The position numbers and the translations under genes were made by a program. From sequence record OK272470.1: a stretch of DNA of 64,000 nucleotides, one strand, 5' to 3'. Numbering within the stretch: the stretch's first letter is position 1; each line of letters begins with the position of its first letter. Positions 1 through 64,000 of the stretch are shown piece after piece. The stretch is from Escherichia phage JLBYU50. The notes below the pieces were generated by a model. The model had not been told where the DNA came from. It saw nothing but the letters and a program-made list of their open reading frames with translations, and searched no databases.

Positions 1-106
1 CCACAACAAAATCCAGCGGTTTGTCTGTTACTGTGTTCAGTGCGGAAATAGACAGACCATCACCAGAAATCAGGGTTACGCAAGATTTGAAATTTTTAGC
101 AAACAT
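1..106 (-). CDS. hypothetical protein, N-terminal fragment (gene continues beyond left edge)
   Basis: ATG at 106..104 on minus strand preceded by GAGGAG (rc of 113..118, 6-nt spacer); frame open to position 1; absent from ORF track because truncated. Confidence 0.4.
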   Translation of the reverse strand, partial: MFAKNFKSCVTLISGDGLSISALNTVTDKPLDFVV

Positions 107-116
107 AGTTTTCTCC

Positions 117-395
117 TCAAATAATAACTACAAAATATTTTACACCATCATATTCGACAATATGATCAGGATATTTAAATCCTTTATAAGATTTACCAAA
201 CAGACTAACAGCCTCATTAGCTTTGTTTTGCGGATTACTCAGCCACTGTTCTTCTGTGTAAAACTTAAACTCTGTTCTCTTACCTTCTTTTTCTAAACCA
301 ACAATTTCCTGTGTGATATCTTCAATACCTGCATTCTTCAAGGATTTGATTACCTGACGCAAACCGTGTTTAAAGATATCTTCTGCTGTTAACAT
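117..395 (-). CDS. hypothetical protein (92 aa)
   Basis: ORF track; GGAGG RBS 8 nt upstream of ATG on minus strand. Confidence 0.55.
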   Translation of the reverse strand: MLTAEDIFKHGLRQVIKSLKNAGIEDITQEIVGLEKEGKRTEFKFYTEEQWLSNPQNKANEAVSLFGKSYKGFKYPDHIVEYDGVKYFVVII

Positions 396-407
396 AATAC
401 CTCCAAC

Positions 408-431
408 AAGCCCCCGAAGGGGCTTTATTTC
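408..431. terminator. GC-rich stem-loop AAGCCCC-CGAA-GGGGCTT followed by TATTTCTT
   Basis: perfect 7-bp stem with tetraloop; U-tract lies on the + strand although flanking genes are on minus. Confidence 0.4.
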
Positions 432-1154
432 TTAAGCAATGATTGCTGCGATATTAGGTTTAACAAAGGTAGATGGTTTCATAATTTTACCTTTGTCATC
501 AAAGAATACGTACACCTTTTGAACTTCGTTATATACAGCATGTACCCCAGTATAAGAACCTTCTGCACGATCTTTGCTTCGCATCTCGATAGCATCGCAC
601 TCTTTTTCAAGAGCTTCAATAATATCCTTAGTTTCCCAAATAGCCAGGAGTTGCTTCTTGGTAGGATACTTGGACTCATTGCTATTCAACACTTCACGCA
701 TAACCTTCTTCTCGTTATAAACAGAACGCACCAAAGTATCTCGTGCCATACGTGTAAGTGTAAGAGACATTAAGGCAAATTGCAAGTCATTTTCTACCAT
801 TTTATCAAATTCAATGATAACATCGTAAATGTTTTCTGCCAGAACATCGCCTGTCGGCATTTCCAGAGCTTTATCAACACCTTCTTTACCAAAGAACATA
901 AATGCCAGATAGGATGCTACCACAAAAATATCTGCTGCTGCATCAAGTAATTCAACGTGATCATTTTCCTGTGCTGCTGCTTGAAACTCTTTAAGTTCTT
1001 CTCGTACAAAAGAAAGTTGAGCTTCAAACATCTCTTGAGTAAATTCTGGGGTTACTCCACCGCGTGCCTTAGCATTCCAAGCAACAATTTGATCGGCAGC
1101 TTTGATAAAGAAGCTATTGTCCACTTTTACTTGTTTGAAAAAATTCTCGATCAT
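432..1154 (-). CDS. hypothetical protein; possible all-alpha NTP pyrophosphohydrolase (MazG/HisE-like)
   Basis: ORF track; AAGGAG RBS; acidic motif REELKEFQAAAQENDHVELLDAAADIF resembles the EExxE...E..D metal-binding signature; product weakly supported. Confidence 0.45.
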   Translation of the reverse strand: MIENFFKQVKVDNSFFIKAADQIVAWNAKARGGVTPEFTQEMFEAQLSFVREELKEFQAAAQENDHVELLDAAADIFVVASYLAFMFFGKEGVDKALEMPTGDVLAENIYDVIIEFDKMVENDLQFALMSLTLTRMARDTLVRSVYNEKKVMREVLNSNESKYPTKKQLLAIWETKDIIEALEKECDAIEMRSKDRAEGSYTGVHAVYNEVQKVYVFFDDKGKIMKPSTFVKPNIAAIIA

Positions 1155-1351
1155 TGTTTCTCCTTATTTAAAGTATTGTTCTAACAAAACACTAATGCGA
1201 ACTACCGATTCGCCCATATACGCCCCAGCACAGAGGAAAACAACAAATCTACAAAAATTGCAGTACCATTTGTCCACTGGAAACGAGGTTAACATTATAA
1301 TTGCAATAGCAATTAACATCATAAAAACTGTTACTAATACCATATTACCTC

Positions 1352-2467
1352 TTACTCTGCTGGTTCCCAAGTACCTGGAATCATCTTACGTACACGTACC
1401 CCAACAGGCTTGGTAGGAATACCTTCGTCTGAAAATTCTTCGTACTCTATTTCAACAAATTGACCAATAAGTATCAAAGCATTTTCTTCTTTACGATAGT
1501 TAATGGTTTCATCTGAATCCTTACGCATCAGGAATTCGACTACTTTACCATTTTCCATCTCACCTGTCAATACCCCGTCACCATTTTTATCACGTTTTGC
1601 ACTTACCACCTTAACTTCCAGCGTCTGCCGTGGTTTACGTTTAATAACATCATAAGAACGTTTATCAAACTCGTAAACACCTTGTGCATTACGATACACA
1701 ACACCTTCCGCTTTCTCACGCAGAGCTTTTGCATAGAATTCATCAAACTGCTCTTGGTTTTCAATGTACTCTGTATGTACTACACAAATAAGTTCATCTA
1801 AACCTTTATCTTCAACAACGTCTTTTAGAGCAGCCAAAACTTCAACCCTCTTCTCAAATGGTACAGATGGCACAGGAACATCATATACATAGTATTTAAG
1901 AAGCGGAGTGTTAGCATTATGCTTTTTCCACGCACTATTAATTTGTTGAAGGCTAAGGACACCCAAACCAGCAAAAACTTCACCGTCAAGAGGATGACCA
2001 ACTACTTCTTTAATGAAGGTTGGAATTTCTTTCCAGTGAGGTGGAAGTTTATATACTTCCCCAGCTTTAGATAAACATTCACCTTGCATGTTAATCATTG
2101 AACGTAGACCATTCAATTTATATTGTGCATAACCTGGGAACAAAACACGATCAGCATAATCTTTATAATCCTGACATTTCATGGGTGTGGAAGGAACATG
2201 GTTTTCAGCTTCCTCTTTTGTTTTATAATACCCATTCTTAAGTTGTTTTGTCCATTTGGCAAGAGCTTCTATTTCAGCTTGTTCTTCTGCTGTTGTTTCA
2301 TTTGAGCGACCAATATTTTTAGGTTCTGCTGTATAAGATTTGCTAGTAATCTTTCCACCTAATTGACCATGAGCAACAGTTACAACACTACCTTCGGTAT
2401 AGACTGACCACTGTTTAATTTTACCTGTAGAAGTTTTACCATACAATGTAGGATTAGTTTGTTTCAT
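1352..2467 (-). CDS. ATP-dependent polynucleotide ligase (DNA ligase-like; covalent nucleotidyltransferase superfamily)
   Basis: motif I variant KLNGLR, motif III LDGEVF, motif IV EGVVYR, motif V KRK plus C-terminal OB-like region; start moved to ATG at 2467 (MKQTNPTLYGK) with GGAGG RBS rather than the ORF-track ATG at 2515. Confidence 0.6.
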   Translation of the reverse strand: MKQTNPTLYGKTSTGKIKQWSVYTEGSVVTVAHGQLGGKITSKSYTAEPKNIGRSNETTAEEQAEIEALAKWTKQLKNGYYKTKEEAENHVPSTPMKCQDYKDYADRVLFPGYAQYKLNGLRSMINMQGECLSKAGEVYKLPPHWKEIPTFIKEVVGHPLDGEVFAGLGVLSLQQINSAWKKHNANTPLLKYYVYDVPVPSVPFEKRVEVLAALKDVVEDKGLDELICVVHTEYIENQEQFDEFYAKALREKAEGVVYRNAQGVYEFDKRSYDVIKRKPRQTLEVKVVSAKRDKNGDGVLTGEMENGKVVEFLMRKDSDETINYRKEENALILIGQFVEIEYEEFSDEGIPTKPVGVRVRKMIPGTWEPAE

Positions 2468-2657
2468 CTTTAACCTCCAGTTGCGAAAGAACCCATTTAG
2501 CCATTTCAATTTCACCGTGTAGTCTGCCTAGTTCATAGGCATCATCAATATTACCACCAGTGTAATCATCCACCATAAAGTAAGGATCTTCACTACTGTT
2601 AGGTGCGTTTGCAATTCTCGTTAGTTCTTCAATAAATGTCATAGTTAACCTTACCAA
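2454..2657 (-). CDS. hypothetical protein (67 aa)
   Basis: ORF track; part of tightly packed minus-strand operon. Confidence 0.4.
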   Translation of the reverse strand: MVRLTMTFIEELTRIANAPNSSEDPYFMVDDYTGGNIDDAYELGRLHGEIEMAKWVLSQLEVKDETN

Positions 2658-2875
2658 TTATACACAAGAGTTTGAATTTCTTCCATCAAGTCTTCAAGAT
2701 CTGTATCAACATATTCAGAAGATGTTGCCATAAAGTATGTAATCATTGTGAACCCTTCCGAAGAAAGGGCATCAAGGATATCATTAAACATATCTTCCAT
2801 TTCAGTATTTTCACCAAACGAGAATAACATTTGTTGATCTTCGCTTACACCTTTAACATAGATAGCTGTACTCAT
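2651..2875 (-). CDS. hypothetical protein (74 aa), acidic
   Basis: ORF track; overlaps neighbours by a few nt (operon-style coupling). Confidence 0.4.
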   Translation of the reverse strand: MSTAIYVKGVSEDQQMLFSFGENTEMEDMFNDILDALSSEGFTMITYFMATSSEYVDTDLEDLMEEIQTLVYNW

Positions 2876-2878
2876 ATA

Positions 2879-3199
2879 TTAATCCTTAAGACGTTCATTT
2901 AAATCTGCAATAACATCACCTAAATCTTCACATTCCAGTGTTAACTCTGAAACTTGTTCATTCAAACAAGAAACTTCTTCATTTAGATCTGAAATAATGT
3001 TTTCTAATGAATCTACTTGGTCATCATATGAACGTTTTGTTTCTTCAAGTTCTTCCGTAAGATCATTAATCAAACGGAGCAAAGATAAGATATAGCCGTC
3101 TCCTGTCTCGTTCCTCCACTCACTTCCGTAGCGATAAATAATAATTTCACCATTATCGACTACTGTAAAATACTTACCTTCACCAGAATAAATTTCCAT
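2879..3199 (-). CDS. hypothetical coiled-coil protein (106 aa)
   Basis: ORF track; heptad-rich C-terminal half (LNEEVSCLNEQVSELTLECEDL). Confidence 0.45.
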   Translation of the reverse strand: MEIYSGEGKYFTVVDNGEIIIYRYGSEWRNETGDGYILSLLRLINDLTEELEETKRSYDDQVDSLENIISDLNEEVSCLNEQVSELTLECEDLGDVIADLNERLKD

Positions 3200-3208
3200 A
3201 TACTCTCC

Positions 3209-3613
3209 TTATTGTAGTTTAAGTGAACTGCGAAGACGTTTCTCTTGCTGATCACGAATATGTTGTGGAACCTCATGAATTGAATCGTTACCGTGCCTAT
3301 TTTCAACTACTAAAGAGATAACTTGATAACCAAACTCTTCAGCAAGAGTTAAATAAGGTTTAAGTTCTTTCTCTGTGGTTGAAGTGTTAGAGACAATAAT
3401 CTTTTTAATATTAGATGCCATAGCATCACGAACAATACTCTGACACCATGCGTGTGCTTTACCTACATTCTCTGGCTTCCAATCGTAAACACCACTTTCT
3501 GTGTAATGATATTGATCTGCCTCACAGATAGGCCAATAACCTTCAGAAATAATTTCTGCTACTGTAGATTTACCTGCACCTGAAACACCACGTAAGATGA
3601 TAAGTTGTTTCAT
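3209..3613 (-). CDS. P-loop polynucleotide 5'-kinase-like protein
   Basis: Walker A GVSGAGKST near N-terminus; small single-domain kinase; abuts RNA ligase gene (stop/start adjacent at 3613/3614). Confidence 0.6.
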   Translation of the reverse strand: MKQLIILRGVSGAGKSTVAEIISEGYWPICEADQYHYTESGVYDWKPENVGKAHAWCQSIVRDAMASNIKKIIVSNTSTTEKELKPYLTLAEEFGYQVISLVVENRHGNDSIHEVPQHIRDQQEKRLRSSLKLQ

Positions 3614-4546
3614 TTAGCCTCCAAAGAAGTTTTCTATTTCTTTACGTCGCTCTTGTGGATCTAAAGCAGCCCATTGAGTCTTAGTAAAGTTGTTTCGAAG
3701 CCATTCTAGCAAAGTATAATATTCTTCGTCAACAATTTGTTTAGCATTGTTTGGGTTGTCCCAAATCATATCCCACTTCTTATTGCCACCACGCATAAGG
3801 AATTTTTTAGCAAGATAGTATGGTGACTTAATCTTTAACAGTAAGTTAAACGGGTAGTTTGTTTCACGAACAACAAACCCTTCGTGTTTACAATGTTTAG
3901 ACATTTCAACAACATCTGAAAATTTAATCATCGGATAAACTTCAGGACGTTTAAATTTTGTAATAGATGCAATCCCATCAAGAACACCTTCAGGTAGCAT
4001 GAAACTTGTCCCATCAGGATTTTGAATCCTTGCTCCGATTAAGTATGCGCCTGGTTCTTCTTCAACAATATGTGGATCAGAAGGATCACAGATTTCAAAA
4101 AGAAAAGTTGCTTTTGCACTTTCTGTCCACTTAATGAAATACTCTATGTCGTCACACTCGGAAACAATACGGTTCTTTGCCATAATTGCGAAATCTGATT
4201 CTAGGCTCCCTGTTGTTGATACAACAAGTTTCCCTTTGTACACACCTACAGATGCCATAAAACCGTTTACTTTACGGACAGCATCTACAATTTCGTCTGC
4301 TGGAAGATTTGTACCATTTTCAAAACGATTAAAGATTTTAGTAAAAGGCCAAATAACAACATTGTCTTCTGAGTCAACAACCAACCCACGACAATCTAAA
4401 AGTCGTTTGTCAACGTTCCACAAGTTATCCCAGAATACATTGTTTTTGTATTTAAGTACAGCAAGACCAGCATACTCTCCAGATTTAACTTCTTTTTTAT
4501 GCACTAAACCTTTTGCAATCAGGTCATCACAATTGAACTTAGCCAC
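3614..4546 (-). CDS. RNA ligase, T4 Rnl1-like
   Basis: LLDCRGLVV...KIFNRFENG matches T4 Rnl1 N-terminal block (ALECRGIMF...KFFNLNE); adenylation motif KVNGFM; FLFEICDP and LLKIKSPYY blocks. Confidence 0.75.
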   Translation of the reverse strand: MAKFNCDDLIAKGLVHKKEVKSGEYAGLAVLKYKNNVFWDNLWNVDKRLLDCRGLVVDSEDNVVIWPFTKIFNRFENGTNLPADEIVDAVRKVNGFMASVGVYKGKLVVSTTGSLESDFAIMAKNRIVSECDDIEYFIKWTESAKATFLFEICDPSDPHIVEEEPGAYLIGARIQNPDGTSFMLPEGVLDGIASITKFKRPEVYPMIKFSDVVEMSKHCKHEGFVVRETNYPFNLLLKIKSPYYLAKKFLMRGGNKKWDMIWDNPNNAKQIVDEEYYTLLEWLRNNFTKTQWAALDPQERRKEIENFFGG

Positions 4547-4547
4547 C

Positions 4548-5099
4548 TTAATCTCCTTTGATTATCTTATGATGATCTACAACAATAATATCACGCTTAT
4601 CCATAATAGAGATGATTTCGTCAAAATGCAAGATTTTCCCGTGTGCATCCCAACCAACATCCAACATTTTCCCATACAAATGATCAGGGAATGATCCGTG
4701 AGAGTGTCCGTGTAGCATGATTGATCCATGCCCTTGTTTATTCCAGGCAGCCATAGGGTAATGGCTTAAGACGAAAAACAGCTTCTGATATTTCACTTCG
4801 TCATAATAAACCACTTCTCCATACTCTGCAAGCACTTTTCTGTGTTTACTGTAATCATGGTTCCCAACACAGTAAGTAATATCCCCTTGGAGACGGGAAG
4901 CAATCTTACGGGTATCTTCTTCAGTCCCGAAACAGAAGTCCCCAAGATGGTACATCTTTACTCCTGGTGTTGTGGCACATTTATTCCATGCTTCGATCAG
5001 TGCTTCTGTCATATGCTCCATATCTTCCCACGGACGATATTCAGGAGCAAACTCTCGGATACGTTTGTGCATAAAATGCAAATCACTTGTAATAAACAT
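4548..5099 (-). CDS. calcineurin-like metallophosphoesterase
   Basis: complete metallophosphatase signature: SDLHF, HLGDF, VGNHDY, LHGHSHG. Confidence 0.75.
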   Translation of the reverse strand: MFITSDLHFMHKRIREFAPEYRPWEDMEHMTEALIEAWNKCATTPGVKMYHLGDFCFGTEEDTRKIASRLQGDITYCVGNHDYSKHRKVLAEYGEVVYYDEVKYQKLFFVLSHYPMAAWNKQGHGSIMLHGHSHGSFPDHLYGKMLDVGWDAHGKILHFDEIISIMDKRDIIVVDHHKIIKGD

Positions 5100-5458
5100 T
5101 AGTATAATCCCTCGCTGAATAGTTCACTGTTGTGACCATTTCTTTCGTAATTAATTTGTTTGGCGTTATCTGCAATGATATAAGCATCTTTGCGACTCCA
5201 CCAGTTATAATACTGGTCAATAAACCCTTGATTATCAGGTAAGCAAAACAGTTTATCAATCAATCCTGCATCTTTTAAAACATTAAGTTGTGCAGATAGT
5301 ACAGGATTTGCATGCCTAACACAAGGAATAATTAACTCTTTGCCATTGTTGAGAATATACTTATTCGCAGCGCAGACTATAACACGTTGAGCATAGTGAT
5401 CCTCACCAATCCAAGTAAGAGGTTGGTAACAAATATCATGTTGATTAGTAGCGCACAT
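5099..5458 (-). CDS. hypothetical protein (119 aa)
   Basis: ORF track frame; start placed at ATG 5458 (ORF track used TTG at 5461). Confidence 0.45.
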   Translation of the reverse strand: MCATNQHDICYQPLTWIGEDHYAQRVIVCAANKYILNNGKELIIPCVRHANPVLSAQLNVLKDAGLIDKLFCLPDNQGFIDQYYNWWSRKDAYIIADNAKQINYERNGHNSELFSEGLY

Positions 5459-5607
5459 CAATTTTCTCCATACTCTTTTAATTTATCAGCGAAAAAACTG
5501 TAATCAGGAAGTAAAAGATCATTACTCGTATCGCTACAGTTTTCTTCCTCTTTATAGATAAAATGCCCTTCATCCTCTTCTTGCTCTGACCAAACTGAGT
5601 AATGCAT
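5458..5607 (-). CDS. small acidic hypothetical protein (49 aa)
   Basis: below ORF-track size cut-off; ATG at 5607..5605, stop TGA overlaps ATG of downstream gene (ATGA-type coupling); weak RBS. Confidence 0.3.
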   Translation of the reverse strand: MHYSVWSEQEEDEGHFIYKEEENCSDTSNDLLLPDYSFFADKLKEYGEN

Positions 5608-5616
5608 AATACCTAC

Positions 5617-5991
5617 TTAATAGTTAACACGTTTAATTTCAACACCATAGGATGAAATAAAATTTTCCTTAGCTAACATATATTTACCAGCAGCAGAAGG
5701 ATTTGATGTATGAACATAGATAGTTTTAAGAGCATCCCATTCACCCGCGTACAACATACATTCTACGTCTAAGAACGCATGATATCCTTCTTGATCTTCT
5801 CCAAGATCATTATCGAAGTGTATCTCTGAGATATTATTGAAATTATCTTCATCTGAAACAAAAGATAACCAATCCTCAAAAGATTTTAACCAAATGGCAT
5901 CCTCATAACCATAATCTTTAGGATCTCTTAAATCGTCTAACCAAAGAATTTTAGCCACTATCAACCCCCTTCCTGTTTCTCTTCTTTCCAA
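5617..5991 (-). CDS. hypothetical protein (124 aa)
   Basis: ORF track. Confidence 0.45.
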   Translation of the reverse strand: MERRETGRGLIVAKILWLDDLRDPKDYGYEDAIWLKSFEDWLSFVSDEDNFNNISEIHFDNDLGEDQEGYHAFLDVECMLYAGEWDALKTIYVHTSNPSAAGKYMLAKENFISSYGVEIKRVNY

Positions 5992-6152
5992 GTTTTACCA
6001 TTATCTACCAACTTCTTAGAAACAGCAAATCTTTCTCCATTGATATAAAACAAATAAAGAATAAAGGATTTTCCTATAGTTACAGTATCTGCTACTTCTA
6101 CACGCTTTACACCTTGCATGTATTTGGCTTTACCTGAATAAATAAGAAACAT
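5961..6152 (-). CDS. hypothetical protein (63 aa)
   Basis: ORF track; overlaps neighbours. Confidence 0.3.
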   Translation of the reverse strand: MFLIYSGKAKYMQGVKRVEVADTVTIGKSFILYLFYINGERFAVSKKLVDNGKTWKEEKQEGG

Positions 6153-6430
6153 TACTTATTCCTTTTGTTGTTGATCACATCTAAAGCTGTGTAAGGTTTG
6201 TTTGTACCGCTGTATTCAAGAATAATTGGTGCATGTTCATAGACCAACTCAAAAGTACCATACACAGAATCTGCAACTGAAATAAGCATTTCAGTGCCTT
6301 CATCGTTCTTAATTAATGAAAACCTTGCCCCTGGTTTATTTAGCACTTCATATTTCTTACCTGCTGTCAGCAAACCTGAATACCATTCATTTTGCACAAC
6401 AGACAAACACTTCAGATAGGTTTTTCTCAT
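6152..6430 (-). CDS. hypothetical protein (92 aa)
   Basis: ORF track. Confidence 0.4.
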   Translation of the reverse strand: MRKTYLKCLSVVQNEWYSGLLTAGKKYEVLNKPGARFSLIKNDEGTEMLISVADSVYGTFELVYEHAPIILEYSGTNKPYTALDVINNKRNK

Positions 6431-6768
6431 TTCTTTTTGCTCCTTCTTTTAGGCTTCTCGTATAAACCTAACACAGCAGACTCTTTTGCACAGATAGGAA
6501 CTGACTTCATTCCTCGTTTTTTAGCTTCTGGTAGATTCAAAACCCACCAGCCAAACCAGTACAATTCATCTTCTGTGAAAGGATCTGCCATAGGATCTGC
6601 ATCACGTGCTTCAAATTTAGCAAGAGCTTCTTCTATCTTTTCTATTGGAGTATCAAAGACAAAAGCCTCTGTGTCAAATTTTTGTTTCTTAGGAGCGGCT
6701 TTTGCCGCCCCATCTTTAGATGCGCGCTTTGTTACGGATCGCTTCTTCGGTGTTTTCGCCATCAACAA
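6427..6768 (-). CDS. hypothetical protein with highly basic N-terminus (possible nucleic-acid binding)
   Basis: ORF track; KKRSVTKRASKDGAAKAAPKKQK lysine-rich tail and KRRSKKK C-terminus. Confidence 0.45.
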   Translation of the reverse strand: MLMAKTPKKRSVTKRASKDGAAKAAPKKQKFDTEAFVFDTPIEKIEEALAKFEARDADPMADPFTEDELYWFGWWVLNLPEAKKRGMKSVPICAKESAVLGLYEKPKRRSKKK

Positions 6769-6955
6769 CCTCCATGCGGTGTAAGAAATCTTGCTGGAAT
6801 CGCCAATACTGTTGACCAGTCCTTACATCTTCGTAGATCACAACAGGATCAAATACTTTAGATACACCCGCTGGTTTAGGAAAGCCAACTACACGATATA
6901 AACCGCCTTTGCTAATACAAGAATATGTTACATCAGTTAAAATTTCTTTTTTCAT
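6716..6955 (-). CDS. hypothetical protein (79 aa)
   Basis: ORF track. Confidence 0.4.
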   Translation of the reverse strand: MKKEILTDVTYSCISKGGLYRVVGFPKPAGVSKVFDPVVIYEDVRTGQQYWRFQQDFLHRMEVVDGENTEEAIRNKARI

Positions 6956-7149
6956 TTCTTAATAAACTCCAATACAGGTACGTGATCAGCAGTTAAAGTT
7001 ACACAATTGTAACTTACCTTTTCAACTTCAGAGAATGCTTCAACCCATAGCAAGAAATTCTCTTTAGCTTCTTCATAATTCAATGTTGACTTAACAACAT
7101 GGAACTCACCAAGGATGACTCTATAGATTGTTTGCATAGTTTGATTCAT
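6952..7149 (-). CDS. hypothetical protein (65 aa)
   Basis: ORF track. Confidence 0.4.
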   Translation of the reverse strand: MNQTMQTIYRVILGEFHVVKSTLNYEEAKENFLLWVEAFSEVEKVSYNCVTLTADHVPVLEFIKK

Positions 7150-7215
7150 TTATTTTTCCTTTGTTTAAAATGTGTTAAACAATCGCAAATGCTTGTGACG
7201 CACTTTGTGATCCCA

Positions 7216-7584
7216 CTAATTAATGTCAGCACTATGATTGTTGAGAGTATAGGATACTCCATCGCCCAAGTCAACATGAATCTCAACTCCTAACTGTCTT
7301 TCTAATGGTAAACGTTTTGAGAATTGATAATTACAAAGTTTACAGTCTAAGTCAAGCAACTCATGTTTGCTTAAACCTGGGATGATAACTTTGCTTCCCA
7401 CTGTCCACTCAATACCTTCAAAGTTATCTCTTCTTTTCAAAATGTCAAGTAAGAAGATGATTTGTTGCCATTCCGTAGACAAGTCTTCTTCATAGAACGC
7501 AGAACAAAAAGTTTTATCATCGTAGAAAGCATACATTATGCCTCCATCTATTGTTTCACTTCTAACGTAACGTGTGACCCTCAT
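7216..7584 (-). CDS. hypothetical protein (122 aa), first gene of minus-strand operon
   Basis: ORF track; AGGAGG RBS directly upstream on minus strand. Confidence 0.45.
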   Translation of the reverse strand: MRVTRYVRSETIDGGIMYAFYDDKTFCSAFYEEDLSTEWQQIIFLLDILKRRDNFEGIEWTVGSKVIIPGLSKHELLDLDCKLCNYQFSKRLPLERQLGVEIHVDLGDGVSYTLNNHSADIN

Positions 7585-7715
7585 TATTTCCTCCTGTACG
7601 GCTCTGTAACGAGCTAATAGCCTCTAAGATATGCAACCACCTTACCTCACAGTAAAACTCGTTACAATCGTTTTTAGGAGGTTTAGGTTGTACTTAAAAA
7701 TAATCTAAAAAGGTG

Positions 7716-7744
7716 TTGACAAACGCAAAAAAGTATGCTACCCT
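7716..7744 (+). promoter_or_regulatory. sigma70-like promoter (TTGACA-N17-TGcTACCCT)
   Basis: perfect -35 hexamer at 7716-7721, extended -10 at 7736-7744. Confidence 0.4.
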
Positions 7745-7925
7745 AACCCCCGAAAAACGCCGAGCGCAGCGAGGGGGTGTTATCTAATCTTGTGATACAT
7801 GATCTAACAGACAACTTAGTAGTCTACATATAGCACTATGTTATGTCTATAATACTAACATACATGCTCTATACTAACAATAGATTCTTTATTAATTTTA
7901 TTATTAATTAAATAATAAATATCTA

Positions 7926-7954
7926 TTGACTTTAGATCTATCTGTATGTAGAGT
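7926..7954 (+). promoter_or_regulatory. sigma70-like promoter upstream of Prs-like gene
   Basis: TTGACT at 7926-7931, 17-nt spacer, TAGAGT at 7949-7954; followed by AAGGAG RBS. Confidence 0.5.
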
Positions 7955-7993
7955 AGAGAACATAAAGTCCTAACTCAACTAAGGAGATAAACA

Positions 7994-8887
7994 ATGAAAG
8001 TTAGTATTCTGCATGGTGTTGACTGTTATGTTACTGATGTAGACGTTAAAGTCTTTACATTCTCTGGTGGAGAACAGCATGTTCAACTAGATACGAATCT
8101 ATCAGGTTTCAATCATGCTACAGACAGAATCTTACTCACTTTAGAAGTAAGATCTGCTAAAGACTTGATGACTTTGGTTATGACTAAGAATGCATTGGAC
8201 AATATGCTATATCATAAACCATATTGTGTTGATTTGCTCATGTTGTATGTGCCGTATGCACGACAAGACAGAGTGTGTGAGCCTGGGGAAGCATTCGGAG
8301 TTAAAGCCTTTGCTTCTATAATTAATTCATTAAATTTCTCACGTGTTATCGTTGCTGATCCACATAGTGATGTTACGCCAGCAGTGTTTGACAGACTCTG
8401 TGTAATACCTCAAGAAGAGATTGCTTACGAAACTTTAAAGTGGAAGTTACGTATGGAGAATTTTGCTCTTGTTAGTCCTGATGGTGGTGCTCTTAAGAAA
8501 ATATTTAAATTATCTAAGAAAATGTCTTTAGATGTGTTCTGTGCAGAGAAGGTTAGAGATACTGCAACAGGTGCTATTGTTCGTACAGACATTTCTGTAC
8601 AGGATTTCAATAAGCGTAACCTGATGATCGTAGATGATATCTGTGATGGTGGTAGAACTTTTATCGAATTGGCTAAAGTGCTACGTGCTCGTAACGCAGG
8701 TAAGATTGAGTTATATGTTACACACGGTATCTTTTCTAAAGGTCTTAAAGAGTTAAGTGAGCACTTTGACTGCATTCATTCTCTTAATGTGTGGGAAGAT
8801 AACATCCAAGAAGATTCCGGTGTTCTTGTTAAGAATCAGCCAGATTTGCAACAACAAATTGTATCTCCATACGTGTGGAATTTTTAA
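7994..8887 (+). CDS. ribose-phosphate pyrophosphokinase (Prs)-like protein; candidate PRPP or ADP-ribose pyrophosphokinase
   Basis: YVPYARQDR, VIVADPHS, VSPDGGAL and PRTase-type nucleotide loop LMIVDDICDGGRTF; strong RBS. Confidence 0.8.
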   Translation: MKVSILHGVDCYVTDVDVKVFTFSGGEQHVQLDTNLSGFNHATDRILLTLEVRSAKDLMTLVMTKNALDNMLYHKPYCVDLLMLYVPYARQDRVCEPGEAFGVKAFASIINSLNFSRVIVADPHSDVTPAVFDRLCVIPQEEIAYETLKWKLRMENFALVSPDGGALKKIFKLSKKMSLDVFCAEKVRDTATGAIVRTDISVQDFNKRNLMIVDDICDGGRTFIELAKVLRARNAGKIELYVTHGIFSKGLKELSEHFDCIHSLNVWEDNIQEDSGVLVKNQPDLQQQIVSPYVWNF

Positions 8888-8897
8888 ATAATAAGTG

Positions 8898-8926
8898 TTG
8901 ACAATAGGGAGTATGCTTAGTAAGAT
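8898..8926 (+). promoter_or_regulatory. sigma70-like promoter upstream of Nampt-family gene
   Basis: TTGACA 8898-8903, 17-nt spacer, TAAGAT 8921-8926. Confidence 0.5.
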
Positions 8927-8958
8927 ACTCCCACACTAACAAACAAGGAGACATAACT

Positions 8959-10692
8959 ATGAATATTTTTGCACCTTTTGCTACTGATTGGTATAAACCT
9001 GGTCACAAGCAGATGTACAACCAAAATACAAAACTCATTTTCTCTAATTTAACTCCTCGTAATGATAAAAACTTTGCACACTATGCAGATCGTGAAGCAC
9101 GTGGTGTGATTGTTTTAGGTATTCGTCGAGCAGTTACTGATGCTCTTGTAACTATGTGGGATGGCTTCTTTAAAATGTCTCGTAGTGCAGCAGTAAATAA
9201 ATTTTATCGTATGTCTAAGAATGCATTAGGTGCTTCTGCTCCTTCTGCTGAATGTTGGGGAGAATTGCACGATTTAGGTTATCTTCCGCTAGAAGTTCGA
9301 TCTCTGCCAGAAGGTGTTTTGTGTCCTATTGGTGTTCCTGTGTTTACTGTGCATAACACTTTAGAAAAATTCTTTTGGTTAACTAACTATGTGGAAACAC
9401 TCTTGTCAGATGAAACTTGGAAGACAATGACTAATGCCACAGCAGCTTTTCAGTATAAGCGTATCGCTATGGCGTATGCGATGGCAACGTGTGATAACAT
9501 TGATCACGTTAATTTCCAGTGTCATGATTTTAGTCTACGTGGCTTAAGCAATATCGAAGATGGTTATAAGAGTGGTATCGCTCATTTGGCATCTTTCACA
9601 GGAACAGATAATATTCTGGCTATTGAAACTGTGCATGATTACTATGGTATTGATTATGATCAATTTGTTGCAGGTTCTATTCCGGCAACAGAACATTCAG
9701 TAGCAACGACTAATATTGGAGCTATTGTTGAAGATCTGAAGAAACATTTCCCACATCTTAAAGATGATGTTGATGGGCTTCGTTATGTAGCAGAGAAAGA
9801 GTTTCTTCGCCGCTATATTGAAGAAATTGTTCCAGAAGGTTTTTGTTCATATGTAGCAGATTCTTATGATTACTGGGCTGTCTTGACTCGCATTCTGGTA
9901 GAATTGAAAGAGTCCATTATGTCACGAAATGGTCGTCTTGTTATTCGTCCAGATTCAGGAGATCCGGTTAAAGTTGTTGCAGGATACAATGTTGAATCTT
10001 TTGATAACTATGAAGACCTTTTAAATAATGGTATTGCGACAGCTACTGAAGTAGTTCATTTGGCTGATGTTAATAAGTATTACAATGTTCTTCAGGATTG
10101 TAGCGTTGCTGATTGTATTGATGAAACTTATGAGATTCCTTATTGTGAAGCAGTAGGTTCTATTCAAATCCTTTGGGAAGTGTTTGGCGGTACTATCAAT
10201 CGAAAAGGCTACAAGGTTCTTGATCAGCACATCGGTATGATTTATGGTGATTCTATTACTGTTGAACGAGAACACGAAATCTTACTCCGACTGAAGAAGA
10301 AAGGCTTTGCTGCTTCCAATATTGTATTTGGTGTTGGTAGTTATACTTATCAGTTCAATACACGAGATACTTTTGGTTTTGCTGTTAAAGCAACAGGTAG
10401 TATCATCGGTGAACACGAAATTTTGGTAAGTAAGGAGCCTAAAACTGATCCTGGTAAACGCTCTGCAAAAGGTTTTATTAAGGTTGTTAAGGATACAAAT
10501 GGTAAACTTTCTCTTGTGGATAATCTTTCTTTTAAAGATATTCAAGATGAAGACAATGAGTTAAAAGTTATCTTCAGGGATGGTACGGTTATTACACCAC
10601 AAGTAGAAGGACGTGATGAAACATTTACTGATATCCGCAACCGTGTTGATGTAGAGGTTCTTCGTACTATGGGAACCATCCAGGTTGACTAA
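8959..10692 (+). CDS. nicotinamide phosphoribosyltransferase (Nampt)-family protein
   Basis: block-by-block match to Nampt: ATDWYKPGHKQ, LPEGV..FTVHNT..FWLTNYVETLL, HDFSLRGLS, FTGTDN, PATEHSV, ADSYDYW, VIRPDSGDP, IVFGVGS..NTRD, DPGKRSAKG. Confidence 0.85.
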   Translation: MNIFAPFATDWYKPGHKQMYNQNTKLIFSNLTPRNDKNFAHYADREARGVIVLGIRRAVTDALVTMWDGFFKMSRSAAVNKFYRMSKNALGASAPSAECWGELHDLGYLPLEVRSLPEGVLCPIGVPVFTVHNTLEKFFWLTNYVETLLSDETWKTMTNATAAFQYKRIAMAYAMATCDNIDHVNFQCHDFSLRGLSNIEDGYKSGIAHLASFTGTDNILAIETVHDYYGIDYDQFVAGSIPATEHSVATTNIGAIVEDLKKHFPHLKDDVDGLRYVAEKEFLRRYIEEIVPEGFCSYVADSYDYWAVLTRILVELKESIMSRNGRLVIRPDSGDPVKVVAGYNVESFDNYEDLLNNGIATATEVVHLADVNKYYNVLQDCSVADCIDETYEIPYCEAVGSIQILWEVFGGTINRKGYKVLDQHIGMIYGDSITVEREHEILLRLKKKGFAASNIVFGVGSYTYQFNTRDTFGFAVKATGSIIGEHEILVSKEPKTDPGKRSAKGFIKVVKDTNGKLSLVDNLSFKDIQDEDNELKVIFRDGTVITPQVEGRDETFTDIRNRVDVEVLRTMGTIQVD

Positions 10693-10763
10693 ATAAAAAC
10701 TTCGTGATAAGATTAAGGTAAGGAGAGCCTGCAACTGCCCTGGATGGGCTTCACGAAGGATTT

Positions 10764-10985
10764 ATGAAACAACATAATTTTTATTTTCGTTGCCGAGCCT
10801 GTAACAGACACTTGACTAATCACTCCCGTAGAGACAGGAATGGTAATATTCAAGAGTCGGATCTATGCTCGATTTGTACAAGTTTGGCATTCGACGACAG
10901 TCCCGAAAGGGTTTATCAACATCAAAGTGTAACTGATCTTCTTCTAAATTACACAGCACCAGAGGAGGAATTAGATTTCACATAA
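10764..10985 (+). CDS. small Cys-rich (zinc-ribbon-like) protein
   Basis: ORF track; CRACNRH...CSIC four-Cys arrangement; GAAGGA RBS. Confidence 0.45.
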   Translation: MKQHNFYFRCRACNRHLTNHSRRDRNGNIQESDLCSICTSLAFDDSPERVYQHQSVTDLLLNYTAPEEELDFT

Positions 10986-10998
10986 TTAAGGAAACAGT

Positions 10999-11109
10999 AT
11001 GTCTACAGAAATTATTTTTGGCTTATCTGTTTTTATTGCTATTGTATCTTTTGTATGCGGTTATACACTAGGTTACAGATCAAGAAAAAATATTGTAAAA
11101 ACTAGTTGA
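10999..11109 (+). CDS. possible 36-aa single-pass membrane peptide
   Basis: below ORF-track cut-off; AAGGAAACAGT-ATG; hydrophobic core IIFGLSVFIAIVSFVCGYTLGY then basic tail. Confidence 0.25.
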   Translation: MSTEIIFGLSVFIAIVSFVCGYTLGYRSRKNIVKTS

Positions 11110-11135
11110 CAACATAGCTAGTTATTTGCTAAGAT
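11106..11135 (+). promoter_or_regulatory. sigma70-like promoter
   Basis: TTGACA 11106-11111, 18-nt spacer, TAAGAT 11130-11135; upstream of 11165 CDS. Confidence 0.45.
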
Positions 11136-11164
11136 AAGCACAAGTTAAACAAAAGGAGAAAACT

Positions 11165-11431
11165 ATGACAGAAAATACTTATGGTAAAGAATTGATTGAG
11201 AAGCACGTATTGATTGATAATAAAGGTGGAGCAATCTTTCTTTTTGATCCTGAATCAGTTCTTACTGAAAACGAAAATGGTAGCGTTAGCCTTAAAACAG
11301 AAAGTTTGGTAATTGACTTCCTTGCTCTTCTGGATGAAATGGGGCTTCCTCACGAAGAAGAAGCAGCTATTGCTTTGATTACAGTTCTTCTGGAGAAACG
11401 CGAAGCTGGTGAAATGACCCAGTATGCTTAA
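11165..11431 (+). CDS. hypothetical protein (88 aa)
   Basis: ORF track; AAAAGGAG RBS. Confidence 0.5.
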   Translation: MTENTYGKELIEKHVLIDNKGGAIFLFDPESVLTENENGSVSLKTESLVIDFLALLDEMGLPHEEEAAIALITVLLEKREAGEMTQYA

Positions 11432-11438
11432 TATTCAA

Positions 11439-11514
11439 GGTTCCATAGCTCACTGACGAGAGCGCACACCTCATAAGTGTCGAGGGCAGGGATTGTAACC
11501 CTGGGGAACCACCA
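11439..11514 (+). tRNA. tRNA with CAT anticodon (Met/Ile-type), non-canonical D- and T-loops
   Basis: complete cloverleaf: acceptor GGTTCCA/GGGAACC, D-stem GCTC/GAGC, anticodon loop CTCATAA, T-stem CAGGG/CCCTG, encoded ACCA; T-loop is ATTGTAA rather than TTCRANY. Confidence 0.45.
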
Positions 11515-11545
11515 TTTAAAAGGAGGTGCTATGCATCTCCTATAT

Positions 11546-11631
11546 GCAAGTGTGGTGGAATTGGTGATACACATTGTGCTTAAAACGCAACGCTTAAATG
11601 CTTGAGGGTTCGAATCCCTCCACTTGCACCA
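11546..11631 (+). tRNA. tRNA-Leu (anticodon TAA)
   Basis: acceptor GCAAGTG/CACTTGC, anticodon loop CTTAAAA, long variable arm, T-loop GGTTCGAATCC, ACCA encoded. Confidence 0.8.
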
Positions 11632-11647
11632 ACACCTAAAAAAATAT

Positions 11648-11677
11648 CTTGACATTTACTTAGTTTTTTGTTATAGT
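11648..11677 (+). promoter_or_regulatory. sigma70-like promoter inside tRNA array
   Basis: TTGACA 11648-11653, 18-nt spacer, TATAGT 11672-11677. Confidence 0.45.
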
Positions 11678-11687
11678 TACTATGAAA

Positions 11688-11769
11688 ACGGGGTGTATCT
11701 CACCTGACTTCTAATCAGGCGTTAACCGAGTAATTGGAGTATGCAGGTTCGAATCCTGTCACCCCGGCC
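11688..11769 (+). tRNA. atypical tRNA-like gene, anticodon hairpin reads TCT (Arg-type)
   Basis: perfect acceptor CGGGGTG/CACCCCG, canonical T-arm GCAGG-TTCGAAT-CCTGT, GCCA 3' end, perfect hairpin CCTGA-CTTCTAA-TCAGG; no conventional D-arm fits between acceptor and this hairpin. Confidence 0.4.
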
Positions 11770-11787
11770 AAAAAGTTTTAAAAACTA

Positions 11788-11817
11788 CTTGACAAGCAAG
11801 ATAGTTTTATGTTAGAT
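11788..11817 (+). promoter_or_regulatory. sigma70-like promoter inside tRNA array
   Basis: TTGACA 11788-11793, 18-nt spacer, TAGATT 11812-11817. Confidence 0.4.
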
Positions 11818-11833
11818 TTAAAGTATAATAACT

Positions 11834-11923
11834 GGAAGGTAGGGCGCAGCGGTGCGCAACCAGGTTTGAACCCTGGCCCATTGTAGCGATACGGTGATGG
11901 TTCGACTCCATTATCTTCCTCCA
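11834..11923 (+). tRNA. tRNA-Ser (anticodon TGA)
   Basis: acceptor GGAAGGT/ATCTTCC, anticodon stem CCAGG/CCTGG with loop TTTGAAC, long variable arm, T-loop TTCGACT, TCCA 3' end. Confidence 0.7.
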
Positions 11924-11929
11924 AATTCA

Positions 11930-12094
11930 ATGAGTGATTTTATGAATTATAAAACTATTGGACAGGTTGTTACCGGAGTTAAGATTGTAAATAATAAAGT
12001 TGTTTATGAGTATTCTAATCTTCAACAATCTGAAGATGGTAAGAATATTCGTATGGTAAAAGAAGAACAAAAAGATTCCGGTTGTTTTGAATAA
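11930..12094 (+). CDS. possible small protein (54 aa) between tRNA genes
   Basis: ORF-track ORF 11894..12094 starts inside the tRNA-Ser; first ATG after the tRNA is at 11930; no clear RBS. Confidence 0.25.
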   Translation: MSDFMNYKTIGQVVTGVKIVNNKVVYEYSNLQQSEDGKNIRMVKEEQKDSGCFE

Positions 12095-12102
12095 TTAAAA
12101 AC

Positions 12103-12188
12103 GGTAGATTGGTGAAATGGTAGCCACAACAGTTTGCTAAACTGTCGTCGGAAACGGCGTGTAGGTTCAAGTCCTACATCTACCGCCA
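12103..12188 (+). tRNA. tRNA-Ser (anticodon GCT)
   Basis: acceptor GGTAGAT/ATCTACC, anticodon stem ACAGT/ACTGT loop TTGCTAA, long variable arm, T-arm TAGG-TTCAAGT-CCTA, GCCA. Confidence 0.8.
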
Positions 12189-12315
12189 AGTTATCTTTAA
12201 TGTAGCTTGTCATCTTACTTTAATAGAGTAAACTTTCGGCAGATGGCCCCCCACCATCTTACCGATATCCCATAGTCAAGTGCCGCAAACACTGGCTATT
12301 TTAAAGATAATTTAT

Positions 12316-12391
12316 ACATCGTTAGCTTAGTTGGTAGAGCAAGGGGCTTTTAACTCCAAGGTCGAAGGTTCGAATCCTTCACGATGTACCA
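12316..12391 (+). tRNA. tRNA-Lys (anticodon TTT)
   Basis: acceptor ACATCGT/ACGATGT, D-arm TAGCTTAGTTGGTAGAGC, anticodon loop CTTTTAA, T-loop GGTTCGAATCC, ACCA. Confidence 0.75.
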
Positions 12392-12396
12392 AACAC

Positions 12397-12483
12397 GTAG
12401 GTATCGCATAGCGGCAATTGCTGGAGACTGTAAATCTCTTGCCCTTCGGGGCTTCGTTGGTTCGAGTCCAACTACCTGCACCA
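12397..12483 (+). tRNA. tRNA-Tyr (anticodon GTA)
   Basis: acceptor GTAGGTA/TACCTGC, anticodon loop CTGTAAA, long variable arm, T-arm GTTGG-TTCGAGT-CCAAC, ACCA. Confidence 0.75.
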
Positions 12484-12490
12484 AATTAAA

Positions 12491-12575
12491 GATGGATTGG
12501 CCTAGTGGTTGGGCGACGGACTGTTAATCCGTGAACGAAAGTTCTAGCAAGGTTCAAATCCTTGATCCATCGCCA
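12491..12575 (+). tRNA. tRNA with GTT anticodon (Asn-type) carrying a long variable arm
   Basis: acceptor GATGGAT/ATCCATC, anticodon stem ACGGA/TCCGT loop CTGTTAA, 15-nt variable hairpin GAAC-GAAA-GTTC, T-loop GGTTCAAATCC, GCCA. Confidence 0.55.
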
Positions 12576-12580
12576 AATAG

Positions 12581-12646
12581 TGCTTGTAGAGTTAATAGAA
12601 ACCTCTAGAATTTTCTAGAATTGTAGGTATCAAATCCTACCAAGCA
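12581..12646 (+). other. degenerate tRNA-like remnant
   Basis: acceptor-like TGCTTG/CAAGCA and T-arm-like GTAGG-TATCAAAT-CCTAC, but no foldable anticodon arm and no CCA. Confidence 0.25.
12604..12620. repeat. tandem direct repeat TCTAGAA-TTT-TCTAGAA
   Basis: two copies of TCTAGAA (each containing palindromic TCTAGA) separated by TTT, read directly at 12604-12620. Confidence 0.7.
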
Positions 12647-12654
12647 AATATTTT

Positions 12655-12729
12655 GCTCCTATCGTATAACGGCTATTACGGTTGCCTTGTAAGCAACTTA
12701 TCAGGGTTCGAGTCCTTGTGGGAGCACCA
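12655..12729 (+). tRNA. tRNA-Thr (anticodon TGT)
   Basis: acceptor GCTCCTA/TGGGAGC, anticodon stem GTTGC/GCAAC loop CTTGTAA, T-loop GGGTTCGAGTCC, ACCA. Confidence 0.8.
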
Positions 12730-12751
12730 ATTTAACTCTAAAGGAGTGTAT

Positions 12752-13075
12752 GTGACAGAAAAAGAGTTAGAGGAATATTTTAATATCAATGTTTTCGATG
12801 GTTTTGATGATATTGAAGATGTTGAAAGATATTATGAAGTAGAGTTAGATAAGGATAACATTGTAATTCTTTCTGCAACTTATGATTGTGCATATTATGA
12901 AGGCGAATCTCACGTTTATTTTTATGATATGAAAACATCTTTGTTTTATGAAGTACACGCATATCATTGTTCTTGTTATGGCTTAGAAGGTCAGTGGGAA
13001 CCTGAAGAAATAGGTGATTTGGACTTTACTATTGCATATCTAAACAGACGTGGTGCATCTACTATTTTAAAATAA
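12752..13075 (+). CDS. hypothetical protein (107 aa)
   Basis: ORF-track ORF 12653..13075 starts inside tRNA-Thr; start re-set to in-frame GTG at 12752, 5 nt after AAGGAG. Confidence 0.4.
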   Translation: MTEKELEEYFNINVFDGFDDIEDVERYYEVELDKDNIVILSATYDCAYYEGESHVYFYDMKTSLFYEVHAYHCSCYGLEGQWEPEEIGDLDFTIAYLNRRGASTILK

Positions 13076-13089
13076 ATATCAAAAGCCTC

Positions 13090-13119
13090 TTGACAAAGGG
13101 GCTAATAATATGTTAGAGT
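13090..13119 (+). promoter_or_regulatory. sigma70-like promoter inside tRNA array
   Basis: TTGACA 13090-13095, 18-nt spacer, TAGAGT 13114-13119. Confidence 0.4.
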
Positions 13120-13130
13120 AATATTGTTAA

Positions 13131-13205
13131 GCGGGTATAGTGTTAATGGTAGCATATGAGGTTTCCACCCTCCAGGTGCAGGTTCAAGTCCTGTTACTCG
13201 CTCCA
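13131..13205 (+). tRNA. tRNA-Gly (anticodon TCC)
   Basis: acceptor GCGGGTA/TACTCGC, anticodon loop TTTCCAC, T-arm GCAGG-TTCAAGT-CCTGT, TCCA. Confidence 0.75.
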
Positions 13206-13304
13206 AGATTATTTAAATGGAATCGCTAGAGAAAATTTCTCTTTTCGCTCATGGTTTTCTCCTTCAAACTCTAGCGGTTCTTTTTAAGTGATTTTTAGTT
13301 TTAT

Positions 13305-13379
13305 TGGAGATTAGCCTAGTGGGAAGGCAACGGCCTTTGAAGTCGTGATGACTAGGTTCGATTCCTAGATCTCCAGCCA
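13305..13379 (+). tRNA. tRNA-Gln (anticodon TTG)
   Basis: acceptor TGGAGAT/ATCTCCA, D-arm GCCTAGTGGGAAGGC, anticodon loop CTTTGAA, T-arm CTAGG-TTCGATT-CCTAG, GCCA. Confidence 0.8.
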
Positions 13380-13386
13380 ATATTTA

Positions 13387-13462
13387 CAGTGCGTAGCGCA
13401 GTTGGTAGCGTGGGAGCCTTGGACGCTTCAGGTCGCAGGTTCGAGTCCTGCCGCACTGACCA
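13387..13462 (+). tRNA. tRNA-Pro (anticodon TGG)
   Basis: acceptor CAGTGCG/CGCACTG, D-arm GCGCAGTTGGTAGCGT, anticodon loop CTTGGAC, T-arm GCAGG-TTCGAGT-CCTGC, ACCA. Confidence 0.8.
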
Positions 13463-13467
13463 AATTT

Positions 13468-13542
13468 GCAGAGATAGCTGAGACGGATTAGTGCTACCCT
13501 GAAAAGGTAGAAAGGATGGATCGTTACCATCTCTCTGCACCA
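13468..13542 (+). tRNA. tRNA-Phe (anticodon GAA)
   Basis: acceptor GCAGAGA/TCTCTGC, anticodon stem CTACC/GGTAG loop CTGAAAA, T-stem GATGG/CCATC (loop ATCGTTA), ACCA. Confidence 0.7.
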
Positions 13543-13617
13543 AATATCACCATCCAAGGAGTAGACTTGGTTAACTGTCAATAGCACATTGAGGCTTCTT
13601 ACAGTGGTGTATTTTAT

Positions 13618-13702
13618 GGCTAAGTGGTGGAATGGTATACACGATACGCTTAGAACGTATTGCCCCAAGGGATTGTGAGTTCGAGTCTCACCTTAGCTAC
13701 CA
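13618..13702 (+). tRNA. tRNA-Leu (anticodon TAG)
   Basis: acceptor GGCTAAG/CTTAGCT, anticodon stem ATACG/CGTAT loop CTTAGAA, long variable arm, T-arm GTGAG-TTCGAGT-CTCAC, ACCA. Confidence 0.8.
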
Positions 13703-13780
13703 TATCTAAGAGATATCATAGGGTTTGCAACGGATATCTACCGTCCTGTTAAGGATACCACGCCAAGACGGGTTATAAAG

Positions 13781-13856
13781 GGTTAGCCATTGATAGTGTG
13801 AAGCTGGCGTTTCGAGTGCTTTCATAAGGCATTGCGAGAAGAGTTCGATCCTCTTA
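13781..13856 (+). tRNA. tRNA with CAT anticodon (Met or Ile-lysidine type)
   Basis: perfect acceptor TGATAGT/ACTATCA, anticodon loop TTCATAA, T-arm AAGAG-TTCGATC-CTCTT, ACCA. Confidence 0.65.
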
Positions 13857-13871
13857 CTATCAACCAAATTA

Positions 13872-13950
13872 TTACAGATTGTGCGGGATAGAGGAGTCTG
13901 GTCGTCCTCGCCAGTTTCATATGCTGGAGATCATCGGTTCGAATCCGATT
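13872..13950 (+). tRNA. tRNA with CAT anticodon (Met or Ile-lysidine type), 1:72 mismatch
   Basis: acceptor TGCGGGA/TCCCGCC with unpaired first position, anticodon loop TTCATAT, T-arm ATCGG-TTCGAAT-CCGAT, TCCA. Confidence 0.6.
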
Positions 13951-13994
13951 CCCGCCTCCAATAAATACCTCCCTTCTGGTGTAATGATTAAGTT

Positions 13995-14091
13995 ACATTG
14001 ACACTTCAAGGAACTCATAGCCGGGTAGATTTAAAAGAGTATGGTACTCAATATGGCTCCAAACCATAGATCAGGGGGTTCGATTCCTCAC
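13995..14091 (+). tRNA. tRNA-like element with Trp-type anticodon arm (CCA); 5' half non-canonical
   Basis: perfect anticodon arm TATGG-CTCCAAA-CCATA, T-loop GGTTCGATTCC, GCCA 3' end; no 7-bp acceptor partner at the expected distance, only a 5-bp CAAGG/CCTTG pairing about 40 nt upstream. Confidence 0.35.
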
Positions 14092-14106
14092 CTTGCTGCC
14101 AATTAT

Positions 14107-14182
14107 TGTGGTATCGTACAGATGGTTAGTACACTCGACCGATAATCGAGAAACAACGGTTCGACTCCGTTTACCACGACCA
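14107..14182 (+). tRNA. tRNA-Ile (anticodon GAT)
   Basis: acceptor TGTGGTA/TACCACG, D-arm GTAC-AGATGGTTA-GTAC, anticodon stem CTCGA/TCGAG loop CCGATAA, T-arm AACGG-TTCGACT-CCGTT, ACCA. Confidence 0.75.
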
Positions 14183-14293
14183 AACTCCGTGCCAGCGGTG
14201 TCTTCGAAGAACAAGCCTAGTTCCTTCTGAGATGGAGGGGTGCGACTCCTTAACGCACAATATACTACTACTAAATACTTATCAGGAGATATC

Positions 14294-14563
14294 ATGTATA
14301 CTTTAAAAGTAATTCGCAAGTTTCCTCAAGAAGAGGAAGTAAGAATTTATAACACTGTACCATTCGTAGTAAATGAAGAAGAATTCTTTTATTGCTTAGA
14401 AGATGAAGTAATTATTCAATATCATTGGGAAGGTTACGACAGACAAGATGGTGTTGTAGCTTCTGTGCTTGCTGGTGATAGAGTGTTATTCATTCACAAG
14501 ACTGAATCAGCATATCTAATGAATGATAAAGGACAAACTGTTAAAGTAATTAACAGACCATAA
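14294..14563 (+). CDS. hypothetical protein (89 aa)
   Basis: ORF-track frame; start re-set to ATG 14294 preceded by AGGAGA RBS. Confidence 0.5.
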   Translation: MYTLKVIRKFPQEEEVRIYNTVPFVVNEEEFFYCLEDEVIIQYHWEGYDRQDGVVASVLAGDRVLFIHKTESAYLMNDKGQTVKVINRP

Positions 14564-14574
14564 AGAATTTTATA

Positions 14575-14607
14575 AAAGCCTCCTTTTTGGAGGTTTTTTA
14601 TTATCTA
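14575..14607 (+). terminator. rho-independent terminator
   Basis: GCCTCC-TTTTT-GGAGG stem-loop followed by TTTTTTATTAT. Confidence 0.6.
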
Positions 14608-14669
14608 TAAAATAAAGATCTTTACAAAACGTATAAAATATGTTATCCTTAAGTAAGGAGGTGCATATT

Positions 14670-14960
14670 ATGCCTAAATTGAAAAGAGGTCGAGGTAGAC
14701 CTACAGCCGAAATGCAACAGATTTATGCTATGGATGCTGCACAGGCGCAAGTAAAAGAAATTTTTGCTGGTCGTTATTTAGATGCTATGCGTTACATTGC
14801 AGATCTTGTTGTAGATGAAAAGGCTTCTGCTAATATTAAGTTGACTGCTTCTAAGATCATCAAAGAACAAGTAGAAGAATGGCTGGAAGAACATTATGAA
14901 TCTATGGAAGAAGAAGATATTCTTCCAGAAAATTCTCCCCCTCAAAAAATCGTTATCTAA
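14670..14960 (+). CDS. small protein with AT-hook-like KRGRGRP motif (possible DNA-binding protein)
   Basis: ORF-track frame; start re-set to ATG 14670 after AAGGAGG RBS; PKLKRGRGRPTAE near N-terminus, acidic C-terminus. Confidence 0.5.
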   Translation: MPKLKRGRGRPTAEMQQIYAMDAAQAQVKEIFAGRYLDAMRYIADLVVDEKASANIKLTASKIIKEQVEEWLEEHYESMEEEDILPENSPPQKIVI

Positions 14961-14972
14961 TTCTCCTCTCTT

Positions 14973-15040
14973 GGGAACTTTGTTCCCCCTCTCCTTGTTA
15001 ATTAACACCCCTTTCCGAAAGGTTAGGGGGTTTTTTATTT
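14973..15040 (+). terminator. tandem stem-loops ending in a U-tract
   Basis: GGGAAC-TTT-GTTCCC (14973-14987) then CACCCC...GGGGG hairpin followed by TTTTTTATTTT (15008-15040). Confidence 0.55.
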
Positions 15041-15098
15041 TATACCTATTGCTTTTATATATGTTTTTATGATATGATTAATACAGGAGGACTATAAA

Positions 15099-15272
15099 AT
15101 GAGAAACTATGTAGCTAAACACGATTTTAATAGGGCTTCTTATCACAGAGATAAGAAGAACAGTTATTCGCGTAAATGGGATCTGGAGGAAGAGTTAGAC
15201 TATGATTACAGAAGAACAATGGAAGGAGATTTTGGAGAATGCACAACCGATGGTAGTGAAGAAGATAGTTAA
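15099..15272 (+). CDS. small hydrophilic protein (57 aa)
   Basis: below ORF-track cut-off; ACAGGAGG RBS 8 nt upstream of ATG. Confidence 0.35.
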   Translation: MRNYVAKHDFNRASYHRDKKNSYSRKWDLEEELDYDYRRTMEGDFGECTTDGSEEDS

Positions 15273-15307
15273 TAATTCACCAAATCTGCCTAAAGTAAAA
15301 TTTAAAG

Positions 15308-15739
15308 ATGATGATACTGACTATGTTAATAAACCTACTGAAGAATAAATGGGTTAGGTATTTTGTTCTTATTATAGCACTATTTGGTGGTTTGTATGTT
15401 GGTTTAAACAAATTACACGATGACGTGTATGCACAAGGCTACAACGCAGGTGTTGCTAAACAAGAACAAATATTACAACAAAACCAAATTAAAGCAAAAC
15501 AGCAATTCGATATCTTACAAGCAAAAGCAGATTCAGAAAGATCTAAATTGAATGAAAAAATTCATTCATTAACGAAAGAAAGAAATGATCTTCTTACACA
15601 ACTGGATAAGAAGAGTAATAACATAACACAAGAGAGAATAGATTATGCGAAAACATCTTCTGGCGCTATGTCTTGTTTTAGCCCTAATGATGACGGGTTG
15701 CGCATCATCAACAACAGCTTCCCAGCCTCTACTGATTGA
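15308..15739 (+). CDS. i-spanin (Rz-like): N-terminal TM helix plus periplasmic coiled coil
   Basis: TM segment YFVLIIALFGGLYVGL followed by Q/K-rich heptad region; 3' end overlaps the lipoprotein ORF in another frame; exact start uncertain. Confidence 0.5.
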   Translation: MMILTMLINLLKNKWVRYFVLIIALFGGLYVGLNKLHDDVYAQGYNAGVAKQEQILQQNQIKAKQQFDILQAKADSERSKLNEKIHSLTKERNDLLTQLDKKSNNITQERIDYAKTSSGAMSCFSPNDDGLRIINNSFPASTD

Positions 15740-15974
15740 GCAGTGTAAAGCTGTAGCAACACAACAAATAAAAGCCCCTGATTCTGTCAGTATGGAAAAA
15801 CCATCTACCCCTGTTTTATATACCCCTAATCAAATAAAGAAAGGAGTTACAAGATCAGAGGTAGTTGAGAATCAAACTTTAAACAACGCTTTGTGGGAAA
15901 AAGATAGGATAAAACTTATCAGTTTACAAAACTATATTAAAACATTACAAAGTGAAGGAATAATTTCTAATTAG
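15645..15974 (+). CDS. o-spanin (Rz1-like) outer-membrane lipoprotein
   Basis: signal peptide MRKHLLALCLVLALMMTGC with lipobox Cys; gene starts inside the preceding ORF (15645-15739 overlap). Confidence 0.55.
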   Translation: MRKHLLALCLVLALMMTGCASSTTASQPLLIEQCKAVATQQIKAPDSVSMEKPSTPVLYTPNQIKKGVTRSEVVENQTLNNALWEKDRIKLISLQNYIKTLQSEGIISN

Positions 15975-15982
15975 GAGGAGAT

Positions 15983-18067
15983 GTGGCAAGGAAACCTGTC
16001 AAACAATCTTTTGAAAATGTAGATATTGAAGTTAAAGCCCAACCTGGCAAACAAACACTAGCTATGGATCTTATGCCTGAAGTAATGATTTATGGTGGTG
16101 CGGCAGGTTGTGTTTCAGCAGAAACAGAATACCTAACAAGAGACGGTTGGAAACAAATAAGTGAATATGATGGTGAGGATATTTATCAATACAATCCAAG
16201 AAATAAACGTCTTGAATTAGTTACACCATCTTTTGTAGAATATGATGCTAAAGATAATCTGTATTGTATCACAAACGGAGTAGGTGTCTTCCAAGAATTA
16301 AGTATGGAACATCGCTTTGTTTTCTACAAGAAGAAAAAATCCAAAAAACATTTTGAAATTCTTGTTGGGGATCTTATTGCACTACAGCAAGCAGGACACC
16401 CATTACGAGGATATATTGAAAATCCTTTTGGTAAGCGTGTTCCGTTTAACATTCAAGGTAAACCTAGCACATACCTAAAAATTCATGAGGTAATGACAAG
16501 TGATGATAAGAAATATTGCTTTGAAACTCCAAGCAGTTATGTCGTGTTTAGACGTGGCGATCACATCTTCGTTACTGGGAATAGCGGCAAAAGCCGTCTG
16601 CTACTTCTAAAGGCACTTAAATACGCATATAAAGATCCACTGTTTGGTGGTATTCTTTTCCGTAAAAATACAACAGCTTTACGTAAATCTGGTGGTTTGT
16701 TTACTGAAGCTAAAAAACTTTATCTACCATTAAAGCCTCACGTAAGAGAACAGGCTATGGAGATGGAGTTCAGAGCCACAAAAGGTGGTACACTTAAATT
16801 TGACCATCTTGAAAATGATAACGTAACTGCTGAAACTAACCATCAAGGTACACAGTATTCGATGGTGGGGTTTGACGAACTTACACATTTTACACAATAT
16901 GAAATGCTATATCTGTTAGGGCGTATGCGTTCTGAATCAGAAACGTCTTTTATGCTGTGTACTTGTAACCCTGATGCGGATAGTTGGGTGTTAAAGTGGG
17001 TACTTCCTTATTTGGATGAAGCTGGTTATCCACGAGAAGATATGTGTGGCAAACAGCTATACTTTCTTATTGTACAAGATGAACCAGTATTTGCTGAAAC
17101 AGCAGAAGAGTTGAAAGAAAAGTATCCTGAAAACTGTTTTATGCAAAACCCGAACACAGGTGAAACAGTGGTTATTGAACCACAAACATTTGTGTTCATT
17201 GGTGGTACTATCTTTGATAACCCTGAACTAATAAGACTTAACCCTAAATACTTAGCTTCTTTGAAGGCTCAAACCGCCGTTAAGAGAGCACAGCTTTTAG
17301 ATGGTTGTTGGTTTGCTCGTGCACAAGAAGAGAGTTTCTTTAACAGAGAATGGTTACACGTTATCAAGTTTAAAGATTTACCAAACAATCTTAAATATAT
17401 GCGAGCGTGGGATAAAGCAGTATCTGTTCCAACAGAATCTTATCGTTATCCTGACTACACAACATCTGTTAAAATGGCTAAAGACTCGGATGGAAATTAT
17501 TACATTTTTGGTGATTATGATTATGATGCTCACGATGAAGGTAGTAAGATTTTTGGTAGATTCAGAAGACTACCAGGTGACAGAGATAATTTAATTCTAA
17601 ACCAATGTAAGATTGATGGAGATGAAGTTACAGTTGTATTGCCAAAAGATCCTTCTGGTGCTGGTTTGATTGAATATACAGAATCAGCTAAAAAACTAAT
17701 TGCTGAAGGGTTTGTTGTTAAACCAGATGCTATGCCTGGTAACAAGAAAAAATTACAACGCTTTATGCCATTTAGTAGTGCTTGTCAAAATGGTTTTGTT
17801 TATATTGTAGAAGAATCTTTCCCTAACAAAGAAACTCTTGATCATTTCTATAAAGAGATGGAGTCATTTAATGGAGAAAGATCTACGGCAACATTAAAAG
17901 ATGATATTCCAGATGCTGCTGCATCTTGCTTTAATACTTTGTCAAAAGAACAGATGTTTAAAGCAGTAGCAATACCTTCTGCAACAAATGCATTAACAGG
18001 GTACGGTAAGATGGGTGGAAGATCAAGAAACTCTTTATCTTCTCCATACAGTATCAGAGGAAGATAA
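15983..18067 (+). CDS. terL: terminase large subunit (intein-containing precursor)
   Basis: 694-aa ORF first in the packaging/head block, GTG start after AGGAGG; Walker A GGAAG/SGKS is split by an intein-like insert. Confidence 0.75.
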   Translation: MARKPVKQSFENVDIEVKAQPGKQTLAMDLMPEVMIYGGAAGCVSAETEYLTRDGWKQISEYDGEDIYQYNPRNKRLELVTPSFVEYDAKDNLYCITNGVGVFQELSMEHRFVFYKKKKSKKHFEILVGDLIALQQAGHPLRGYIENPFGKRVPFNIQGKPSTYLKIHEVMTSDDKKYCFETPSSYVVFRRGDHIFVTGNSGKSRLLLLKALKYAYKDPLFGGILFRKNTTALRKSGGLFTEAKKLYLPLKPHVREQAMEMEFRATKGGTLKFDHLENDNVTAETNHQGTQYSMVGFDELTHFTQYEMLYLLGRMRSESETSFMLCTCNPDADSWVLKWVLPYLDEAGYPREDMCGKQLYFLIVQDEPVFAETAEELKEKYPENCFMQNPNTGETVVIEPQTFVFIGGTIFDNPELIRLNPKYLASLKAQTAVKRAQLLDGCWFARAQEESFFNREWLHVIKFKDLPNNLKYMRAWDKAVSVPTESYRYPDYTTSVKMAKDSDGNYYIFGDYDYDAHDEGSKIFGRFRRLPGDRDNLILNQCKIDGDEVTVVLPKDPSGAGLIEYTESAKKLIAEGFVVKPDAMPGNKKKLQRFMPFSSACQNGFVYIVEESFPNKETLDHFYKEMESFNGERSTATLKDDIPDAAASCFNTLSKEQMFKAVAIPSATNALTGYGKMGGRSRNSLSSPYSIRGR
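16109..16582 (+). other. mini-intein (158 aa, no endonuclease domain) in TerL P-loop
   Basis: begins CVSAETEYLT (Cys1), block-B-like SMEHRF, ends HIFVTGN with +1 Ser; excision would give GGAAGSGKSRLL. Confidence 0.7.
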
Positions 18068-18070
18068 ATC

Positions 18071-18100
18071 TTGACAAAACTATTTAAAATATGTTAAAGT
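18071..18100 (+). promoter_or_regulatory. sigma70-like promoter upstream of portal gene
   Basis: TTGACA 18071-18076, 18-nt spacer, TAAAGT 18095-18100. Confidence 0.4.
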
Positions 18101-18164
18101 AGCATTATATGTCTACCCCTTCAATTGGGTAGAGTCATTTGTCCAGCATTAGCGGAGGTTCTGA

Positions 18165-19733
18165 GTGTCTACAGGTAAGCGTAAGTACACTAAAAGATCG
18201 GATTACTGGAACAAAGGCTCAACTGAAAAAGCTGCACTGTCTCCAACACAAAGTGCAACTAAAGAGAAGAACTTGGTACTTTCACCAGAAATAGGTACTA
18301 TTGGTCTTAATTCGATTAAAGCCTTTACGAACTTCATGCAACCGTATGAAACTCGCTTCCCAGAAAACATCCGAACATACAAAGAAATGGGTGAAGACCC
18401 TGACGTAGCTACTGCTCTTGATGCTACGTACATCTTTGTAGATAGAGCATTCTTTGATTTTAAAATAAAATACAATGTTAGTTCAGCTAAGTCAAGACGT
18501 GCTGCAAAGTTTGTAGACTACACACTTCGCAACATGAATGCACCACTAAGACAGTATGTACGCTCCTTGCTAACATATAAGCAATTTGGGTTTGCATTTG
18601 CAGAGAAGGTGTATGAACTTGATGAAGATCCAAAAAGCCCGTATTTTGGTTATTACCGTCTTGTTAAATTGGCGTTTAGACCCCAGGATACAATTGATTT
18701 GGCACAACCTTTCACTTATTCTGATGACGGTCGCACTATTCTTACGGTAAACCAAAACATTACTAATGGAATGGTAAGCCCTGGTACTAACGCTACTCTA
18801 ATAGGAAGAAAAGAAATTCCTATGGAGAAAGTTATTTACGTAGGGAGCAACATTACAGAGAATAATCCATTAGGTGTAAGTCCACTTCTTGCAGTATATA
18901 GAAGTTGGCGTGAAAAATCTCTGATTCAAGAATACGAAGTTGTTGGTGTTTCGAAAGACTTAGGCGGTATGCCAGTGTTGATGGTTCCAAGTGATATTCT
19001 CAACAGGGCATCACTAAACCCAAGCGGAGATGAAGCACAATCTTTACGTGTTCTACAAGCAAATATCGCTAACTTACACGCAGGTGAACAATCTTATATG
19101 GTGTTACCTTCTGATGTTTACGAAGGTACTGTTATGCGCCAATATGATCTTGTATTCCAAGGTGTTGAGGGTAGTGGTAAGCAATTCGATACACAGGCTC
19201 TAATAAAACAACGTAAATTAGATATCTACAACAGATTTGGTGCAGGTGTTCTGATTATGGGTGATGGAGAAGGTGGTAGTTATTCTTTGTCAGATAACAA
19301 ACAAACTCTTCTTTCACATTTTATTGAGCGTGATGTAGATATTATTACAGAAGCACTAAATACTCAAGTAATTCCCCAACTTCTACGTTTGAATGGTATT
19401 TTCTTATCTCAAGAAGATATGCCTAAATTTGTTAGTGATGATATCGGTGATCCTGATATTGAAGTTAATGCTAAGGCAATCCAACAAATCGTAGCTGCTG
19501 GTGCAATACCATTAACGCCAGAAGTGATTAATGAATTCTTCGAACGTTTAGGTTTCAATTATAGAATACCTGATGATATTGTTGCTGATCCAGATAAGTT
19601 CCAAGAATACCTTGAGACTTTTATGCCAGACAAGACTTCAAGATCTGGTGATGGTTTAGCGGCTGGTGCTGGTAATGGAACGTCAACATCTCCTGCTGCA
19701 TTAGATACATCGGCAGCAAATTTGGCAAATTAA
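18165..19733 (+). CDS. portal protein (by position and size)
   Basis: 522-aa ORF immediately after TerL; GTG start after GCGGAGG RBS. Confidence 0.55.
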   Translation: MSTGKRKYTKRSDYWNKGSTEKAALSPTQSATKEKNLVLSPEIGTIGLNSIKAFTNFMQPYETRFPENIRTYKEMGEDPDVATALDATYIFVDRAFFDFKIKYNVSSAKSRRAAKFVDYTLRNMNAPLRQYVRSLLTYKQFGFAFAEKVYELDEDPKSPYFGYYRLVKLAFRPQDTIDLAQPFTYSDDGRTILTVNQNITNGMVSPGTNATLIGRKEIPMEKVIYVGSNITENNPLGVSPLLAVYRSWREKSLIQEYEVVGVSKDLGGMPVLMVPSDILNRASLNPSGDEAQSLRVLQANIANLHAGEQSYMVLPSDVYEGTVMRQYDLVFQGVEGSGKQFDTQALIKQRKLDIYNRFGAGVLIMGDGEGGSYSLSDNKQTLLSHFIERDVDIITEALNTQVIPQLLRLNGIFLSQEDMPKFVSDDIGDPDIEVNAKAIQQIVAAGAIPLTPEVINEFFERLGFNYRIPDDIVADPDKFQEYLETFMPDKTSRSGDGLAAGAGNGTSTSPAALDTSAANLAN

Positions 19734-19764
19734 AAATATTTTTAAAAATTTTTTAATTTAGGTA

Positions 19765-19793
19765 TTGACAAATAAGCAAATATCCTGTAGACT
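19765..19793 (+). promoter_or_regulatory. sigma70-like promoter
   Basis: TTGACA 19765-19770, 17-nt spacer, TAGACT 19788-19793. Confidence 0.4.
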
Positions 19794-19829
19794 AAGATTT
19801 ATGGGATATTTGTTTTTATGAGGAACCGT

Positions 19830-20309
19830 ATGGAACTTAATAAAGACACGCTTTGGGAACTCTATAAAACGTTCAGTGGAACGAAAGAGAAAAAGCAAAC
19901 CCAACAAAATTCCACTCCAGAAGAAACACCTGCTACTATCGTCAAACAAAATAAATTTGACGAAGAAAAAATGCAAGTGATTGAAGTGATGTATTGTCCA
20001 CCAGAACACGATGACCTCCACGGTGAACGTATGTCTGAAATTGAAATCAGAAAGATGGTTGACAACTTCAACGCAAATATTACTAACGTAAGTGGTAATC
20101 TTGGTCATATCAAAAACACCGATAAATTTAAACCAGTTAAGGCTTGGGTTAATGAAGTCGATTGTTATATTGGTGACGAGTTTGTTGTTGAAGGAACACC
20201 ACTCGTTAAAATTCAATTCTATGATCCTGAACTGTATGAAGCAAGAAAGAACGGCGTTCTTAAAGGTTTAAGTATTGGTGCAGTAGGATGTAAAGTGAAG
20301 AAGGATTAA
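19830..20309 (+). CDS. head morphogenesis protein (possible prohead protease)
   Basis: ORF-track frame; start re-set to ATG 19830 with GAGGA RBS; sits between portal and scaffold-like gene. Confidence 0.35.
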   Translation: MELNKDTLWELYKTFSGTKEKKQTQQNSTPEETPATIVKQNKFDEEKMQVIEVMYCPPEHDDLHGERMSEIEIRKMVDNFNANITNVSGNLGHIKNTDKFKPVKAWVNEVDCYIGDEFVVEGTPLVKIQFYDPELYEARKNGVLKGLSIGAVGCKVKKD

Positions 20310-20311
20310 TT

Positions 20312-21427
20312 GTGGCACATACATATCTAGCTGACGTAGACTTTTCGGGTAAAGCTACGGAAGATTCTTGCGGAGCACACATTGCTTACACCTTCGATTT
20401 TCAAGGTGGTGCTGCTTCTGGCTTTAATACCCCTCTACTTTTTAAATCTGGCGACAACCCAGACATTAGCTTCACTAAATTAGAAGCTCTAGAAAAAATG
20501 GGTGAAGACGTTACTGAATTACGTAAATCATATATGAACCAACTTATGGGATCATTATCTGATGCCGTTCGTGAAAAATACGAGTCTGGTTGGGATTGGG
20601 TTTATGTAGTCGATGCCGATTTTGATAATGGCATTGTTATTTTCTGTTCTGACTATGGAATGTTCTCTACCGATTTTACCATTAACGGACTTCTTGTTGA
20701 AGTTGGTGATGTTGCAAAACCAGTGGTACAAACAACGGACTATGAAGTAGTAGACGGTGATGTTTTAGTTTCCCTGGATTTCTTTGATAACTTGATTGAT
20801 GATGCTCTAGGTGATTTAGTTAAGAGCGCAATTAAGTTTGATCACGTAAAAGATTATTTAGTAAAAGCTCACGAAGCTCGTACTAATAAAGACTCTGTGA
20901 TTGCAGAGGATAATCCAGCAGATCTTGAATCTGCAAACACAACCGATATAAATAAAGGAGATACCCCTTTGGAAAATATTAACAAAGAAGAATTCCTGAA
21001 ATCTGCTGAGGTGCAAGACCTTATTAAAGCACAGATTGCAGAAGCGGTAGAAAAAGCTGCTGCTGAAGCTCGTGCAGAGGCAGAAGCTAAAGCACAGGAA
21101 GAAATCAACAAAGCTAAGGCAGAAGCCGAAGAACTTCGTAAAGCAGAAATTGCTCGTATCGAAGAAGACTATACCAATGTAATTAAGTCTTATGGCTATG
21201 TTGAAGAAGACAAAGTTGAAGCACTTGTTAAATACCTAGTAGATAACAAAGAAATTGCTGAAACTGTTGTTACCGCATTTGAAAAAGCTCGCGAAGAAGT
21301 TGAAACAGTTAAGAAAGAATTTGGCAAAGAAGTAGGTGTTGATGTTGAAAACAAAGAACCTGTTGCTAAATCTGCTTCTGAACTGATTCGTCAAAAAGCT
21401 GCTGAACTTAAAAAAGCCCAGAAATAA
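20312..21427 (+). CDS. scaffolding-like protein
   Basis: acidic protein with long Ala/Glu/Lys coiled coil (AEAVEKAAAEARAEAEAKAQEEINKAKAEAEELRKAEIARIEE); GTG start. Confidence 0.55.
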   Translation: MAHTYLADVDFSGKATEDSCGAHIAYTFDFQGGAASGFNTPLLFKSGDNPDISFTKLEALEKMGEDVTELRKSYMNQLMGSLSDAVREKYESGWDWVYVVDADFDNGIVIFCSDYGMFSTDFTINGLLVEVGDVAKPVVQTTDYEVVDGDVLVSLDFFDNLIDDALGDLVKSAIKFDHVKDYLVKAHEARTNKDSVIAEDNPADLESANTTDINKGDTPLENINKEEFLKSAEVQDLIKAQIAEAVEKAAAEARAEAEAKAQEEINKAKAEAEELRKAEIARIEEDYTNVIKSYGYVEEDKVEALVKYLVDNKEIAETVVTAFEKAREEVETVKKEFGKEVGVDVENKEPVAKSASELIRQKAAELKKAQK

Positions 21428-21445
21428 TCTAAGGAGATTTAATTA

Positions 21446-21838
21446 ATGGCAACTGGAATTTCTTTATCAAACTACCGCCAGGAATTTGGACACCTTGTTC
21501 TGGGTGGAGTATTTAGTTCTGACCTAGGTCACTGTGTTCGTGAAGTGAACCTGGTTAAAACTGCAACCATGAAAATTGGTTCTGTACTGAAAGCTGACAA
21601 CACAGAAGCTACTGCTGCTGGTGAAGCTGTTAAAGTTCTGCTGTGGACTGACGCACTGTTCGGGATCGATGATGTTGCAGTAGGTGACACTTTCACCGCA
21701 GTTGTTGGTGTACGTGACCTGACTCTCAACCGCTATGCAGTTTACTACAAGAGTGGTGATCTGATTGATGACGCTGGCGTTGCAGCACTGGAAACTCACG
21801 ATCTGAAACTGACTGAAAAAGTTGTTTTCACTTCTTAA
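21446..21838 (+). CDS. small head protein (possible decoration protein)
   Basis: 130-aa ORF directly upstream of major capsid gene; AAGGAG RBS. Confidence 0.35.
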   Translation: MATGISLSNYRQEFGHLVLGGVFSSDLGHCVREVNLVKTATMKIGSVLKADNTEATAAGEAVKVLLWTDALFGIDDVAVGDTFTAVVGVRDLTLNRYAVYYKSGDLIDDAGVAALETHDLKLTEKVVFTS

Positions 21839-21859
21839 TTTTTAATAGGAGATTTATAC

Positions 21860-22861
21860 ATGCCAGCTATTATCTTAGATCAGGTTGTTGACTTTAGCCC
21901 AATGATTGAGCTACAAGAAACTCCTGATACACTTATCGCAAGTCTGAACCTGTTCGATGTTCAGTACCATGCTACCACTGCTATCGAAATTGGCAGACAG
22001 AAAAATGCAGATGGTCTGATCCCAGCACGTGAACGTGGTGGTGAGCGTAACTTCCTGACTATGGACGCTCCTAGCGTTAAAGTCTTCCGTATTCCGTTCT
22101 TCCCTCTGGATAAGAACATTAAGGCACAGGATATTCAATCCTTCCGTAGCTTCGCTATGGGTGGCATCAATGATAACCTGCGTACCGAAGCGGAAGTTGT
22201 TAACCGCTATATGACTCAAATCCTGCGTGATGTTGCAAAAACTAAAGAAAAAATCTTTGCAGAAGCAGTAATGGGTCGTGCATACAATGGTGTTGGTGGT
22301 GCAGCTAACTCTGCATACAACTGGTACACAGAATGGGGTGCTACCCAGAAATCAGTATCTGTAGATTTCGCTTCTACTACTGTTTCTCCGGCTGCTACCA
22401 TTGAGAAAGAAGCTCGTGCATACATCATCGATCAGAAACAAGACGGTTCTACCGCTACTCGTATCGTTGCTCTGTGCTCTCGTGAGTTCTTTGCTTCTCT
22501 GGTTAACTCTCCGTTTGTTCGCCAGGCTTATCAATACTTCCAAGGTACTCCGAACCTTCTGCGTGACCGCCTAAGCGGTAATATGGACGTTCAGGTATTC
22601 GAATGGAATGGTGTAACCTACATCGAAGATATCCACGGTAACATCCCTGCTGGTGAAGCGTTTGTTCTGCCAATGGGTATTCCAGATATGTTCCAGGCGC
22701 ACTATGCTCCAGCGGATACTCCAGAACTGGCTAACACTGTTGCTCGTGATCTGTATACCTTTATGGTATCTGAACACCGCACTGTACAGCTACAGTCTGA
22801 ATTCTCCCTGCTGGCGGTTAATACCCGTCCAGAACTGGTAGTTAAACTGACTACTGCTTAA
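21860..22861 (+). CDS. major capsid protein (by position, size, codon usage)
   Basis: 333-aa ORF after scaffold/decoration genes, strong RBS AGGAGA, followed by strong terminator. Confidence 0.6.
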   Translation: MPAIILDQVVDFSPMIELQETPDTLIASLNLFDVQYHATTAIEIGRQKNADGLIPARERGGERNFLTMDAPSVKVFRIPFFPLDKNIKAQDIQSFRSFAMGGINDNLRTEAEVVNRYMTQILRDVAKTKEKIFAEAVMGRAYNGVGGAANSAYNWYTEWGATQKSVSVDFASTTVSPAATIEKEARAYIIDQKQDGSTATRIVALCSREFFASLVNSPFVRQAYQYFQGTPNLLRDRLSGNMDVQVFEWNGVTYIEDIHGNIPAGEAFVLPMGIPDMFQAHYAPADTPELANTVARDLYTFMVSEHRTVQLQSEFSLLAVNTRPELVVKLTTA

Positions 22862-22880
22862 TCCTTAACGGGATTCTAAA

Positions 22881-22912
22881 AAGCCTGCCCCTTGCGGGTG
22901 GGCTTTTTTATT
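22881..22912 (+). terminator. rho-independent terminator after capsid gene
   Basis: GC-rich hairpin GCCTGCCCC...GGGTGGGC followed by TTTTTTATT. Confidence 0.6.
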
Positions 22913-22946
22913 ATGTGTCCCACTAACAATGAGAGGAAACACGATT

Positions 22947-23297
22947 ATGGGTAACGCTGTACTGAAAACATATTTTAGCTACCATGAAATGATTATGGAT
23001 TTTGCTTCACTATCTCCTGCCTTAGATGCAGGTAAGACACTTAGTGTTGCTCCACCTATGTCATTCTATACTACAGATGGTAGAGTAGCTCTTGGCGGTA
23101 ACTTTATTCACTTCTTAGTTCGTCTACGTGAAGAGACAGGGATTCAGGTTCATCCTTTCGGAAGTGAAGAACATCCTGGCTACTATCTCGTTAGCTATGA
23201 AGATTATGCCCCTGTAGAATTAAAAACGCAAGATAAAATTGAAGTTAAAGCAGTAGACACACCAGCAAAGAAACGTGCACAGCGCACTAAAAAGTAA
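22947..23297 (+). CDS. hypothetical structural protein (116 aa)
   Basis: ORF-track frame; second ATG chosen (GAGGA 11 nt upstream). Confidence 0.4.
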   Translation: MGNAVLKTYFSYHEMIMDFASLSPALDAGKTLSVAPPMSFYTTDGRVALGGNFIHFLVRLREETGIQVHPFGSEEHPGYYLVSYEDYAPVELKTQDKIEVKAVDTPAKKRAQRTKK

Positions 23298-23309
23298 CAG
23301 GAGGTTTAC

Positions 23310-23858
23310 ATGCTTGTAGCTAGTGACCTTGTACCTATGATCCGCATATTGGTGTTTAATCCTTCACAAGAAACGCTTCCTGATGCAATGATTGAACAGA
23401 TCATTCAAACGTGGATAGATGTGCTAGGAAATGATGATGCCAATAAATGTGCCGTATTGTGGAACAGTCTGATCTCTGTACTTGAATATTTGTGGAATAC
23501 AGACGTACTAAATCATAATACACAGACAGGTGGTGCTCTTTCTAGAAAAGAGAAAGTTGGCGAAGTACAGGTTGAAGTAACCTTTGGTACTGGACAGACA
23601 GAATACATCTCACCTTGGGAAAATATCTATAAAGGATATCTTGATGGTGATATGATGATACCTGGTTGTACTTCTGGTAGAGGTGTAACGAGTAAAGTAT
23701 TAGTTGGTGGTGTTGATGCTCGTGAAATTGATCGTGTCAACAGTGATCCTAATTCAGTAAATGGTTTAGGTGGTGTTGGCAGTGTAGATCGACACACGAG
23801 AAATATCAAGTATGCCAGAAACTATGGCCCCATTGGTTACTACAGAAGGGATAAATAA
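23310..23858 (+). CDS. hypothetical head/neck protein (182 aa)
   Basis: ORF track; AGGAGG RBS. Confidence 0.4.
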   Translation: MLVASDLVPMIRILVFNPSQETLPDAMIEQIIQTWIDVLGNDDANKCAVLWNSLISVLEYLWNTDVLNHNTQTGGALSRKEKVGEVQVEVTFGTGQTEYISPWENIYKGYLDGDMMIPGCTSGRGVTSKVLVGGVDAREIDRVNSDPNSVNGLGGVGSVDRHTRNIKYARNYGPIGYYRRDK

Positions 23859-24346
23859 TGAAATGTGAGATCAAACGTGGCGATGATATGTCGTTAGATG
23901 AATATTTTAGTAAAATGCTGGCTCTGGATAATATAGAAATAGATGCTGGTTTTCTTACTGCTGTTCGCCATCCAGAATCAGATCTCACTATCCCTGCAAT
24001 TGCTGCCATACAACAGTTTGGTAATGAAACAAACAATACTCCTGCACGTCCGTTTTTAACGGACGGTGCAGTCCACGCCAGTAAAGAAATACCTAAGCAT
24101 TTTGATGAAGTGTTTAGAAATTATTTACTTCGTGGAAGGGGTTTAGCTGCCTTTGAACCTATTGCAAAAGTTTCACGAGAATCTATTGCTAAAGCGATTG
24201 CTCTGCAACGTTATAGACCGCTATCTCCTGTGACTATTAAAATCCGTAGAGATAAAGGTAACTACTCTTCTCATATTCTTATTGATACTGGACACTTAAT
24301 TAACAGTATTGAATCAGAAATCAAGAAGGGTCGTTCTAAAAAATAA
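23858..24346 (+). CDS. hypothetical head/neck protein (162 aa)
   Basis: ORF track; start overlaps upstream stop. Confidence 0.4.
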   Translation: MKCEIKRGDDMSLDEYFSKMLALDNIEIDAGFLTAVRHPESDLTIPAIAAIQQFGNETNNTPARPFLTDGAVHASKEIPKHFDEVFRNYLLRGRGLAAFEPIAKVSRESIAKAIALQRYRPLSPVTIKIRRDKGNYSSHILIDTGHLINSIESEIKKGRSKK

Positions 24347-24390
24347 CTTGCAATAAGTCTGTTTTTGATGTATACTAAAAAGGAGATACA

Positions 24391-24807
24391 ATGCTATTAG
24401 ACCAATTTACTCTCCTTGATCTAACAACGTATCAGGGTCGTAAAAGAACCTATGTTCAAGATCCTGATTCGCCAATTTCCAATATGGGTAATACAGTAGC
24501 ATACGAAGACTTTACAATAGAGGCTGCAAGTTTGCAACCAATATCAGGTAGAACACTTCAAGCACTGCCAGAAGGATACAGATCTAAGGCACAATATAGC
24601 TTCTGGACAAAAACAGAAATCAGAGGCATCCAGCAAGGATCAGATCAATTATCTGACCAAATACTAATAGATGGACAATGGTTTTCCATTTATTCTTTGA
24701 AAGACTGGACAAGAACATCTTTCTTAAGACACACACATTGTGTTGCTATTCTAGATGACCAGAATAACACCTACTCATATTCTGAGGAGGGTGGTAATTT
24801 TGGCTAA
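24391..24807 (+). CDS. hypothetical neck/tail protein (138 aa)
   Basis: ORF track; AAAAGGAG RBS. Confidence 0.4.
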   Translation: MLLDQFTLLDLTTYQGRKRTYVQDPDSPISNMGNTVAYEDFTIEAASLQPISGRTLQALPEGYRSKAQYSFWTKTEIRGIQQGSDQLSDQILIDGQWFSIYSLKDWTRTSFLRHTHCVAILDDQNNTYSYSEEGGNFG

Positions 24808-25456
24808 TATCTATGAACAAATTGAATTGTATGAAAATACGATATTATTAAATATCGCTAAGTTCTTACAAAGACTAGTGGGGCTTCCGGTTTATGTTAT
24901 GGATAAACCATTTGTTAAACCAACAACCCCATATCTGACATTACGTATTGTATCATCTGATGATTCAGGTGGTTGGTCACAAAAATATTCTTTTAGTGAA
25001 GATGCGTTTTCCTATCTAATGGACAATAAGTATGAAATAGAACTTATGGCTTTTAGAGGAAGACCCATGACACTTTTAAGTTATGTTCTTGCGGCACTTC
25101 GTGGTGCAGATGAATTAAAATACCAGTATCTTTATTCCAAAGGTATTAGCTTCTTATCTGCAACAAATGTTGCACAGGCTAACACTGTTCTGGATGGAGA
25201 TAAAACTGAACAAAGAGCGAGAATATTTCTTACATTCAATACTACGATGGTTATTGAGGATTTAGTAACTACCGAAATTGAAGCAATTAATATGAACATT
25301 CATTCGTTCAGAGATGATTACGATGATCCTACTCCAATAGATCTTCCTTTGGATAAGATTTACATTGTTGCTCACAGAAGTAAAACTTATTACTTTACGA
25401 CGACTGATGATGGATCATTAATTAAGTATATCCCAACGGATAATTCATTGGAATAA
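24800..25456 (+). CDS. hypothetical neck/tail protein
   Basis: ORF-track frame; probable TTG start at 24800, 9 nt after GAGGAGGG, overlapping upstream stop. Confidence 0.4.
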   Translation: MANIYEQIELYENTILLNIAKFLQRLVGLPVYVMDKPFVKPTTPYLTLRIVSSDDSGGWSQKYSFSEDAFSYLMDNKYEIELMAFRGRPMTLLSYVLAALRGADELKYQYLYSKGISFLSATNVAQANTVLDGDKTEQRARIFLTFNTTMVIEDLVTTEIEAINMNIHSFRDDYDDPTPIDLPLDKIYIVAHRSKTYYFTTTDDGSLIKYIPTDNSLE

Positions 25457-25476
25457 AGTTTCTAACAGGAGCATAA

Positions 25477-26883
25477 ATGGCAACTTTTCGTGATAAGGTA
25501 GTTTCCGTAACCCTTACCTACGGTGCTACTTCAATTAGTGAAACACAGTTTGATATCCCTCTAATTCTTACAGGGCATAACGTTACTGGCAATCTTGTAG
25601 ATTATTTCACTTCTTCAGACGCACTTCTGCAAGCAGGTTTTGGCACTGCCGATCCAGCTTATAAAATGGCAAAACTACTATTTGACGGTCTGTTCGCACC
25701 AGAACAAGTTATCGTCGGTAAGCGTGATGTTTCTAAAACAACTCTAACTCCAGTAGTTGAAGATAGTGCAACTTACGTTATCACTATTAAAGCAAATTCA
25801 AAAAGCAAGGACTTCAAGTTTGTTGCCGATGATACTGCAACTGCTCAAGAGATTGTTGTTGGTTTAACAGAAATGATCAACGCAGACGTAGTGTATAAAG
25901 AATTTTTCACTGTGTCAAACGATGGTAGTGTTATCACTGTAACCCCAGTTGCAGGTAAATACGCTACTATGGATAGTTCAGGATTCACAACTAATGTAGA
26001 ATATGCAAATGATATCTTAGAAGATATTGCTAAAATTGCAGACTATGAAAACAGTTGGTTCTGGTTACTATCTGATTCTCACGCAGAACAAGATATTATC
26101 GATCTAGCAGGTTATGTAGAAGAGCACGATAAAGTGTATTTCTTCTCTACCTCGCAACCAGGTGTTCTAACTAAAGAAGAAGATAACATTCTAGAACGCT
26201 TAGGTGATATGGGCTACAATAACACTTGTATGGCATTGTGGATGACTAACGCTGACACAGTGTTCCCAGAGGCTGCTGTAGTTGGTTCTATCTGCTCTGC
26301 AACACCAGGTACTACTACCCTGCATGGTAAAACCCTTGTTGGTATCGAGATTGAAAAACTTGGTCAGACAGCAGAAAACTTTATTGTTCAACAGAATGGT
26401 AATATTTACCGTAAAGAACACGGTGTTCTGTTCTACCGTGATGGCTTCATGGTTAGTGGTTTCTATGTTGACTATGTGGTACACGCTCTGTGGTTCAAAG
26501 CTCGCGTAGAAGAATCTCTGTTCGCTCTATTCAAACAGCAATCTATGCTTGGTAGTGGTGTTAGAGCAACTTCTGCTGGTCTTGCTTTGATTCGTCAGGC
26601 TGTTACTGCAAACCCAATCCAAGTAGGTATTAACAATGGTTCTATTGCCAATGAGGTAGTAACTTCAGAGGAAACAGGACTTCTGGTAAGCCTTAAACCT
26701 ACTATCTATATCCCATCTCGTGCAGATATGACTGATGCTCAAATCAATGCACGTTTGGTTGATGGTATGGTTATTGAATACGTATATGCTGGATTCTTCC
26801 ACTATGTTAAAGTGCAGGTAAACGTTCTGACGAACCGCACTGCAAATAGCCAGAATTCCAATAGCTCTACTGTATCTTCATAA
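25477..26883 (+). CDS. tail sheath protein (by size and position)
   Basis: 468-aa ORF immediately upstream of a 159-aa tube-sized ORF, then chaperone and tape measure: canonical contractile-tail order. Confidence 0.55.
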   Translation: MATFRDKVVSVTLTYGATSISETQFDIPLILTGHNVTGNLVDYFTSSDALLQAGFGTADPAYKMAKLLFDGLFAPEQVIVGKRDVSKTTLTPVVEDSATYVITIKANSKSKDFKFVADDTATAQEIVVGLTEMINADVVYKEFFTVSNDGSVITVTPVAGKYATMDSSGFTTNVEYANDILEDIAKIADYENSWFWLLSDSHAEQDIIDLAGYVEEHDKVYFFSTSQPGVLTKEEDNILERLGDMGYNNTCMALWMTNADTVFPEAAVVGSICSATPGTTTLHGKTLVGIEIEKLGQTAENFIVQQNGNIYRKEHGVLFYRDGFMVSGFYVDYVVHALWFKARVEESLFALFKQQSMLGSGVRATSAGLALIRQAVTANPIQVGINNGSIANEVVTSEETGLLVSLKPTIYIPSRADMTDAQINARLVDGMVIEYVYAGFFHYVKVQVNVLTNRTANSQNSNSSTVSS

Positions 26884-26891
26884 TTAAAAGC

Positions 26892-26912
26892 AGCGGGGGC
26901 AACCCCGCTTAT
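26892..26912 (+). terminator. stem-loop AGCGGGG-GCAA-CCCCGCT (weak U-tract)
   Basis: perfect 7-bp GC stem after sheath gene; downstream tract is TATATG, so more likely attenuator or stability element. Confidence 0.3.
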
Positions 26913-26941
26913 ATGAAAAGTAGTATAAAAGGAGATCCACT

Positions 26942-27421
26942 TTGGATAAAATGCTTACTGGCGTAATGGCCTATGATCCTTCTCAAGTAATCCTGTCTTT
27001 GGGTGGTTGGGAACCTTGGGGTTTCGCCGCAGATACCAAAATTGTTATTAACAAAACTAACGATATTATCAACCCATATTCAGGTACTGATGGTGACGTT
27101 TCCTTGGCGCTTAGTCGTAACCGTTTAGGTACGCTAACAATGTCACTGCAACGTACTTCCCCAGCAAACGAAGTTCTTGCTGCTTATGCACAAACGATGT
27201 ATTCTACTCGTCAAGTAGCATTTAGCGTATATCTAGAAGACCCTCGCGGATATTATATCAGCACAATTGGTTGGATTCAAAGCCAACCGGACGACACTAT
27301 TGGTGAAACTATTCAAGAAAACCAATGGGTAATTGGTCTTAAAGATGCAAGCCTACTTCGTTCTACTGTAGGTGTTGGTGTTAACGCACTTAACTCTATT
27401 AGTGCTCTAACTATTCAGTAA
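26942..27421 (+). CDS. tail tube protein (by size and position)
   Basis: 159-aa ORF after sheath gene; AAAGGAG RBS; followed by terminator. Confidence 0.5.
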   Translation: MDKMLTGVMAYDPSQVILSLGGWEPWGFAADTKIVINKTNDIINPYSGTDGDVSLALSRNRLGTLTMSLQRTSPANEVLAAYAQTMYSTRQVAFSVYLEDPRGYYISTIGWIQSQPDDTIGETIQENQWVIGLKDASLLRSTVGVGVNALNSISALTIQ

Positions 27422-27424
27422 CAA

Positions 27425-27450
27425 AAAGGGCAGAAATGCCCTTTATTTTT
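27425..27450 (+). terminator. rho-independent terminator after tube gene
   Basis: AAAGGGCA-GAAA-TGCCCTTT followed by ATTTTTA. Confidence 0.6.
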
Positions 27451-27464
27451 AAAGAGAGGAAATA

Positions 27465-27947
27465 ATGGAACAACAAAAAGATAATACTATTGCAAAATTT
27501 GCTCGTCCAGAAGTAATGGTTGAAATTGATCTGGATGAAGGACGCAGTGTAAAATTTAGAGTTCTCAAGTGGAGTCCAACTAAAGTTTTTGAAAGGATTC
27601 CAGAACTAGGTAGTGTACTAGCTGTTCCTATGACAATGTATAATACTGCTCTTATGTCAGCAGATGAAGATCTAGAAGCTCGTATTGCTATGGCGCTGAT
27701 CCAGTTATTCAGTGGTCTGGAAGAAAAAAACTTAGCCGCATTCTTACGTAAAATTTTAGATGAAGTTTACACAGAAGCAGGTCACAGTGTTTCCGATAAT
27801 TTTGATGAATTGTTTTTTGCTCACCCAGAATTAGTTGTTGACTTAGCTGCAAAAGTTCTTGAGGTGAACTATGCCCCTTTTTTCAAACGAGGTTTCGGAA
27901 AACTGTTGACCCAATTTCAAGGAATAGAGACTCTAGCGAAGAGTTAA
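27465..27947 (+). CDS. tail assembly chaperone (short, in-frame product)
   Basis: 160-aa acidic ORF between tube and tape-measure genes. Confidence 0.5.
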   Translation: MEQQKDNTIAKFARPEVMVEIDLDEGRSVKFRVLKWSPTKVFERIPELGSVLAVPMTMYNTALMSADEDLEARIAMALIQLFSGLEEKNLAAFLRKILDEVYTEAGHSVSDNFDELFFAHPELVVDLAAKVLEVNYAPFFKRGFGKLLTQFQGIETLAKS

Positions 27948-28222
27948 GTCCGGCAATTAAATCAGCAATTGAAATTGCCTCACAAACCCTTAGCTTGACA
28001 TGGTATGAAGTAATTCTTTGTAAGGTAATTAAGAATACCTCCGAAACCTTGTCCTCGTTAGATAATTACGGTGTAGATTATCTACTTAAAATTTATGAAT
28101 ATTTAACATTTGAAGACTATGTACAAGATCTTCACGTTAAAGATGCGGATATTAAACGTGGTCAACAGAGAACAATAAGAGAACTGGATACGGCTATGAA
28201 AAAATTAATTCCAGATTCATAA
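27465..28222 (+). CDS. tail assembly chaperone, predicted -1 frameshift fusion product
   Basis: joins 27465..27884 to -1 frame 27884..28222 (no stops in the shifted frame across 27878-27995). Confidence 0.4.
27878..27884 (+). other. slippery heptamer T_TTT_TTC (candidate -1 programmed frameshift site)
   Basis: X_XXY_YYZ heptamer in the zero frame of the chaperone gene; the -1 frame is open from here to 28222. Confidence 0.45.
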
Positions 28223-28241
28223 GTAATACGGAGGATTACCC

Positions 28242-30221
28242 TTGTTAGAAATTAACACTTCCAAGATTAAGAATACAGTAACGTTTACTGTAGATAAAGA
28301 CAGTTTAAAAAATACTAAAGACGCAATTAAAAACCTTAAAACTTTTACAGAATCTATTGAACCATCTTTAAATATGACTAAAATGCGTCGTCAGTTTAAA
28401 AGTATGGAAGAGTATGCTAAAAGAATAAGGCAGCAAATGTCAGGTCTTGGCGGCGGTAATCCTCCACCAATCCCACCAACCGGAGGTTCAAGTGGTGGTG
28501 GAAAAGGAGGAAGTGGCAGAGGTGGTTCTGGATCTTCTGGAGGACGTAAGACACCGGAGGAAAGAGCCGCAGAAGCCGCCGCTAAACGTGCAGCACTTGC
28601 TAATATGAAGCAAGACGATTTTAGTTTTAAAGCTATGCCTTTTACAAAAGCAGACAGCAGAATTCTAGAAAAATCTAAAAAGATTGTAGAAGAAACTCTT
28701 GAACTTTATCGTAAAGGCGTGATTACTAGCCAACAAATGAACAATACTTTGGCTAGACAGTTAGAAGAACTACGCAGATCTCATAGAGAGAAGAATGCAC
28801 AACTTCTTGATGAAGAGAGAGCTAGACGTAGAATTGCCCGTCTGCAAGAAGCAGAAGATAAAAGAAGACAGCGTGTTCGAGAAAGAGAAAGAAAGGAGTT
28901 CGAACGTCAGCAAAGGAGAGAAAAAGAAGCAAGACAGCGAGATAGACAACGTAAGCTATCTGGTGTAGGTAATGCTGCTATTGCTCTTAACCCTGCTATG
29001 TTTGGTGCTGCTCTTTTAGGTGCTGGTTTATATCAAGGCATAAGCAAAATAGCTGAAAGTATCACAACTGCGGCAGAACGTATTAATATGGTTAGTAAAG
29101 GTGGTCAGAACGTACAGGTAAACCCTAATGCAATTTTAACAATGCGTACTTGGGGTGAGATGAACGGTGTAGACTCTGCCAGCATTATTAAAGCCATTGA
29201 CAATATTAAAGACGTTCGTGAACGTTTAGGTAATACTGTACTCCACTCTGAATTTGATGAAAAATCAGGTAAATGGAAAGGTGGAGATAGTGGTATTAAT
29301 GAAATCATGAACCAATTTGGTTGGTCGAAAGAAGATGTTGCTAAATTCCAGAACAGACCTTTAGACTTTGTTCAAGCACTTGTTAATGAAGGTCAAAAAA
29401 GAGGAATGAACTCCGCGCAAATTGGTCGTTTGATGGAAAACCTTGGTGATGACTTAATGCACTACCAACGTATGTTTTTGGATAACGGTAAAGAGTACAT
29501 GAAAGTCTTGGATATGTTAAAAAATTCAGGAGCCACTCTTAACGATGAAAACATCAAAGCAGCACAAGATTTTGTTAAGCTAAGAGCACAAATTAGTGCA
29601 GCAGGAGAAGGTTTTACCAATAACTTACTTATAGGATTTATGGATGGTTTAAAATCTGCACCAGATTTTGCAGAGAATATGAAAACTTTCCAAGAAGCTG
29701 CTCGTGGTCTTGGTGAAATGTCTGGTAGTATTGTAAGTAGCCTTGCAAAAATTGCGAAATATTTCCTTGATTTTTCAAATAAGGTTGGGCCAAAAAACAA
29801 TACTAAAGAAGCTGTAAGAGATTATTATAATGGTACGCAGTATGGGTACGATGCACAGGTTGGTGGTAATCCTTGGGCTTATTGGCCTATTGGAAGAGAT
29901 CAACATCTACCTGAAAATCAACCTTTAGGTAACTTTGATAGTAGTTTCTTAACTAGTGCCTTAAACCCAAGTGCTTCTAGTATCGGTTACAATAGACCTG
30001 ATTTAACAGCATCTATGCTAACACCACGCCAAGGTGTTCCAGTACCGTTAAGTGTAGAGAATACGGTTGTTATCCCAGACAACGCATTCCAGATTAATGT
30101 TATTCCAGATGGCTATGGTTTTAGTAATTATCTAGATGCGACAATGAATACCAGTTTTAGTAACTTCTCACAAGGCTTAACTCTTCAGTTAAGCAGTGGA
30201 CAATCTTCTACTGGTGGTTAA
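28242..30221 (+). CDS. tail tape measure protein
   Basis: 659-aa ORF after chaperone pair; Gly-rich tract GGGNPPPIPPTGGSSGGGKGGSGRGGSGSSGG, Arg/Glu-rich coiled coil; TTG start after ACGGAGGA. Confidence 0.65.
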   Translation: MLEINTSKIKNTVTFTVDKDSLKNTKDAIKNLKTFTESIEPSLNMTKMRRQFKSMEEYAKRIRQQMSGLGGGNPPPIPPTGGSSGGGKGGSGRGGSGSSGGRKTPEERAAEAAAKRAALANMKQDDFSFKAMPFTKADSRILEKSKKIVEETLELYRKGVITSQQMNNTLARQLEELRRSHREKNAQLLDEERARRRIARLQEAEDKRRQRVRERERKEFERQQRREKEARQRDRQRKLSGVGNAAIALNPAMFGAALLGAGLYQGISKIAESITTAAERINMVSKGGQNVQVNPNAILTMRTWGEMNGVDSASIIKAIDNIKDVRERLGNTVLHSEFDEKSGKWKGGDSGINEIMNQFGWSKEDVAKFQNRPLDFVQALVNEGQKRGMNSAQIGRLMENLGDDLMHYQRMFLDNGKEYMKVLDMLKNSGATLNDENIKAAQDFVKLRAQISAAGEGFTNNLLIGFMDGLKSAPDFAENMKTFQEAARGLGEMSGSIVSSLAKIAKYFLDFSNKVGPKNNTKEAVRDYYNGTQYGYDAQVGGNPWAYWPIGRDQHLPENQPLGNFDSSFLTSALNPSASSIGYNRPDLTASMLTPRQGVPVPLSVENTVVIPDNAFQINVIPDGYGFSNYLDATMNTSFSNFSQGLTLQLSSGQSSTGG

Positions 30222-30226
30222 TGCAT

Positions 30227-30256
30227 AAAGCCTCGCTTCGGCGGGGCTTTTTATTT
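30227..30256 (+). terminator. rho-independent terminator after tape measure gene
   Basis: AAAGCCTCGC-TTCG-GCGGGGCTTT followed by TTATTT. Confidence 0.65.
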
Positions 30257-30259
30257 GTC

Positions 30260-30289
30260 TTGACAAAGAGTTGTTTTTCGTGATAAAAT
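30260..30289 (+). promoter_or_regulatory. sigma70-like promoter with extended -10
   Basis: TTGACA 30260-30265, 18-nt spacer, TGaTAAAAT 30281-30289. Confidence 0.5.
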
Positions 30290-30336
30290 GAGTGATAAGG
30301 GAGAATGTTTCTTATCACATTAAGAGGTAAAATTAT

Positions 30337-31047
30337 ATGGCAGCAAACACTCCAGAACAACACGTTCAAGCGGTTTATAAAGCGGAACAAGATATAAATT
30401 CTACAAAAAACACAAATAACTCTGCCTCTACTGTGAAAGGGGAGAATGGTTTTTGTATTTTAGCAAGTGTTTACAATAGTGCAAGTGATCAATATATTCA
30501 AAACTACCAAGCTATAGTTTTTGATGCTGTTCCAAATATCGGTGTAAAACGTCAAGCAGATGTAACTAGTTATCCTGTAGAAAATGGAGCTAACGTATCG
30601 GATCACGTTCAAGTTAAAAATAATACTTTCTCTTTATCAGGAATGATTACAGAGACACCTGTAAGATTAATGCGAGATATGCTATATAGTGCTGGTGTTA
30701 ACGGTACTCGTATCAGTCAAGCAATTACTTACTTAGATAAAATATTTGATGAAAGACAGCCTATCATTTTAATAACAGAACATAAGGTGTATGAGAATGT
30801 TATTTTGAAAGGCATATCATATGAATATCAAACAGAATATGCAATGCAATTTGACTTGGAATTTGAACAAGTAAGATTAGTTTCTTACGGGGAAACAAAT
30901 GCTATTGCACTTAAGACAAAACCAAATAAGAATACAGGTGTTAAAAACAAGAAAGGTACTAGTCCAGATGCTGATTTGGATGCAAGAACAGGGAAAGCAA
31001 CTGGCACAGAACATCTTAGTGATCACAGTGCAGATGGTAAAAAATAA
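30337..31047 (+). CDS. baseplate/tail structural protein (236 aa)
   Basis: ORF track; RBS AGAGG; position in baseplate block. Confidence 0.4.
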   Translation: MAANTPEQHVQAVYKAEQDINSTKNTNNSASTVKGENGFCILASVYNSASDQYIQNYQAIVFDAVPNIGVKRQADVTSYPVENGANVSDHVQVKNNTFSLSGMITETPVRLMRDMLYSAGVNGTRISQAITYLDKIFDERQPIILITEHKVYENVILKGISYEYQTEYAMQFDLEFEQVRLVSYGETNAIALKTKPNKNTGVKNKKGTSPDADLDARTGKATGTEHLSDHSADGKK

Positions 31048-31058
31048 GGAGAAAATTT

Positions 31059-31478
31059 TTGGCTATTTCATCTTATTCAAAGATCAGTAGAAGCACATCT
31101 AATAGTGGCTACAATGCAGTATTTATTGATCGAAATTTAGGTTATTATTCTTGGTACTTACCTACAGAACAGTACCCAGACCAAACATATACAGTAACTC
31201 TCGATGGAGTAGATTATGATATACGTTTGAGATGGAATACAAGAGATCAAGCGTGGCAAATGCAATTAGGGTTATCAGGAGACAACCCTAGTGTAACTTT
31301 TAAAGTAACCAATGGTTTAGATCTTCTAGAACCATATAAGTATATAGAATCTGTGCCGGATGGTCAACTTTATTTGGTAGATACTGTTAAAATAAATGGT
31401 AGACCTAATTACTATGACACAGGTGTAGATAAAAGATTTGCTTTGGTTTATATCGACGCTCTTCCATATCAAGCATGA
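31059..31478 (+). CDS. baseplate/tail structural protein (139 aa)
   Basis: ORF track; TTG start after AAGGAGA. Confidence 0.4.
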   Translation: MAISSYSKISRSTSNSGYNAVFIDRNLGYYSWYLPTEQYPDQTYTVTLDGVDYDIRLRWNTRDQAWQMQLGLSGDNPSVTFKVTNGLDLLEPYKYIESVPDGQLYLVDTVKINGRPNYYDTGVDKRFALVYIDALPYQA

Positions 31479-31494
31479 TAAAAGGAGTTTTTAA

Positions 31495-32505
31495 ATGGCA
31501 GAAGAAAGAAATTACACAAAAGCTCCTGCACCCAATCTAAACAGAGCATACAAACTGTTAATAGGTACAGCTACTAATACTAAAGAAAAAAGGACAAAAA
31601 ATTCCTCTTTCAAATCTACAGTAGACTTAGATACTAAACTAGGGGATGCTAAAAAATCAACCCCTAATTTGTATGTTATTACGGAGCACCAAATATCTTT
31701 CACAATAAGAAAAGATAATAATAAAGATCCTAATCAAGCCGAGATAACTATTTATAACCTAAGCGATGATACTGTTAATTATATTAACAAAGGTATTCGT
31801 AACAACTTGGCGGTTGCTTTAGCGGTAGGTTATGAAGGTCAAGAGTTAATTATGATCTTTAAGGGAACGGTGCAATGGGTGAGTGATACTTTTAACAATA
31901 CAGACAGACGTACAGTGTTACATTGTCTGGATGGTGGTATTAACATCTCCGAAGCAAGGACAAGCAGAAGCTATCCGAAAGGTACAAAAGTAAGTAAGGT
32001 TGTTAAAGACTTAGTTAAAGATTTAGGTACTACAGAAGGTAATATTCACGTAGACACAGAGAAAACTTTATCATCTGCAACAGCTATGTGTGGTAACACA
32101 TCACATTACTTAGAAAGTATCTGTAAAGGTATTGATCATAATGTGTCAATACAAGATGGATCTGTTTACGTAACACCAAGATCACAAATGTCTAGTGCAA
32201 GATGCGCATATATTAGTGCAGAAACAGGTTTAATTGGTAGTCCAGAACCTTTCCACAACGATATTAAACCGACACAAAAAGTAACTAAATCTTCCAAGAA
32301 AGCTAAAAAGCCTACAGATGGTGTTAAGTTCAGATGTGAAATGAACGGTGCTATCTTACCAGAAAAAACTGTTTGGCTCAAGAGTCATAACTATGATGGT
32401 GGTTTTAAGGTGGTGTCTGTTGTTCATACAGGAGATAGGGAAGGTAAAGACTGGACAACTGAAGTAGAGTCTGTATCTGTATCTGCAATTATTAAGAAGG
32501 GATAG
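31495..32505 (+). CDS. baseplate/tail structural protein (336 aa)
   Basis: ORF track; AAAAGGAG RBS. Confidence 0.4.
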   Translation: MAEERNYTKAPAPNLNRAYKLLIGTATNTKEKRTKNSSFKSTVDLDTKLGDAKKSTPNLYVITEHQISFTIRKDNNKDPNQAEITIYNLSDDTVNYINKGIRNNLAVALAVGYEGQELIMIFKGTVQWVSDTFNNTDRRTVLHCLDGGINISEARTSRSYPKGTKVSKVVKDLVKDLGTTEGNIHVDTEKTLSSATAMCGNTSHYLESICKGIDHNVSIQDGSVYVTPRSQMSSARCAYISAETGLIGSPEPFHNDIKPTQKVTKSSKKAKKPTDGVKFRCEMNGAILPEKTVWLKSHNYDGGFKVVSVVHTGDREGKDWTTEVESVSVSAIIKKG

Positions 32506-32507
32506 AA

Positions 32508-33245
32508 ATGGATGCTTTAAATTTTGTAACAGCAATCCGTGGATTAATCAACGAGCAAGTTGCGGAAGTACATACATCTTTACCTGTAAGGGTAATTGGT
32601 GTAGATTATGGATCTAAGACAGTAACTTTAGAATCTATCGTAAAAAATACCAGATCTACTGAAGATGAAATAGATTACCCAACATTCCACGATGTTCCTT
32701 TTATGGTAAATGGTGGTGGTACAGGTAGAATTTCATTTCCAATTAAAGCAGGAGATATTGGTGTTGTTGTCTTTTCAGAAAGAGATCCGTCGAATGCTTT
32801 CCAGACAGATGGAGATACAGCCAGCAGCGGAACATTAATTCAACCTTGCGGTTTGTATCCAGCCTGTTTTATTCCTAAGATAGCAACAGCTACAGATTCT
32901 TCAGAAGAAGTAGATTCTGAAAAAGTTGTTATCTCAAATAATAAGCAAACTTACGCTTCGTTTGATCCTAACGGTAATATATCTGTGTACAACACACAAG
33001 GTATGAAAATAGATATGACACCAAACAGTATCGTTCTTACTGATGCAGGAGGAGGAAAACTTACACTGCAAGGCGGGACTATGACATATAAAGGTGGCAC
33101 TGTAAATTTAAACGGTTTAACAATCACACCTGACGGTCGTATGAAAGATAGTGGTGGCATTGGTTTACACACACATACACACCCTGTACGCGGTGTTGAA
33201 ACTGGTGGTAGCACTGTTACTTCCGACAAACCAAATGGAGGTTAA
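32508..33245 (+). CDS. baseplate central spike-like protein with His-rich tip motif
   Basis: 245-aa ORF; C-terminal LHTHTHP (33163-33185), plausible metal-binding spike apex. Confidence 0.45.
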   Translation: MDALNFVTAIRGLINEQVAEVHTSLPVRVIGVDYGSKTVTLESIVKNTRSTEDEIDYPTFHDVPFMVNGGGTGRISFPIKAGDIGVVVFSERDPSNAFQTDGDTASSGTLIQPCGLYPACFIPKIATATDSSEEVDSEKVVISNNKQTYASFDPNGNISVYNTQGMKIDMTPNSIVLTDAGGGKLTLQGGTMTYKGGTVNLNGLTITPDGRMKDSGGIGLHTHTHPVRGVETGGSTVTSDKPNGG

Positions 33246-33248
33246 CAG

Positions 33249-33884
33249 ATGGGAATACCATTTGATTTAAAACTTGATGGTTCTAACGATTTAGTAATGG
33301 TAGATGGTGATTTAACACTAACCACAACTAAAAGTGAAATTGCAGCACAGACGCTTGGAATAACACTTAGAACTTTCCGTGGAGAATGGTTCCTCAATTC
33401 TAATTTTGGGGTTCCATATCTGCAAGAGATTATTGGTGTTGCCAAGAAGAAAGAGATTGTTGATCGCATTTTCTTATCAACTATCGCAAGTAATGTTTAT
33501 ATAGATAATATTAATTCCTACACATCCTCTTATGATAGAGATGATAGGTATTACTCAATGAACGTTACTGTTACAGTTGGTGAACAAGTTGTTAGTGCTC
33601 TATTCAGTACACAGCCGTCTGAAGAATATATCTATCCAGAAGCTGGTGACGATAATGCAGCAATCACTTGTGAAGCATTTGAAATTGTTGAATCTGCAAA
33701 TAGACTCTATCGCTTTATTAACATTGTTGGTCTTCCTAAAGATACTTATTCTACTTGGTGGAATGAGTGGTCTAACGAGGCATTGCTTGAAAAATACCTT
33801 GTTAACGAAGCCAATAAAGGTCTTGCAACCAATTACAACTATGCTATAACAGCAACAATGGGAGCTACAAATAATAATGGCTGA
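33249..33884 (+). CDS. baseplate protein (211 aa)
   Basis: ORF track; AATGGAGG RBS. Confidence 0.4.
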   Translation: MGIPFDLKLDGSNDLVMVDGDLTLTTTKSEIAAQTLGITLRTFRGEWFLNSNFGVPYLQEIIGVAKKKEIVDRIFLSTIASNVYIDNINSYTSSYDRDDRYYSMNVTVTVGEQVVSALFSTQPSEEYIYPEAGDDNAAITCEAFEIVESANRLYRFINIVGLPKDTYSTWWNEWSNEALLEKYLVNEANKGLATNYNYAITATMGATNNNG

Positions 33885-34350
33885 TTTAACTACAATCAAG
33901 GTGTCTGATCTACCTGTAACAACATCTGTTTCAGACACAGATTATTTTGTAACAGATCAATCAGGCATCACTAAGAAAACATCATTACGTGTTCTTCTTG
34001 CGGGTGCTGGTGTTACACGAAATCGTCTTTCTGCAAGGGGTACTGTTACAAATACCCTAGCTTTAGATATTAGCACGGCAGAGTATTTCTCTGCCACTTT
34101 ATCTAGTCCAACTTGCAGTATTTCATTTAGTAATGTTCCAGTTACAACTAACATTGTTCAAAACTTTACACTATCCCTACGTCAAGGCAGTGGAGCAAAT
34201 AAAGTAACGTGGCCTCAATCTGTTAAATGGAGTTTTGGTCGCGCTCCTGTTTTGAGTTATAAACAGGGAGCTACAGATATTTTTGAATTTGTTAGTTATG
34301 ATAATGGAGCTACCTGGATAGGTAGTTTAGTGATGGCAGGAGTGATTTAA
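33877..34350 (+). CDS. baseplate/tail protein (157 aa)
   Basis: ORF track; start overlaps upstream gene end. Confidence 0.4.
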   Translation: MADLTTIKVSDLPVTTSVSDTDYFVTDQSGITKKTSLRVLLAGAGVTRNRLSARGTVTNTLALDISTAEYFSATLSSPTCSISFSNVPVTTNIVQNFTLSLRQGSGANKVTWPQSVKWSFGRAPVLSYKQGATDIFEFVSYDNGATWIGSLVMAGVI

Positions 34351-37226
34351 TGTCAAGAATTAAGCACAGAATTGACAATGTTTTTCAACTGATCGATGGA
34401 CATATTCAGTTCTTAGATCGTAATACAGGTTTAACTGTAGATCCTACAGTGCAACACTATGTATTAAACCCACAAAACGTTCTAGCTAATAACAGACACT
34501 TTATAAACTGGACTGCTCAAGAAGGGCAACCAAACGGGGATGCTACAACAGAAGGTCAATCCGTGCTTATTCTTGGTTGCGCTTATGCATACCTGGCTTC
34601 CGGCGATACAAAGTATTTAGACTCTGCTAAAAAATATTGGCAAGCCTATATAGATTACTTCTTTGGTGGTCAACCTATCCCAGATCCGCCAGCAAAGTAT
34701 CGCCCTAACTGGATTATTAACGGTAAAGAACCACGTCTTGCACATTATCCTCTTACAGATGATGGCTACCCTACACACGGAGGTTTTAAGGGTAGCTTAA
34801 TGACGTGGACTAACGGTAGAACAGTTATTCCTCATGGTGCTCCACATTGGGGAGAATACCTTGACAAAGCATGGTTTGCTTTTAATGGTAATCTAGGATG
34901 GAACTCTGTAAACGCTACAGTATATGCTGTTAATGCAGATGGTACAACAGATTGGTCTAAGAAGGGAGATCAATGGGATGTTGATTGGATCATTGATCGT
35001 CTAGGACGTAAAGTTGATTGGGATGGAAATATCTTAGAAGAAGGTTTTCCAACATCTCAATACGGAACAGTTCAACTAAAAAATACTTCTGTAAATGGTA
35101 CATATAAATTTAACTACGCGACTTGTAACCCTGTTGAACACGGTGGTTATTTAATGGAGCGTAACACTATGTGGCATAACAGACCAGTTAACGTTCCGGT
35201 AGAAATGGGCTTTCAGGATAATGCGTCAGATGCCGAAACTTGGTGGTGTGATGCTAATTACCTGATGTACCAAATTACAGGGGAAAGAAAATATTGGCTA
35301 TGCTGGCAGTCTTCACTGTTAGTGTGTCAAGATTATTCAAACATTGATATGTTTGATAAATTCTTCCGTAAGTCTACATATGCAACTATTCCGTTTACAG
35401 ATGGCATCTCTTACGATTATTCGTATCCATCTACAGCAATACCTAAATATTCAAGAGATACTTTAGGTTATATTGTTATTAGACAAGATGTTGCTGCTCA
35501 AACAACATTAGAACAGCAAGCCATTTGGTTTAAAGTTGATCAGAACTCTAAGTTACGAGTCCAGTTTCAAGGTGTAGATGACGCAGGACAGGGTATTCTT
35601 TTCCGTCCAGAGTTGGAATTAAGTAAGACCAAAGATGAAAATAACACAGTAACTTACCGCTGTGGCTTACCACTAGGTACAGCTAATATGACAAGCATGG
35701 ATATTCCACTATCCAGCTTTATGAGAAGTACCCCTCCTAGTGGTGGAACATATATTATCGCAGATCCGCGAATTATTGTTGACTGGGGTGACAATACTGT
35801 GGTACAATATAAGTATGTAACAGGTATTGCTGGAACTAATAATGACCAGATTGTTACTGCATCAATGGATACGGATGGTGGTATCACTGTTGGTTTTTGG
35901 TTAACTCCTACATCAAAAGCTAATGTTAAGTCTATTACATATAGAACATATGAAGATGACTTTAACATGACTATCACGGATGCTCAAGGTTGGAGATGGT
36001 GGGTTATGCTTCCTAAAACACAAGGAGCATGGAGTACGAAGACTTTATCAGCTTCTGATTTTAAGTTAAGTGCTTACCAGCCTAATCATCCAGATACAGA
36101 TCCTAAACCTTCAGCAATAAATCTTACTGCGGTAGATCAGGTAAATTTAGTTCTTGATACGGCTCCTGTAAATGGTTTAACAGGAACAATAGATTTCTAT
36201 TGTATTAACGATGTACCTGAAAGATATTCGTCATCTTCTGGTGATGATTATACCATGTACTTCCGTATTACTGTACAGGCTTCAAGTCCTCATACTGCTA
36301 AATTAGGTGATTGTACTATTATTGACTATAAATTAAATAGTCTTAATTACACACCAGGAATAATTCCATTCTCTAATATCAGTGACCCAAACACTGCATT
36401 ATACGATGGATGGCGTGGTATTCCATACCCAGGATACCAGTATCCTTCCTTATACTGTTTCGCAGGTAGGGATATTGATTGGACACGTTTAAACAACAGT
36501 ATTGATTTCTTGTATGATGCTCAAATGTGGTTTTATAACACGTTTGATCCTGTGATGCCTGGGCCTATGGCACAAGCATATGTGTGGGATCGTTGGGATG
36601 CAAGAAAATACGGTGAACCTAATACGTTTACAATGAAACACTGGAATGAAAAAGCGTGGGATGGTTATGAAGCTCGTGCATTCTACTGTGCTTGTCATGC
36701 TGTATACGAACTTGTACAAAGAGGAGAAACACCTCCTGAAAAACTAGTAACTGTTTGTAAAAATTGGATCAACTACCTTAAATGGTTCCAAGACAATAAT
36801 GATGGAAGAACACCAACTATCTTTAACCCAGATGGTACAGTTCTTGCTCCTATAGATGACTTTACTAGTCATATGTCTGCACTGTTTATGGCGGGTTGTT
36901 CAATCATGGGCTTGGCAGGTTATGATTCACAAATTCCAAACATTGGTATTGTAGCAGACAGATGTTTTGATCTGATTCAGCAAAACTATATTGTGCTTTC
37001 CCCTAACCATCCGATGAATGGTTCCTGGAGTGTTGCACCACGCCCAGATTCAGATAACGGAATGTTCTTTGGTTTCCATGCTGGAGAACTATTACGTGGT
37101 TTTGGTTTATATGCCTTGTATCGTAAACTAAACCCTCAAAACGCTTTACCAATTTTGGATAATAGTAACATACCAACACTAACTGTTCTAACTATGAATG
37201 ATATTAGTGTTGATGTAACCAAATAA
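34350..37226 (+). CDS. large tail/baseplate protein (958 aa), Trp/Tyr-rich
   Basis: ORF track; AGGAG RBS; start overlaps upstream stop. Confidence 0.45.
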   Translation: MSRIKHRIDNVFQLIDGHIQFLDRNTGLTVDPTVQHYVLNPQNVLANNRHFINWTAQEGQPNGDATTEGQSVLILGCAYAYLASGDTKYLDSAKKYWQAYIDYFFGGQPIPDPPAKYRPNWIINGKEPRLAHYPLTDDGYPTHGGFKGSLMTWTNGRTVIPHGAPHWGEYLDKAWFAFNGNLGWNSVNATVYAVNADGTTDWSKKGDQWDVDWIIDRLGRKVDWDGNILEEGFPTSQYGTVQLKNTSVNGTYKFNYATCNPVEHGGYLMERNTMWHNRPVNVPVEMGFQDNASDAETWWCDANYLMYQITGERKYWLCWQSSLLVCQDYSNIDMFDKFFRKSTYATIPFTDGISYDYSYPSTAIPKYSRDTLGYIVIRQDVAAQTTLEQQAIWFKVDQNSKLRVQFQGVDDAGQGILFRPELELSKTKDENNTVTYRCGLPLGTANMTSMDIPLSSFMRSTPPSGGTYIIADPRIIVDWGDNTVVQYKYVTGIAGTNNDQIVTASMDTDGGITVGFWLTPTSKANVKSITYRTYEDDFNMTITDAQGWRWWVMLPKTQGAWSTKTLSASDFKLSAYQPNHPDTDPKPSAINLTAVDQVNLVLDTAPVNGLTGTIDFYCINDVPERYSSSSGDDYTMYFRITVQASSPHTAKLGDCTIIDYKLNSLNYTPGIIPFSNISDPNTALYDGWRGIPYPGYQYPSLYCFAGRDIDWTRLNNSIDFLYDAQMWFYNTFDPVMPGPMAQAYVWDRWDARKYGEPNTFTMKHWNEKAWDGYEARAFYCACHAVYELVQRGETPPEKLVTVCKNWINYLKWFQDNNDGRTPTIFNPDGTVLAPIDDFTSHMSALFMAGCSIMGLAGYDSQIPNIGIVADRCFDLIQQNYIVLSPNHPMNGSWSVAPRPDSDNGMFFGFHAGELLRGFGLYALYRKLNPQNALPILDNSNIPTLTVLTMNDISVDVTK

Positions 37227-37234
37227 GGAAAATA

Positions 37235-39394
37235 ATGAAACAGGCTATTTTTACTGTAACTCGAAATACGAGAGTAAATGCCAGTTCATTCAGCTATAAG
37301 ACCGTCGATGGAACGGCGGTCGCTGGTAGAGATTATGTAGCTAAACAGGGAACAGTAACGTTCCCTTCTGATGCAGATTCTGCTACTGTAGTGGTTGATG
37401 TATATGAACGTCCGGCAAACTCTTTAGATCTTTATTTTACTCTTGAGATTACTAGCATAAGTCAAAATAACATGATGATCAACGAAGAAATTCGTTGTGT
37501 TATTACGACTGATCAATCGAATACAACCCCACTAACTTGGCCTGTTGTGAAGTCTAGAATGTTTGATCCTAAGTTTTGGACAATAGATTCTCAAGCAACA
37601 GAGAGCTGTTCTATTATCTCTAATGGTGATTCTTTCACAGCAAGAATGGTTAATAGGACAGTGGCTGGTCTTGCTGGGATTATTTGGTCAACTTACGATA
37701 AATATGATCACAAAGGATTAGGCTACCAAGAACATTCTGACTTAAGTAAAGAGAAACTTTGGTTTAAAATGGAACTTAGTCAAGGTGTTCCTGGATTAAA
37801 AGAAGAAAAATTATTGCCATCCTTAACAGTGACACTGAAGGATGAAACAGTTCATTATGTATCTCTAAACTTTTATGCAGAAGAAGTTTCAGAGGACGGT
37901 AAAACAGCAACAATAAAATTAGATTTCTCAAATTTAAAATCTGGGCCAGAAAATGATATTGTTGTTGACACTACACAGATAGATAATATGTTCTTCTCCT
38001 TGATCTCCACAAGGTATCAAGAAATTGAAGATGTTATACCTGTAGACAATATGGATCTTTCCTTTAAGTTTACCATACTAGAGCCTGATACTGGTTACAG
38101 TATGATGAATATGGGTAATTTAAATGTTCCGGCGCACACCATAAGAATGTGTACATCTTATGATGATATGTATAACCTAACCCCAGAGCGAGTTATTTCT
38201 AACACCTATAGATTAGGTTATAGAGATATGATTAACCATTATAATGGTATGTCACACTATTATCAATTTAGTTGGGATGCTGGATCTAATAAATGGGCTT
38301 TGAACAGAACAGAATATTTAAACCCAGCAACAGAAGCCTGGTTTGACAATTTCCACGCTAATGCAAAAGCTATGGGCTACACAGTAATGAACTCCTTAAG
38401 TTTTGAACTTATGAGTACAGTGTGTCCTGTAGAATGGGTACAACATGCTTGGAATGATGATCTTGCTGCTACAGGTTATGAGCCACCAAGTTATGTTTTA
38501 TCTCCTTCAATTGATGAAGGGATGAATTATTTACAAGGTGTAATAAATAAGATAGCTTCTATATCCGCTGCCAATGATCTTCCTGTTATTATTCAGGTTG
38601 GTGAACCGTGGTGGTGGTATAACACAGCTACCAATCTACCGTGTATTTATGATTATACAACCAAAGTTGCATTTAATAATGAAACTGGATTATATGCACA
38701 AGATGTTGGTACAGTTAAGAATTATAAAACTGGTACACCATATGATGAATATTATGCATTCCTATCTAAAACATTAGGACTACGTGTTGCTAAGTTTGCA
38801 ACGGATACTAGATTAGCATATCCTGGAGCGAAAGTTACATTGTTACCATTTGTGCCATCCATTTTGGGTAATGGTATGATGGAGTTTGTTAACTTCCCTA
38901 AAGATTATTATATCCCAGAAAACTTTGACTTTTATTGTTCAGAATGTTATGACTGGTTGTTGGAAGGCAAGATGGAAAGATCTTTCGACGCTATCACAAT
39001 ACCTAATGAGCAACTAGGTTTTAGTTACGATAAGATACATTATCTTGCAGGGTTTGTTCCAGATGCAACTCTAGCACCATTATATGGCTTTGATCCTGAA
39101 TCAAACTATAGAACATATTTGTGGAAAATGATTATAGGCAATATTGTATTGAATGACCAGAAGTTTGTTGGTTTATATCAATACATATGGGCTTACCCAC
39201 AAATAATGCATGATTCAATAACTGTTCTTAATTCAAAATCCCAAGTGTTTTATATGGGTAATGTGCCTTTGAATTGCTACTTGCAAGATATCACTCTTAA
39301 ACAGGTAAATGTTGAGATTGCCACTATAAGTGGAATTACATTAGCCACTAAATCTGGAGAAGATTTAGTAACAACACAAAAATTTTATATATAG
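37235..39394 (+). CDS. tail/baseplate protein (719 aa)
   Basis: ORF track; AAGGAA RBS. Confidence 0.45.
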   Translation: MKQAIFTVTRNTRVNASSFSYKTVDGTAVAGRDYVAKQGTVTFPSDADSATVVVDVYERPANSLDLYFTLEITSISQNNMMINEEIRCVITTDQSNTTPLTWPVVKSRMFDPKFWTIDSQATESCSIISNGDSFTARMVNRTVAGLAGIIWSTYDKYDHKGLGYQEHSDLSKEKLWFKMELSQGVPGLKEEKLLPSLTVTLKDETVHYVSLNFYAEEVSEDGKTATIKLDFSNLKSGPENDIVVDTTQIDNMFFSLISTRYQEIEDVIPVDNMDLSFKFTILEPDTGYSMMNMGNLNVPAHTIRMCTSYDDMYNLTPERVISNTYRLGYRDMINHYNGMSHYYQFSWDAGSNKWALNRTEYLNPATEAWFDNFHANAKAMGYTVMNSLSFELMSTVCPVEWVQHAWNDDLAATGYEPPSYVLSPSIDEGMNYLQGVINKIASISAANDLPVIIQVGEPWWWYNTATNLPCIYDYTTKVAFNNETGLYAQDVGTVKNYKTGTPYDEYYAFLSKTLGLRVAKFATDTRLAYPGAKVTLLPFVPSILGNGMMEFVNFPKDYYIPENFDFYCSECYDWLLEGKMERSFDAITIPNEQLGFSYDKIHYLAGFVPDATLAPLYGFDPESNYRTYLWKMIIGNIVLNDQKFVGLYQYIWAYPQIMHDSITVLNSKSQVFYMGNVPLNCYLQDITLKQVNVEIATISGITLATKSGEDLVTTQKFYI

Positions 39395-39402
39395 GAGTAA
39401 AA

Positions 39403-41976
39403 ATGTCAACTACAATTACTAATTTACCCGAAACATCAAAAGTTAATGGTTCTGATTACCTGGTTTTAGACCAACCTGATAAGACTGTTAAAAGCACAGT
39501 TTCCAACTTTCTTGCTGACACTGGGGTGGTTTTAGCCACCCAGTTGAAAGATACAGATGGAGCAGATTTAATACAATCCTCAAATGGTAATACTGTTCAG
39601 GAAGAGTTGAATAACAATCTTCTTAATGATCGTGAACAGTGGCATCGTAGTCTTGCTGAGGCAGGGTTAACCCTTGTCAACGGTAGCTTTGAAGAAGGGG
39701 CTACAGTAAACAATAAGACGGATGCTGTTTGGCATATTGCTGGTGGGCAGTGCTATACGTGGGGTGGTGAATTTCCTAAAACAGTAGCTGCTGGTTCAAC
39801 TCCAGAAACATCTGGTGGCATTGGTCTTGGTGCATGGGTTAGTGTTGTGGATATGTCATTAAGGGATAATCTTTCAAACTCCAGTAATGATAATTACGGT
39901 GATGCGCTGGTAGCAGTTAAGCAGCCGTATACTACCGCAATAAGTAGAACGCAGCATGATAAAAATGCTGATGTACTTGATATTTCGGATTTTGGTGTAG
40001 ACATAACTGGTGCTTCTGATGAGGGTAGTAAGTTACAACAGATATTTAATGAGTTGGCCGCAGCAGGCAAGACTATTCGTATGCGCGGTTCTGTAAAGAC
40101 TACTATTAACCTAGATATAAGGTGTAACGTGCTGTTTGAGCAGGGTTTCAAACTAACTGGCGTGAAACTAGAAACTGGACCTCAGACTTACATTAATATT
40201 TTTAATCGTAATGTAGATGTAAGCCATATTATCCTAGATGGTATTGTTATGTGTTTCTACCCCGTAAGTTCCACTACTACTGTTAGAAACAAAAGATGTA
40301 TTACGTTTACATCCAACACGTTAGAAGATTCATGTGTTCAGGTGGGCGGTAATAACCTATCTGTACGTAACGTGTTAATTTCTAACAATACTTTTAAGAA
40401 CTCTGGGTCACGTATTCCAACAGCAATTCGCCTAACTAATGTCTCAAATATTGAGGTGAGTTTTAACCTTATCCATGAGTATGGTAGACCTATTTACCAA
40501 ACAGCAACCCGCTCTTTCTCCAACTACAATGTCAATATACACCACAATAATATGGTTTGTGAGTATGGTATAACTCTTGCGGGTACTACTGCTTTTAGGG
40601 TTAGTAAGTTCACAATTGCTGACAATGACATTGTTTGCGAGGTAAGAAATACAGCAACAGGTGGTCGGGATGGTATTGATGTAGTTTATGGTACTAGTGG
40701 TTTGATTACTAACAATAACATAAGGACAAACGGAAGAAGCCTTAGACTGTCTAATACTAAGGTAGATGTACTGTTTAACGATATGATATCCAGCGCAACC
40801 AGTGCATTCTCAGTATTAATGGCGAGTTGTTATGAGTCATCATTTGTTGGTAACACTGTTTTCAATAACTCAACTGCTGAAATTATTGTTGTACATGTGC
40901 AGGATGAAGCTGGTGGGCTTTACCGGAGTAATAACATTCGTGTGGAATCTAATACAATCAAGGGATTTGGTAGGCTGATTCGGGTATTAGATACAAAGGA
41001 TTATGTTGTCATCAATAACAGATTAATCAGAACATCAAACAATGGTAATGCAGTTATTATTGCGGATGGGACTAGTGACAGAGGCCAGGTGCATAGCAAT
41101 GTGGTAGTTGGTCCTGCTGGAGTGGTAGTATCTGATATAGGCGGAACCAACAATGCAACAACCCCTGCTGATACACTGCTGAGTGTTGCAGCTAACAGCA
41201 AGACCATAACAGCCGTGGCGAATGGATTAGTTGATCCAGACTTGAATAATTCGAAGGCATTCATCTTCAATGTTCAGGTGTCTGATGTTCAACTATTACG
41301 TGCGGTATCTTCTACAGGCTCAGGAAATGCTAAAACCGTATCTCAGTTCATGTCGGGTATAACTGGGGCAACTCTGGCATGGAATGGTACTGCCTTCCTA
41401 TCAGAGATGTCTGGACCACCAGATATATTTGTGAATGGTGTACTTCAAGATTCCTATGGTGCAGAAGACTATGTGTTCTACAGATCAGGGATGCTTATTG
41501 ATTCCCAGAATAAACTCAGTGTTAGAGACTTCCAGTGTATTGGGGATGGGGATACCATAAACGATGGGACTGGTAATATGACCCTTCGTAATATGGCAGC
41601 AGCACAATCGGCTGAGGGCGCTATTCACAGTGCTTTCTTCCGTGCTCCTCTTGTTATGAATGGCTCAGTGTATGACCCTACAGTAACAGGTATTGCATCT
41701 TCAGATTTGTTTAGCACAGCTCTAGATCCAAGAATGGCTATAGGACAAAAAGCTGATGGAACCTACGTTATTATTTGTGTTAATGGCAGAAACGCAGATG
41801 GGGTAAGTCCAGGCTGCACTATGCAGCAGCTAGCTTCTAAGTTTGTAGCCCTTGGTTGTATCAACGCAATGAATTTGGATGGCGGCGGTTCAGCTACTCT
41901 TTGGTATAACGGTGCTATCATTAATGACCCGGCGGATGGAAGTGAACGCCCTGTTTACCATTGTATGTATGTGTAA
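39403..41976 (+). CDS. tailspike-like protein: beta-helix body plus C-terminal NLDGGGS domain
   Basis: N/V/I-rich repetitive beta-helix-like middle region; C-terminal ...CINAMNLDGGGSATLWYNGAIINDPADGSERPVYHCM resembles the phosphodiester-glycosidase (NAGPA/DUF2233-type) signature. Confidence 0.55.
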   Translation: MSTTITNLPETSKVNGSDYLVLDQPDKTVKSTVSNFLADTGVVLATQLKDTDGADLIQSSNGNTVQEELNNNLLNDREQWHRSLAEAGLTLVNGSFEEGATVNNKTDAVWHIAGGQCYTWGGEFPKTVAAGSTPETSGGIGLGAWVSVVDMSLRDNLSNSSNDNYGDALVAVKQPYTTAISRTQHDKNADVLDISDFGVDITGASDEGSKLQQIFNELAAAGKTIRMRGSVKTTINLDIRCNVLFEQGFKLTGVKLETGPQTYINIFNRNVDVSHIILDGIVMCFYPVSSTTTVRNKRCITFTSNTLEDSCVQVGGNNLSVRNVLISNNTFKNSGSRIPTAIRLTNVSNIEVSFNLIHEYGRPIYQTATRSFSNYNVNIHHNNMVCEYGITLAGTTAFRVSKFTIADNDIVCEVRNTATGGRDGIDVVYGTSGLITNNNIRTNGRSLRLSNTKVDVLFNDMISSATSAFSVLMASCYESSFVGNTVFNNSTAEIIVVHVQDEAGGLYRSNNIRVESNTIKGFGRLIRVLDTKDYVVINNRLIRTSNNGNAVIIADGTSDRGQVHSNVVVGPAGVVVSDIGGTNNATTPADTLLSVAANSKTITAVANGLVDPDLNNSKAFIFNVQVSDVQLLRAVSSTGSGNAKTVSQFMSGITGATLAWNGTAFLSEMSGPPDIFVNGVLQDSYGAEDYVFYRSGMLIDSQNKLSVRDFQCIGDGDTINDGTGNMTLRNMAAAQSAEGAIHSAFFRAPLVMNGSVYDPTVTGIASSDLFSTALDPRMAIGQKADGTYVIICVNGRNADGVSPGCTMQQLASKFVALGCINAMNLDGGGSATLWYNGAIINDPADGSERPVYHCMYV

Positions 41977-42016
41977 TTATCTGGTGGGACTATGCTAATG
42001 GCGTAGATTTCATAGC

Positions 42017-42045
42017 AAAAAAAAACCCCGCTTCGGCGGGGTAAT
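42017..42045. terminator. GC stem-loop CCCCGC-TTCG-GCGGGG flanked by A-run upstream
   Basis: perfect 6-bp stem; A8 run on the 5' side means the U-tract is on the minus strand although flanking genes are on +. Confidence 0.4.
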
Positions 42046-42071
42046 CATTGAGAATAACAATAGGAGTACAT

Positions 42072-42170
42072 ATGGAATCTCAACTCAGTCAACCTAAGCA
42101 GGTTATCAACGTCAAAGTGAACAAGCAGAGTATCGCTCATGATTTAAAAAGTAATGAGAACGCACTATGA
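42072..42170 (+). CDS. small protein (32 aa)
   Basis: below ORF-track cut-off; AGGAG RBS 6 nt upstream; stop TGA overlaps ATG of next gene (ATGA). Confidence 0.3.
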   Translation: MESQLSQPKQVINVKVNKQSIAHDLKSNENAL

Positions 42171-42412
42171 GAAAATTTTTAATAGGTATGTTCTGTACAT
42201 ATCCTGATAATAAAGTCAGTTCTACTAAAGTTTGGAATGCTATTGGTATGATTGTTATGTCCAGTATGTTTATTTATTTGGGAATTGATAAAGAAATTCC
42301 TGAATGGATGGGCTGGGCTTTTGTTTTTATGATCACACCATCCAGACTAATGAAGAATTTAATAGATTTACGTTGGGGCAGATCACCTGCTCCTGATAAG
42401 GAGGATAACTAA
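42167..42412 (+). CDS. small membrane protein with two predicted TM helices (holin-like topology)
   Basis: 81 aa; hydrophobic segments IGMIVMSSMFIYLGI and WMGWAFVFMITP, charged C-terminus. Confidence 0.45.
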   Translation: MRKFLIGMFCTYPDNKVSSTKVWNAIGMIVMSSMFIYLGIDKEIPEWMGWAFVFMITPSRLMKNLIDLRWGRSPAPDKEDN

Positions 42413-43899
42413 TGGCAGATTATGGTTTAACAGATGCTGGTTTTGTAATTCCAACGTTTGATGATATTTTAAATAATTATATGACAGCATTGAAAAACAC
42501 TTTCGGTGCAGATACAGCTACATCTGAAGATACTGTCTTTGGTCAACTGTTTCGTATTATTGCATATACAGATTACACCCTTTGGGAAGGTATGCAAGGT
42601 GTTTACAATACCCAAACCTTAGATGGTGCAGAAGGTATTTACCTTGATGAAATCTTCTCTAAAAGAGGTTTTTATCGTAAAGCTGCTTCTGCTGGTAGTG
42701 GTTATGCTTATGTTAAATCTAACAATAAGGCAGCTTGGACTTATGAACTAAGCACAGATGTTTATTTTAATGCTGATAACGATTTAACATATTATGTCAG
42801 TGCACCGACAATGTTGAATGCTAAGATTGGAGCATATACCATTTCTAAAGCAAACGCAACAGCTTCTGGTGAAACTTCCATTACTTTCTACATTCAAAGT
42901 GCCATTGATGGTGGGCTTAACAGTAAAACACTAAGTCCTAGCAATACAAACTTTATTGTAGACCTCACGAATTTCATTAAAGCTAACGTATCAACAACAG
43001 ATCGTGCTTTAGTATGGAATGATGCTAGTAATGTTTACATGGGTTATAATCCAGAAGATAATGTTAACCCAGTAGGTCTAGTAACACCAGTGAAATTTTA
43101 CGCATCTATTGCAATAGGTACAAAATGGAGTGAAATTCCAGTTACGTGTTCAGACGTTGGTTATAATCCAGTAGGTACAGAAAGTATTACAGGTATTTCT
43201 TCAACGTTTACAGGCTTTTTAGATACAGGTAACTTCTATCCGTTCTCTCCAGGTACAGATGTTGAAACAGATGCAGAATTCCGTTCTCGTTTCAATGATA
43301 ATATGGATGAAGCTAATGCTGCTACTCGTGCTGCTATTGTTAAAGCTCTATTACTGACAGATGGTGTGACAAAGGTTAAGATTTATGATAACCCTACACT
43401 ACACGATCAGGAACATGCTCCAGCTATGACATTCCAGACTATTGTGTATGGTGGTACAGCAGAAGAAGTTGCACAGGTTATTTATAATACTAAGCCTATT
43501 AACACCTTAACTTATGGTACGACAGCAATTACTATCATAACAGAAGATGGTGGTCAAGAAGTAATTCGTTTTTCTCCTGGGGATAATGCGGAATACTCGC
43601 TTAAACTGGTGTATCAAACTGGCAATGGTAGTGTGTTAAGTACAACAGAAAGGGAAAATATTGTTTCTGCTCTTGCAAACTTACAGGCTTATTTTGAATT
43701 AGGGTCAACAGTAACTAACGACCAGATAAAAGGTGTAATTTATTCTGCACTTGCGTTCGGACGCTTGACTTCTCTCCGTGTTTATGTTAAACTTAATACT
43801 GAGGATGACAGTAAATATAATGAGGGAGATATCACTCCAGCGTACAATGTTGTACCATCCTTTGACCTTGATAATATTTCCTACGAGTACGGAGTCTAA
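42412..43899 (+). CDS. baseplate/tail structural protein (495 aa)
   Basis: ORF track; AAGGAGG RBS; start overlaps upstream stop. Confidence 0.45.
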   Translation: MADYGLTDAGFVIPTFDDILNNYMTALKNTFGADTATSEDTVFGQLFRIIAYTDYTLWEGMQGVYNTQTLDGAEGIYLDEIFSKRGFYRKAASAGSGYAYVKSNNKAAWTYELSTDVYFNADNDLTYYVSAPTMLNAKIGAYTISKANATASGETSITFYIQSAIDGGLNSKTLSPSNTNFIVDLTNFIKANVSTTDRALVWNDASNVYMGYNPEDNVNPVGLVTPVKFYASIAIGTKWSEIPVTCSDVGYNPVGTESITGISSTFTGFLDTGNFYPFSPGTDVETDAEFRSRFNDNMDEANAATRAAIVKALLLTDGVTKVKIYDNPTLHDQEHAPAMTFQTIVYGGTAEEVAQVIYNTKPINTLTYGTTAITIITEDGGQEVIRFSPGDNAEYSLKLVYQTGNGSVLSTTERENIVSALANLQAYFELGSTVTNDQIKGVIYSALAFGRLTSLRVYVKLNTEDDSKYNEGDITPAYNVVPSFDLDNISYEYGV

Positions 43900-43901
43900 A
43901 A

Positions 43902-44531
43902 ATGGCAGTGAGTGTTGACCATGTGACAACGTGGGATAGTATCAATGAAGATGTTAAAGACCTACTGATTGAAGATTTTAAATCTTCTCCGAACATTGTC
44001 AAACTACTCTATATCATTTCTAGCGAAAAACAAAAGATAGATCAGGCAATGATCTATCTTGCCAAACACCGCTTAATCTCTACTGCAACTGGTAAGTATT
44101 TAGATCTTATTGGTGAAGAAATGGGGATGGAAAGAAATGGTGCTACAGATGAAGAGTATCGTACAATATTAAAAATCAGGGCTTATCGTGTTGCGTCTTC
44201 TGGTACGCGAGATGATATCATTGATATGTTCGCTCGTTTTACAGGAACAGAAAAAGAAACGATTAATACATACGTTGGATTAAATAAAACATTCGACGTA
44301 TTCTTTTATAATTTGTGTCTACAATCCGATCAGGCAGTAGCACAGTTACTTAACGTTTTCCCGATCCTAAGTAGTTATCGCTTAGGTGCGAAAGCGGGTT
44401 CAGCCTTTGGTTTCACTTCCTATTATGCCACAAAGCCACCTCATGGTATAGGTGGTTTAGGTTCTCTTTACACAGAGGCTGAAGGAGATGATACAGGGCG
44501 AATGACTATGCTGATAGCTCAAATAGAATAA
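43902..44531 (+). CDS. tail protein (209 aa)
   Basis: ORF track. Confidence 0.4.
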   Translation: MAVSVDHVTTWDSINEDVKDLLIEDFKSSPNIVKLLYIISSEKQKIDQAMIYLAKHRLISTATGKYLDLIGEEMGMERNGATDEEYRTILKIRAYRVASSGTRDDIIDMFARFTGTEKETINTYVGLNKTFDVFFYNLCLQSDQAVAQLLNVFPILSSYRLGAKAGSAFGFTSYYATKPPHGIGGLGSLYTEAEGDDTGRMTMLIAQIE

Positions 44532-44544
44532 GGAGTTACCCTTA

Positions 44545-45528
44545 ATGGCAAAGCCACAATACTACCCTGACTGGGCGACACAAACAGTAACCCTCCCAGG
44601 AACGGGAAACACAAACAAGATTAGACCAAAAGAAACCATCCGTAATGTTGGTATGGACTTTGGTCAGATTATGACTTGTGAAGAAATGAACTGGATCTTA
44701 AACAATATTGGGTCTTGGATTCGCTATATGCAAGATGAATTCTTCCCAACATTGCCTACGACATATCTTCCTATAGTCGGTACTAAAATTACAATGGCAG
44801 GTGATGCTACAGGTGAAGTTACATGGAATGGTAATGCTGCTGTAACATTGTCTATTCAAGTAGTAGATAACAGCCATAATCACTTATCAGCTAACATTAC
44901 AGACGCAACATCAAACCAAGTTGTAGGGAATGTCCTTGTTAAGCGTGATAATGGTGGTGCTATCTATGCAGGTGATATTTACACTTGTGGTACAGGTGCT
45001 ACAGATCCTGCAACATTATTTTTTAGAAACTACAACGGACAAACAGTAGGTAATATGTCCTCTGAACCAGGTGCAGGTGGTCAACTCTATATTTATAGAA
45101 TAAATCCATCTACTGGAGGAACATCTTGTGGAGTCCGTTTGTATGATGCAGGTTATGTTTTAATAGACAATCCTCGTTCTAATTCTGGTCAAGATACTGG
45201 TAATGGTAATGCTCTTGTAAGATTAGATTATCTTAACTCAAGACTAAACTCATTGCAAAGCACACTGCAAAATAATATTAACAACGTTAATAGCAACTTG
45301 CAAGGCCAAATTAATAACATTAACAATAGAGTTTCTTCTGTTGTGTCTGGTATTCGTCTAGGAGCACGTATCCAAGCTGGTGTGTCTGAGTCTCGTTTCT
45401 ATGCTGGTCACGTGATCACAGGTTGGGGCTTTGGTGATAAGAAAGAACTTCGTGGTGCTTGGTATTGGTCAGCCCCGCTACAATATTATATTAATGGTAG
45501 CTGGATAACAGTAACCAACGTTTCATAA
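44545..45528 (+). CDS. tail fibre protein (327 aa)
   Basis: ORF track; AAGGAG RBS; Gly/Asn/Ser-rich repetitive region and N/Q-rich coiled segment. Confidence 0.5.
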   Translation: MAKPQYYPDWATQTVTLPGTGNTNKIRPKETIRNVGMDFGQIMTCEEMNWILNNIGSWIRYMQDEFFPTLPTTYLPIVGTKITMAGDATGEVTWNGNAAVTLSIQVVDNSHNHLSANITDATSNQVVGNVLVKRDNGGAIYAGDIYTCGTGATDPATLFFRNYNGQTVGNMSSEPGAGGQLYIYRINPSTGGTSCGVRLYDAGYVLIDNPRSNSGQDTGNGNALVRLDYLNSRLNSLQSTLQNNINNVNSNLQGQINNINNRVSSVVSGIRLGARIQAGVSESRFYAGHVITGWGFGDKKELRGAWYWSAPLQYYINGSWITVTNVS

Positions 45529-45537
45529 GGAGAGTCT

Positions 45538-46089
45538 ATGAAAAAAGATGTTATTTTTACAGGTTTTGAATTGTACGAACCGGAATTAACAGAGGAAAAC
45601 ATTCTTTATCTTTCTGTTGGCGGTGGTTTTTTGCAAGACAAGGATGGTAATGATTGGTATCAACTTCAAAAAACCTTGATGGCTGAATATCCCGACGCTT
45701 ATTTTATTACCTTAGATGATAATAATATTGTACGTGGTGCTACTAAAGATGTTACTACCTATTTCCCTGCCGGACAATCTATTTTAGTTACATATAATGC
45801 ACCAGATAAAATAGAAGATGAAAGTAATATTGGCTCTTGGCAATATGTTAAAGGTAAATTTGTTCCTCACAATAGTCTTGCTATTGAAGATGCTACTCTT
45901 AAGTTAGAAAAGGAGTTAACTTGGGCTACGAATCAAGTGTCTGCGATTCAAGATTTAGAGGAATTACAAGGTTTATCTGAAGAACAAAAAGATTGGTTAG
46001 GAAAAGTTAAACTCTATCGTGCAACATTAATTCAAATTAACGTTGAAGATGCACCTAATATAACTTGGCCTACAAGACCTAAGAAATAG
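45538..46089 (+). CDS. tail fibre assembly/accessory protein (183 aa)
   Basis: ORF track; immediately downstream of fibre gene; AAGGAGAG RBS. Confidence 0.4.
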   Translation: MKKDVIFTGFELYEPELTEENILYLSVGGGFLQDKDGNDWYQLQKTLMAEYPDAYFITLDDNNIVRGATKDVTTYFPAGQSILVTYNAPDKIEDESNIGSWQYVKGKFVPHNSLAIEDATLKLEKELTWATNQVSAIQDLEELQGLSEEQKDWLGKVKLYRATLIQINVEDAPNITWPTRPKK

Positions 46090-46098
46090 GGGCAATGT

Positions 46099-46440
46099 AT
46101 GGAGCTAACAGAAGTATGGGATATCGCTAAAGAGGCGATTATCCCTCTTATTGGCGTAATCTGGGTGGTCTTCAAACAGAAGATAGATGATATGGCAAGT
46201 GATTTGGATAAAATGGAAGACAAATACCGCGAACTAGAAAAGAAGTTGGTGTTTGTTGAATCCACTTATGCTACCAAAGCGGAACTTGCTCAAATGCTTA
46301 ACCAGATCAACTCTACATTAATGGCAAATAACACTGCCTTAGAACAGAAGATTGAAAAAATAATGGATTTAAAAAATGCTCCTGTTCAATTAATGTTAGA
46401 GGAGATTACGAAGCGCACACAAAGTAAGGACAAAAATTAA
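46099..46440 (+). CDS. small protein with N-terminal hydrophobic helix and coiled coil (113 aa)
   Basis: ORF track; IIPLIGVIWVVF segment then heptad-rich region. Confidence 0.4.
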   Translation: MELTEVWDIAKEAIIPLIGVIWVVFKQKIDDMASDLDKMEDKYRELEKKLVFVESTYATKAELAQMLNQINSTLMANNTALEQKIEKIMDLKNAPVQLMLEEITKRTQSKDKN

Positions 46441-48854
46441 TGGCGAATTTTCCAACATATCCTGCTACGACACTAGAACAAGGTGTTGATCTGGTTATAT
46501 TCTCGTCTAACCAGATGCATGATGTTATTAATGGGGATGCTACAGCAACTGTAGAAACCGAAACAGGTTTAATACCTACACTGCGTAAAGCACTTGTTGA
46601 TAACTTCTTCTTTAAGAGTCCTGTTGCTTGGTCAGCAGGATCAACTGAAACTGTATTTAACCAGTTACGTTATTTTGAAAACGGTATCTTGAGTGGGTAC
46701 TATTATGCCCCATCTGCCACTACTGCGAACCCTGTACCTATGCAGGGAACACCTGTAGGAGACAGTAACTGGACTCTGTACGCTCTTAAAACTGAACAGT
46801 TAGCTTCAGATGTGTATCCTTGGTATTTTAAAGGTGCTACAGGATATGAAACAGAAATCAGTCCTCCTTATATCTTTGATAATGCTATTGTCACCATTAA
46901 CGGTGTAATTCAGATTCAAGGTGAAGCATTTACTATCAAAGATAGTAAAATTATTCTGGCAGAACCATTAGGTTTAGATCCGTCTACTGGTCTACCTAAC
47001 AAATTGTTTGCTTTTATTGGTAAAACAACAGCCTCTACTTCTTACGTAGAGAAAAACCTTTTGTCATCCACCACTGGTGCAGCAATGGTTGGTCTTCCAT
47101 CTGGAGGCAACCTGTTACAAGCTCAATACTTTGTAACGCCTGAGCAGTTTGGTGCAATTGGTGATGGAGTTACCGATGATACTCAAGCAATTTTAAAAAC
47201 CATTACTTTCGCTAACACGAATAACATTCAAGTACGTGCAGATAAGAATTATAGATTCACAAGCTCAATTGCTATGTCTGGTATTCGTTGGTATGGTGGT
47301 ACATTCACTGGTAACGGTGGAACAATGATTTCTACTGTGTCCTGTTGGATGGAAAACGTTCGCTTTGAAAAATGTTATGTTAAGATGTTAGGTGGTGATT
47401 GCCGATTCTATCGTAATATCTTCTCCAATGCAACATCTACAGCAGCATTCTTAATGCAAGCAATGACAAGTGAAGGTACGTTGGACTTCAGTTACAACGA
47501 AATGTATGGTTGTAAATATGCGATCCTGCAACAAGGTACTGGAGAAGTAATGACCTACGGGCGTTACTCTAACAACTATATTCACGATATTAAAGGTGAT
47601 GCTATTGAACTTAACGTAGTTCAAAAACACTACACTGAAGGTTTGATTATCGAGAATAACCACATTGCTAACGTAGATGCTTCTGGACAAGGGGCAAACT
47701 GGGGTATTGGTATTGGTGTAGCAGGTAGTGGCCCATATGGTGTTGATGTTCCTGATTCACAATATGTACGTAATTTCAGTATCGTTGGGAATAGGGTTTA
47801 CAATTGCCGTCAATGTTTACACGTTGAAATGGGTAAAAACTTCACAATACGTGATAATGAAGTTTATCCTAACACAGCAGTTTCAACAGGTACAGGTTTA
47901 ACTACTTGTGGTGTTGCATTATACGGATGCCAAGATTTTGAAGTTGATGGTTTAACTGGTTATCTGCTTAATGATCCATCTGTTTCAACACGCATGGTCT
48001 TTATTGACTGGGGTGTTAACAGTGGAAGATATGCGGGGCCACCAATTAACTTTACAATTAAGAATTTGGATATTCCAGAATCTTCAATTGAGATTGCAAC
48101 ATCTGGATCAGATGACTGGGAAAACTCTACAATTGTTAGTAATATCAATTGTAATGTTTTTAAATGGCGTGGGCTACCATCTAGCTCTACCTTTAATAAT
48201 ATTCGTTGCCGTAGTATTGACTTTATTGGTCAACACGGAAGCGGAGAAGGAAGTGGTGGCGGTTTCTATACTCGCAGCCAATTCACGTATATGAAGTGGG
48301 TAGGATGTACAGCACTTAGCGGAGATGAAACAACAGTTTCTTTTGCTAAAATCTACACTGATCGTTGCGATCAGGTTGGAAATAACTTTGGTGTTCCAAC
48401 TGCTGTTGATGGTACAGGTCATCGTGGGCCAGTTTTAACTACTATTTCTGAACAATATTTTACAGCTTATGATGAATTCCCAGGTGGGCGTGAATTCCCT
48501 ACTGGAACAGTTATTCATTGTGCAAGCGGTAAAAAACATGTTGTTACAGTAGGTGGTGCTTTCTTTAGTGCCAACGAGAAAATAAAAGCAACTGTTACAG
48601 GTCAAACCTATCTACAGTCTAATGCTTTAAACTGGGCTAGTAATGGCTACGCTAAAGCAGCAGGTACTAAGATTGTTATTCCAGGTGCAGGTGCAAATGG
48701 CGGCGATCTTGTGACAACTATAGCACGTGCTACATATGTGACAAATAGTTTGTACACAATAGATATTGCAGATCCAATTGTAACACCTACAGCAGAGAAT
48801 ACACAAATTAAAGCTCTGAACCCTGTTACTTTTGTTACTGTCAATAATGCTTAA
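46440..48854 (+). CDS. tailspike with pectate-lyase-type beta-helix (depolymerase-like)
   Basis: FGAIGDGVTDDTQAI near 47147-47190, hallmark N-terminal cap of pectate-lyase-fold tailspikes; 804 aa. Confidence 0.65.
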   Translation: MANFPTYPATTLEQGVDLVIFSSNQMHDVINGDATATVETETGLIPTLRKALVDNFFFKSPVAWSAGSTETVFNQLRYFENGILSGYYYAPSATTANPVPMQGTPVGDSNWTLYALKTEQLASDVYPWYFKGATGYETEISPPYIFDNAIVTINGVIQIQGEAFTIKDSKIILAEPLGLDPSTGLPNKLFAFIGKTTASTSYVEKNLLSSTTGAAMVGLPSGGNLLQAQYFVTPEQFGAIGDGVTDDTQAILKTITFANTNNIQVRADKNYRFTSSIAMSGIRWYGGTFTGNGGTMISTVSCWMENVRFEKCYVKMLGGDCRFYRNIFSNATSTAAFLMQAMTSEGTLDFSYNEMYGCKYAILQQGTGEVMTYGRYSNNYIHDIKGDAIELNVVQKHYTEGLIIENNHIANVDASGQGANWGIGIGVAGSGPYGVDVPDSQYVRNFSIVGNRVYNCRQCLHVEMGKNFTIRDNEVYPNTAVSTGTGLTTCGVALYGCQDFEVDGLTGYLLNDPSVSTRMVFIDWGVNSGRYAGPPINFTIKNLDIPESSIEIATSGSDDWENSTIVSNINCNVFKWRGLPSSSTFNNIRCRSIDFIGQHGSGEGSGGGFYTRSQFTYMKWVGCTALSGDETTVSFAKIYTDRCDQVGNNFGVPTAVDGTGHRGPVLTTISEQYFTAYDEFPGGREFPTGTVIHCASGKKHVVTVGGAFFSANEKIKATVTGQTYLQSNALNWASNGYAKAAGTKIVIPGAGANGGDLVTTIARATYVTNSLYTIDIADPIVTPTAENTQIKALNPVTFVTVNNA

Positions 48855-48857
48855 TTA

Positions 48858-48882
48858 AAAAGGGGCGAAAGCCCCTTTATAA
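48858..48882 (+). terminator. rho-independent terminator-like hairpin
   Basis: AAAGGGGC-GAAA-GCCCCTTT followed by ATAAAAGG. Confidence 0.5.
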
Positions 48883-48895
48883 AAGGAGTAGTAAA

Positions 48896-50857
48896 GTGAT
48901 TTTAACACGTCCAAATAGTGCCATTGCAGACATGGTAGAGTCTCGCTATAGAAAGCGTAGAAGTTTTGCAAGTGGTTTTACCTTAAGAGATGCTCGTGAA
49001 GCATTGCTCTTTGAAGCTGACGGTAACTACTATCAGTGGAAAGGTTCTCTACCTAAAGTTGTACCTGCTAACTCTACTCCTACATCTACTGGAGGGATTT
49101 CAGATACAGCTTGGAAAAATGTGGGTAATGCAGATGACATTGCTCAAATAGAATCAGAATTAGATGCTATTGAAGCTGAAATTGAAGATCTTAGAGAATC
49201 CATTCCAGAAGCTGGTAAATCAGCTTACCAGATTGCCGTAGACAATGGTTTCCAAGGTACTGAGACAGACTGGTTGGCTTCTTTAAAAGGTGATCCAGGT
49301 GCTCCATTAAAGCTGCTAGGGACGCTATCTAATACCAACCAATTACCTACAACTGGAAACAATGCAGGAGATGCATGGATTGTAGGCGAGAATATGTATG
49401 CTTGGGATGGTACTGCTTGGAGAAAAGTAAACTCACAGGGGCCAGAAGGTAAATCAGCTTATCAAGTTTGGCTTGCAGCAGGAAACCAAGGTACAGAACT
49501 AGATTATCTTGCTTCAATTAAAGGTGATAAAGGGGAACCTGGCCCAGAGGGGCCACAAGGTGTGCCAGGTAACAATGCTAATGGTTTTGATTACCAAGGT
49601 GCAGCTAATTCCGTTTCAGATCTTCCTTCTGCATCTCCTGGAAACACATCTCAAGCATGGAGTATTGGTACATATCTATACGTGTCAAACGGTGTAGAAT
49701 GGATCAATATGGGCGCTATAGTGGGGCCAAAAGGAGATAAAGGCGACAAAGGAGATAAGGGTAACACTGGTGATTCTGCTTATCAAGTCTGGTTAAATGC
49801 TGGTAACGTTGGTACTATTGACGAATATATTGCCTCTCTGAAAGGAGAAAAAGGTGATAAGGGAGACAAGGGTGATCAAGGTGAGCAGGGTATACAAGGC
49901 TTGACGGGGCCAACTGGTGCAGGGTTGACAATTATTGATATTCTGACTGACACTTCTGAACTACCACAAACTGGAGAAGATGGTGATGGTTATCTGATCA
50001 ATAATGAACTTTGGGTTTGGTTGCAAGGAGCCACACAGTGGACAAATGTTGGTCGTTTAGCTGGTACTCCAATCACTGCAAAAGGACACGTTGCGTCTGC
50101 AAGTGCACTTCCTCCTACAGCCAATTACGGTGATGCTTATCTGACGGAAGATACAGGTCATCTTTACATTTACACCTATGATGAACAAACTCAAACTGCT
50201 GAATATGTAGATATGGGTAGTTTGAAAGGTGATAAGGGTGAAAAAGGTGACGCTGGTACTAACGGTACAGACGGTGCAACTTGGATTGTTAAAACAACAG
50301 ATCCAATCTCTAGTGATGGTAAACAAGGTGATTATGCCTTTAATATCTCCACTGGCGAGGTGTTCTTAAAAACATCTGCAACTGCCTGGACTTCTCAAGG
50401 TACACTGCCTAGCATCACAGATGCACCTAGTGACGGTAAAATTTATGCTCGTAAAGATGGAGCATGGGAAGAACTCACTAGTTCTGTAGATGGTCAAGAT
50501 ATAGTTCCAACAAAAGTAACAGCTAATTTTATAGAGGTTACAGCATACACCAACAACTCTGTTACAGGTGACTGGACACCTCCAGGAACACATAACATGA
50601 ATGTGTTGAATCTTACTGGTAACGCTACTATAAAAGCATGGCCTGGTGTCGAAGATAGCACAAAACCTAAACCATTCTCTGCAATAGTTTATCTTATCCA
50701 AGATGCCACTGGGGGTCATACTGTTACTTTAGATCCATCTTACAAAGTAATTGGTTCTAGTGATATTAATACAGATCCTAACGGAGTAACAATACTACAA
50801 CTAACATATTGTGGTATTGGCGATTACGTGGATGCTATTGTTGCTAAACGCACATAA
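48896..50857 (+). CDS. tail fibre with collagen-like G-X-Y tracts and internal triplication
   Basis: GTG start after AAAGGAG; GDKGEPGPEGPQGVPG, GPKGDKGDKGDKGNTGDS, KGEKGDKGDKGDQGEQGIQGLTGPTGAG, GDKGEKGDAGTNGTDGA; three copies of SAYQ.W..AGN.GT..DY.AS.KG. Confidence 0.6.
   Translation: MILTRPNSAIADMVESRYRKRRSFASGFTLRDAREALLFEADGNYYQWKGSLPKVVPANSTPTSTGGISDTAWKNVGNADDIAQIESELDAIEAEIEDLRESIPEAGKSAYQIAVDNGFQGTETDWLASLKGDPGAPLKLLGTLSNTNQLPTTGNNAGDAWIVGENMYAWDGTAWRKVNSQGPEGKSAYQVWLAAGNQGTELDYLASIKGDKGEPGPEGPQGVPGNNANGFDYQGAANSVSDLPSASPGNTSQAWSIGTYLYVSNGVEWINMGAIVGPKGDKGDKGDKGNTGDSAYQVWLNAGNVGTIDEYIASLKGEKGDKGDKGDQGEQGIQGLTGPTGAGLTIIDILTDTSELPQTGEDGDGYLINNELWVWLQGATQWTNVGRLAGTPITAKGHVASASALPPTANYGDAYLTEDTGHLYIYTYDEQTQTAEYVDMGSLKGDKGEKGDAGTNGTDGATWIVKTTDPISSDGKQGDYAFNISTGEVFLKTSATAWTSQGTLPSITDAPSDGKIYARKDGAWEELTSSVDGQDIVPTKVTANFIEVTAYTNNSVTGDWTPPGTHNMNVLNLTGNATIKAWPGVEDSTKPKPFSAIVYLIQDATGGHTVTLDPSYKVIGSSDINTDPNGVTILQLTYCGIGDYVDAIVAKRT
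49520..50280 (+). repeat. collagen-like triplet-repeat coding tracts (GGT/GAT/AAR-rich)
   Basis: repetitive ggtgataarggngan units at about 49522-49570, 49724-49775, 49840-49925 and 50228-50280. Confidence 0.6.
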
Positions 50858-50860
50858 TCA

Positions 50861-50886
50861 AAGCCCCTTCGGGGGCTTATTGTTTA
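50861..50886 (+). terminator. rho-independent terminator
   Basis: AAGCCCC-TTCG-GGGGCTT followed by ATTGTTT. Confidence 0.55.
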
Positions 50887-50896
50887 AGGAGATTAA

Positions 50897-53716
50897 ATGT
50901 ATCCTATTCCTTTATTTATGTCAACAACATCAGCTTCAGTAGTAACAGCTACATCTATAACCACTTCCTCTATTGGTATTGCAATAGTTGGTAGTAAAAA
51001 GCAACTGACATACACAGTTTCACCGGAAGATGGTGCGTTATTTGATATAGCTTTTTCATCTTCAGATAATACCAAAATGGTTATAGATAATAGTGGTATG
51101 ATGGAGTTTGTTGCCGAAGGTGGTTTTGATGCAATAATGACAGCTAAAAATAATTTAGGTGCTGTCTTAACTGATCAATCTGGTGGTTATGCTTCAGAAT
51201 TAAGCGTGTACACTGAAAGTCTATCAGCTATGGATGTAGGCACTACTCAACAGTTGGTTGCTACAATCAGTCCAGAAGGTGCTAAAGATCTTCCAGACAT
51301 GGTAATTACGTACACCACAACAGATCCAGAAGTAGCTACTGTAAGCCCTACAGGATTAATAACTGCTCTTAAAGATGGTAATTGCCGTATAGGTTGTACT
51401 GCAACTTATCAAGGAACAGTGGTGGCCTCTGATAGTTCTTATTTAGGTGTTAATGCTATTCCTGTTATTTCTAATGTAACAGCCGTGGCAAACAGCTATG
51501 GAGACGTTCGTGTTGCTTGGGATGTAGCTGATCCGCTAGATGGTGATACTTATACTGTAGAAGTATTAGATTTAAGTAATAATAGTGTTCAGTGGACTAC
51601 AACAACCACGAATACTTACGCTTACTTTGATATCTCTGACTCTATTCCTCTTTATGGGTTTGCTCCAACATACCTTAAAATTAGCGTTAAGAGCACCAAA
51701 GCAGCAGCCGTTATCTTTAATAACTCAATAGCTACAGATGATTCGTTCATTAAAGAAGTTATTGTTTTTGCTGGACAAGATAACGTAAATGCACACTTTA
51801 CAGAACTATCTGGTGCAAATAAAGCAGCAATGAGTAGCACAACAGCCCGTAATGCATATGCTACGCAACGTGGTTTAGCAAATGCTGAAGTTCTTCCGTT
51901 AAATACAGCTTCTGGATCATCAGCAGCAGATAAATATGCTGACGATAAAGCTGGAACAGGTACACCAGACAACTACTGGTATGATCTGGATAACACAGCA
52001 GATGGGCCATGCTTAACTAACTTTATCACTAAAGTCACACCTTATGCAAGTAAGGTTAAAGCCATTATTTGGGGACAAGGTGAAAATGATGCTGTATCAT
52101 CATCTTCAACTGTTGCAGGTAGATACAGTAACACTACACGTTACCATGATGCTACGATAGCTATCTTTGATAAGATGCGTACAATAGTTCCTGCTTCTCA
52201 AGCAAAAATTGTTTGGCAGATCCTGGGACGTTCTTATTTATATGGTGTAGAAGTTAATGGTGTGGATTGGCAGAAGTACAGAAATGTACAAAGAACCATC
52301 TCTACAGCACGTGATGATGTTATCATTGGTTCTTGGGTAGATGGTGCTGAACGTTACAGTGGTTATGTTTATGAAGAAGGTATTGATGGTCGTATCCATT
52401 ATATTTCTTCTGTATACCAAACAGCAGCTACAAAACTTGCTAAATCAGCAGCAGACGGTACAGACCTAACATCAACGTCACCTGTTTGGGTTGATATGGC
52501 TGTTCCAACTGGAGCAACAGCTACTTCCCAATCTAATCAAGATACAATTTTAGTATGGGATGCTCAAGGCTATAGTAAACACTACTTCCGTAATATTAAC
52601 GTCTTAACAGCATCTGTATTAACTGAACAAACGCTTAATACGAACAGCTATACGTTTACCTATGCAGATCAAGTAGAACAATATGGTTTTGCAGCAGGAA
52701 CTACTATATTTGATGTTGCATATTATGATGAAGCAAATGATGTGTTATCTCCTTTAGTACGTTTTAATGTTAACGTTACAGCAGGAACCGTAGAAGATAA
52801 ACCTGTAGTGATGGATTATGATTTAACACAAGAAACTCTTCCATCAGATGTTAAGGTTAATGGTGGGAACTCTTTTGCTCGTGCTTCTGGAGATACACTT
52901 GTAGCCACTAACACCTTGGTTGCTCCGTTGGAGTATGTTGGCACTACCCCTGTAGGTAGACGTGTAACAGCTAACACAGCTACACAAATTTTTGTCAACA
53001 ACGCCTTAACAAGCGCAAGCCCGTGGGTAAAGACCAACTTAACTGTTTCAACTTCATCTGATAAATCTCCGGCTGGAACTACTGCCAATGTATTCAAATT
53101 AACTCCGACTACAACATCTGGTAGTCATATCTTAACTGCAACATATACTAACGCGTACAACATATATGCCGGACGTAACTGGTCTGCCTCTGTTTTCTTG
53201 AAAGCGAACGGGATTACTAAGGCCAAACTAAGATTAAAAGCAGGAACTGAAGTTAATGAGGGTACTTTTGATTTAGCAGCAGGTACATTTACAGGAAGTG
53301 AAGCTAATATTATATCTATGGGTAACGGTTGGTATCGTGCTATTCTGCATAAAACAGGGATAGCCAAACAGTCCTCCATAAGTTTTGAAATAATTGCCTT
53401 GGATGCAACTGGTGCGGAGATTTTCGCTGGGGATGGTACTAGTAACCTTGCAGTTTGGTTGCCACAGCTTGAAGGTGCTCCTACAGGAGAAACATCAAAA
53501 GCTGGAGCGCCTTATGTCTGCACATATCCTGGAAGTTTAGGAGGAGTATCCTTCACTATACCAAGGAACGGACATACTGGTGTGGATGTTTACTATTCCA
53601 ACGGGGACGTTGTTCGTGACGTATTCTCTGGTACGGCATCTACTTGGACAATAAACTACTCCAGCTTGTACGATTGGGGATCAGTCTTTATTACAGGTTT
53701 GAAATATTACGACTAA
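50897..53716 (+). CDS. tail fibre/adhesin with Ig-like (Big_2-type) segment and SGNH/SASA-like esterase-fold domain
   Basis: 939 aa; VGTTQQLVATISPEG...ATVSPTGLITALKDGNCRIGCTATYQG resembles Big_2; VIVFAGQDN (about 51771) and IWGQGENDA (about 52071) resemble sialate-O-acetylesterase blocks I and III. Confidence 0.55.
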   Translation: MYPIPLFMSTTSASVVTATSITTSSIGIAIVGSKKQLTYTVSPEDGALFDIAFSSSDNTKMVIDNSGMMEFVAEGGFDAIMTAKNNLGAVLTDQSGGYASELSVYTESLSAMDVGTTQQLVATISPEGAKDLPDMVITYTTTDPEVATVSPTGLITALKDGNCRIGCTATYQGTVVASDSSYLGVNAIPVISNVTAVANSYGDVRVAWDVADPLDGDTYTVEVLDLSNNSVQWTTTTTNTYAYFDISDSIPLYGFAPTYLKISVKSTKAAAVIFNNSIATDDSFIKEVIVFAGQDNVNAHFTELSGANKAAMSSTTARNAYATQRGLANAEVLPLNTASGSSAADKYADDKAGTGTPDNYWYDLDNTADGPCLTNFITKVTPYASKVKAIIWGQGENDAVSSSSTVAGRYSNTTRYHDATIAIFDKMRTIVPASQAKIVWQILGRSYLYGVEVNGVDWQKYRNVQRTISTARDDVIIGSWVDGAERYSGYVYEEGIDGRIHYISSVYQTAATKLAKSAADGTDLTSTSPVWVDMAVPTGATATSQSNQDTILVWDAQGYSKHYFRNINVLTASVLTEQTLNTNSYTFTYADQVEQYGFAAGTTIFDVAYYDEANDVLSPLVRFNVNVTAGTVEDKPVVMDYDLTQETLPSDVKVNGGNSFARASGDTLVATNTLVAPLEYVGTTPVGRRVTANTATQIFVNNALTSASPWVKTNLTVSTSSDKSPAGTTANVFKLTPTTTSGSHILTATYTNAYNIYAGRNWSASVFLKANGITKAKLRLKAGTEVNEGTFDLAAGTFTGSEANIISMGNGWYRAILHKTGIAKQSSISFEIIALDATGAEIFAGDGTSNLAVWLPQLEGAPTGETSKAGAPYVCTYPGSLGGVSFTIPRNGHTGVDVYYSNGDVVRDVFSGTASTWTINYSSLYDWGSVFITGLKYYD

Positions 53717-53720
53717 TAAA

Positions 53721-53750
53721 AAAGGAGCCTAATGGCTCCTTTTCTTTTAT
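53721..53750. terminator. bidirectional terminator at convergent junction
   Basis: AAGGAGCC-TAAT-GGCTCCTT flanked by AATAAAAAA upstream and TTTCTTTTAT downstream; separates last + strand gene from first convergent minus-strand gene. Confidence 0.65.
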
Positions 53751-53751
53751 C

Positions 53752-54183
53752 TTAATCAGTGAAAATTACGCTTACATCTTCTTTAGAAAAGAGTTTATGA
53801 TCTTCACCTTTTGTCTCAAGAGTTTCATACAGGTTAAGAAGTTCTGAAACATCTTTCTCTACCAGTTTCTTCAATGTTGCAATTTTCTGTTTGCGATTCT
53901 TAATACGTTCAGCTACAACCTTACGTTGGTATCCAGCAGTACGATAACCTGAGAAAGTTACACCAGTGAGACTTGCAGTTACAGGATCGTAATGACGTTC
54001 AATCTGAAATTTATTAAAAGGTACAGCGTCATCACGAATAATCTTCCCGCCATTACTTACTTGACGAAGACCAGTAACTTGTTCTAGTCGTGCCATAGAA
54101 ATCTTTGGAGACAGACCAGAGTCTAGGTTCATACCATTGTTAATCAGTGCTTTCAGGGTGATTTTGCTGTTCAGTGTACTCAT
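53752..54183 (-). CDS. hypothetical protein (143 aa)
   Basis: ORF track; 5' end overlaps the methyltransferase gene by 44 nt, so the true start may be the internal Met (MNLDSGL). Confidence 0.4.
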   Translation of the reverse strand: MSTLNSKITLKALINNGMNLDSGLSPKISMARLEQVTGLRQVSNGGKIIRDDAVPFNKFQIERHYDPVTASLTGVTFSGYRTAGYQRKVVAERIKNRKQKIATLKKLVEKDVSELLNLYETLETKGEDHKLFSKEDVSVIFTD

Positions 54184-54871
54184 TTAGTCGTTCCTCCGCT
54201 TGCTTAAAAATATTTACATCGGCTTCACAGCCTAAGTATTCTCTACCTGTTAAAAGTGCCGCAACTTGTGTTGTTGCACTTCCAGAGAAGAAGTCTAAGA
54301 CTACATCTCCTTCGTTGGTGTGTATATTAATAAGGTCACAAAACAAAGTCAAGTGTTTTTGTGTTGGATGAAAACGATCTGCTCCTTGATAGATAGGATA
54401 CTCAAACACACCCTTATGGTAGGAAGCATTGAAGGTTGGCTTAGAACCTTTAACACAAACAATAGCCATTTCTTTAGCGTTACTAAGGTAGTTAACACCA
54501 CTGTTGATGGGTACAGGGTTTGTTTTAATCCATTCAATAGTACGGAACATACGAAAACCAAGCGGTTCAAGGATTTCACGTAGCTCCTGGATCTTCCAGA
54601 TATCATACCAAACTATGCAAGTACCACCTTTTCTAAGCACCCTGTAGGCTTCTTTGAATACTTCTTTAAAGTAAGGAATATCTACAACATCCCAATCACC
54701 AAAGTTGTAAGATACACGGAATCTATCCGTATCTTTTCCAGTAGGCTCTCCAGATTGAAAATTTGTGTCACGAGAAATAGCATATGGTGGGTCAGTAAGA
54801 ATCAAATCTACACTATTGCTTTCGAGGGTTTGCAGGTAGTTTAATGCGGTGTTGTTTACAAATTCGCTCAT
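54140..54871 (-). CDS. DNA N6-adenine (amino) methyltransferase, beta-class
   Basis: catalytic DPPY (LILTDPPYAI) near N-terminus, HPTQKHL block, SAM-binding FFSGSATT near C-terminus; motif order IV before I. Confidence 0.75.
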   Translation of the reverse strand: MSEFVNNTALNYLQTLESNSVDLILTDPPYAISRDTNFQSGEPTGKDTDRFRVSYNFGDWDVVDIPYFKEVFKEAYRVLRKGGTCIVWYDIWKIQELREILEPLGFRMFRTIEWIKTNPVPINSGVNYLSNAKEMAIVCVKGSKPTFNASYHKGVFEYPIYQGADRFHPTQKHLTLFCDLINIHTNEGDVVLDFFSGSATTQVAALLTGREYLGCEADVNIFKQAEERLNEYTEQQNHPESTD

Positions 54872-54879
54872 TATATCTC

Positions 54880-54910
54880 CTTCAAAGAAAAGGAGCCGTT
54901 AGGCTCCTTA
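54880..54910 (-). terminator. rho-independent terminator (minus strand)
   Basis: AAGGAGCC-GTTA-GGCTCCTT; on minus strand followed by TTTTCTTTGAA. Confidence 0.55.
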
Positions 54911-54931
54911 TATTCACACAATATTTAACTA

Positions 54932-55879
54932 TTAGAAACAGTGCAGGAAGTTTCGACCATACTGCAAACCAATAGGAGCAAATGGGATATCATCATCGAA
55001 ATCTTGAACAACAGGTTCTGGTTCTTTCGGTGCTGGCTCTTTCTTCTCTACTTTTTTAGTTTCTTTCTTAACTTCTTGTACTGGGGTAGACATTCCACGG
55101 ATAGCAGCAGCTACTTTATCAGACAAAGCAAGAACTTCACGAGCAGCTTCAATAATCTCTTCTGCCGTTACAGTTTTACCTGTATGATCACGACAAGCGT
55201 TAAGAATTGCGTGTCCAACTGAAGCACCAAGATCATAATCAGTCACATCAACGCCACGATCTTTAGCAATTTCTGCTTTCAGAGTAACAGTTGCAGATTG
55301 TACCACACCAGCCAAGTCGAAAGCATCACCTTTCACACCAGCACGTAGAAGCTCCAGAGCGCCGTTTACAGCGTGTCCTGTTTCAATCCCTACGGTATCA
55401 CGTTTTTTGTAGTTAGGCTTGCTACCTTCGTTATTAGATGGCTTATTTCCACCTTTTGAAGAAGATTGTGCTTGCTGAACACCTTCTGTTGAAAGAATAG
55501 TGATTTTACCTTTAGAGGAATTGTAGTATGTTTTGCCATTCCATTCAGAAGGTTTAACATCCATAGTTAGTTCTACACCTTTTTCGATAGTAACCCACTT
55601 GTCACCATCTTTAACTTGCAGGTTTTCATGTTCTGGATGCAGTTTAACTTCACCTAGGCTAACCCAAACACCTTTATCATCAGCACTAGCACCTTTCTCT
55701 TTAATAAGCAGAGATGCTTTGTGAGTTGATTCAATTTTCTTATCTGGCTGACCTGCAACCTTAATATAAGAGACTTTCATTTCATCAAACTTATCCAGTT
55801 TGACATATTCAACGATACCTTCAGCCCAGAATGCTTCTTTTTTAGTACGACGGTCGATTTCAGAATTAATTACTGGCAT
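54932..55879 (-). CDS. ssb: single-stranded DNA-binding protein with internal acidic DFDDDIPF motif
   Basis: OB-fold-like N-terminal half, Gly/Ser/Asn-rich linker, acidic DFDDDIPF identical to bacterial SSB C-terminal tip, followed by 15 extra residues. Confidence 0.65.
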   Translation of the reverse strand: MPVINSEIDRRTKKEAFWAEGIVEYVKLDKFDEMKVSYIKVAGQPDKKIESTHKASLLIKEKGASADDKGVWVSLGEVKLHPEHENLQVKDGDKWVTIEKGVELTMDVKPSEWNGKTYYNSSKGKITILSTEGVQQAQSSSKGGNKPSNNEGSKPNYKKRDTVGIETGHAVNGALELLRAGVKGDAFDLAGVVQSATVTLKAEIAKDRGVDVTDYDLGASVGHAILNACRDHTGKTVTAEEIIEAAREVLALSDKVAAAIRGMSTPVQEVKKETKKVEKKEPAPKEPEPVVQDFDDDIPFAPIGLQYGRNFLHCF

Positions 55880-55895
55880 AAATTCTCCTCTATAA

Positions 55896-56294
55896 TTACA
55901 TTACTTTAACACAAAACTCTCGTAAAAGAGTAGCGTCAGTTTCTTCCAACAGGTATTTACCAAGACCAATACCAAATCCTATTTCACCACTTTCAAAATG
56001 GAGGATTTGTATCTTTTCTCCACCAAGATTAATTACTTTTGCTTTTCCAGGATTATCCAAAACATCTCGTATTGTATCCTGTAGTAGCATAAGCTCACGT
56101 TTTGTGATAGTGGTTTCAGATATCTCTTTGTTTTCTACTCTCACTGTTAAACGATTGTATCCACCAAAGAGACATAGTATTTGAATAAAAAAGGTATTAT
56201 CTTGAGGTTCAACATCTTTTTTGGTTAGCTCAAGACGATTAGTTTCTCTACTGTAGAACGTCTCGACTAAGATTTTAGAACGATTATCTGTCAT
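55896..56294 (-). CDS. hypothetical protein (132 aa)
   Basis: ORF track. Confidence 0.45.
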   Translation of the reverse strand: MTDNRSKILVETFYSRETNRLELTKKDVEPQDNTFFIQILCLFGGYNRLTVRVENKEISETTITKRELMLLQDTIRDVLDNPGKAKVINLGGEKIQILHFESGEIGFGIGLGKYLLEETDATLLREFCVKVM

Positions 56295-56304
56295 TCAAGT
56301 CCTC

Positions 56305-56334
56305 ATAATAACACATAATTATAATGTTTGTCAA
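56305..56334 (-). promoter_or_regulatory. sigma70-like promoter (minus strand)
   Basis: rc reads TTGACA (56334..56329), 18-nt spacer, TATTAT; upstream of 55896..56294 gene. Confidence 0.4.
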
Positions 56335-56337
56335 CAC

Positions 56338-56931
56338 TTAAATCTTAAATTCTTCGTTGTTAAATGAATCTAGTGTACGTACTTCTGGCTCTTTGGGAAT
56401 GAAAACGTCTTTTACAAAGCGGAACATAGGGAAACGTTCTGCCATTTTACGGACGTGTGCTTCTTTACCTGTGTATCGGTGATTAATAGTACAAATATTA
56501 GTTTTCAGTGCAAATTCAAAATCTGGATGATATACATAATTTTGACCATCCCAGTAACACAAGCAAATAGCTACATCAAAGTTCCATACGATTTCACTGC
56601 GTACACCTTCTTCCATGATCATAAAGTTAAACTTAAGATCTTTATAGTATGCTTCAAATACCCATTTCAAATGTGGTAGTTCGGCATAAGTGTGTTCTGT
56701 TTGCTTAGTAAGTTGTTTAACATTACGTGCACCAACACCCAACATCAAAAATTTCTCTACTAGTACGATTGTATTGTGGTTAGGCATACGCAAGTAAATA
56801 TCAATATCTTGCGCAGGTTTCTCTAATCGCCAATCACGTACAGCGCCGCCAGCTACAATTGCAAACGGATCTACCAGTTGGCACATACGTAACACTTCTA
56901 AAGCTCGTACTTTTTGATCTTCAATATTCAT
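56338..56931 (-). CDS. Pol-beta-superfamily nucleotidyltransferase (CCA-adding/poly(A) polymerase head-domain-like)
   Basis: IVAGGAVRDWRL followed by DIDIY: GGxVRD glycine loop plus DxD carboxylates typical of class II tRNA nucleotidyltransferase/PcnB heads; only 197 aa. Confidence 0.55.
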   Translation of the reverse strand: MNIEDQKVRALEVLRMCQLVDPFAIVAGGAVRDWRLEKPAQDIDIYLRMPNHNTIVLVEKFLMLGVGARNVKQLTKQTEHTYAELPHLKWVFEAYYKDLKFNFMIMEEGVRSEIVWNFDVAICLCYWDGQNYVYHPDFEFALKTNICTINHRYTGKEAHVRKMAERFPMFRFVKDVFIPKEPEVRTLDSFNNEEFKI

Positions 56932-56959
56932 ATTTTCTCCTATCTCTTATGGTCTTTGC

Positions 56960-57045
56960 GTTATTCTAGATGTTCAAACATCTAATTATGAAATGGTTTA
57001 AAAGTGTGGAACAACCTTGGCAATAATAGGTTGTCCCACATAAAA
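56960..57045. other. pair of stem-loops downstream of DNA polymerase gene
   Basis: TAGATGTT-CA-AACATCTA (about 56968-56985) and GGAACAACCT...AGGTTGTCC (about 57013-57040). Confidence 0.35.
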
Positions 57046-57068
57046 ACTCCTTTAAAATCAAAGAGATG

Positions 57069-59648
57069 TCAGTGACAACTAGCCCATGAGTTACCAACAT
57101 CGTAACCAGCAGTGAGAGGTACATTAAGATTGTAATACTCACCAGCTTTATTAACAGCAATAGATGCTAATTCTCCAGCACGACTGTAGGCTGTAAACCA
57201 ACCACCTTTCGGAGATTCATGTACGTTAGCCCAAATCTTGCCAGTACGTTTCTCTTCCTCTTCTTTCCAGGTATTAACTTTATCCAAACATTCTTTATCA
57301 ATTTTCTTTTGTTCTTCTGGATCATCAACTTGAGTCCAACCTAAAGATTCTTTAGAGAACCATTTAAAATGCACCAGATCACGAGTTACTTCAAGCTGTG
57401 CTTCATCGTGGTATGCAATCATTTGTTGAACGAATGACTTATTTTTCCAGTCATCAACAAAAAAGTCAACAGCTAATCCTTCTTCTTCGATAAGATCATC
57501 GTAGATAACCATTGCTCTTTTTGCACAAATAACACCACCACTCTGGAACAGAGAGTTAAGTATTGCGTGTGCAGATCGTGTAGGTACTTTCCTTCCATCA
57601 ATACCAAGAATGTATTTCTTACCTGTTTTAACCCAAAAATCATGCAGACGTTCTTTAAGAAGAGCAAGAGGTTTTGCAGCTTCCCAGAAAGCATCGTATA
57701 CAAGCTGTCCTGTATACATATCACTACCAATGGTTTTTGCTACTTTTGCAGCTTGAGCACCATAAGTAATACCATACTTAACAGATTTAGCAGGGCTTCG
57801 TTCAAACTTACGACCAATAGTATCAGAAATACGTCGAGCCATCATTGTATGAACATCATTAGGTTTTTCCAACAATAGAGCATTACAATATTCGTGTGGT
57901 TCCTGCTCGTACCGCCAACAGTAGTGTGATTCTATTTTTGCCTCAAGAGAATCAAAGTCATAACCAATTTGGAAGTATTTTGGAACTTCTACACCAAATA
58001 AGTTACGCATTTCATATCCGTACAGAGATGTTACACGTGGGATATTTGCTACTAACCTATGTTTCATACGAGATGTAGCTGCATCACACGTTGCAGCAGG
58101 AGTTGGTATACGACCATCAGCCCTTACTGCTGCCAGATAACCTTTATCGTAATCCTCTTCATCTTCTTCCCAATCAGCACCACCCCCTAAAATAGAGTTC
58201 CTACGGTGTTTATACGTAAGATACTGCACAATCTGCGTAGCATAAGGAAACTTTTCACCTAGTGCTTCCAAGTTAGGACAAATATCTTTCTCTTGCCCTT
58301 TTGTAAAGGAAGGGTTAGTAAGCACTTTAACACCACGACCTTTAGCTTTAGCAATACGATCTCTTAGTTTCCATTCCAAAGTTTCTGGTGTGCACTCCAG
58401 ATGATCACATCTGTCCTGGCAGAAGTTAGATGCTAATGTTTGATCAACGTAGTCACGAATAGCTTTCTCCATTTGTGCTTCATCTTTCTTAATCTTAGTG
58501 CCAGATTTAAGAGTGATATCTTTATCTTTATATTCAGATGGACTCCAACCTAAACCAACTAACCAGTTTTTAATATGTGTAGTGTCATCTAAAGTAGCAG
58601 GTACTGTAGGATCACAAATAGGTTCTTCTGCTGGAATAGGGAGTTTAAACTCTTTACCTAATGCAAATAACCACCAACCATCTTCTTTTTGTACAAGTTC
58701 ACCAGAATGTTTCTCTGCAAACTTTATCATGTTACTTGAAGGTTCACCATTCTTTTTAAACTGTAGTTTAGGTGGAATGAATGATTTCAAATAACCTTTA
58801 GTAGCAGGTTTGGGAGGTAGTACAGGTTCTGCCTCTAAACGACATGCTTCCATTCGAGCATCCAGATCACGAATATTATCTTCTGCTTGTTTCATATTGA
58901 AAGCAAAGCCACGGTGCTCTTGACGTGTAATAATATCAGCTACACGTTGTTCTAAGTTAAATGGTTCAGACCACTTATTATAATCACCCCACTCTTCCAT
59001 CAAATAACGGAACACTGCGGTGTTAGCTTTGTTATCGTAAATACAGTAATACAGCATATCTGCTGCAAATGTTTTAAATCTTTCAGTTTCAGGAATGTTT
59101 TTTCTAAAATCAATTTTAACATCCCCTCCAGCTTTCTTAGATAACTCTGCCAGACTATGACCACCGAAGCGATCAGGGTTTAGTGTCTTACTTAAGATCA
59201 TAGTATCACAAATTTCAATGTTACTATTACCCCAAGTATTGTACTTAATACTATAGTTGAGTTTAAAAAATAATTTAATTGCCAGTAAGTCGAAGTTAAT
59301 GATGTTGTGTCCAACTACTTTGGTAATTTTATAGTTTGAATTACCTTTAAATTTACCTGTTCCATTTACAAAATCAGGAAAATCTTTAAGAGGGAAATGG
59401 GTATATTCTAAATGCTCATATTCCTCCAGTCGGTATTCATACTTTCCGTCAGTCTCAATATACGGACGACCATCGAAAAGATATTTATCACCATCATGGA
59501 AAGCAATAATCTCTCCAGTATCATGACTTTCGCACACAATACAGTGCATTGCAAAACTATCTTTTAAACGATATGGACTTGCCAAGTAATCTACACTTTC
59601 GTCATTAAGCAAGTTGTTACTTTCAATGTCGAAAGTAAAAGCTCCCAT
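57069..59648 (-). CDS. DNA polymerase, family A, with 3'-5' exonuclease
   Basis: Exo I FDIES near N-terminus; motif A DFDSLEAKI, motif B KSVKYGITYG, motif C YHDEAQ in canonical order. Confidence 0.8.
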   Translation of the reverse strand: MGAFTFDIESNNLLNDESVDYLASPYRLKDSFAMHCIVCESHDTGEIIAFHDGDKYLFDGRPYIETDGKYEYRLEEYEHLEYTHFPLKDFPDFVNGTGKFKGNSNYKITKVVGHNIINFDLLAIKLFFKLNYSIKYNTWGNSNIEICDTMILSKTLNPDRFGGHSLAELSKKAGGDVKIDFRKNIPETERFKTFAADMLYYCIYDNKANTAVFRYLMEEWGDYNKWSEPFNLEQRVADIITRQEHRGFAFNMKQAEDNIRDLDARMEACRLEAEPVLPPKPATKGYLKSFIPPKLQFKKNGEPSSNMIKFAEKHSGELVQKEDGWWLFALGKEFKLPIPAEEPICDPTVPATLDDTTHIKNWLVGLGWSPSEYKDKDITLKSGTKIKKDEAQMEKAIRDYVDQTLASNFCQDRCDHLECTPETLEWKLRDRIAKAKGRGVKVLTNPSFTKGQEKDICPNLEALGEKFPYATQIVQYLTYKHRRNSILGGGADWEEDEEDYDKGYLAAVRADGRIPTPAATCDAATSRMKHRLVANIPRVTSLYGYEMRNLFGVEVPKYFQIGYDFDSLEAKIESHYCWRYEQEPHEYCNALLLEKPNDVHTMMARRISDTIGRKFERSPAKSVKYGITYGAQAAKVAKTIGSDMYTGQLVYDAFWEAAKPLALLKERLHDFWVKTGKKYILGIDGRKVPTRSAHAILNSLFQSGGVICAKRAMVIYDDLIEEEGLAVDFFVDDWKNKSFVQQMIAYHDEAQLEVTRDLVHFKWFSKESLGWTQVDDPEEQKKIDKECLDKVNTWKEEEEKRTGKIWANVHESPKGGWFTAYSRAGELASIAVNKAGEYYNLNVPLTAGYDVGNSWASCH

Positions 59649-59716
59649 TCTCCCTCCTTAAAATATTTCTAAAGTCTTAATTTGTTAATACTGTACCATA
59701 AATTAATTGTTTTGTA

Positions 59717-59745
59717 AAGGGGCTTTCGCCCCTTCTTGTTATTTA
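59717..59745. terminator. GC stem-loop AAGGGGC-TTTC-GCCCCTT with T-rich tract on + strand
   Basis: perfect 7-bp stem between two minus-strand genes; U-tract orientation is + strand. Confidence 0.35.
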
Positions 59746-60134
59746 TTGTCAGCACTTAATTGTACTTTAATAAGGCAATTAGGGACACCATTGGTATTTC
59801 TCAAGCCTACACGTTCAATTTTAACTGTCCCTGTTAAGCCACTAAAAGTGGAAACAATGTTATTAATGTTTTCATCCTTACTAGCGATATCAAGAACAAC
59901 TTTATCACTAACATTTTTCAACATACGATCTACAAGCTCTCCCACAAAACCACTGGTAGTTTGAATGAGAAGGTATAGACAACCATCCTCAAACCACAAA
60001 TGTTCACCATAAGCATAACCGTATGGTTCTAACTCCGATCCATCTTGAAATTTAAACTTAGCAATAGTTTTCGTATAATCATACCCTAACGCAGAAGGGG
60101 ATACCCCATAGAGGATATTTTCGTTGTCTTTCAT
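59739..60134 (-). CDS. hypothetical protein (131 aa)
   Basis: ORF-track frame; start re-set to ATG 60134 (MKDNENILYG) with AAGGAGAG RBS, just downstream of primase-helicase stop at 60145. Confidence 0.45.
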   Translation of the reverse strand: MKDNENILYGVSPSALGYDYTKTIAKFKFQDGSELEPYGYAYGEHLWFEDGCLYLLIQTTSGFVGELVDRMLKNVSDKVVLDIASKDENINNIVSTFSGLTGTVKIERVGLRNTNGVPNCLIKVQLSADNK

Positions 60135-60144
60135 ATTTCTCTCC

Positions 60145-61917
60145 TTAATAAGAACCATCAGGAATATTCTCTGGGTTACTTGTGTATTGATCGTAATCGT
60201 GAAGTGTAGCTGTTTTAATCTCATAGAAGAAACTACCTGCTGCACCAGTCTCTGAGAACTCACGGTTCTTTAGAATGTAGCAATATGTGCGGTTACGTTC
60301 CATAGGATCTTCAGCTTGTTTATCACGCTCCAGCGCAATTGTGATACCAGCACCTTTAGCAAGGAAGCTACTACCCATTGCATCATCTTCTACAATATGT
60401 TCATTACTATTGTTAGAAGACTTTTTAACGTGTGAAATTACAACAATGGTAATTGCGTACTCTTTCATAATGCGTTTGAGCCACGTCGCAAGTTCCTCTT
60501 GTTGTGACACGTCCATACCAGAAAGCAAGTCAGAATAAGGGTCGATAACAAGAATGGTTACTCCGAAATAAATAATCATTTCCAGAACCTTCTCTTTAAT
60601 CACATCTACGTTAGCTCCACGATCATCACAAACATAGAAACGTGGTGTTCCATCTTCTCGTTCGTAAAAATCACGAATCTTTTCTTCATTATCTTTTAAA
60701 ATCTTTTCCTTCTCTTCTTTCGTTTTACGGTGAAGAGGGATATGCAAGAATGAAGACAGTAAGTTACGAGAATACTTCTTATACGTTGCCTCCAAAGATA
60801 AAATACCAAGAGTATGTTCTGGGTGTGCAAGAATAATGTGCTTCGTAATCTCGTTAACCAACAGTGTTTTACCGATACTTGTTTTTGCAAGTATAACAGT
60901 AATTTCTTCTTCTACCAAGCCTCCACCTAACATATTAGAAGCAACACGCATGAATGGAGGAAGGGTGATCATTTTAGCTTCCAGGCATTCCAAGGCTGCT
61001 TCATACAGTACGTTAGAAGCGTAAACACCAGCAGGTGTGTACAGTTTAGCTTTGAAAAAGCGATCAATAAAATGATCAATTTTTCCTTCTACTAGTGCCT
61101 GGTTAGGATCTTTAACATCAGTTAGTTCCATCACGTAAACTTTATTACGTGGTAAGATTTTAACACATTTCTCAACTGCTGCACGTCCAGCGTCATCATT
61201 GTCCATACATAGAACAATCTTTTTAAATTGGTCTAAGAATTTATAACGATGTTGAAGCTGCTTATGCAGAGATGTTTCGCCACAAGTACCAGATACTACA
61301 GCAGGAACAGGATATTTACCACCCTTGTTATAATCTTTTAGCATCTGTGTTGCAGCCAGCATATCGTGTTCACCACCAACGATTAGAATAGTACCGCTGT
61401 GGTTACGATATTTAAACTCCCCAAAAAGATCACAATCCTTTCCTGTTTCACCGATAGGATGTGAGAAATCTTTTGGATCGATACGTTGTTTATACCCCGC
61501 AATATTGTAATCTTTAGTTGTAGGGTATAGTGTTGAAATTACTTCGCCAGTAGCTTCATCGTACATATAACGTACACCGAAAGGCTTAGAGATATCTTCA
61601 CGAATACCGCGATAACCTTTTGGATTAGTTCCAGTGCTGGCTTTTAGTTTATCATGTACTTCTGGATTAAACTCACTACCCAAGATATCCTCCTCTTCAA
61701 TTTCTTCGCCGTGTGCATTTAACCATTTTTGATCAGGGATAGTAAAGCCACAAGAAAAACAATGTGCGCCTCGATGGTCTTCATCGGCATCTAAGCCATA
61801 TACCATCAAATTGTTTTGTGATCGATCACGCCCTCCTTTCATACAACGAGGACACCCAGTATGTCCTTCTTGACTTAGATCAATGTTATACCCATATTTA
61901 TTTACAACATAAGACAC
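60145..61917 (-). CDS. primase-helicase (zinc-ribbon primase fused to DnaB-like helicase)
   Basis: N-terminal Cys4 CPRC...CFSC, central region, C-terminal Walker A AKTSIGKTLL; 590 aa. Confidence 0.75.
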   Translation of the reverse strand: MSYVVNKYGYNIDLSQEGHTGCPRCMKGGRDRSQNNLMVYGLDADEDHRGAHCFSCGFTIPDQKWLNAHGEEIEEEDILGSEFNPEVHDKLKASTGTNPKGYRGIREDISKPFGVRYMYDEATGEVISTLYPTTKDYNIAGYKQRIDPKDFSHPIGETGKDCDLFGEFKYRNHSGTILIVGGEHDMLAATQMLKDYNKGGKYPVPAVVSGTCGETSLHKQLQHRYKFLDQFKKIVLCMDNDDAGRAAVEKCVKILPRNKVYVMELTDVKDPNQALVEGKIDHFIDRFFKAKLYTPAGVYASNVLYEAALECLEAKMITLPPFMRVASNMLGGGLVEEEITVILAKTSIGKTLLVNEITKHIILAHPEHTLGILSLEATYKKYSRNLLSSFLHIPLHRKTKEEKEKILKDNEEKIRDFYEREDGTPRFYVCDDRGANVDVIKEKVLEMIIYFGVTILVIDPYSDLLSGMDVSQQEELATWLKRIMKEYAITIVVISHVKKSSNNSNEHIVEDDAMGSSFLAKGAGITIALERDKQAEDPMERNRTYCYILKNREFSETGAAGSFFYEIKTATLHDYDQYTSNPENIPDGSY

Positions 61918-61929
61918 ATGATTCTCCTA

Positions 61930-62199
61930 CTAAAATGATTCGTTTGTCTCCATAATATATTGCATTTCCAAATCTTCCATATGTTTCTTAAATTGGTAAA
62001 CAATTTCCGATGGGGAAATATCTATATCAAAAAGTTCTTTTGTACCAGAATAAAATCTAATACCATCAACAATAAGACCACCATAATAATCCCAATCACT
62101 TTCTCGTGAGAAAGGGTTAGGTTCTTCATAATAGTAATCTACTTCAACAATAATAGGTTCTTTATTATCTTGTTTATACTCAAAATCAAAAGTGTTCAT
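61930..62199 (-). CDS. hypothetical protein (89 aa), acidic
   Basis: ORF track. Confidence 0.4.
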   Translation of the reverse strand: MNTFDFEYKQDNKEPIIVEVDYYYEEPNPFSRESDWDYYGGLIVDGIRFYSGTKELFDIDISPSEIVYQFKKHMEDLEMQYIMETNESF

Positions 62200-63143
62200 T
62201 ATAAATCCTCGATAAGCAGTCTGCGGGTTTCATTTAAATCATCAATATTGTAGTTATCTCTTACATACTTAGCAAGAGCCAATCCTTTCTCAATACAAAC
62301 ATCAGGGGATTCGATTAAGTATTCTACAATATCTTTCCACTCTTTAACTGAATCAGCAAAGAAGATTAGATCTTTAAATTCTTCAGTATAGTAGTTCTCT
62401 CGTGGTGAACAAACGAGTGGCAAACCTTTAGCACCAGCTTCAAGAATTTTTAAATTACTTTTGGCATTATTAAAATGATTATTTACTAACGGAGCTATGG
62501 AGATTTGATGACCATCGTATGCTTCCATATAGCACTCATAAGGACGAATACCTTCATAAACACAATTTGGTTGAATATCTTCTTTAATTTGCAACCATTG
62601 AGCACTACTTAACTCTTCGTGATCTCTACGAAATCCACATAAAGTTAAATCTTTACCAAAACTAGGAAGAATAGCTAAATCATGTTTATGTGTTTCACTT
62701 CCCGCCCAAACCAGTGGACTTTTAGAATAACGATCTTTAGTAAGAACAAACTGTCCTTCATCAAAAGGTAGTCCGTTAGGCACAATATGTACATTATCAT
62801 TGTATTGGCTTAATTCAACCTTTAATGCTGGAGTTGTTGTAGTTACAAGATCGCTTCTTTCAAGGAACCATTTTAGGTCATCTCGGATTTGATTTTCAAA
62901 TAATCCTTCCAGCATATGCCCTTCAGGAATAATTAAAGAATCATCCAGATCCATTACCAATTTAAACCCAAGTTGTTTAAGAGCCAGGAAACCTGGCTTT
63001 CCACGGGTTGGTACTCCATTGAACACAAAAATATTATGCTTAGGATTAATGGTCAGTTTGCGTTTATATGGCAAAATGATTCTGTGAAAATCACATACAC
63101 TATACTTTTCATTTCCGCGTGTGTCAAGAATAATATTAGGCAT
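62199..63143 (-). CDS. GT-B fold glycosyltransferase-like protein (paralog 1)
   Basis: C-terminal SNLKILEAGAKGLPLVCSP resembles GT-B E-x7-E/Gly-loop donor-binding block; paralogous to adjacent gene. Confidence 0.55.
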   Translation of the reverse strand: MPNIILDTRGNEKYSVCDFHRIILPYKRKLTINPKHNIFVFNGVPTRGKPGFLALKQLGFKLVMDLDDSLIIPEGHMLEGLFENQIRDDLKWFLERSDLVTTTTPALKVELSQYNDNVHIVPNGLPFDEGQFVLTKDRYSKSPLVWAGSETHKHDLAILPSFGKDLTLCGFRRDHEELSSAQWLQIKEDIQPNCVYEGIRPYECYMEAYDGHQISIAPLVNNHFNNAKSNLKILEAGAKGLPLVCSPRENYYTEEFKDLIFFADSVKEWKDIVEYLIESPDVCIEKGLALAKYVRDNYNIDDLNETRRLLIEDL

Positions 63144-63154
63144 ATCGCTCCTTA

Positions 63155-64000
63155 TTAAAGACTTTCAATAACTTGACGACGCAGTTCATTGGCATCTGCA
63201 AGATTATAATTAAGACGAACGTGTTCTGCAAGCATCATACCACGATCTTCTGTGTATCTAGGGTTCCTCATTAGCTTGACAACTTCATAATGCCAAGATG
63301 CTTTAGAGTCTGCATAGATAACAGCCTTTGCATCTACCGGATTGAAGTACGGCAGCACAGGAGAACAGATAATAGGAAGACCCTTTGCACCTGCTTCCAA
63401 AATCTTCAAATTGCTTTTACAGTTGTTGAAGTCATTATCTACCAGAGGAGCAATTGCAATACTGTGACCGTCATACACAGACATATACTCACCTAAATTT
63501 TTAATAGCTGGTTTATACTGTGCATTTGGAATTTTACGTTTTACTTTAACCCACTCCGCAGTAGTTAGATACTGACTATTATTTCCAACAGGTGCAGAAG
63601 GATACACTTCATACCCTGCAATTGTCAATAGTGTATCATCAAATGTATTAGCTACAAGAGATAAATCAGGCTCATGGCTTGCTCCTCCAGCCCAAACAAT
63701 AGGCGTGTCAGAATAACGGTCTTTTGTTAAAGTAAATTGACCTTCGTCGTAAGGCAGTGCGTTTCTAATAACGACAACATTACGATTTAAATGACGAATT
63801 TTGTAAGCTAGGTATTCTGTTGTTACTGTAACAACATCTGCTAACTTAACCATCTCTACAATAGTCTTTGAGTGATTAGTAAATACGCCAGCCATATAAT
63901 GTTCAGGATTAAGCGAATAAAAATCATCTAAATCAACAATAATCTTAACACCTTGTGCCTTCAGGCGTTTAACTTCGTCTGATCCACGAGAATACACTCT
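63155..64000 (-). CDS. GT-B fold glycosyltransferase-like protein (paralog 2; N-terminus beyond window edge)
   Basis: shares LPYDEGQFTLTKDRYS..WAG, YDGH.I.IAPLV.N.FNN.KSNLKILEAGAKGLP with paralog 1; alignment implies about 35 residues lie beyond position 64000. Confidence 0.5.
   Translation of the reverse strand, partial: RVYSRGSDEVKRLKAQGVKIIVDLDDFYSLNPEHYMAGVFTNHSKTIVEMVKLADVVTVTTEYLAYKIRHLNRNVVVIRNALPYDEGQFTLTKDRYSDTPIVWAGGASHEPDLSLVANTFDDTLLTIAGYEVYPSAPVGNNSQYLTTAEWVKVKRKIPNAQYKPAIKNLGEYMSVYDGHSIAIAPLVDNDFNNCKSNLKILEAGAKGLPIICSPVLPYFNPVDAKAVIYADSKASWHYEVVKLMRNPRYTEDRGMMLAEHVRLNYNLADANELRRQVIESL

What the first reader, a model, noticed from the sequence alone, without database searches (positions are those of the whole stretch)
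48896..50857. Collagen-like tail fibre with triplicated internal module
Seen: several G-X-Y runs (for example GPKGDKGDKGDKGNTGDS and KGEKGDKGDKGDQGEQGIQGLTGPTGAG) and three copies of an approximately 27-aa unit SAYQ(V/I)W(L)..GN.GT..DY(L)AS(I/L)KG(D/E)KG, each followed by a Trp/Tyr-rich segment. The repeats are also visible at DNA level. Inference: a modular, recombination-prone fibre whose length could vary by repeat gain or loss.
Basis: seen in the sequence. Interest (0 to 1): 0.45.

Follow-up and report, generated by a model that had tools for sequence, protein, structure and literature searches.

The report
Segmented collagen-like phage tail fibre
This gene is the already catalogued collagen-containing fibre protein gp151 of phi92-like E. 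coli phages; its shaft is a string of short collagen segments held between small repeated domains, a common phage design.

Summary
ORF 48896-50857 (+, 653 aa) has four Gly-X-Y runs of 6, 6, 9 and 6 triplets and three copies of a 25-aa 'SAYQ...LASLKG' unit. The Trp/Tyr-rich segments after each unit are a second repeated module, with four clear copies and probably a fifth.

The gene is not new. It is the ortholog of phage phi92 gp151 (97.8% nt) and is 95-99% identical in 55 phage records, where it is annotated as a tail fibre, in BASEL records 'with type I collagen domain'.

Predicted order: tailspike-type N-terminal domain, coiled coil, the modular shaft, a foldon-like hairpin, then a C-terminal beta-sandwich.

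The 45-aa beta module models confidently on its own (pLDDT 95). Its best fold matches include the human collagen XV/XVIII trimerization domains.

'Length varies by repeat gain or loss' is partly right. Orthologs differ almost only by whole Gly-X-Y triplets; two clusters lack whole blocks; distant relatives carry 0-18 and 0-11 copies of the two modules.

'Recombination-prone' is not supported at module level. The copies are 53-63% identical in DNA, and the longest exact repeat (14 nt) equals the codon-shuffled expectation.

Where gp151 sits on the virion and what it binds are still unknown. This is an ordinary, known gene with one modestly interesting structural detail.

The parts
48859..48878 (+). 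Intergenic hairpin (8-bp stem, GAAA loop) between the colanidase gene and the fibre gene, followed by the AAGGAG ribosome-binding site at 48883-48888
   Evidence: Read directly from the sequence. It is not followed by a T run, so it is not a canonical terminator.
48896..50857 (+). Whole gene, 653 aa plus stop; ortholog of phi92 gp151
   Evidence: FR775895.2 89319-91280, 97.8% nt; phrog_15437 matched end to end, E = 0.
48926..49126 (+). N-terminal tailspike-type domain (aa 11-77), the presumed docking or neck domain
49136..49201 (+). Predicted alpha-helix (aa 81-102), probably a short trimeric coiled coil
   Evidence: AF2 model helix 81-102. The coiled-coil reading is inference.
49217..49291 (+). 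A module copy 1 (aa 108-132), KSAYQIAVDNGFQGTETDWLASLKG, predicted helix-loop-helix
49307..49429 (+). B module copy 1 (aa 138-178), a small four-stranded beta domain
   Evidence: B-profile E 1.9e-17. The stand-alone AF2 model has pLDDT 95.2.
49451..49525 (+). A module copy 2 (aa 186-210)
49523..49576 (+). Collagen-like run 1 (aa 210-227, 6 triplets)
49583..49717 (+). B module copy 2 (aa 230-274)
   Evidence: E 2.7e-13.
49724..49777 (+). Collagen-like run 2 (aa 277-294, 6 triplets, GPKGDKGDKGDKGNTGDS); 5-11 triplets in orthologs
49772..49846 (+). A module copy 3 (aa 293-317)
49844..49924 (+). Collagen-like run 3 (aa 317-343, 9 triplets)
   Evidence: best Pfam Collagen stretch 317-341.
49922..50056 (+). 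B module copy 3 (aa 343-387)
   Evidence: E 9.2e-16.
50072..50221 (+).
   Evidence: E 1.1e-12 with the family profile.
50228..50281 (+). Collagen-like run 4 (aa 445-462, 6 triplets). This is the most length-variable run: 7 triplets in six related phages of the genus and 4-13 in Phapecoctavirus-type orthologs
50282..50410 (+). Probable diverged fifth B-like module (aa 463-505); absent from ortholog cluster P0014
   Evidence: Four-strand pattern in the AF2 model. hhalign against the B profile gives P = 7e-4, in register, probability 26%. Deletion variant seen.
50411..50482 (+). Foldon-like beta-hairpin motif (aa 506-529), ITDAPSDGKIYARKDGAWEELTS
   Evidence: Alignment to the T4 foldon scores 67 against a shuffle mean of 26.3 (sd 3.9), 0 of 1000 shuffles reaching it. 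Pfam Fibritin_C 19.4 bits, just under its cut-off of 21. PDB foldon hits. Predicted hairpin 517-526.
50537..50854 (+). C-terminal beta-sandwich domain (about aa 548-653), presumed distal knob; shared with rV5-type fibres
   Evidence: AF2 strands 550-652. phrog_4549 C-terminus, E 1.4e-39. tblastn to Vequintavirus fibre C-termini. Precomputed PF26209 on orthologs.
50861..50878 (+). Hairpin (7-bp stem, TTCG loop) just after the stop codon
   Evidence: The orthologous spot in phAPEC8 is annotated as a putative terminator.

Best explanation
The gene encodes the gp151-type fibre of phi92-like myophages (genus Justusliebigvirus). It is most likely a homotrimeric side fibre belonging to the multi-fibre adsorption apparatus at the baseplate.

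Inferred working model:
1. A short, invariant N-terminal peptide plus a tailspike-type N-terminal domain anchor the trimer to the tail-fibre scaffold.
2. A 22-residue helix starts the shaft.
3. The shaft is 'beads on a string', built from three helix-loop-helix A modules, four (probably five) 45-residue B modules, and four short Lys/Asp/Glu-rich, proline-poor collagen-like segments of 18-27 residues.
4. The B modules have the same predicted fold as the collagen XV/XVIII trimerization domain. Together with a foldon-like hairpin they are proposed to act as in-line trimerization and registration nodes. These nodes would let very short collagen triple helices fold and would double as hinge points.
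5. A C-terminal beta-sandwich of about 105 residues is the distal end and the likely ligand-binding part.

Shaft length changes in evolution mainly by gain or loss of single 9-bp Gly-X-Y units, and rarely by in-frame loss of whole blocks.

Shown here: the sequence anatomy, orthology, the domain and fold predictions, and the natural length variants.

Inferred: trimer formation, triple-helix formation, the role of the nodes, attachment to the tail, and ligand binding.
For: Identity and context
- 97.8% nt identity to phi92 gene 151, and 95-99% in 55 records.
- Full-length match to phrog_15437 'tail fiber protein'.
- The gene sits between the colanidase tailspike and a Big_2/SASA-like tail protein, downstream of the baseplate, short-fibre and chaperone genes.

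Anchor
- The first 15 residues are nearly invariant across two genera.

Collagen
- Four Gly-X-Y runs, far beyond chance.
- Asp fills 10 of 27 X positions and Lys 10 of 27 Y positions.
- All indels between the four aligned orthologs are whole triplets inside these runs.
- A prophage collagen-like side-fibre protein has been shown experimentally to form a triple helix nucleated by flanking trimerization domains (PMC3368898).

Modules
- A x3 and B x4 by profile search.
- B alone models at pLDDT 95.2, pTM 0.73.
- In 108 homologues, 81% of 776 collagen runs are followed within 12 residues by an A or B module, and 85% are preceded by one.
- The foldon-like motif aligns to the T4 foldon with a score about 10 sd above shuffles.

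Length variants.
Against: - No experiment places gp151 on the virion. AlphaFold3 models of gp151 did not fit the unassigned fibre II density of phi92 (PMC13450770).
- The structure tool predicts monomers only. Trimerization and triple-helix formation are therefore untested, and the Gly-X-Y runs have pLDDT below 50 in the model.
- Runs of 6-9 triplets without hydroxyproline are short for a stable triple helix.
- The fifth B copy and the link between B and the foldon are weak (hhalign probabilities 26% and 13%).
- No receptor is known. The protein is nearly invariant across the genus, which is unusual for a host-range determinant.
Confidence: 0.72

Rival explanations
1. gp151 is a structural arm or adaptor of a branched fibre, not a receptor binder. 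In this reading a conserved flexible stalk carries or spaces other, enzymatic tailspikes. Its C-terminal domain would be a protein-protein connector.
For: - The gene is 95-99% conserved in 55 genomes. By contrast, the neighbouring enzymatic spike at 39403-41976 is matched over its full length only in phage PHB05, at 87%, and only 25 of 60 records cover gp152.
- The C-terminal roughly 175 aa recur at the end of a different, glycosidase-annotated fibre at the syntenic place in Vequintavirus.
- phrog_4549 joins a colanidase-like N-terminal region to this C-terminus in a single profile.
- phi92 fibre I is described as an L-shaped arm bearing the endosialidase (PMC13450770).
Against: - The C-terminal beta-sandwich follows a foldon-like cap, as distal knobs usually do.
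- Relatives such as Citrobacter phage Tr1 and P0016 swap the C-terminal part while keeping the shaft. That is the pattern expected for a specificity domain.
- No docking motif for another spike was found.
Confidence: 0.15
2. It is a head fibre or capsid decoration rather than a tail fibre.
For: - Distant A/B/collagen proteins of Acinetobacter phage ABPH49 and Pectobacterium phage PcCB7V are encoded two genes after the major capsid gene.
- The B profile matches PhiKZ capsid protein gp184.
Against: - Those distant proteins lack the N-terminal PF18668 domain, which in solved structures belongs to tailspikes.
- The gene lies in the middle of the tail-fibre cluster with conserved synteny across three genera.
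Confidence: 0.08
3. The Gly-X-Y runs are only flexible low-complexity linkers and never form a collagen triple helix. The fibre would be held together solely by its globular and beta modules.
For: - The runs are short (18-27 residues) and have only 6 prolines in 54 X/Y positions.
- The AF2 monomer model gives them pLDDT below 50.
Against: - Gly occupies every third position without exception in all four runs.
- Orthologs change these runs only by whole triplets.
- Lys-Gly-Asp and Lys-Gly-Glu steps are known stabilisers of Hyp-free triple helices (my own recall of the Brodsky/Persikov peptide work, not checked here).
- The runs are bracketed by predicted trimerization nodes.
- Low monomer pLDDT is expected for any obligate trimer.
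Confidence: 0.05

Closest known systems
Phage phi92 gp151 and its orthologs in Justusliebigvirus and Phapecoctavirus (phrog_15437; BASEL annotation 'lateral tail fiber protein with type I collagen domain')
   Same: This is the same gene. It is 97.8% identical in DNA to phi92 gene 151 and up to 99.4% to other isolates, with the same length and the same neighbours. Phapecoctavirus orthologs (about 60% aa identity) keep the same order of modules.
   Different: Only point differences, and in six related phages of the genus (eight records) one extra Gly-X-Y triplet. Published work lists gp151 as a putative fibre without placing it or describing its internal modules (PMC13450770).
Prophage collagen-like side tail fibre proteins of E. 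coli O157:H7 (EPclA-D; Ghosh et al. 2012, PMC3368898)
   Same: These are phage fibre proteins in which a Gly-X-Y region forms a real triple helix nucleated by flanking trimerization domains, with a modular make-up shared among phages.
   Different: EPclA has one long collagen domain (about 111 residues) between PfN/PCoil and PfC domains. The present protein has four short runs interleaved with A and B modules, a different N-terminal domain (PF18668) and a foldon-like cap. No EPcl-type domain was reported by Pfam.
CBA120 tailspikes TSP1-4, G7C gp63.1 and K1F-type endosialidase N-terminal regions (Pfam PF18668 Tail_spike_N)
   Same: The N-terminal domain is shared by sequence and by predicted fold.
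   Different: Those proteins continue into enzymatic beta-helix or sialidase bodies. This one continues into a non-enzymatic collagen and module shaft.
Trimerization domain of human multiplexin collagens XV and XVIII (PDB 3n3f, 9bnb)
   Different: Sequence identity is 14-16% and there is no profile-level match. In the phage the domain is repeated in line within the shaft (up to 15 copies per protein in relatives) rather than being a single C-terminal unit. Trimerization of the phage module is untested.
T4 fibritin foldon (Pfam PF07921 Fibritin_C)
   Same: The motif APxDGxxYxRKDGxW is present at aa 506-529 and is predicted to form a hairpin.
   Different: It scores just below the Pfam cut-off. 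It is internal, followed by a roughly 120-residue domain, rather than being the C-terminal end of the protein.
Pseudomonas phage Pa223 capsid spike gp52 (PDB 9ny6) and the JBD30 baseplate DUF2793 protein (PDB 8rk3)
   Same: Weak fold and sequence similarity to the B-module and foldon part of the shaft.
   Different: They have different N-terminal attachment domains and different C-terminal knobs, and neither has collagen runs in its solved part. Pa223 gp52 sits on the capsid (bioRxiv 10.1101/2025.06.11.659172).

Membership tests
phi92 gp151 orthologous group (phrog_15437) | Full-length sequence match | tested here: met
   phrog_15437 matched 1-653 to 1-656 of 656, E = 0; 97.8% nt identity to phi92 gene 151.
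phi92 gp151 orthologous group (phrog_15437) | Conserved gene neighbourhood (colanidase upstream, Big_2-containing tail protein downstream) | tested here: met
phi92 gp151 orthologous group (phrog_15437) | Presence in the virion as a tail fibre | not testable with these tools
   The published cryo-EM could not assign gp151 to a density (PMC13450770). The 2012 proteomics paper is not in the held library.
Collagen-like (Gly-X-Y) proteins, Pfam PF01391 | Uninterrupted Gly-X-Y repeats scoring above the family threshold | tested here: met
   32.5 bits against a cut-off of 27.2, three stretches; four runs of 6-9 triplets; shuffle control.
Collagen-like (Gly-X-Y) proteins, Pfam PF01391 | Register kept in evolution (indels in whole triplets) | tested here: met
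   All indels between the four aligned orthologs are multiples of 3 residues inside the runs; triplet counts vary between 4 and 13.
Collagen-like (Gly-X-Y) proteins, Pfam PF01391 | Formation of a trimeric triple helix | not testable with these tools
   Only monomer prediction is available; the runs have pLDDT below 50.
Collagen-like (Gly-X-Y) proteins, Pfam PF01391 | Adjacent trimerization or nucleation domain | tested here: inconclusive
   A foldon-like motif and B modules with the collagen XV/XVIII trimerization fold flank the runs. Their oligomeric state is only inferred.
PF18668-type tailspikes (CBA120 TSP, G7C gp63.1/gp66) | Tail_spike_N domain | tested here: met
PF18668-type tailspikes (CBA120 TSP, G7C gp63.1/gp66) | Enzymatic beta-helix or other depolymerase body | tested here: not met
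   No such domain was found by Pfam, PHROGs or fold search; residues 80-530 are coiled coil, A and B modules and collagen. The protein shares the anchor domain but is not a tailspike.
T4 fibritin foldon (PF07921) | C-terminal foldon sequence motif above the family threshold | tested here: inconclusive
   19.4 bits against a cut-off of 21. The pairwise score is about 10 sd above shuffles. The motif is internal rather than terminal.
Multiplexin (collagen XV/XVIII) trimerization domain | Fold | tested here: met
Multiplexin (collagen XV/XVIII) trimerization domain | Detectable sequence homology | tested here: not met
EPclA-type prophage collagen-like side fibres | PfN / PCoil / PfC domains around one long collagen domain | tested here: not met
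   Pfam reports only Tail_spike_N, Collagen and Fibritin_C; the architecture is different (one search compared with PMC3368898).

The most novel reading that the evidence does not exclude
The 45-residue B module is a viral counterpart of the metazoan collagen XV/XVIII trimerization domain. It is found in at least 8257 protein clusters, with up to 15 copies per protein. In this reading it is an autonomous trimerizing unit used in line, many times per chain, to nucleate and clamp very short, hydroxyproline-free collagen triple helices. Together with the A hairpin and the foldon-like motif, it would form a general construction kit for phage head and tail fibres of adjustable length. No paper in the searched library makes this link.
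Probability: 0.3. Interest if true: 0.55.

Novelty: already known. Interest (0 to 1): 0.3.

Why it matters
phi92-like phages are studied and used because their many co-expressed fibres give an unusually broad host range. Which gene makes which fibre is still unsettled, and gp151 is one of the unplaced candidates. A clear domain map gives concrete constructs for localization and binding experiments: anchor, node-and-collagen shaft, foldon-like cap and distal beta-sandwich.

The map also shows which parts tolerate change. Triplet number varies, and some blocks can be lost, which is useful for engineering fibre length.

If the B module really is a compact trimerization unit that sits next to collagen, it could be of practical use as a fusion tag for mini-collagens and trimeric antigens, alongside the foldon and the collagen XVIII domain. 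As a genome finding, however, the gene is ordinary and already annotated.

Tried and rejected
- Self-BLASTP of the protein returned only the identity hit. I replaced it with segment-wise Smith-Waterman alignment against shuffles.
- No Pfam family covers the A or B module. A gives only a sub-threshold DUF2934 match (E 0.049). NCBIfam gives only low-scoring collagen-adhesin matches, far below their cut-offs.
- The A-module profile against PDB sequences found only chance matches to designed ankyrin repeats, so no solved structure for A was found by sequence.
- The idea that aa 463-505 is a fifth B copy, and that the foldon-like motif is a shortened B, gave only weak profile-profile support (probabilities 26% and 13%; A6 against A7 0.6%). 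Both are kept as 'probable' and 'speculative' respectively.
- A DNA-level recombination substrate was rejected. The longest exact repeat, 14 nt, is no longer than in codon shuffles.
- No other ORF in the 64-kb window carries A or B modules.
- Literature: the 2012 phi92 paper is not held. No supplements are held for the 2026 phi92 structure paper. The BME3 and Wecvirus papers say nothing about the collagen fibre. The receptor-screen preprint assigns the NGR glycan to gp142, not gp151.
Full report
**1. What is at the coordinates**

The ORF list gives one long open frame at exactly 48896..50857 on the + strand: GTG start, 653 aa. An AAGGAG ribosome-binding site lies 7 nt upstream. A stable hairpin (8-bp stem, GAAA loop, 48859-48878) separates the gene from the preceding one. 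A second hairpin (TTCG loop, 50861-50878) follows the stop codon.

**2. Check of the observation**

- There are four uninterrupted Gly-X-Y runs, at aa 210-227, 277-294, 317-343 and 445-462, of 6, 6, 9 and 6 triplets.
- In 5000 shuffles of the protein, only 7 contained even one run of at least 6 triplets, against 4 observed.
- Pfam Collagen is above its threshold: 32.5 bits against 27.2.
- The runs are proline-poor and rich in Asp at X and Lys at Y, 10 of 27 each.
- The 'SAYQ' unit, here called the A module, occurs at aa 108-132, 186-210 and 293-317.
- The three larger units align with each other with z = 12-20 against shuffled controls.
- At the DNA level the repeat is detectable but old. There are three 47-nt copies at 66-70% identity and 9-bp periodicity in the Gly-X-Y runs. 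The A modules are only 53-63% identical in DNA. The longest exact repeat in the gene, 14 nt, is what codon-shuffled versions give (mean 11.2, maximum 15).

**3.

The Trp/Tyr-rich stretches are a second repeat family, here called the B module.

- A profile iterated over 120 homologues finds four copies in this protein: 138-178, 230-274, 343-387 and 393-442 (E 1e-12 to 1e-17). The consensus is GLNIKGTLASVSDLPATGNEVGDAYLVGDNLYVWDGTAWVNLGP.
- Residues 463-505 have the same four-strand pattern in the structure model. Their profile-profile match is weak but in register (P = 7e-4, probability 26%). This is a probable fifth copy.
- Residues 506-529 (ITDAPSDGKIYARKDGAWEELTS) resemble the T4 fibritin foldon. 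The alignment score is 67 against a shuffle mean of 26.3 (sd 3.9), with 0 of 1000 shuffles reaching it. Pfam Fibritin_C scores 19.4 bits, just under its cut-off of 21. Foldon chains in the PDB are also hit.

**4. The two ends**

- The same domain occurs in another receptor-binding protein of the window, at 39403-41976.
- The C-terminal part of about 105 residues is predicted as a beta-sandwich.
- That C-terminal part is shared with the C-termini of rV5-type fibres (phrog_4549; tblastn), including at the syntenic position in Vequintavirus.

**5. Structure predictions**

The full-length monomer model has mean pLDDT 70.

| Region | Prediction |
|---|---|
| N-terminal domain | confident |
| aa 81-102 | helix |
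| each A module | helix-loop-helix |
| each B module | four-stranded unit |
| Gly-X-Y runs | pLDDT below 50, as expected for a chain that needs partners |

- These are followed by podophage nozzle proteins, PhiKZ gp184, the JBD30 DUF2793 protein and several Acinetobacter phage tailspikes.

The B profile also finds PhiKZ gp184 and the JBD30 protein by sequence. The A module has no solved relative by sequence and only a sub-threshold DUF2934 match.

**6. Identity of the gene**

- megablast finds the gene at full length in 55 phage records at 95-99% identity, including phi92 gene 151 (97.8%).
- The annotations read 'tail fiber protein' and, in the BASEL phages, 'lateral tail fiber protein with type I collagen domain'.
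- The window is therefore from a Justusliebigvirus (phi92-like myophage).
- The neighbours are the colanic-acid-degrading tailspike (gp150 type) upstream and a Big_2/SASA-like tail protein downstream. The baseplate, short-fibre and chaperone genes lie before them.
- Virion position and ligand are thus still open questions.

**7. Does length vary by repeat gain or loss?**

- Within the genus there are two length classes, 1962 nt and 1971 nt. The longer one is found in six phages (eight records). It has one extra triplet in run 4.
- In Phapecoctavirus-type orthologs (about 60% aa identity), the order 'A B A c B c A c B B c' is unchanged.
- In those orthologs run 2 has 5-11 triplets, run 3 has 8-10 and run 4 has 4-13. 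All indels in the alignment are whole triplets inside the runs.
- Two clusters show larger in-frame losses. P0018 (phage vB_EcoM_EP57, 512 aa) lacks everything from the end of A3 to the end of run 4. P0014 (622 aa) lacks the 463-505 module. Neither was verified against reads.
- Relatives that share the N-terminal two thirds lose similarity near aa 460-462 or 498-516, that is, at run 4 or at the foldon-like motif, and then carry other C-terminal parts.
- Across 121 proteins, A occurs 0-18 times and B 0-11 times, in many orders.
- Of 776 collagen runs, 81% are followed within 12 residues by an A or B module, and 85% are preceded by one.
- A scan of 1.84 billion cluster representatives finds the B module in 8257 clusters, with up to 15 copies per protein.
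- In this window only this gene has A or B modules.

**8. Interpretation**

The best-supported reading is a homotrimeric, tail-associated fibre. Its shaft is a chain of small trimerization nodes (B, the foldon-like hairpin and probably A) joined by very short, charge-stabilised collagen segments. Its distal beta-sandwich is the likely binding end.

A phage precedent for real triple-helix formation nucleated by flanking domains exists in the EPclA side-fibre protein (PMC3368898). At about 0.29 nm per residue, as used in that paper, the 81 collagen residues would contribute about 23 nm. Variation of run 4 between 4 and 13 triplets would change the length by up to about 8 nm. Both figures are my estimates.

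The gene is as conserved across the genus as the colanidase. The spike at 39403-41976 is almost unique and gp152 is partly variable. This pattern points to a conserved ligand or a structural role.

The rivals are a structural arm without a ligand, a head fibre, and Gly-X-Y runs acting as mere linkers. They are set out in the structured fields with their refuting results.

**9. Verdict**

The protein is a collagen-like fibre and its length varies, but mostly triplet by triplet. The three A units are fixed, and the internal repeats are too diverged in DNA to be a recombination substrate.
- The feature is already known and annotated.
- The only part that may be new is the resemblance of the B module to the collagen XV/XVIII trimerization domain. 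No paper in the searched library mentions it. It rests on predicted structure alone.

Noticed in passing
window 39403-41976 (+): An 857-aa receptor-binding protein with a Tail_spike_N domain at aa 92-149 and a C-terminal NAGPA phosphodiester-glycosidase domain. It sits in the slot that holds the endosialidase gp143 in phi92. Its full length is matched only in phage PHB05, at 87% nt. All other relatives share just the first 445 nt or so, making this a rare specificity allele.
   Followed up: partly
window 37235-39394 (+): A 719-aa protein with Calx-beta plus the N4 gp65-like non-contractile tail sheath domains (NCTSP_N and TIM barrel). It looks like the phi92 gp142-type fibre protein that a 2026 preprint identifies as the RBP for the NGR glycan; I did not test the orthology.
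   Followed up: no
window 48859-48878 and 50861-50878: Two GC-rich hairpins with stable tetraloops (GAAA and TTCG) bracket the fibre gene. The first is not followed by a T run. They may be transcript-stabilising or attenuating elements rather than full terminators.
   Followed up: no
GenBank MG065639, MG065645, MG065656, MG065689 (hits H127-H130): Four records named 'Campylobacter phage' (host given as C. jejuni) carry this gene at 97.7% identity and have E. coli phi92-like genome sizes. The host label is probably wrong, or the phages were contaminants.
   Followed up: no
L005 1450-4332 (Acinetobacter phage ABPH49) and L006 1765-5046 (Pectobacterium phage PcCB7V): Large proteins of 960 and 1093 aa, built from the same A, B and collagen elements, are encoded two genes downstream of the major capsid gene. 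This suggests the same construction kit is used for head fibres.
   Followed up: partly
Proteins P0018 (phage vB_EcoM_EP57, 512 aa) and P0014 (622 aa): Ortholog clusters with in-frame loss of whole shaft blocks: run 3 + B3 + B4 + run 4 in P0018, and the 463-505 module in P0014. If real, they show that the shaft tolerates large deletions. They could also be assembly artefacts.
   Followed up: partly
window 50897-53716 (+): The downstream 939-aa tail protein has two Big_2 domains and a weak SASA (sialate O-acetylesterase-like) match. Only 25 of 60 related records cover at least 80% of it, so its C-terminal part is variable.
   Followed up: partly
window 46440-48854 (+) and PHROG phrog_4549: A single rV5-type fibre profile (869 positions) matches the N-terminal region of the colanidase (aa 9-116) and the C-terminal domain of the collagen fibre (aa 526-653). 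This hints that the two adjacent genes correspond to parts of one fibre protein in other phages.
   Followed up: no

What the first reader, a model, noticed from the sequence alone, without database searches (positions are those of the whole stretch)
51750..52400. Esterase-fold domain in tail fibre with the nucleophile Ser position replaced by Asp
Seen: VIVFAGQDN and IWGQGENDA match blocks I (GQSN) and III (WxQGExD) of SGNH/sialate-O-acetylesterase-type carbohydrate esterases, but the nucleophile position reads GQDN, and I could not find the distal D-x-x-H block. Inference: either a receptor-modifying O-acetylesterase with an atypical active site or a catalytically dead binding module. An Ig-like segment lies upstream in the same protein.
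Basis: partly seen in the sequence, partly recalled or inferred. Interest (0 to 1): 0.45.

Follow-up and report, generated by a model that had tools for sequence, protein, structure and literature searches.

The report
Tail-fibre esterase domain lacking its serine
A side tail-fibre protein of a phi92-like E. coli phage carries a well-folded sugar-acetylesterase domain in which the catalytic serine is permanently replaced by aspartate, so it is most likely a conserved sugar-binding or scaffold module and not a working enzyme.

Summary

In a family alignment from an exhaustive HMMER search, Asp295 sits in the nucleophile column, where 71 of 98 domains have Ser. The other SASA signature residues are present: Gln294, Gly340, QGE(N)D and a block V His501.

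The Asp is not an error. Its GAT codon is unchanged in every Justusliebigvirus genome checked. The sister Avunavirus clade (47% identity) also has Asp, but there the rest of the site has decayed. The domain is under strong purifying selection (dN/dS 0.04-0.10).

Best reading: a pseudo-esterase kept as a glycan-binding module of a lateral tail fibre. Atypical Asp-based catalysis is not excluded. This is a new variant of a known kind, of moderate interest.

The parts
50897..53716 (+). Gene for the 939-aa lateral tail-fibre / tail protein. It is the orthologue of PaulScherrer bas60_0037 and of alia 'BIG2 domain-containing protein'; in phi92 it is the disrupted gp152/gp153.
   Evidence: ORF list. 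98-99% identical proteins in Justusliebigvirus genomes, annotated tail protein, lateral tail fiber protein or tail carbohydrate esterase. PHROG 32204 'tail protein' E = 0.
51230..51406 (+). Bacterial Ig-like (Big_2) domain, best-scoring stretch (aa 112-170). A second, weaker stretch lies further upstream within aa ~30-190.
   Evidence: Pfam PF02368 E 1.2e-13, two stretches. PHROG hits to Ig-domain parts of tail and head proteins at aa 10-205. PDB 6n1a carbohydrate-binding protein, E 1.4e-4.
51464..51727 (+). Beta-sandwich (FN3-like) domain 1, aa 190-277, immediately before the esterase-like domain.
   Evidence: Full-length AF2 model: all-beta, pLDDT about 80-94 over aa 190-277. The segment is conserved together with the SGNH domain in relatives (consensus).
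51749..52501 (+). SASA-type SGNH-fold domain (aa 285-535), the pseudo-esterase.
51773..51784 (+). Block I, G293-Q294-D295-N296. Asp295 (GAT, 51779-51781) occupies the nucleophile Ser position. Gln294 is the SASA oxyanion Gln.
   Evidence: Family alignment: 71 of 98 domains have Ser in this column and 59 of 98 have Gln before it. It lies at the end of strand beta1 and the start of helix 295-301 in the model. GAT is invariant in the relatives checked.
51914..51931 (+). Block II-like motif G340-S-S-A-A-D345 (the block II Gly of the SGNH family).
   Evidence: Family consensus GSSAAD. Gly340 is replaced by Ile in the Avunavirus sister clade.
52070..52090 (+). Block III, W392-G-Q394-G-E396-N397-D398. 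It is the SASA (H)QGE motif and also reads as the classical GxND motif.
   Evidence: Pfam SASA hit centred here. Alignment to 1zmb 'iLWHQGESD'. The motif definition comes from the SGNH review PMC9487903.
52391..52402 (+). Block V, R499-I-H501-Y502. The His codon is at 52397-52399. The canonical Asp at -3 is Gly498, and Asp497 lies one residue further out.
   Evidence: It aligns with the family block D-x-[IV]-H-[YFL]. His is nearly invariant. 21 of the 58 Ser+His relatives also have Gly at -3.
52517..52783 (+). Beta-sandwich (FN3-like) domain 2, aa 541-629. The short 628-aa alleles end here.
   Evidence: AF2 pLDDT about 90. 628-aa alleles occur in PD06, ESCO8 and KKP_3264. Divergence jumps here against PD06 (dS 1.19).
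52976..53485 (+). C-terminal head-spike-fibre-like (lectin-type) domain, aa 694-863. It is present only in the long allele.
   Evidence: NCBIfam NF048003 GTA_spike_fiber, E 3.2e-19. PHROG 11600 at aa 606-937. The AF2 model has low confidence here.

Best explanation
The segment is a complete, well-folded SASA-type SGNH carbohydrate-esterase domain. It sits between two FN3-like beta-sandwiches in a lateral tail-fibre protein of a Justusliebigvirus (phi92-like) E. coli myophage.

The acyl-accepting serine of block I (GQSN) has been replaced by aspartate (GQDN), so the normal Ser-His acyl-enzyme mechanism cannot run.

The rest of the acetyl/oxyanion pocket is kept under purifying selection: Gln294, Gly340, the QGE network, Asn397 and His501. 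The domain therefore most likely works as a non-hydrolysing, lectin-like module. It would dock onto a surface polysaccharide, probably an acetylated one, and hold it without cleaving it. This would add avidity or specificity to the fibre, whose long allele also carries a distal lectin-type head.

Shown: the fold, the positional equivalence of Asp295 with the nucleophile, the derived and fixed state of the Asp, the retention of the other site residues, and purifying selection.

Inferred: loss of esterase activity, glycan binding, and the identity of the ligand.

For: 2. Asp295 is in the nucleophile column. 71 of 98 family domains have Ser there. GQSN was counted in 36 of the 80 domains with both blocks aligned.

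3. Ser and the block V His co-occur. 58 of 61 Ser domains keep His, and 13 of 18 non-Ser domains have lost it (Fisher p 1.5e-8, not tree-corrected). This indicates that Ser is the catalytic partner in this family.

4. The Asp is ancient and fixed. In an NJ tree the window and Avunavirus (GGDN, 47% identity) are sisters, whereas P0007 and P0008 keep GQSN. GAT is invariant in all relatives inspected. The 45-aa block around it is 100% identical in 32 phage records and 95-99% identical in 22 more.

5. In the Avunavirus sister clade the SASA oxyanion residues have decayed: Q294G, G340I, Q394L, N397Q and H501Q in one member. Catalysis is evidently not needed in the Asp clade.

6. The domain is not decaying in the window lineage. 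dN/dS is 0.04-0.10, the lowest of the protein apart from one N-terminal comparison with no nonsynonymous change (33 synonymous against 8 nonsynonymous differences over three comparisons). All block residues are unchanged.

7. [quoted passage not shown] This fits a binding role.

8. Homologous SGNH-like domains are recurrent parts of receptor-binding virion proteins such as N4 gp65 (PDB 9lc0/9yf4, profile E 1.5e-80).
Against: - No binding or activity data exist for this protein.
- Keeping Gln294, the QGE motif, Asn397 and His501 while the sister clade lost them would also fit a site that is still catalytic with Asp.
- From background knowledge, Asp nucleophiles paired with His occur in another fold, the alpha/beta-hydrolase haloalkane dehalogenases and epoxide hydrolases.
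- I could not read model coordinates, so the Asp295-His501 geometry and the openness of the pocket are unmeasured.
- Asp is a good helix N-cap residue, so its conservation could be purely structural.
- The phi92 copy of the gene is disrupted, so the protein is dispensable at least for that laboratory phage.
- The ligand is unknown. Dependence of Bas60-62 on the NGR glycan is more simply explained by the separate gp64-like TIM-barrel fibre at window 37235-39394.
Confidence: 0.55

Rival explanations
1. Purely structural module. The SGNH fold is kept only as a rigid spacer or assembly scaffold between the two beta-sandwich domains. Asp295 is conserved because it caps helix alpha1, and no ligand is bound.
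For: Asp295 lies at the N-terminus of helix 295-301. Another decayed family member has Glu at the same position (P0020, GHEN). N4 gp65's own second copy (INQF, no His) is a structural part of the sheath seen by cryo-EM. The Avunavirus copies have lost most pocket residues yet persist.
Against: In the window lineage every pocket residue (Q294, G340, Q394, E396, N397, H501) has been kept over the same time in which the sister clade lost four or five of them. A mere spacer would not be expected to do this. The domain also has the lowest or near-lowest dN/dS in the protein.
Confidence: 0.25
2. Active enzyme with a non-canonical centre. Asp295 would act as nucleophile (via an acyl-anhydride intermediate) or as general base with His501. 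The domain would still deacetylate, or otherwise modify, a host surface glycan as a receptor-modifying activity.
For: All non-Ser catalytic and oxyanion residues are intact and conserved. The domain is under strong purifying selection. SGNH tail-fibre domains are commonly active esterases: G7C gp63.1 and Klebsiella prophage RBPs (PMC13123978; PMC10743462). Some GenBank records already name the protein 'tail carbohydrate esterase'.
Against: The SGNH review read here treats the block I Ser as the strictly conserved nucleophile and mentions no Asp-nucleophile member (PMC9487903); I did not search for one specifically. Within this family, Ser loss is normally followed by His loss. The only other clade with Asp at this position has lost the oxyanion hole. 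A close relative has Ala at the same position with the rest intact (P0006, GQAN), and that pattern cannot be catalytic.
Confidence: 0.12
3. Not a real feature: either a chance resemblance of two short motifs, or a sequencing error at the Asp codon.
For: The window protein alone does not reach the Pfam SASA gathering score (14.4-17.0 bits against 24.8).
Confidence: 0.01

Closest known systems
SASA / CE6 sialate-O-acetylesterase family (Pfam PF03629; E. coli NanS 3PT5, C. acetobutylicum CAC0529 1ZMB, Arabidopsis At4g34215 2APJ)
   Different: The nucleophile Ser is Asp. The sequence is too diverged to pass the Pfam threshold. The domain is embedded in a phage tail-fibre protein between FN3-like domains, whereas the known members are mostly free enzymes.
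SGNH-like domains of the phage N4 non-contractile tail sheath protein gp65 (PDB 9LC0, 9YF4/5; Pfam NCTSP families for the neighbouring domains)
   Same: True homologues. The family profile hits gp65 twice (aa 435-602 and 726-980) with E 1.5e-80, and gp65 is the best Foldseek match. Both are virion receptor-binding proteins. Close relatives of the window domain (P0006, P0008) carry NCTSP_N and the NCTSP TIM barrel in the same chain.
   Different: N4 is a podophage and gp65 forms a sheath with gp64. Here there is a single complete copy in a myophage side fibre. gp65 copy 1 keeps Ser but is a half-domain, and copy 2 of N4 itself has lost Ser and His. The window domain has lost only the Ser.
Esterase tailspikes and tail fibres with active SGNH domains (phage G7C gp63.1, PDB 4QNL; Klebsiella prophage SGNH RBPs)
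   Different: Those proteins have the canonical Ser-His(-Asp) centre and measured esterase activity. They belong to the GDSL branch and not the SASA branch. No activity is known or expected here.
CE2 esterases whose active-site cleft doubles as a non-catalytic carbohydrate-binding site (PDB 2W9X, 2WAO)
   Same: A precedent that an SGNH active-site cleft can serve as a glycan-binding surface. Both are fold-search hits.
   Different: CE2 enzymes keep the Ser-His dyad, and binding is an added function. Here the nucleophile itself is gone.

Membership tests
SGNH hydrolase superfamily | Three-layer alpha/beta/alpha fold with a central parallel sheet, with the nucleophile position after strand beta1 | tested here: met
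SGNH hydrolase superfamily | Block I catalytic Ser (the nucleophile) | tested here: not met
   Asp295 (GAT) occupies the column where 71 of 98 family domains have Ser. No Ser lies within three residues.
SGNH hydrolase superfamily | [quoted passage not shown] | tested here: met
   Gly340 in GSSAAD and Asn397 in GQGENDA align with the family consensus. Geometry was not measured.
SGNH hydrolase superfamily | Block V D-x-x-H (catalytic His, with Asp at -3) | tested here: inconclusive
   His501 is present and nearly invariant in the family. Position -3 is Gly498, with Asp497 at -4. Asp is dispensable in NanS and many CE2 enzymes (PMC9487903).
SASA / CE6 (Pfam PF03629) | Score above the Pfam gathering threshold | tested here: not met
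   14.4 bits for the whole protein and 17.0 bits for the domain, against a cut-off of 24.8. 18 of 29 relatives match at E <= 0.01, best 5e-13. Avunavirus P0004 scores 25.0 bits.
SASA / CE6 (Pfam PF03629) | Gln adjacent to the nucleophile plus the (H)QGE block III ('inverted' oxyanion hole) | tested here: met
   G-Q294-D-N and W-G-Q394-G-E396. The definition comes from PMC9487903. The block aligns to 1zmb 'LWHQGESD'.
SASA / CE6 (Pfam PF03629) | O-acetylesterase activity on sialic acid or another acetylated sugar | not testable with these tools
   This needs a pNP-acetate or acetylated-glycan assay on the purified protein.
N4 gp65-type (non-contractile tail sheath protein) SGNH-like domain | Significant sequence and structure homology to the gp65 domains | tested here: met
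   Profile against PDB 9lc0_I: E 1.5e-80, two copies. Foldseek E 3e-13, TM 0.75-0.79. tblastn of gp65 against the window, E 2e-12 and 5e-12.
N4 gp65-type (non-contractile tail sheath protein) SGNH-like domain | Forms a sheath around a short tail tube, paired with a gp64-type subunit | not tested
   The window phage is a myophage. The position of this protein in the virion is unknown, and the phi92 cryo-EM paper does not mention gp152/153.

The most novel reading that the evidence does not exclude
Asp295 and His501, in an otherwise intact SASA pocket, form a working catalytic centre. Asp would act as nucleophile or general base. That would make this the first SGNH-fold carbohydrate esterase or transferase that does not use serine, operating on a host surface glycan during adsorption.
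Probability: 0.1. Interest if true: 0.75.

Novelty: new variant of a known kind. Interest (0 to 1): 0.4.

Why it matters
[quoted passage not shown] Their many side fibres are only partly assigned, even in the 2026 phi92 cryo-EM study.

This fibre is variously labelled 'tail carbohydrate esterase', 'glycosidase domain' or 'BIG2 domain protein'. Knowing that its esterase domain lacks the nucleophile prevents a wrong functional annotation. It also points to a testable case of an enzyme converted into a lectin within a receptor-binding protein.

The family analysis links the domain to the N4 sheath protein gp65. It shows repeated loss of the nucleophile in virion-borne SGNH domains, which is useful when predicting from sequence which phage 'esterases' are really active.

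Tried and rejected
- **Word-indexed protein search:** the domain returned only two near-identical fragments, which was useless for diversity. I replaced it with the exhaustive HMMER search.
- **IMG/VR scans:** a protein scan and a degenerate block I DNA pattern both found only two near-identical contigs.
- **First structure job:** I re-ran it without them.
- **NCBIfam:** it gave nothing for the esterase region.
- **Second copy in the window:** I looked for a second, intact copy of the domain, or an alternative Ser. There is none.
- **NGR glycan module:** I considered that the domain is the NGR-glycan recognition module shared with N4. I rejected this as the simplest reading. The fibre that BASEL aligned with N4 gp64 for its predicted deacetylase domain corresponds in this phage to window 37235-39394 (NCTSP_N + TIM barrel). 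No phage labelled rV5-like appeared among the rows and organism tallies shown, although those phages also depend on wecB/nfrB.
- **Literature:** searches for gp152/gp153, Stephanstirmvirinae fibres and SGNH pseudo-esterases found nothing specific. The N4 structure paper in Structure 2025 is not held.
- **Model coordinates:** they cannot be read with these tools, so no Asp295-His501 distance was obtained.
- **Full-length AF2 model:** it is confident only for aa 190-630.
Full report
**What is there.** The finding lies in one ORF, window 50897-53716 on the + strand, encoding 939 aa. VIVFAGQDN is aa 288-296 (nt 51758-51784) and IWGQGENDA is aa 391-399 (nt 52067-52093). The window is a Justusliebigvirus (phi92-like, Stephanstirmvirinae) E. 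coli myophage. The 15 kb around the gene is 97-99% identical to phages Antha, Paula, ALITA, alia and PaulScherrer. The protein is 98-99% identical to proteins annotated 'tail protein', 'lateral tail fiber protein', 'non-contractile tail sheath' or 'tail carbohydrate esterase'. In PaulScherrer (Bas60) it is bas60_0037, 'lateral tail fiber protein with intimin and glycosidase domains'. It is the last gene of the tail-fibre cluster, after the colanidase tailspike and a collagen-like fibre.

**Domain anatomy.**
- Pfam finds Big_2 Ig-like domains at the N-terminus (E 1.2e-13) and only a sub-threshold SASA hit (E 0.029, aa 374-433).
- NCBIfam finds a GTA head-spike-fibre domain at aa 694-863 (E 3e-19).
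- A full-length AF2 model is confident only for aa 190-630. It shows a beta-sandwich (190-277), an alpha/beta domain (285-535) and a second beta-sandwich (541-629).
- This beta-sandwich/SGNH/beta-sandwich cassette is conserved as a unit in relatives.

**Is it an esterase fold?** Yes.
- An exhaustive HMMER search with aa 273-540 found 76 cluster representatives.
- With 26 of them as the alignment, AF2 gave pLDDT 94.5 and pTM 0.92.
- Foldseek agrees.
- 18 of 29 family members hit Pfam SASA individually, best E 5e-13. Some relatives are named 'sialate O-acetylesterase' or 'non-contractile tail sheath protein' by NCBI.

**Is Asp295 at the nucleophile position?** Yes. In the HMM-based family alignment the consensus blocks are GQSNxxxH, GSSAAD, WAQGE(N/Q)DA, QxxGR and D-x-[IV]-H-[YFL].
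- Among 98 distinct domains with block I aligned, the column of Asp295 holds Ser in 71, Asp in 7, Ala in 5 and other residues in the rest. The preceding column is Gln in 59.
- In the model, Asp295 follows strand 287-293 and starts helix 295-301. This is the place of the SGNH nucleophile turn.
- The SGNH review defines SASA enzymes by the Gln next to the Ser and by the (H)QGE block III that orients it. It also notes that NanS lacks the block V Asp (PMC9487903).
- The window protein has Gln294, QGE (394-396), Asn397 and His501 in DGRIHY (nt 52385-52402). The -3 position is Gly498, as in 21 of the 58 relatives that keep both Ser and His.
- Every signature is therefore present except the Ser.

**Is the Asp an error or a recent accident?** No.
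- The GAT codon is identical in the window, two IMG/VR contigs, PaulScherrer, PHB05, ESCO8 and Serratia phage KKP_3264.
- The 45-aa block around it is 100% identical in 32 phage records and 95-99% identical in 22 more. In the relatives inspected, the substitutions fall elsewhere.
- In an NJ tree the window domain is sister to the Avunavirus domain (47% identity), which reads GGDN. The next relatives read GQSN (P0007, P0008) or GQAN (P0006).
- One Ser-to-Asp change that has persisted through about 50% sequence divergence is the most economical reading.

**What the family says about function.**
- Across 79 distinct domains with both blocks aligned, Ser and the block V His go together. 58 of 61 Ser domains keep His, and 13 of 18 non-Ser domains have lost it (Fisher p 1.5e-8, not corrected for phylogeny).
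- The Avunavirus copies that share the Asp have also lost Gln294 (Gly), Gly340 (Ile), Gln394 (Leu) and Asn397 (Gln). One of them has lost His501 (Gln). Catalysis is evidently not required in the Asp clade.
- By contrast, the window lineage keeps all of these residues.
- Its SGNH domain has the lowest or near-lowest dN/dS in the protein: 0.04, 0.07 and 0.10 against three relatives. That is 33 synonymous against 8 nonsynonymous differences, and the counts are small.
- Keeping a complete pocket without its nucleophile is the usual signature of an enzyme turned into a binding module. A pure spacer would not be expected to keep it, and atypical catalysis cannot be ruled out from sequence alone.
- Short alleles of 628 aa (PD06, ESCO8, KKP_3264) and the 647-aa Avunavirus protein end just after the second beta-sandwich. 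In those proteins the SGNH domain is the last large globular domain. This fits a role at the business end of the fibre.

**Mechanism proposed.** The fibre presents a SASA-type pocket that can still accommodate an acetylated sugar. It cannot form the acyl-enzyme, so it binds without cleaving. It acts together with the Ig-like domains and, in the long allele, the distal lectin-type domain. The ligand is unknown.
- Bas60-62 need the NGR glycan, wecB and nfrB, as N4 does. However, the module held responsible in the literature is the gp64-like 'deacetylase' fibre. In this window that fibre is a different gene, 37235-39394, with Pfam NCTSP_N and the NCTSP TIM barrel.
- Other candidate ligands are O-acetylated E. 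coli glycans such as colanic acid, ECA and O-acetylated polysialic acid. This is background knowledge and was not tested.

**Comparison with what is known.**
- SGNH esterase domains in phage receptor-binding proteins are well known and often active: G7C gp63.1 and Klebsiella prophage RBPs.
- The domain here belongs to the SASA branch and is homologous to two domains of the N4 sheath protein gp65 (profile E 1.5e-80). The main text of the 2026 N4 structure paper contains neither 'hydrolase' nor 'SGNH'.
- I found no paper that discusses this Justusliebigvirus protein, its phi92 counterparts gp152/gp153, or an SGNH domain with Asp in place of the Ser.
- It fails the membership test for an SGNH or SASA enzyme on the single defining catalytic residue, while meeting the fold and all other motif criteria. 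It is best filed as a pseudo-enzyme variant of that family.

**Verdict.** The 'dead binding module' branch is favoured (0.55) over a purely structural role (0.25) and atypical catalysis (0.12). Interest is moderate. It is a clean, conserved and testable example of nucleophile loss in a virion-borne esterase fold, but it is not a new kind of system.

Noticed in passing
L012 (N4-like phage vB_Eco_SPSP) 141-5575; L008 1871-7323; L007 1883-7259; L005 1529-8226: In N4-like phages the first SGNH-like copy of gp65 (aa ~429-605) contains only blocks I-III. The N-terminal ~65 aa of the downstream-encoded sheath partner gp64 matches the missing C-terminal third, including the block V His (E 7e-9, 2e-12 and 1e-9 in three phages). 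The three phages whose gp65 keeps Ser (GESQ, GESN, GQSN) have that His. phiAxp-2, whose gp65 reads GDHT, has no aligned His. This suggests one SGNH active site assembled from two polypeptides in the gp64:gp65 heterodimer.
   Followed up: partly
window 37235-39394 (+): This 719-aa 'lateral tail fibre' has Calx-beta, NCTSP_N (PF23844) and NCTSP TIM-barrel (PF23845) domains. It matches N4 gp64 aa 107-367 (E 5e-31) and N-terminal pieces of gp65. The N4 sheath modules are thus split over two fibre genes in this myophage. The closest relatives of the esterase-like domain (P0006, P0008) carry NCTSP_N, the TIM barrel and SGNH in a single chain.
   Followed up: partly
L011 (phi92, FR775895.2) 8411-10073, equivalent to window 50897-52780: In phi92 itself the gene is broken, and it is annotated as gp152 plus gp153. 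Relative to the window there is a 218-nt deletion (window gene nt 591-808) and a further frame change near aa 335. The homologous reading frame ends at aa 628. The protein is therefore probably non-functional or dispensable in the reference phage.
   Followed up: partly
window 52514-53716; L002 (PD06), L017 (ESCO8), L018 (KKP_3264): The gene has two allele types: 939 aa with the C-terminal head-spike-fibre-like domain, and 628 aa without it. Against PD06, divergence jumps from dS ~0.10 in aa 1-535 to dS 1.19 in aa 536-628. This points to a recombination junction right after the SGNH domain.
   Followed up: partly
GenBank MG065639, MG065656, MG065689, MG065645 (hits H68, H69, H88, H126): Four records named 'Campylobacter phage' (A150, C3, A110a, A145; ~146 kb, unannotated) carry this gene at ~99% identity to E. 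coli Justusliebigvirus phages. They look mislabelled or contaminated.
   Followed up: no
window 52100-52102 (aa 402): The window has Ser402, four residues after block III, where all three relatives compared residue by residue have Ala. No INPHARED record reaches 99% identity over the surrounding 75 aa, which suggests this change may be private to the window.
   Followed up: no
window 39403-41976 (+) and 48896-50857 (+): Two neighbouring fibre genes carry the Tail_spike_N (TSP1/N4 gp66-type) adaptor domain. One also has a C-terminal NAGPA phosphodiester-glycosidase domain, and the other has collagen repeats. The esterase-like fibre has no such adaptor, so how it attaches to the baseplate is unclear.
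   Followed up: no

What the first reader, a model, noticed from the sequence alone, without database searches (positions are those of the whole stretch)
54140..54871. Orphan beta-class N6-adenine methyltransferase beside the replication genes
Seen: DPPY catalytic motif, HPTQKHL block and FFSGSATT SAM-binding motif in beta-class order; no restriction endonuclease gene nearby. Inference: self-methylation for anti-restriction or regulatory methylation, like Dam-like orphan MTases in phages. The target site is unknown.
Basis: partly seen in the sequence, partly recalled or inferred. Interest (0 to 1): 0.35.

Follow-up and report, generated by a model that had tools for sequence, protein, structure and literature searches.

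The report
Phage methylase with disarmed restriction partner
The gene is a real DNA adenine methylase, but it is not a loner: it overlaps a neighbouring gene descended from the matching restriction enzyme (NlaIII/IceA type, which cuts CATG) that has lost its cutting half, and phages carrying this two-gene module conspicuously avoid CATG in their own genomes.

Summary
In detail: ORF 54140-54871 (-) encodes a 243-aa class-beta N6-adenine DNA methyltransferase (PF01555, DPPY...HPTQKHL...FFSGSATT) in a phi92-like coliphage (Justusliebigvirus). The interpretation needs revision. It is not Dam-like. Its closest cellular relatives (45-57% identity) are the modification subunits of type II R-M systems whose nuclease is an IceA/NlaIII-family (CATG) HNH enzyme: 31 of 70 cellular loci have that gene directly downstream. 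In the phage, the same position is held by the overlapping 143-aa ORF 53752-54183 (phrog_20244, 'unknown'). By profile-profile, HMMER and fold evidence, this ORF is a derivative of the N-terminal, non-catalytic half of that nuclease, with the HNH half replaced by a long helix. So 'no restriction gene nearby' is only half true: this is a domesticated R-M cassette. The pair is conserved under purifying selection in several unrelated phage backbones and is absent from the sister genus. CATG is the most avoided tetranucleotide in the window (97 observed, 221 expected). One cultured phage that keeps the partner without this MTase family has zero CATG in 142 kb. Predicted product: C(m6A)TG. The partner's role (CATG reader, anti-restriction, or host targeting) is inferred, not shown.

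The parts
54140..54871 (-). Class-beta N6-adenine DNA methyltransferase, 243 aa (phi92 gp155 orthologue). Predicted target CATG, giving C(m6A)TG.
   Evidence: ORF. PF01555 full length, E=1.9e-30. PDB 5HEK E=1.1e-28. 45-57% identical to MTases that precede IceA-like REase genes in cellular genomes.
54782..54793 (-). Motif IV, DPPY (aa 27-30), catalytic.
   Evidence: Translation check. Invariant in the 36-sequence family alignment. Equivalent to D29 of M1.HpyAVI, which is essential (PMC5173035).
54350..54370 (-). HPTQKHL block (aa 168-174) at the end of the short TRD.
   Evidence: H168, T170, Q171 and K172 are invariant in the family.
54269..54292 (-). Motif I, FFSGSATT (aa 194-201), AdoMet binding. 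E216 (also conserved) lies further downstream.
   Evidence: E216 aligns with the essential E216 of M1.HpyAVI.
53752..54183 (-). Partner gene, 143 aa (phi92 gp154, phrog_20244). Nuclease-less derivative of the N-terminal half of IceA/NlaIII-type restriction endonucleases, followed by a long C-terminal helix.
   Evidence: hhalign against the IceA alignment: Prob 96%, E=4.3e-9; negative control 0.14%. The IceA N-half HMM hits it at E=1.9e-6, the HNH-half HMM finds nothing. A profile search retrieves the PF05315 member P0151. AF2 pLDDT 95. Foldseek hit to an 'ICEA1' protein, prob 0.96.
53932..54141 (-). Partner aa 15-84: the region homologous to IceA residues ~53-124. Helix-helix-beta-hairpin, winged-helix-like, presumed DNA-recognition domain. 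Contains the conserved SNGGKIIRDD (54028-54057), which aligns with TNGxxWxRxD of IceA.
53809..53937 (-). Partner aa 83-125: a single long predicted helix that takes the place of the HNH nuclease domain. Possible oligomerisation element.
   Evidence: AF2 model H83-125. No match to the HNH half.
54140..54183 (-). 44-nt overlap of the MTase 3' end with the partner 5' end. The partner's GGAGG ribosome-binding site (54193-54197) lies inside the MTase gene. This is an R-M-like, translationally coupled arrangement.
   Evidence: Read from the sequence. The same overlapping arrangement occurs in L007, L083, L084, L168, L171 and L172.
54890..54909 (-). Terminator-like hairpin AAGGAGCC-TAAC-GGCTCCTT upstream of the cassette, after the SSB-like gene.
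53720..53743 (+). Near-identical hairpin AAAAGGAGCC-TAAT-GGCTCCTTTT downstream of the cassette, between the convergent tail-fibre gene and the partner. With the upstream copy it brackets the inserted cassette.
   Evidence: phAPEC8 has one different hairpin at the empty site.

Best explanation
The window carries a domesticated NlaIII/IceA-type restriction-modification cassette, not a classical orphan methylase. Gene 1 (54140-54871) is an intact class-beta N6-adenine DNA methyltransferase. It belongs to the family that, in bacteria and archaea, is the sole modification enzyme of type II systems whose nuclease is an IceA/NlaIII-family HNH enzyme (recognition site CATG). It most likely methylates the adenine of CATG on phage DNA. 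Gene 2 (53752-54183) overlaps gene 1 by 44 nt. It keeps only the N-terminal, winged-helix-like half of that nuclease, and the HNH catalytic half has been replaced by a long helix. It is therefore most likely a CATG-reading DNA-binding protein that cannot cut. The pair was inserted between the tail-fibre and replication modules of phi92-like phages. It moves as a unit among unrelated phages. SHOWN: the ORFs and motifs; family membership; REase linkage in cellular relatives; partner-to-IceA N-domain homology and absence of HNH; MTase-partner co-occurrence; purifying selection; strong CATG avoidance. INFERRED: CATG/m6A specificity; DNA binding by the partner. Also inferred is the purpose. Methylation makes phage DNA invisible to CATG-specific restriction and to the partner itself. 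The partner acts on unmethylated CATG DNA, either as anti-restriction by occlusion or subunit poisoning, or by binding host DNA.
For: MTase identity. All motif IV/I residues and E216 are conserved.
REase linkage in cells: P0068 (57% id) sits directly upstream of a PF05315 gene. 31 of 70 cellular loci with enough downstream DNA have an IceA-like gene directly downstream on the same strand. IceA-linked members are spread over the whole MTase tree, with the phage clade nested inside. In 30 of 32 such loci it is the only candidate MTase within 4 kb. The REases are bona fide PF05315, up to 372 bits. IceA1 is a functional NlaIII isoschizomer and its partner hpyIM is CATG-specific (PMC2816704, PMC13340068, PMC4202330).
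Specificity transfer: 73 of 89 positions that are >=90% conserved in IceA-linked MTases are identical in the phage enzyme. In the presumed DNA-contact regions the figure is 35 of 43.
CATG avoidance in cassette phages: window O/E 0.44, z=-8.3, rank 1 of 136. It survives a codon-preserving shuffle (0.61, z=-7.7). All ten NCATGN contexts are depleted. L007 0.15, L083 0.17 and L087 0.24 are all rank 1.
CATG in controls: E. coli 0.75, rV5 0.85, phAPEC8 0.73, at ranks 6-12.
CATG in viral loci with a complete MTase+IceA pair: pooled 0.47, rank 1, with individual loci down to 0.05.
Partner homology: hhalign 96%/4.3e-9, 95%/2.3e-8 and 89%/2.4e-6; control 0.14%. HMMER hits are reciprocal. P0151 bridges the two families. 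Fold hit to an 'ICEA1' protein. No HNH half is found.
Cassette behaviour: partner and MTase co-occur in 55 of 55 Justusliebigvirus records. The overlapping pair is present in at least six other phage backbones. It is absent from phAPEC8. dN/dS is about 0.10 for the partner and 0.08 for the MTase.
Against: No methylation or binding experiment exists for any member. MTase specificity can change with few substitutions (P41S in M1.HpyAVI), and identity to the REase-linked relatives is only 45-57%. CATG specificity is established experimentally only for NlaIII and H. pylori IceA1, not for the IceA-like genes found here. CATG is mildly depleted in controls too (0.61-0.85), and two cassette phages (L084 0.63, L088 0.70) are no more depleted than controls. 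A self-methylating phage might be expected to relax avoidance, not strengthen it. phi92-like phages are 'exceptionally susceptible' to the R-M systems tested. IceA-type REases are almost absent from sequenced plasmids (1 of 72,556), so the threat in E. coli is unclear. The partner fails the Pfam PF05315 threshold, and its PDB fold matches are weak (E>=0.2). Phage J2-1 keeps the partner without this MTase.
Confidence: 0.6

Rival explanations
1. Plain orphan methylase. It is a solitary anti-restriction or regulatory adenine MTase of unknown specificity, and the 143-aa neighbour is an unrelated hypothetical gene.
For: No nuclease domain is encoded nearby. Many family members in viral and cellular contigs are solitary: 57 of 80 IMG/VR loci and 39 of 70 cellular loci. 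GenBank records annotate the neighbour only as hypothetical.
Against: The neighbour overlaps the MTase and co-occurs with it in 55 of 55 genomes and in several unrelated phage backbones. It is homologous to the N-half of the REase that holds the same position in cellular relatives. The sister genus lacks both genes together.
Confidence: 0.12
2. Working phage restriction system. The partner supplies CATG recognition to a nuclease encoded elsewhere (phage HNH or host enzyme). Unmethylated host DNA is cut, while phage DNA is protected by the MTase and by site avoidance.
For: CATG avoidance is stronger in cassette phages than in the sister genus on the same host, as seen in genomes that carry a cognate REase. 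In phage J2-1 the partner lies just downstream of an HNH endonuclease gene, and the genome has 0 CATG. Chlorella viruses use a CATG R-M system (CviAII) against host DNA (from memory).
Against: The HNH half of IceA is undetectable in the window and in five other cassette phages (E>0.4). The J2-1 HNH is unrelated to IceA's. No third gene is conserved next to the pair across backbones. No phage in 50,697 records has a full-length IceA-like gene.
Confidence: 0.1
3. The specificity is not CATG. The enzyme methylates another short motif, such as the GAGG/GGAG/GAAG sites of its closest solved relative M1.HpyAVI, or is relaxed or non-specific like the prophage enzyme M.EcoGII. CATG avoidance then reflects host restriction pressure unrelated to this gene.
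For: The best PDB relative is M1.HpyAVI, a promiscuous small beta-class enzyme with a short disordered TRD. The TRD here is equally short. Non-specific beta-class phage enzymes exist (PMC7544214). J2-1 also lacks CCGG entirely, which shows that host-driven purging happens.
Against: Identity to M1.HpyAVI is only 36%, against 45-57% to IceA-linked MTases. The hairpin and loop motifs differ from HpyAVI (HRRY versus S-x-x-NY) but are near-invariant within the IceA-linked family. It is the only MTase in 30 of 32 IceA loci, so the family must protect the REase site. CATG is the top avoided tetramer in several independent carriers.
Confidence: 0.2
4. The partner is a controller-type (C-protein-like) transcription regulator that times MTase or other phage gene expression. 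The MTase has an epigenetic or regulatory role in replication or packaging rather than in defence evasion.
For: Winged-helix-like fold, with weak fold matches to MarR/PadR/RTP-type DNA binders and many 'HTH domain' viral proteins. It is a small protein encoded inside an R-M-like operon, next to the replication genes.
Against: No match to C-protein/HTH_3 families in Pfam. Homology is specifically to the REase N-half, not to regulators. There is no CATG inside or beside the cassette that could serve as an operator. The partner persists in J2-1, which has no CATG at all.
Confidence: 0.1

Closest known systems
M1.HpyAVI of Helicobacter pylori (PDB 5HEK/5HFJ)
   Same: Small (232-240 aa) class-beta N6-adenine MTase with DPPY, HPTQK and F-x-G-S-x-T-T motifs, the essential D29/E216 equivalents, and a very short TRD. 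E=1.1e-28.
   Different: Only 36% identical. The post-DPPY loop and the beta6-beta7 hairpin (HRRY versus SGVNY) differ. M1.HpyAVI belongs to an MnlI-type system and methylates GAGG/GGAG/GAAG. Here the gene neighbourhood and k-mer statistics point to CATG.
NlaIII / HpyI (iceA1-hpyIM) type II R-M systems, CATG
   Same: The cellular relatives of the phage MTase are paired with PF05315 IceA/NlaIII-family HNH nucleases. The phage partner is homologous to the N-terminal half of that nuclease. The predicted product C(m6A)TG is what M.NlaIII/M.HpyI make.
   Different: The phage copy has no HNH domain, so it cannot restrict. The gene order here is MTase then REase.
Mutated/truncated iceA1 alleles next to active hpyIM in most H. 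pylori strains
   Same: An active CATG methylase sits next to a non-cutting IceA-family gene, and a retained function for the truncated product has been speculated (PMC13340068).
   Different: Those are strain-specific frameshift alleles. The phage partner is a stable protein family under purifying selection (about 25 representative clusters at 50% identity) with a new C-terminal helix.
Classical phage orphan MTases (T4/P1 Dam, M.EcoGII)
   Same: Phage-encoded adenine MTases without an active cognate nuclease, presumed to pre-empt host restriction.
   Different: Dam enzymes are class alpha and GATC-specific. M.EcoGII is non-specific. None is known (to my knowledge) to be coupled to a nuclease-less derivative of its former REase.
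Chlorella virus CviAII R-M system (CATG) - from memory, not checked here
   Same: A virus-encoded system centred on CATG with an m6A methylase. The viral genome is protected while host DNA is attacked.
   Different: CviAII includes an active endonuclease of a different family. Here the nuclease domain is missing.

Membership tests
Class-beta amino-DNA methyltransferases (Pfam PF01555 N6_N4_Mtase) | Linear motif order IV (D/S-P-P-Y/F) -> TRD -> I (FxGxG-like) | tested here: met
   DPPY aa 27-30, HPTQK aa 168-172, FFSGSATT aa 194-201. Definition from PMC7544214.
Class-beta amino-DNA methyltransferases (Pfam PF01555 N6_N4_Mtase) | Profile match above the curated threshold over the whole domain | tested here: met
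   106.9 bits against a cutoff of 26.7. Protein residues 21-227 match profile positions 1-221 of 221.
Class-beta amino-DNA methyltransferases (Pfam PF01555 N6_N4_Mtase) | N6-adenine rather than N4-cytosine chemistry (DPPY versus SPPY) | tested here: inconclusive
   All 36 aligned family members have D-P-P-Y/F, which is typical of N6A enzymes. The chemistry itself cannot be tested in silico.
Class-beta amino-DNA methyltransferases (Pfam PF01555 N6_N4_Mtase) | AdoMet-dependent methyl transfer to DNA; homodimer | not testable with these tools
   Needs enzyme assays or SMRT sequencing.
Dam family (class alpha, PF02086, GATC) | Motif order I -> TRD -> IV and a PF02086 match | tested here: not met
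   The order is beta, and PF02086 is not among the Pfam hits. The 'Dam-like' GenBank annotation of PaulScherrer bas60_0039 is therefore imprecise.
Modification subunit of IceA/NlaIII-type (CATG) R-M systems | Orthology-level similarity to MTases encoded next to PF05315 nucleases | tested here: met
   45-57% identity over the full length. 31 of 70 cellular loci carry the REase directly downstream. The phage clade is nested in the tree.
Modification subunit of IceA/NlaIII-type (CATG) R-M systems | An active cognate HNH endonuclease encoded in the same locus | tested here: not met
   The downstream gene has only the N-half. The HNH-half HMM finds nothing in the window (E>0.4).
Modification subunit of IceA/NlaIII-type (CATG) R-M systems | Methylates the adenine of CATG | not testable with these tools
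   Indirect support only: CATG avoidance and loop conservation.
Orphan (solitary) DNA methyltransferase | No cognate restriction gene or derivative adjacent | tested here: not met
   The adjacent, overlapping ORF is an REase derivative. Functionally the MTase is solitary, because no nuclease domain exists.
IceA/NlaIII restriction endonuclease family (PF05315) - for the partner ORF | Pfam profile match above threshold | tested here: not met
   No PF05315 hit even at E<=10. Homology is seen only with profiles: hhalign 96%, N-half HMM E=1.9e-6, bridging member P0151.
IceA/NlaIII restriction endonuclease family (PF05315) - for the partner ORF | HNH (D-H...N...H) catalytic motif with the Cys4 zinc site | tested here: not met
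   The IceA invariants D158, H159, N188, H194 and C146/C195/C198/C226/C229 have no counterpart. The partner ends in a long helix.
R-M controller (C) proteins / HTH_3 | Profile match to HTH_3-type regulators | tested here: not met
   No such Pfam hit.

The most novel reading that the evidence does not exclude
The cassette is a nuclease-free 'restriction-like' self/non-self device. The partner is a reader of unmethylated CATG that acts on host DNA, for example by coating or silencing it, or by marking it for other nucleases. The phage exempts its own genome either by CATG methylation (phi92-like and other cassette phages) or by purging every CATG site (Pseudoalteromonas phage J2-1: partner present, this MTase family absent, 0 CATG in 142,204 bp). 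This would explain four things. The partner is strictly coupled to an adenine MTase even when the MTase type differs. The MTase is translated first. Carriers avoid CATG more than their sister genus does. The partner is retained in a genome that has no CATG left to shield.
Probability: 0.22. Interest if true: 0.8.

Novelty: new variant of a known kind. Interest (0 to 1): 0.55.

Why it matters
Phage 'orphan' methylases are usually filed as simple anti-restriction genes with unknown targets. This case gives three concrete advances. First, it gives a testable target prediction (CATG) for an enzyme present in all 55 cultured phi92-like phage records found here that carry the gene, including three BASEL collection phages and therapy candidates. 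Second, it assigns an origin and a probable DNA-reading role to a protein family listed as 'unknown function' (phrog_20244). Third, it shows that a restriction enzyme's recognition half can be kept, under selection, after the nuclease half is lost. If the partner reads unmethylated CATG, it is a new kind of phage counter-defence or host-targeting factor, and a compact natural methylation-sensitive 4-bp DNA binder. It also supplies the first domain-level dissection of the structurally uncharacterised NlaIII/IceA family.

Tried and rejected
- A single-sequence scan of GTDB genomes for relatives found nothing. It had to be repeated with an alignment.
- NCBIfam gave only sub-threshold hits (CcrM and others), with no equivalog.
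- The word-based homology search for the partner found only 4 clusters. The exhaustive profile search was needed.
- The first AF2 model of the partner (5 sequences) was unusable, pLDDT 55. The 28-sequence alignment gave pLDDT 95.
- Foldseek against the PDB gave no significant match for the partner (best E=0.2), and no solved structure exists for the IceA family. The 'DNA-recognition domain' label therefore remains an inference.
- Split-enzyme idea: the HNH half of IceA was sought in the window and in five other cassette phages, and nothing was found. The HNH gene next to the J2-1 partner is unrelated to IceA.
- A full-length IceA-like gene was sought in 50,697 phage records (none) and in 72,556 plasmids (one, in Priestia).
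- Dam-like reading rejected (class beta, no PF02086).
- Other MTases in the window: no homologue of phAPEC8 gp078 and no other DPPY/NPPY or C5 candidate. The only other motif match is a lone SPPY in the 808-aa tail-fibre ORF at 46428-48851, which was not treated as an MTase.
- Literature searches found no methylome or restriction-digest data for Stephanstirmvirinae. The primary IceA1 paper (PMC137426) and the phage orphan-MTase review (PMC3837797) are not held.
- E. coli genomes could not be searched with a protein query. Whether CATG-specific REases circulate in E. coli is therefore unknown.
Full report
**1. Observation.** The reported ORF exists exactly as described: 54140..54871, minus strand, ATG start, 243 aa, preceded by a GAAGGAG ribosome-binding site. 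[quoted passage not shown] That order defines class-beta amino-methyltransferases (PMC7544214).

The match to Pfam PF01555 is full length and far above threshold: 106.9 bits against 26.7, E=1.9e-30. PHROG 67 (E=2.5e-56), PADLOC type II MTase models (1.5e-46) and the crystal structure of H. pylori M1.HpyAVI (5HEK/5HFJ, E=1.1e-28, 36% identity) agree. The two residues shown to be essential in M1.HpyAVI, D29 and E216 (PMC5173035), are present and invariant in the family as D27 and E216.

**2. Genome context.** The window is a phi92-like coliphage (Justusliebigvirus, Stephanstirmvirinae), 98.6% identical over 5 kb to phage vB_Eco_J-01. The gene is phi92 gp155, which is bas60_0039 of BASEL phage PaulScherrer, where it is annotated 'Dam-like'. 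It lies at the end of the leftward replication module, which holds the primase/helicase, DNA polymerase I, a nucleotidyltransferase and an SSB-like gene. This module converges on the tail-fibre operon.

'Dam-like' is wrong in the strict sense. The enzyme is class beta, has no PF02086 match, and GATC is not avoided (O/E 0.91).

**3. What the MTase family does elsewhere.** The family is large: 5,126 clusters at E<=1e-10. A 57%-identical bacterial member (P0068) sits directly upstream of a PF05315 'ICEA' gene, in a defence-island-like region next to JetABC. An alignment-based scan of one genome per GTDB species returned 74 cellular loci at 45-57% identity.

- In 31 of the 70 loci with at least 900 nt of downstream DNA, an IceA-like gene follows on the same strand, often overlapping the MTase stop.
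- These genes are bona fide PF05315 members (E 1e-28 to 1e-111). They have the HNH signature D-H...N...H and a four- to five-Cys zinc site.
- In 30 of 32 such loci no other candidate MTase lies within 4 kb. The small beta-class enzyme must therefore protect the nuclease's site.
- The other loci have heterogeneous, often mobile-element-like surroundings.
- IceA-linked members are scattered over the whole neighbour-joining tree, including basal branches, and the phage/metagenome clade is nested inside.

IceA1 is a functional isoschizomer of NlaIII (CATG), and its partner hpyIM is a CATG-specific adenine methylase (PMC2816704, PMC13340068, PMC4202330). Of 89 positions that are at least 90% conserved in IceA-linked MTases, 73 are identical in the phage enzyme. 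In the post-DPPY loop, the W-x-K-T-N-P-V-P-x-N hairpin and the short TRD, 35 of 43 are identical and the rest are mostly conservative changes. The inference is that the phage enzyme makes C(m6A)TG.

**4. Independent sequence evidence for CATG.** With a second-order Markov expectation, CATG is the most under-represented of all 136 tetranucleotide classes in the window: 97 observed, 221 expected, O/E 0.44, z=-8.3. The depletion survives synonymous-codon shuffling within genes (90 against 147, z=-7.7). It holds in all ten NCATGN contexts and is strongest for CCATGG (0 of 11.8), GCATGC (1 of 9.9) and ACATGT (2 of 20.6).

| Sequence | CATG O/E | Rank of 136 |
|---|---|---|
| Controls without the cassette | | |
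| E. coli K-12 | 0.75 | 8 |
| rV5 | 0.85 | 12 |
| phAPEC8 (sister genus) | 0.73 | 6 |
| Pseudoalteromonas phage H101 | 0.61 | 4 |
| Other cassette-bearing phages | | |
| L007 | 0.15 | 1 |
| L083 | 0.17 | 1 |
| L087 | 0.24 | 1 |
| L084 | 0.63 | 5 |
| L088 | 0.70 | 5 |

Viral contigs with the complete MTase+IceA pair pool to 0.47 (rank 1), and individual loci go as low as 0.05-0.18. CATG is thus the sequence that matters to genomes carrying this module. The effect is not universal, and the control set is small.

**5. The neighbour is not irrelevant.** ORF 53752..54183 (143 aa; phi92 gp154; phrog_20244, 'unknown function') overlaps the MTase 3' end by 44 nt. It has its own GGAGG site inside the MTase gene. 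phAPEC8, the sister genus, lacks both genes at the otherwise syntenic junction. Near-identical terminator hairpins bracket the two genes in the window.

All 55 cultured phage records with the MTase at >=99% identity also have the partner. In unrelated phage backbones the MTase is again followed by an overlapping 125-143-aa homologue at about 25-40% identity:

- L083 and L084: RNR/ThyA/PhoH-type large phages.
- L087, L088, L168, L171, L172.
- L169/L170: a T7-like context.

. dN/dS between the window and L007 is about 0.10 for the partner and 0.08 for the MTase, with dS saturated.

**6. What the neighbour is.** An HMM of the partner gave only weak hits in the cellular loci, but six of the seven best were the IceA-like ORFs themselves. 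The evidence then accumulated as follows.

- Profile-profile comparison confirmed the link: Prob 95.3%, E=2.3e-8 (local); 88.9%, 2.4e-6 (shallow alignment); 96.0%, 4.3e-9 with 28-sequence alignments on both sides. Partner residues 15-98 align to IceA residues 53-145. A negative control against the MTase profile gave 0.14%.
- An exhaustive profile search of 1.84 billion representatives found about 25 small clusters plus P0151 (206 aa, E=1.4e-5), which is a PF05315 member at 61 bits.
- An HMM of the IceA N-terminal half picks the partner as top hit in all six cassette phages (E 1e-7 to 9e-4). The HNH-half HMM finds nothing (E>0.4).
- Shared motifs are S/T-N-G-x-x-(I/W)-x-R-x-D, (F/Y)-x-I-x-R and (F/L)-x-G.
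- AlphaFold2 with the deep alignment gives a confident model (pLDDT 95.2): two helices, a beta-hairpin, then a 43-residue helix.
- Foldseek finds a family member (E=2e-11). At rank 3 it finds a giant-virus protein annotated 'ICEA1 virulence factor' (prob 0.96, 75 residues, 3.8 A). Around these are many HTH proteins.
- PDB hits are weak (E>=0.2) but are mostly winged-helix DNA binders bound to DNA. No structure of the IceA/NlaIII family exists.

The partner is therefore the N-terminal, presumably DNA-reading, half of the cognate restriction enzyme, with the nuclease replaced by a helix. No phage in 50,697 records has a full-length IceA-like gene.

**7. Mechanism.**

*Shown:* an intact beta-class MTase; its descent from CATG-type R-M systems; a conserved, selected, nuclease-less REase derivative translationally coupled to it; CATG avoidance in carriers.

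*Inferred:* the MTase methylates CATG on phage DNA, and the partner binds unmethylated CATG.

*Purpose (least certain):* methylation would protect against NlaIII-type restriction. The partner could occlude unmethylated sites or poison host REase dimers. Alternatively it could act on host DNA.

The last option gains weight from Pseudoalteromonas phage J2-1. It keeps a genuine partner (E=5e-44) but has no MTase of this family anywhere. Its 142,204-bp genome has 0 CATG where 348 are expected. The pattern tool confirmed this: 0 against 150 +/- 11 in 50 kb. A protein that shields the phage's own CATG sites would be useless there. However, J2-1 also lacks CCGG entirely, so host restriction alone could explain the purge.

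In the two most divergent partner lineages the upstream overlapping gene is a small NPPF-motif protein. It has only sub-threshold similarity to gamma-type adenine methylases. This hints that coupling to 'an' adenine MTase is what matters.

**8. Caveats.**

- No experiment exists for any member.
- Specificity is transferred across 45-57% identity.
- BASEL shows these phages are very sensitive to EcoRI, EcoRV and type I and III systems. This says nothing about CATG, but it shows the MTase is no general shield.
- IceA-type nucleases are nearly absent from plasmids, and E. coli genomes could not be searched.
- The tree is a simple NJ tree without support values.

**9. Verdict.** The MTase by itself is an already annotated member of a known kind. 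The coupled, disarmed restriction-enzyme derivative and the CATG prediction make the locus a new variant of a known kind (R-M derived) and worth a bench test.

Noticed in passing
L175-L177 (Pseudoalteromonas phage J2-1, MF988720, whole genome): The 142,204-bp genome contains no CATG (348 expected) and no CCGG (95 expected). It encodes the partner protein (ATN93514) but no MTase of the family studied. An unrelated HNH endonuclease gene lies just upstream of the partner.
   Followed up: partly
L082 (phAPEC8, NC_020079 80951-124553) and L165 (rV5): In the sister genus the most avoided tetramer is GTAC (O/E 0.31; rV5 0.55), not CATG. phAPEC8 carries a different, NPPF-type adenine MTase (gp078, locus 25271-26065) between the polymerase and primase genes, and the window has no homologue of it. 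This may be a parallel 'MTase plus avoided site' pairing.
   Followed up: no
window 53720-53743 and 54890-54909: Two near-identical terminator-like hairpins (AAGGAGCC-N4-GGCTCCTT) bracket the MTase+partner cassette. The empty site in phAPEC8 has one hairpin with a different stem. This suggests the cassette was inserted at, or duplicated, a terminator.
   Followed up: partly
L173:116-655 and L174:196-726: In the most divergent partner lineages, the gene overlapping the partner's start is a 176-179-aa protein with an 'IISNPPF' motif and only sub-threshold Pfam hits to the Eco57I/EcoRI methylase families. It may be an unusually small gamma-type adenine MTase.
   Followed up: partly
window 57069-59648 versus L001 13558-16872: The DNA polymerase I gene of the window (859 aa) lacks the intein present in PaulScherrer. 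Several relatives instead have an HNH endonuclease or extra small ORFs between the nucleotidyltransferase and the polymerase. This region is a hotspot of mobile insertions.
   Followed up: no
hits H82, H126-H128 (MG065689, MG065639, MG065645): Records named 'Campylobacter phage A110a/A145/A150' (host C. jejuni) are about 98-99% identical to E. coli phi92-like phages across this region. They are probably mislabelled or contaminant genomes.
   Followed up: no
L002-L006 (metagenome contigs with P0068): The bacterial MTase+IceA pair sits next to a JetABC(D)/Wadjet operon, and GATC is absent from the 12.7-kb locus (O/E 0.0). This looks like a defence island in a GATC-avoiding organism.
   Followed up: no
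L084 (metagenomic phage, 20.7 kb): CCGG is absent and GGCC is nearly absent (O/E 0.0 and 0.1) in this cassette-bearing phage. It shows multiple strong site avoidances besides CATG.
   Followed up: no
window 62199-63997 and beyond (cf. L001 19423-22599): A cluster of glycosyltransferase/'disaccharide synthase' genes lies downstream of the primase. BASEL authors describe it as a putative dTDP-glycosylation machinery (PMC8594841). Whether it modifies DNA is unknown, and this bears on how these phages deal with restriction.
   Followed up: no
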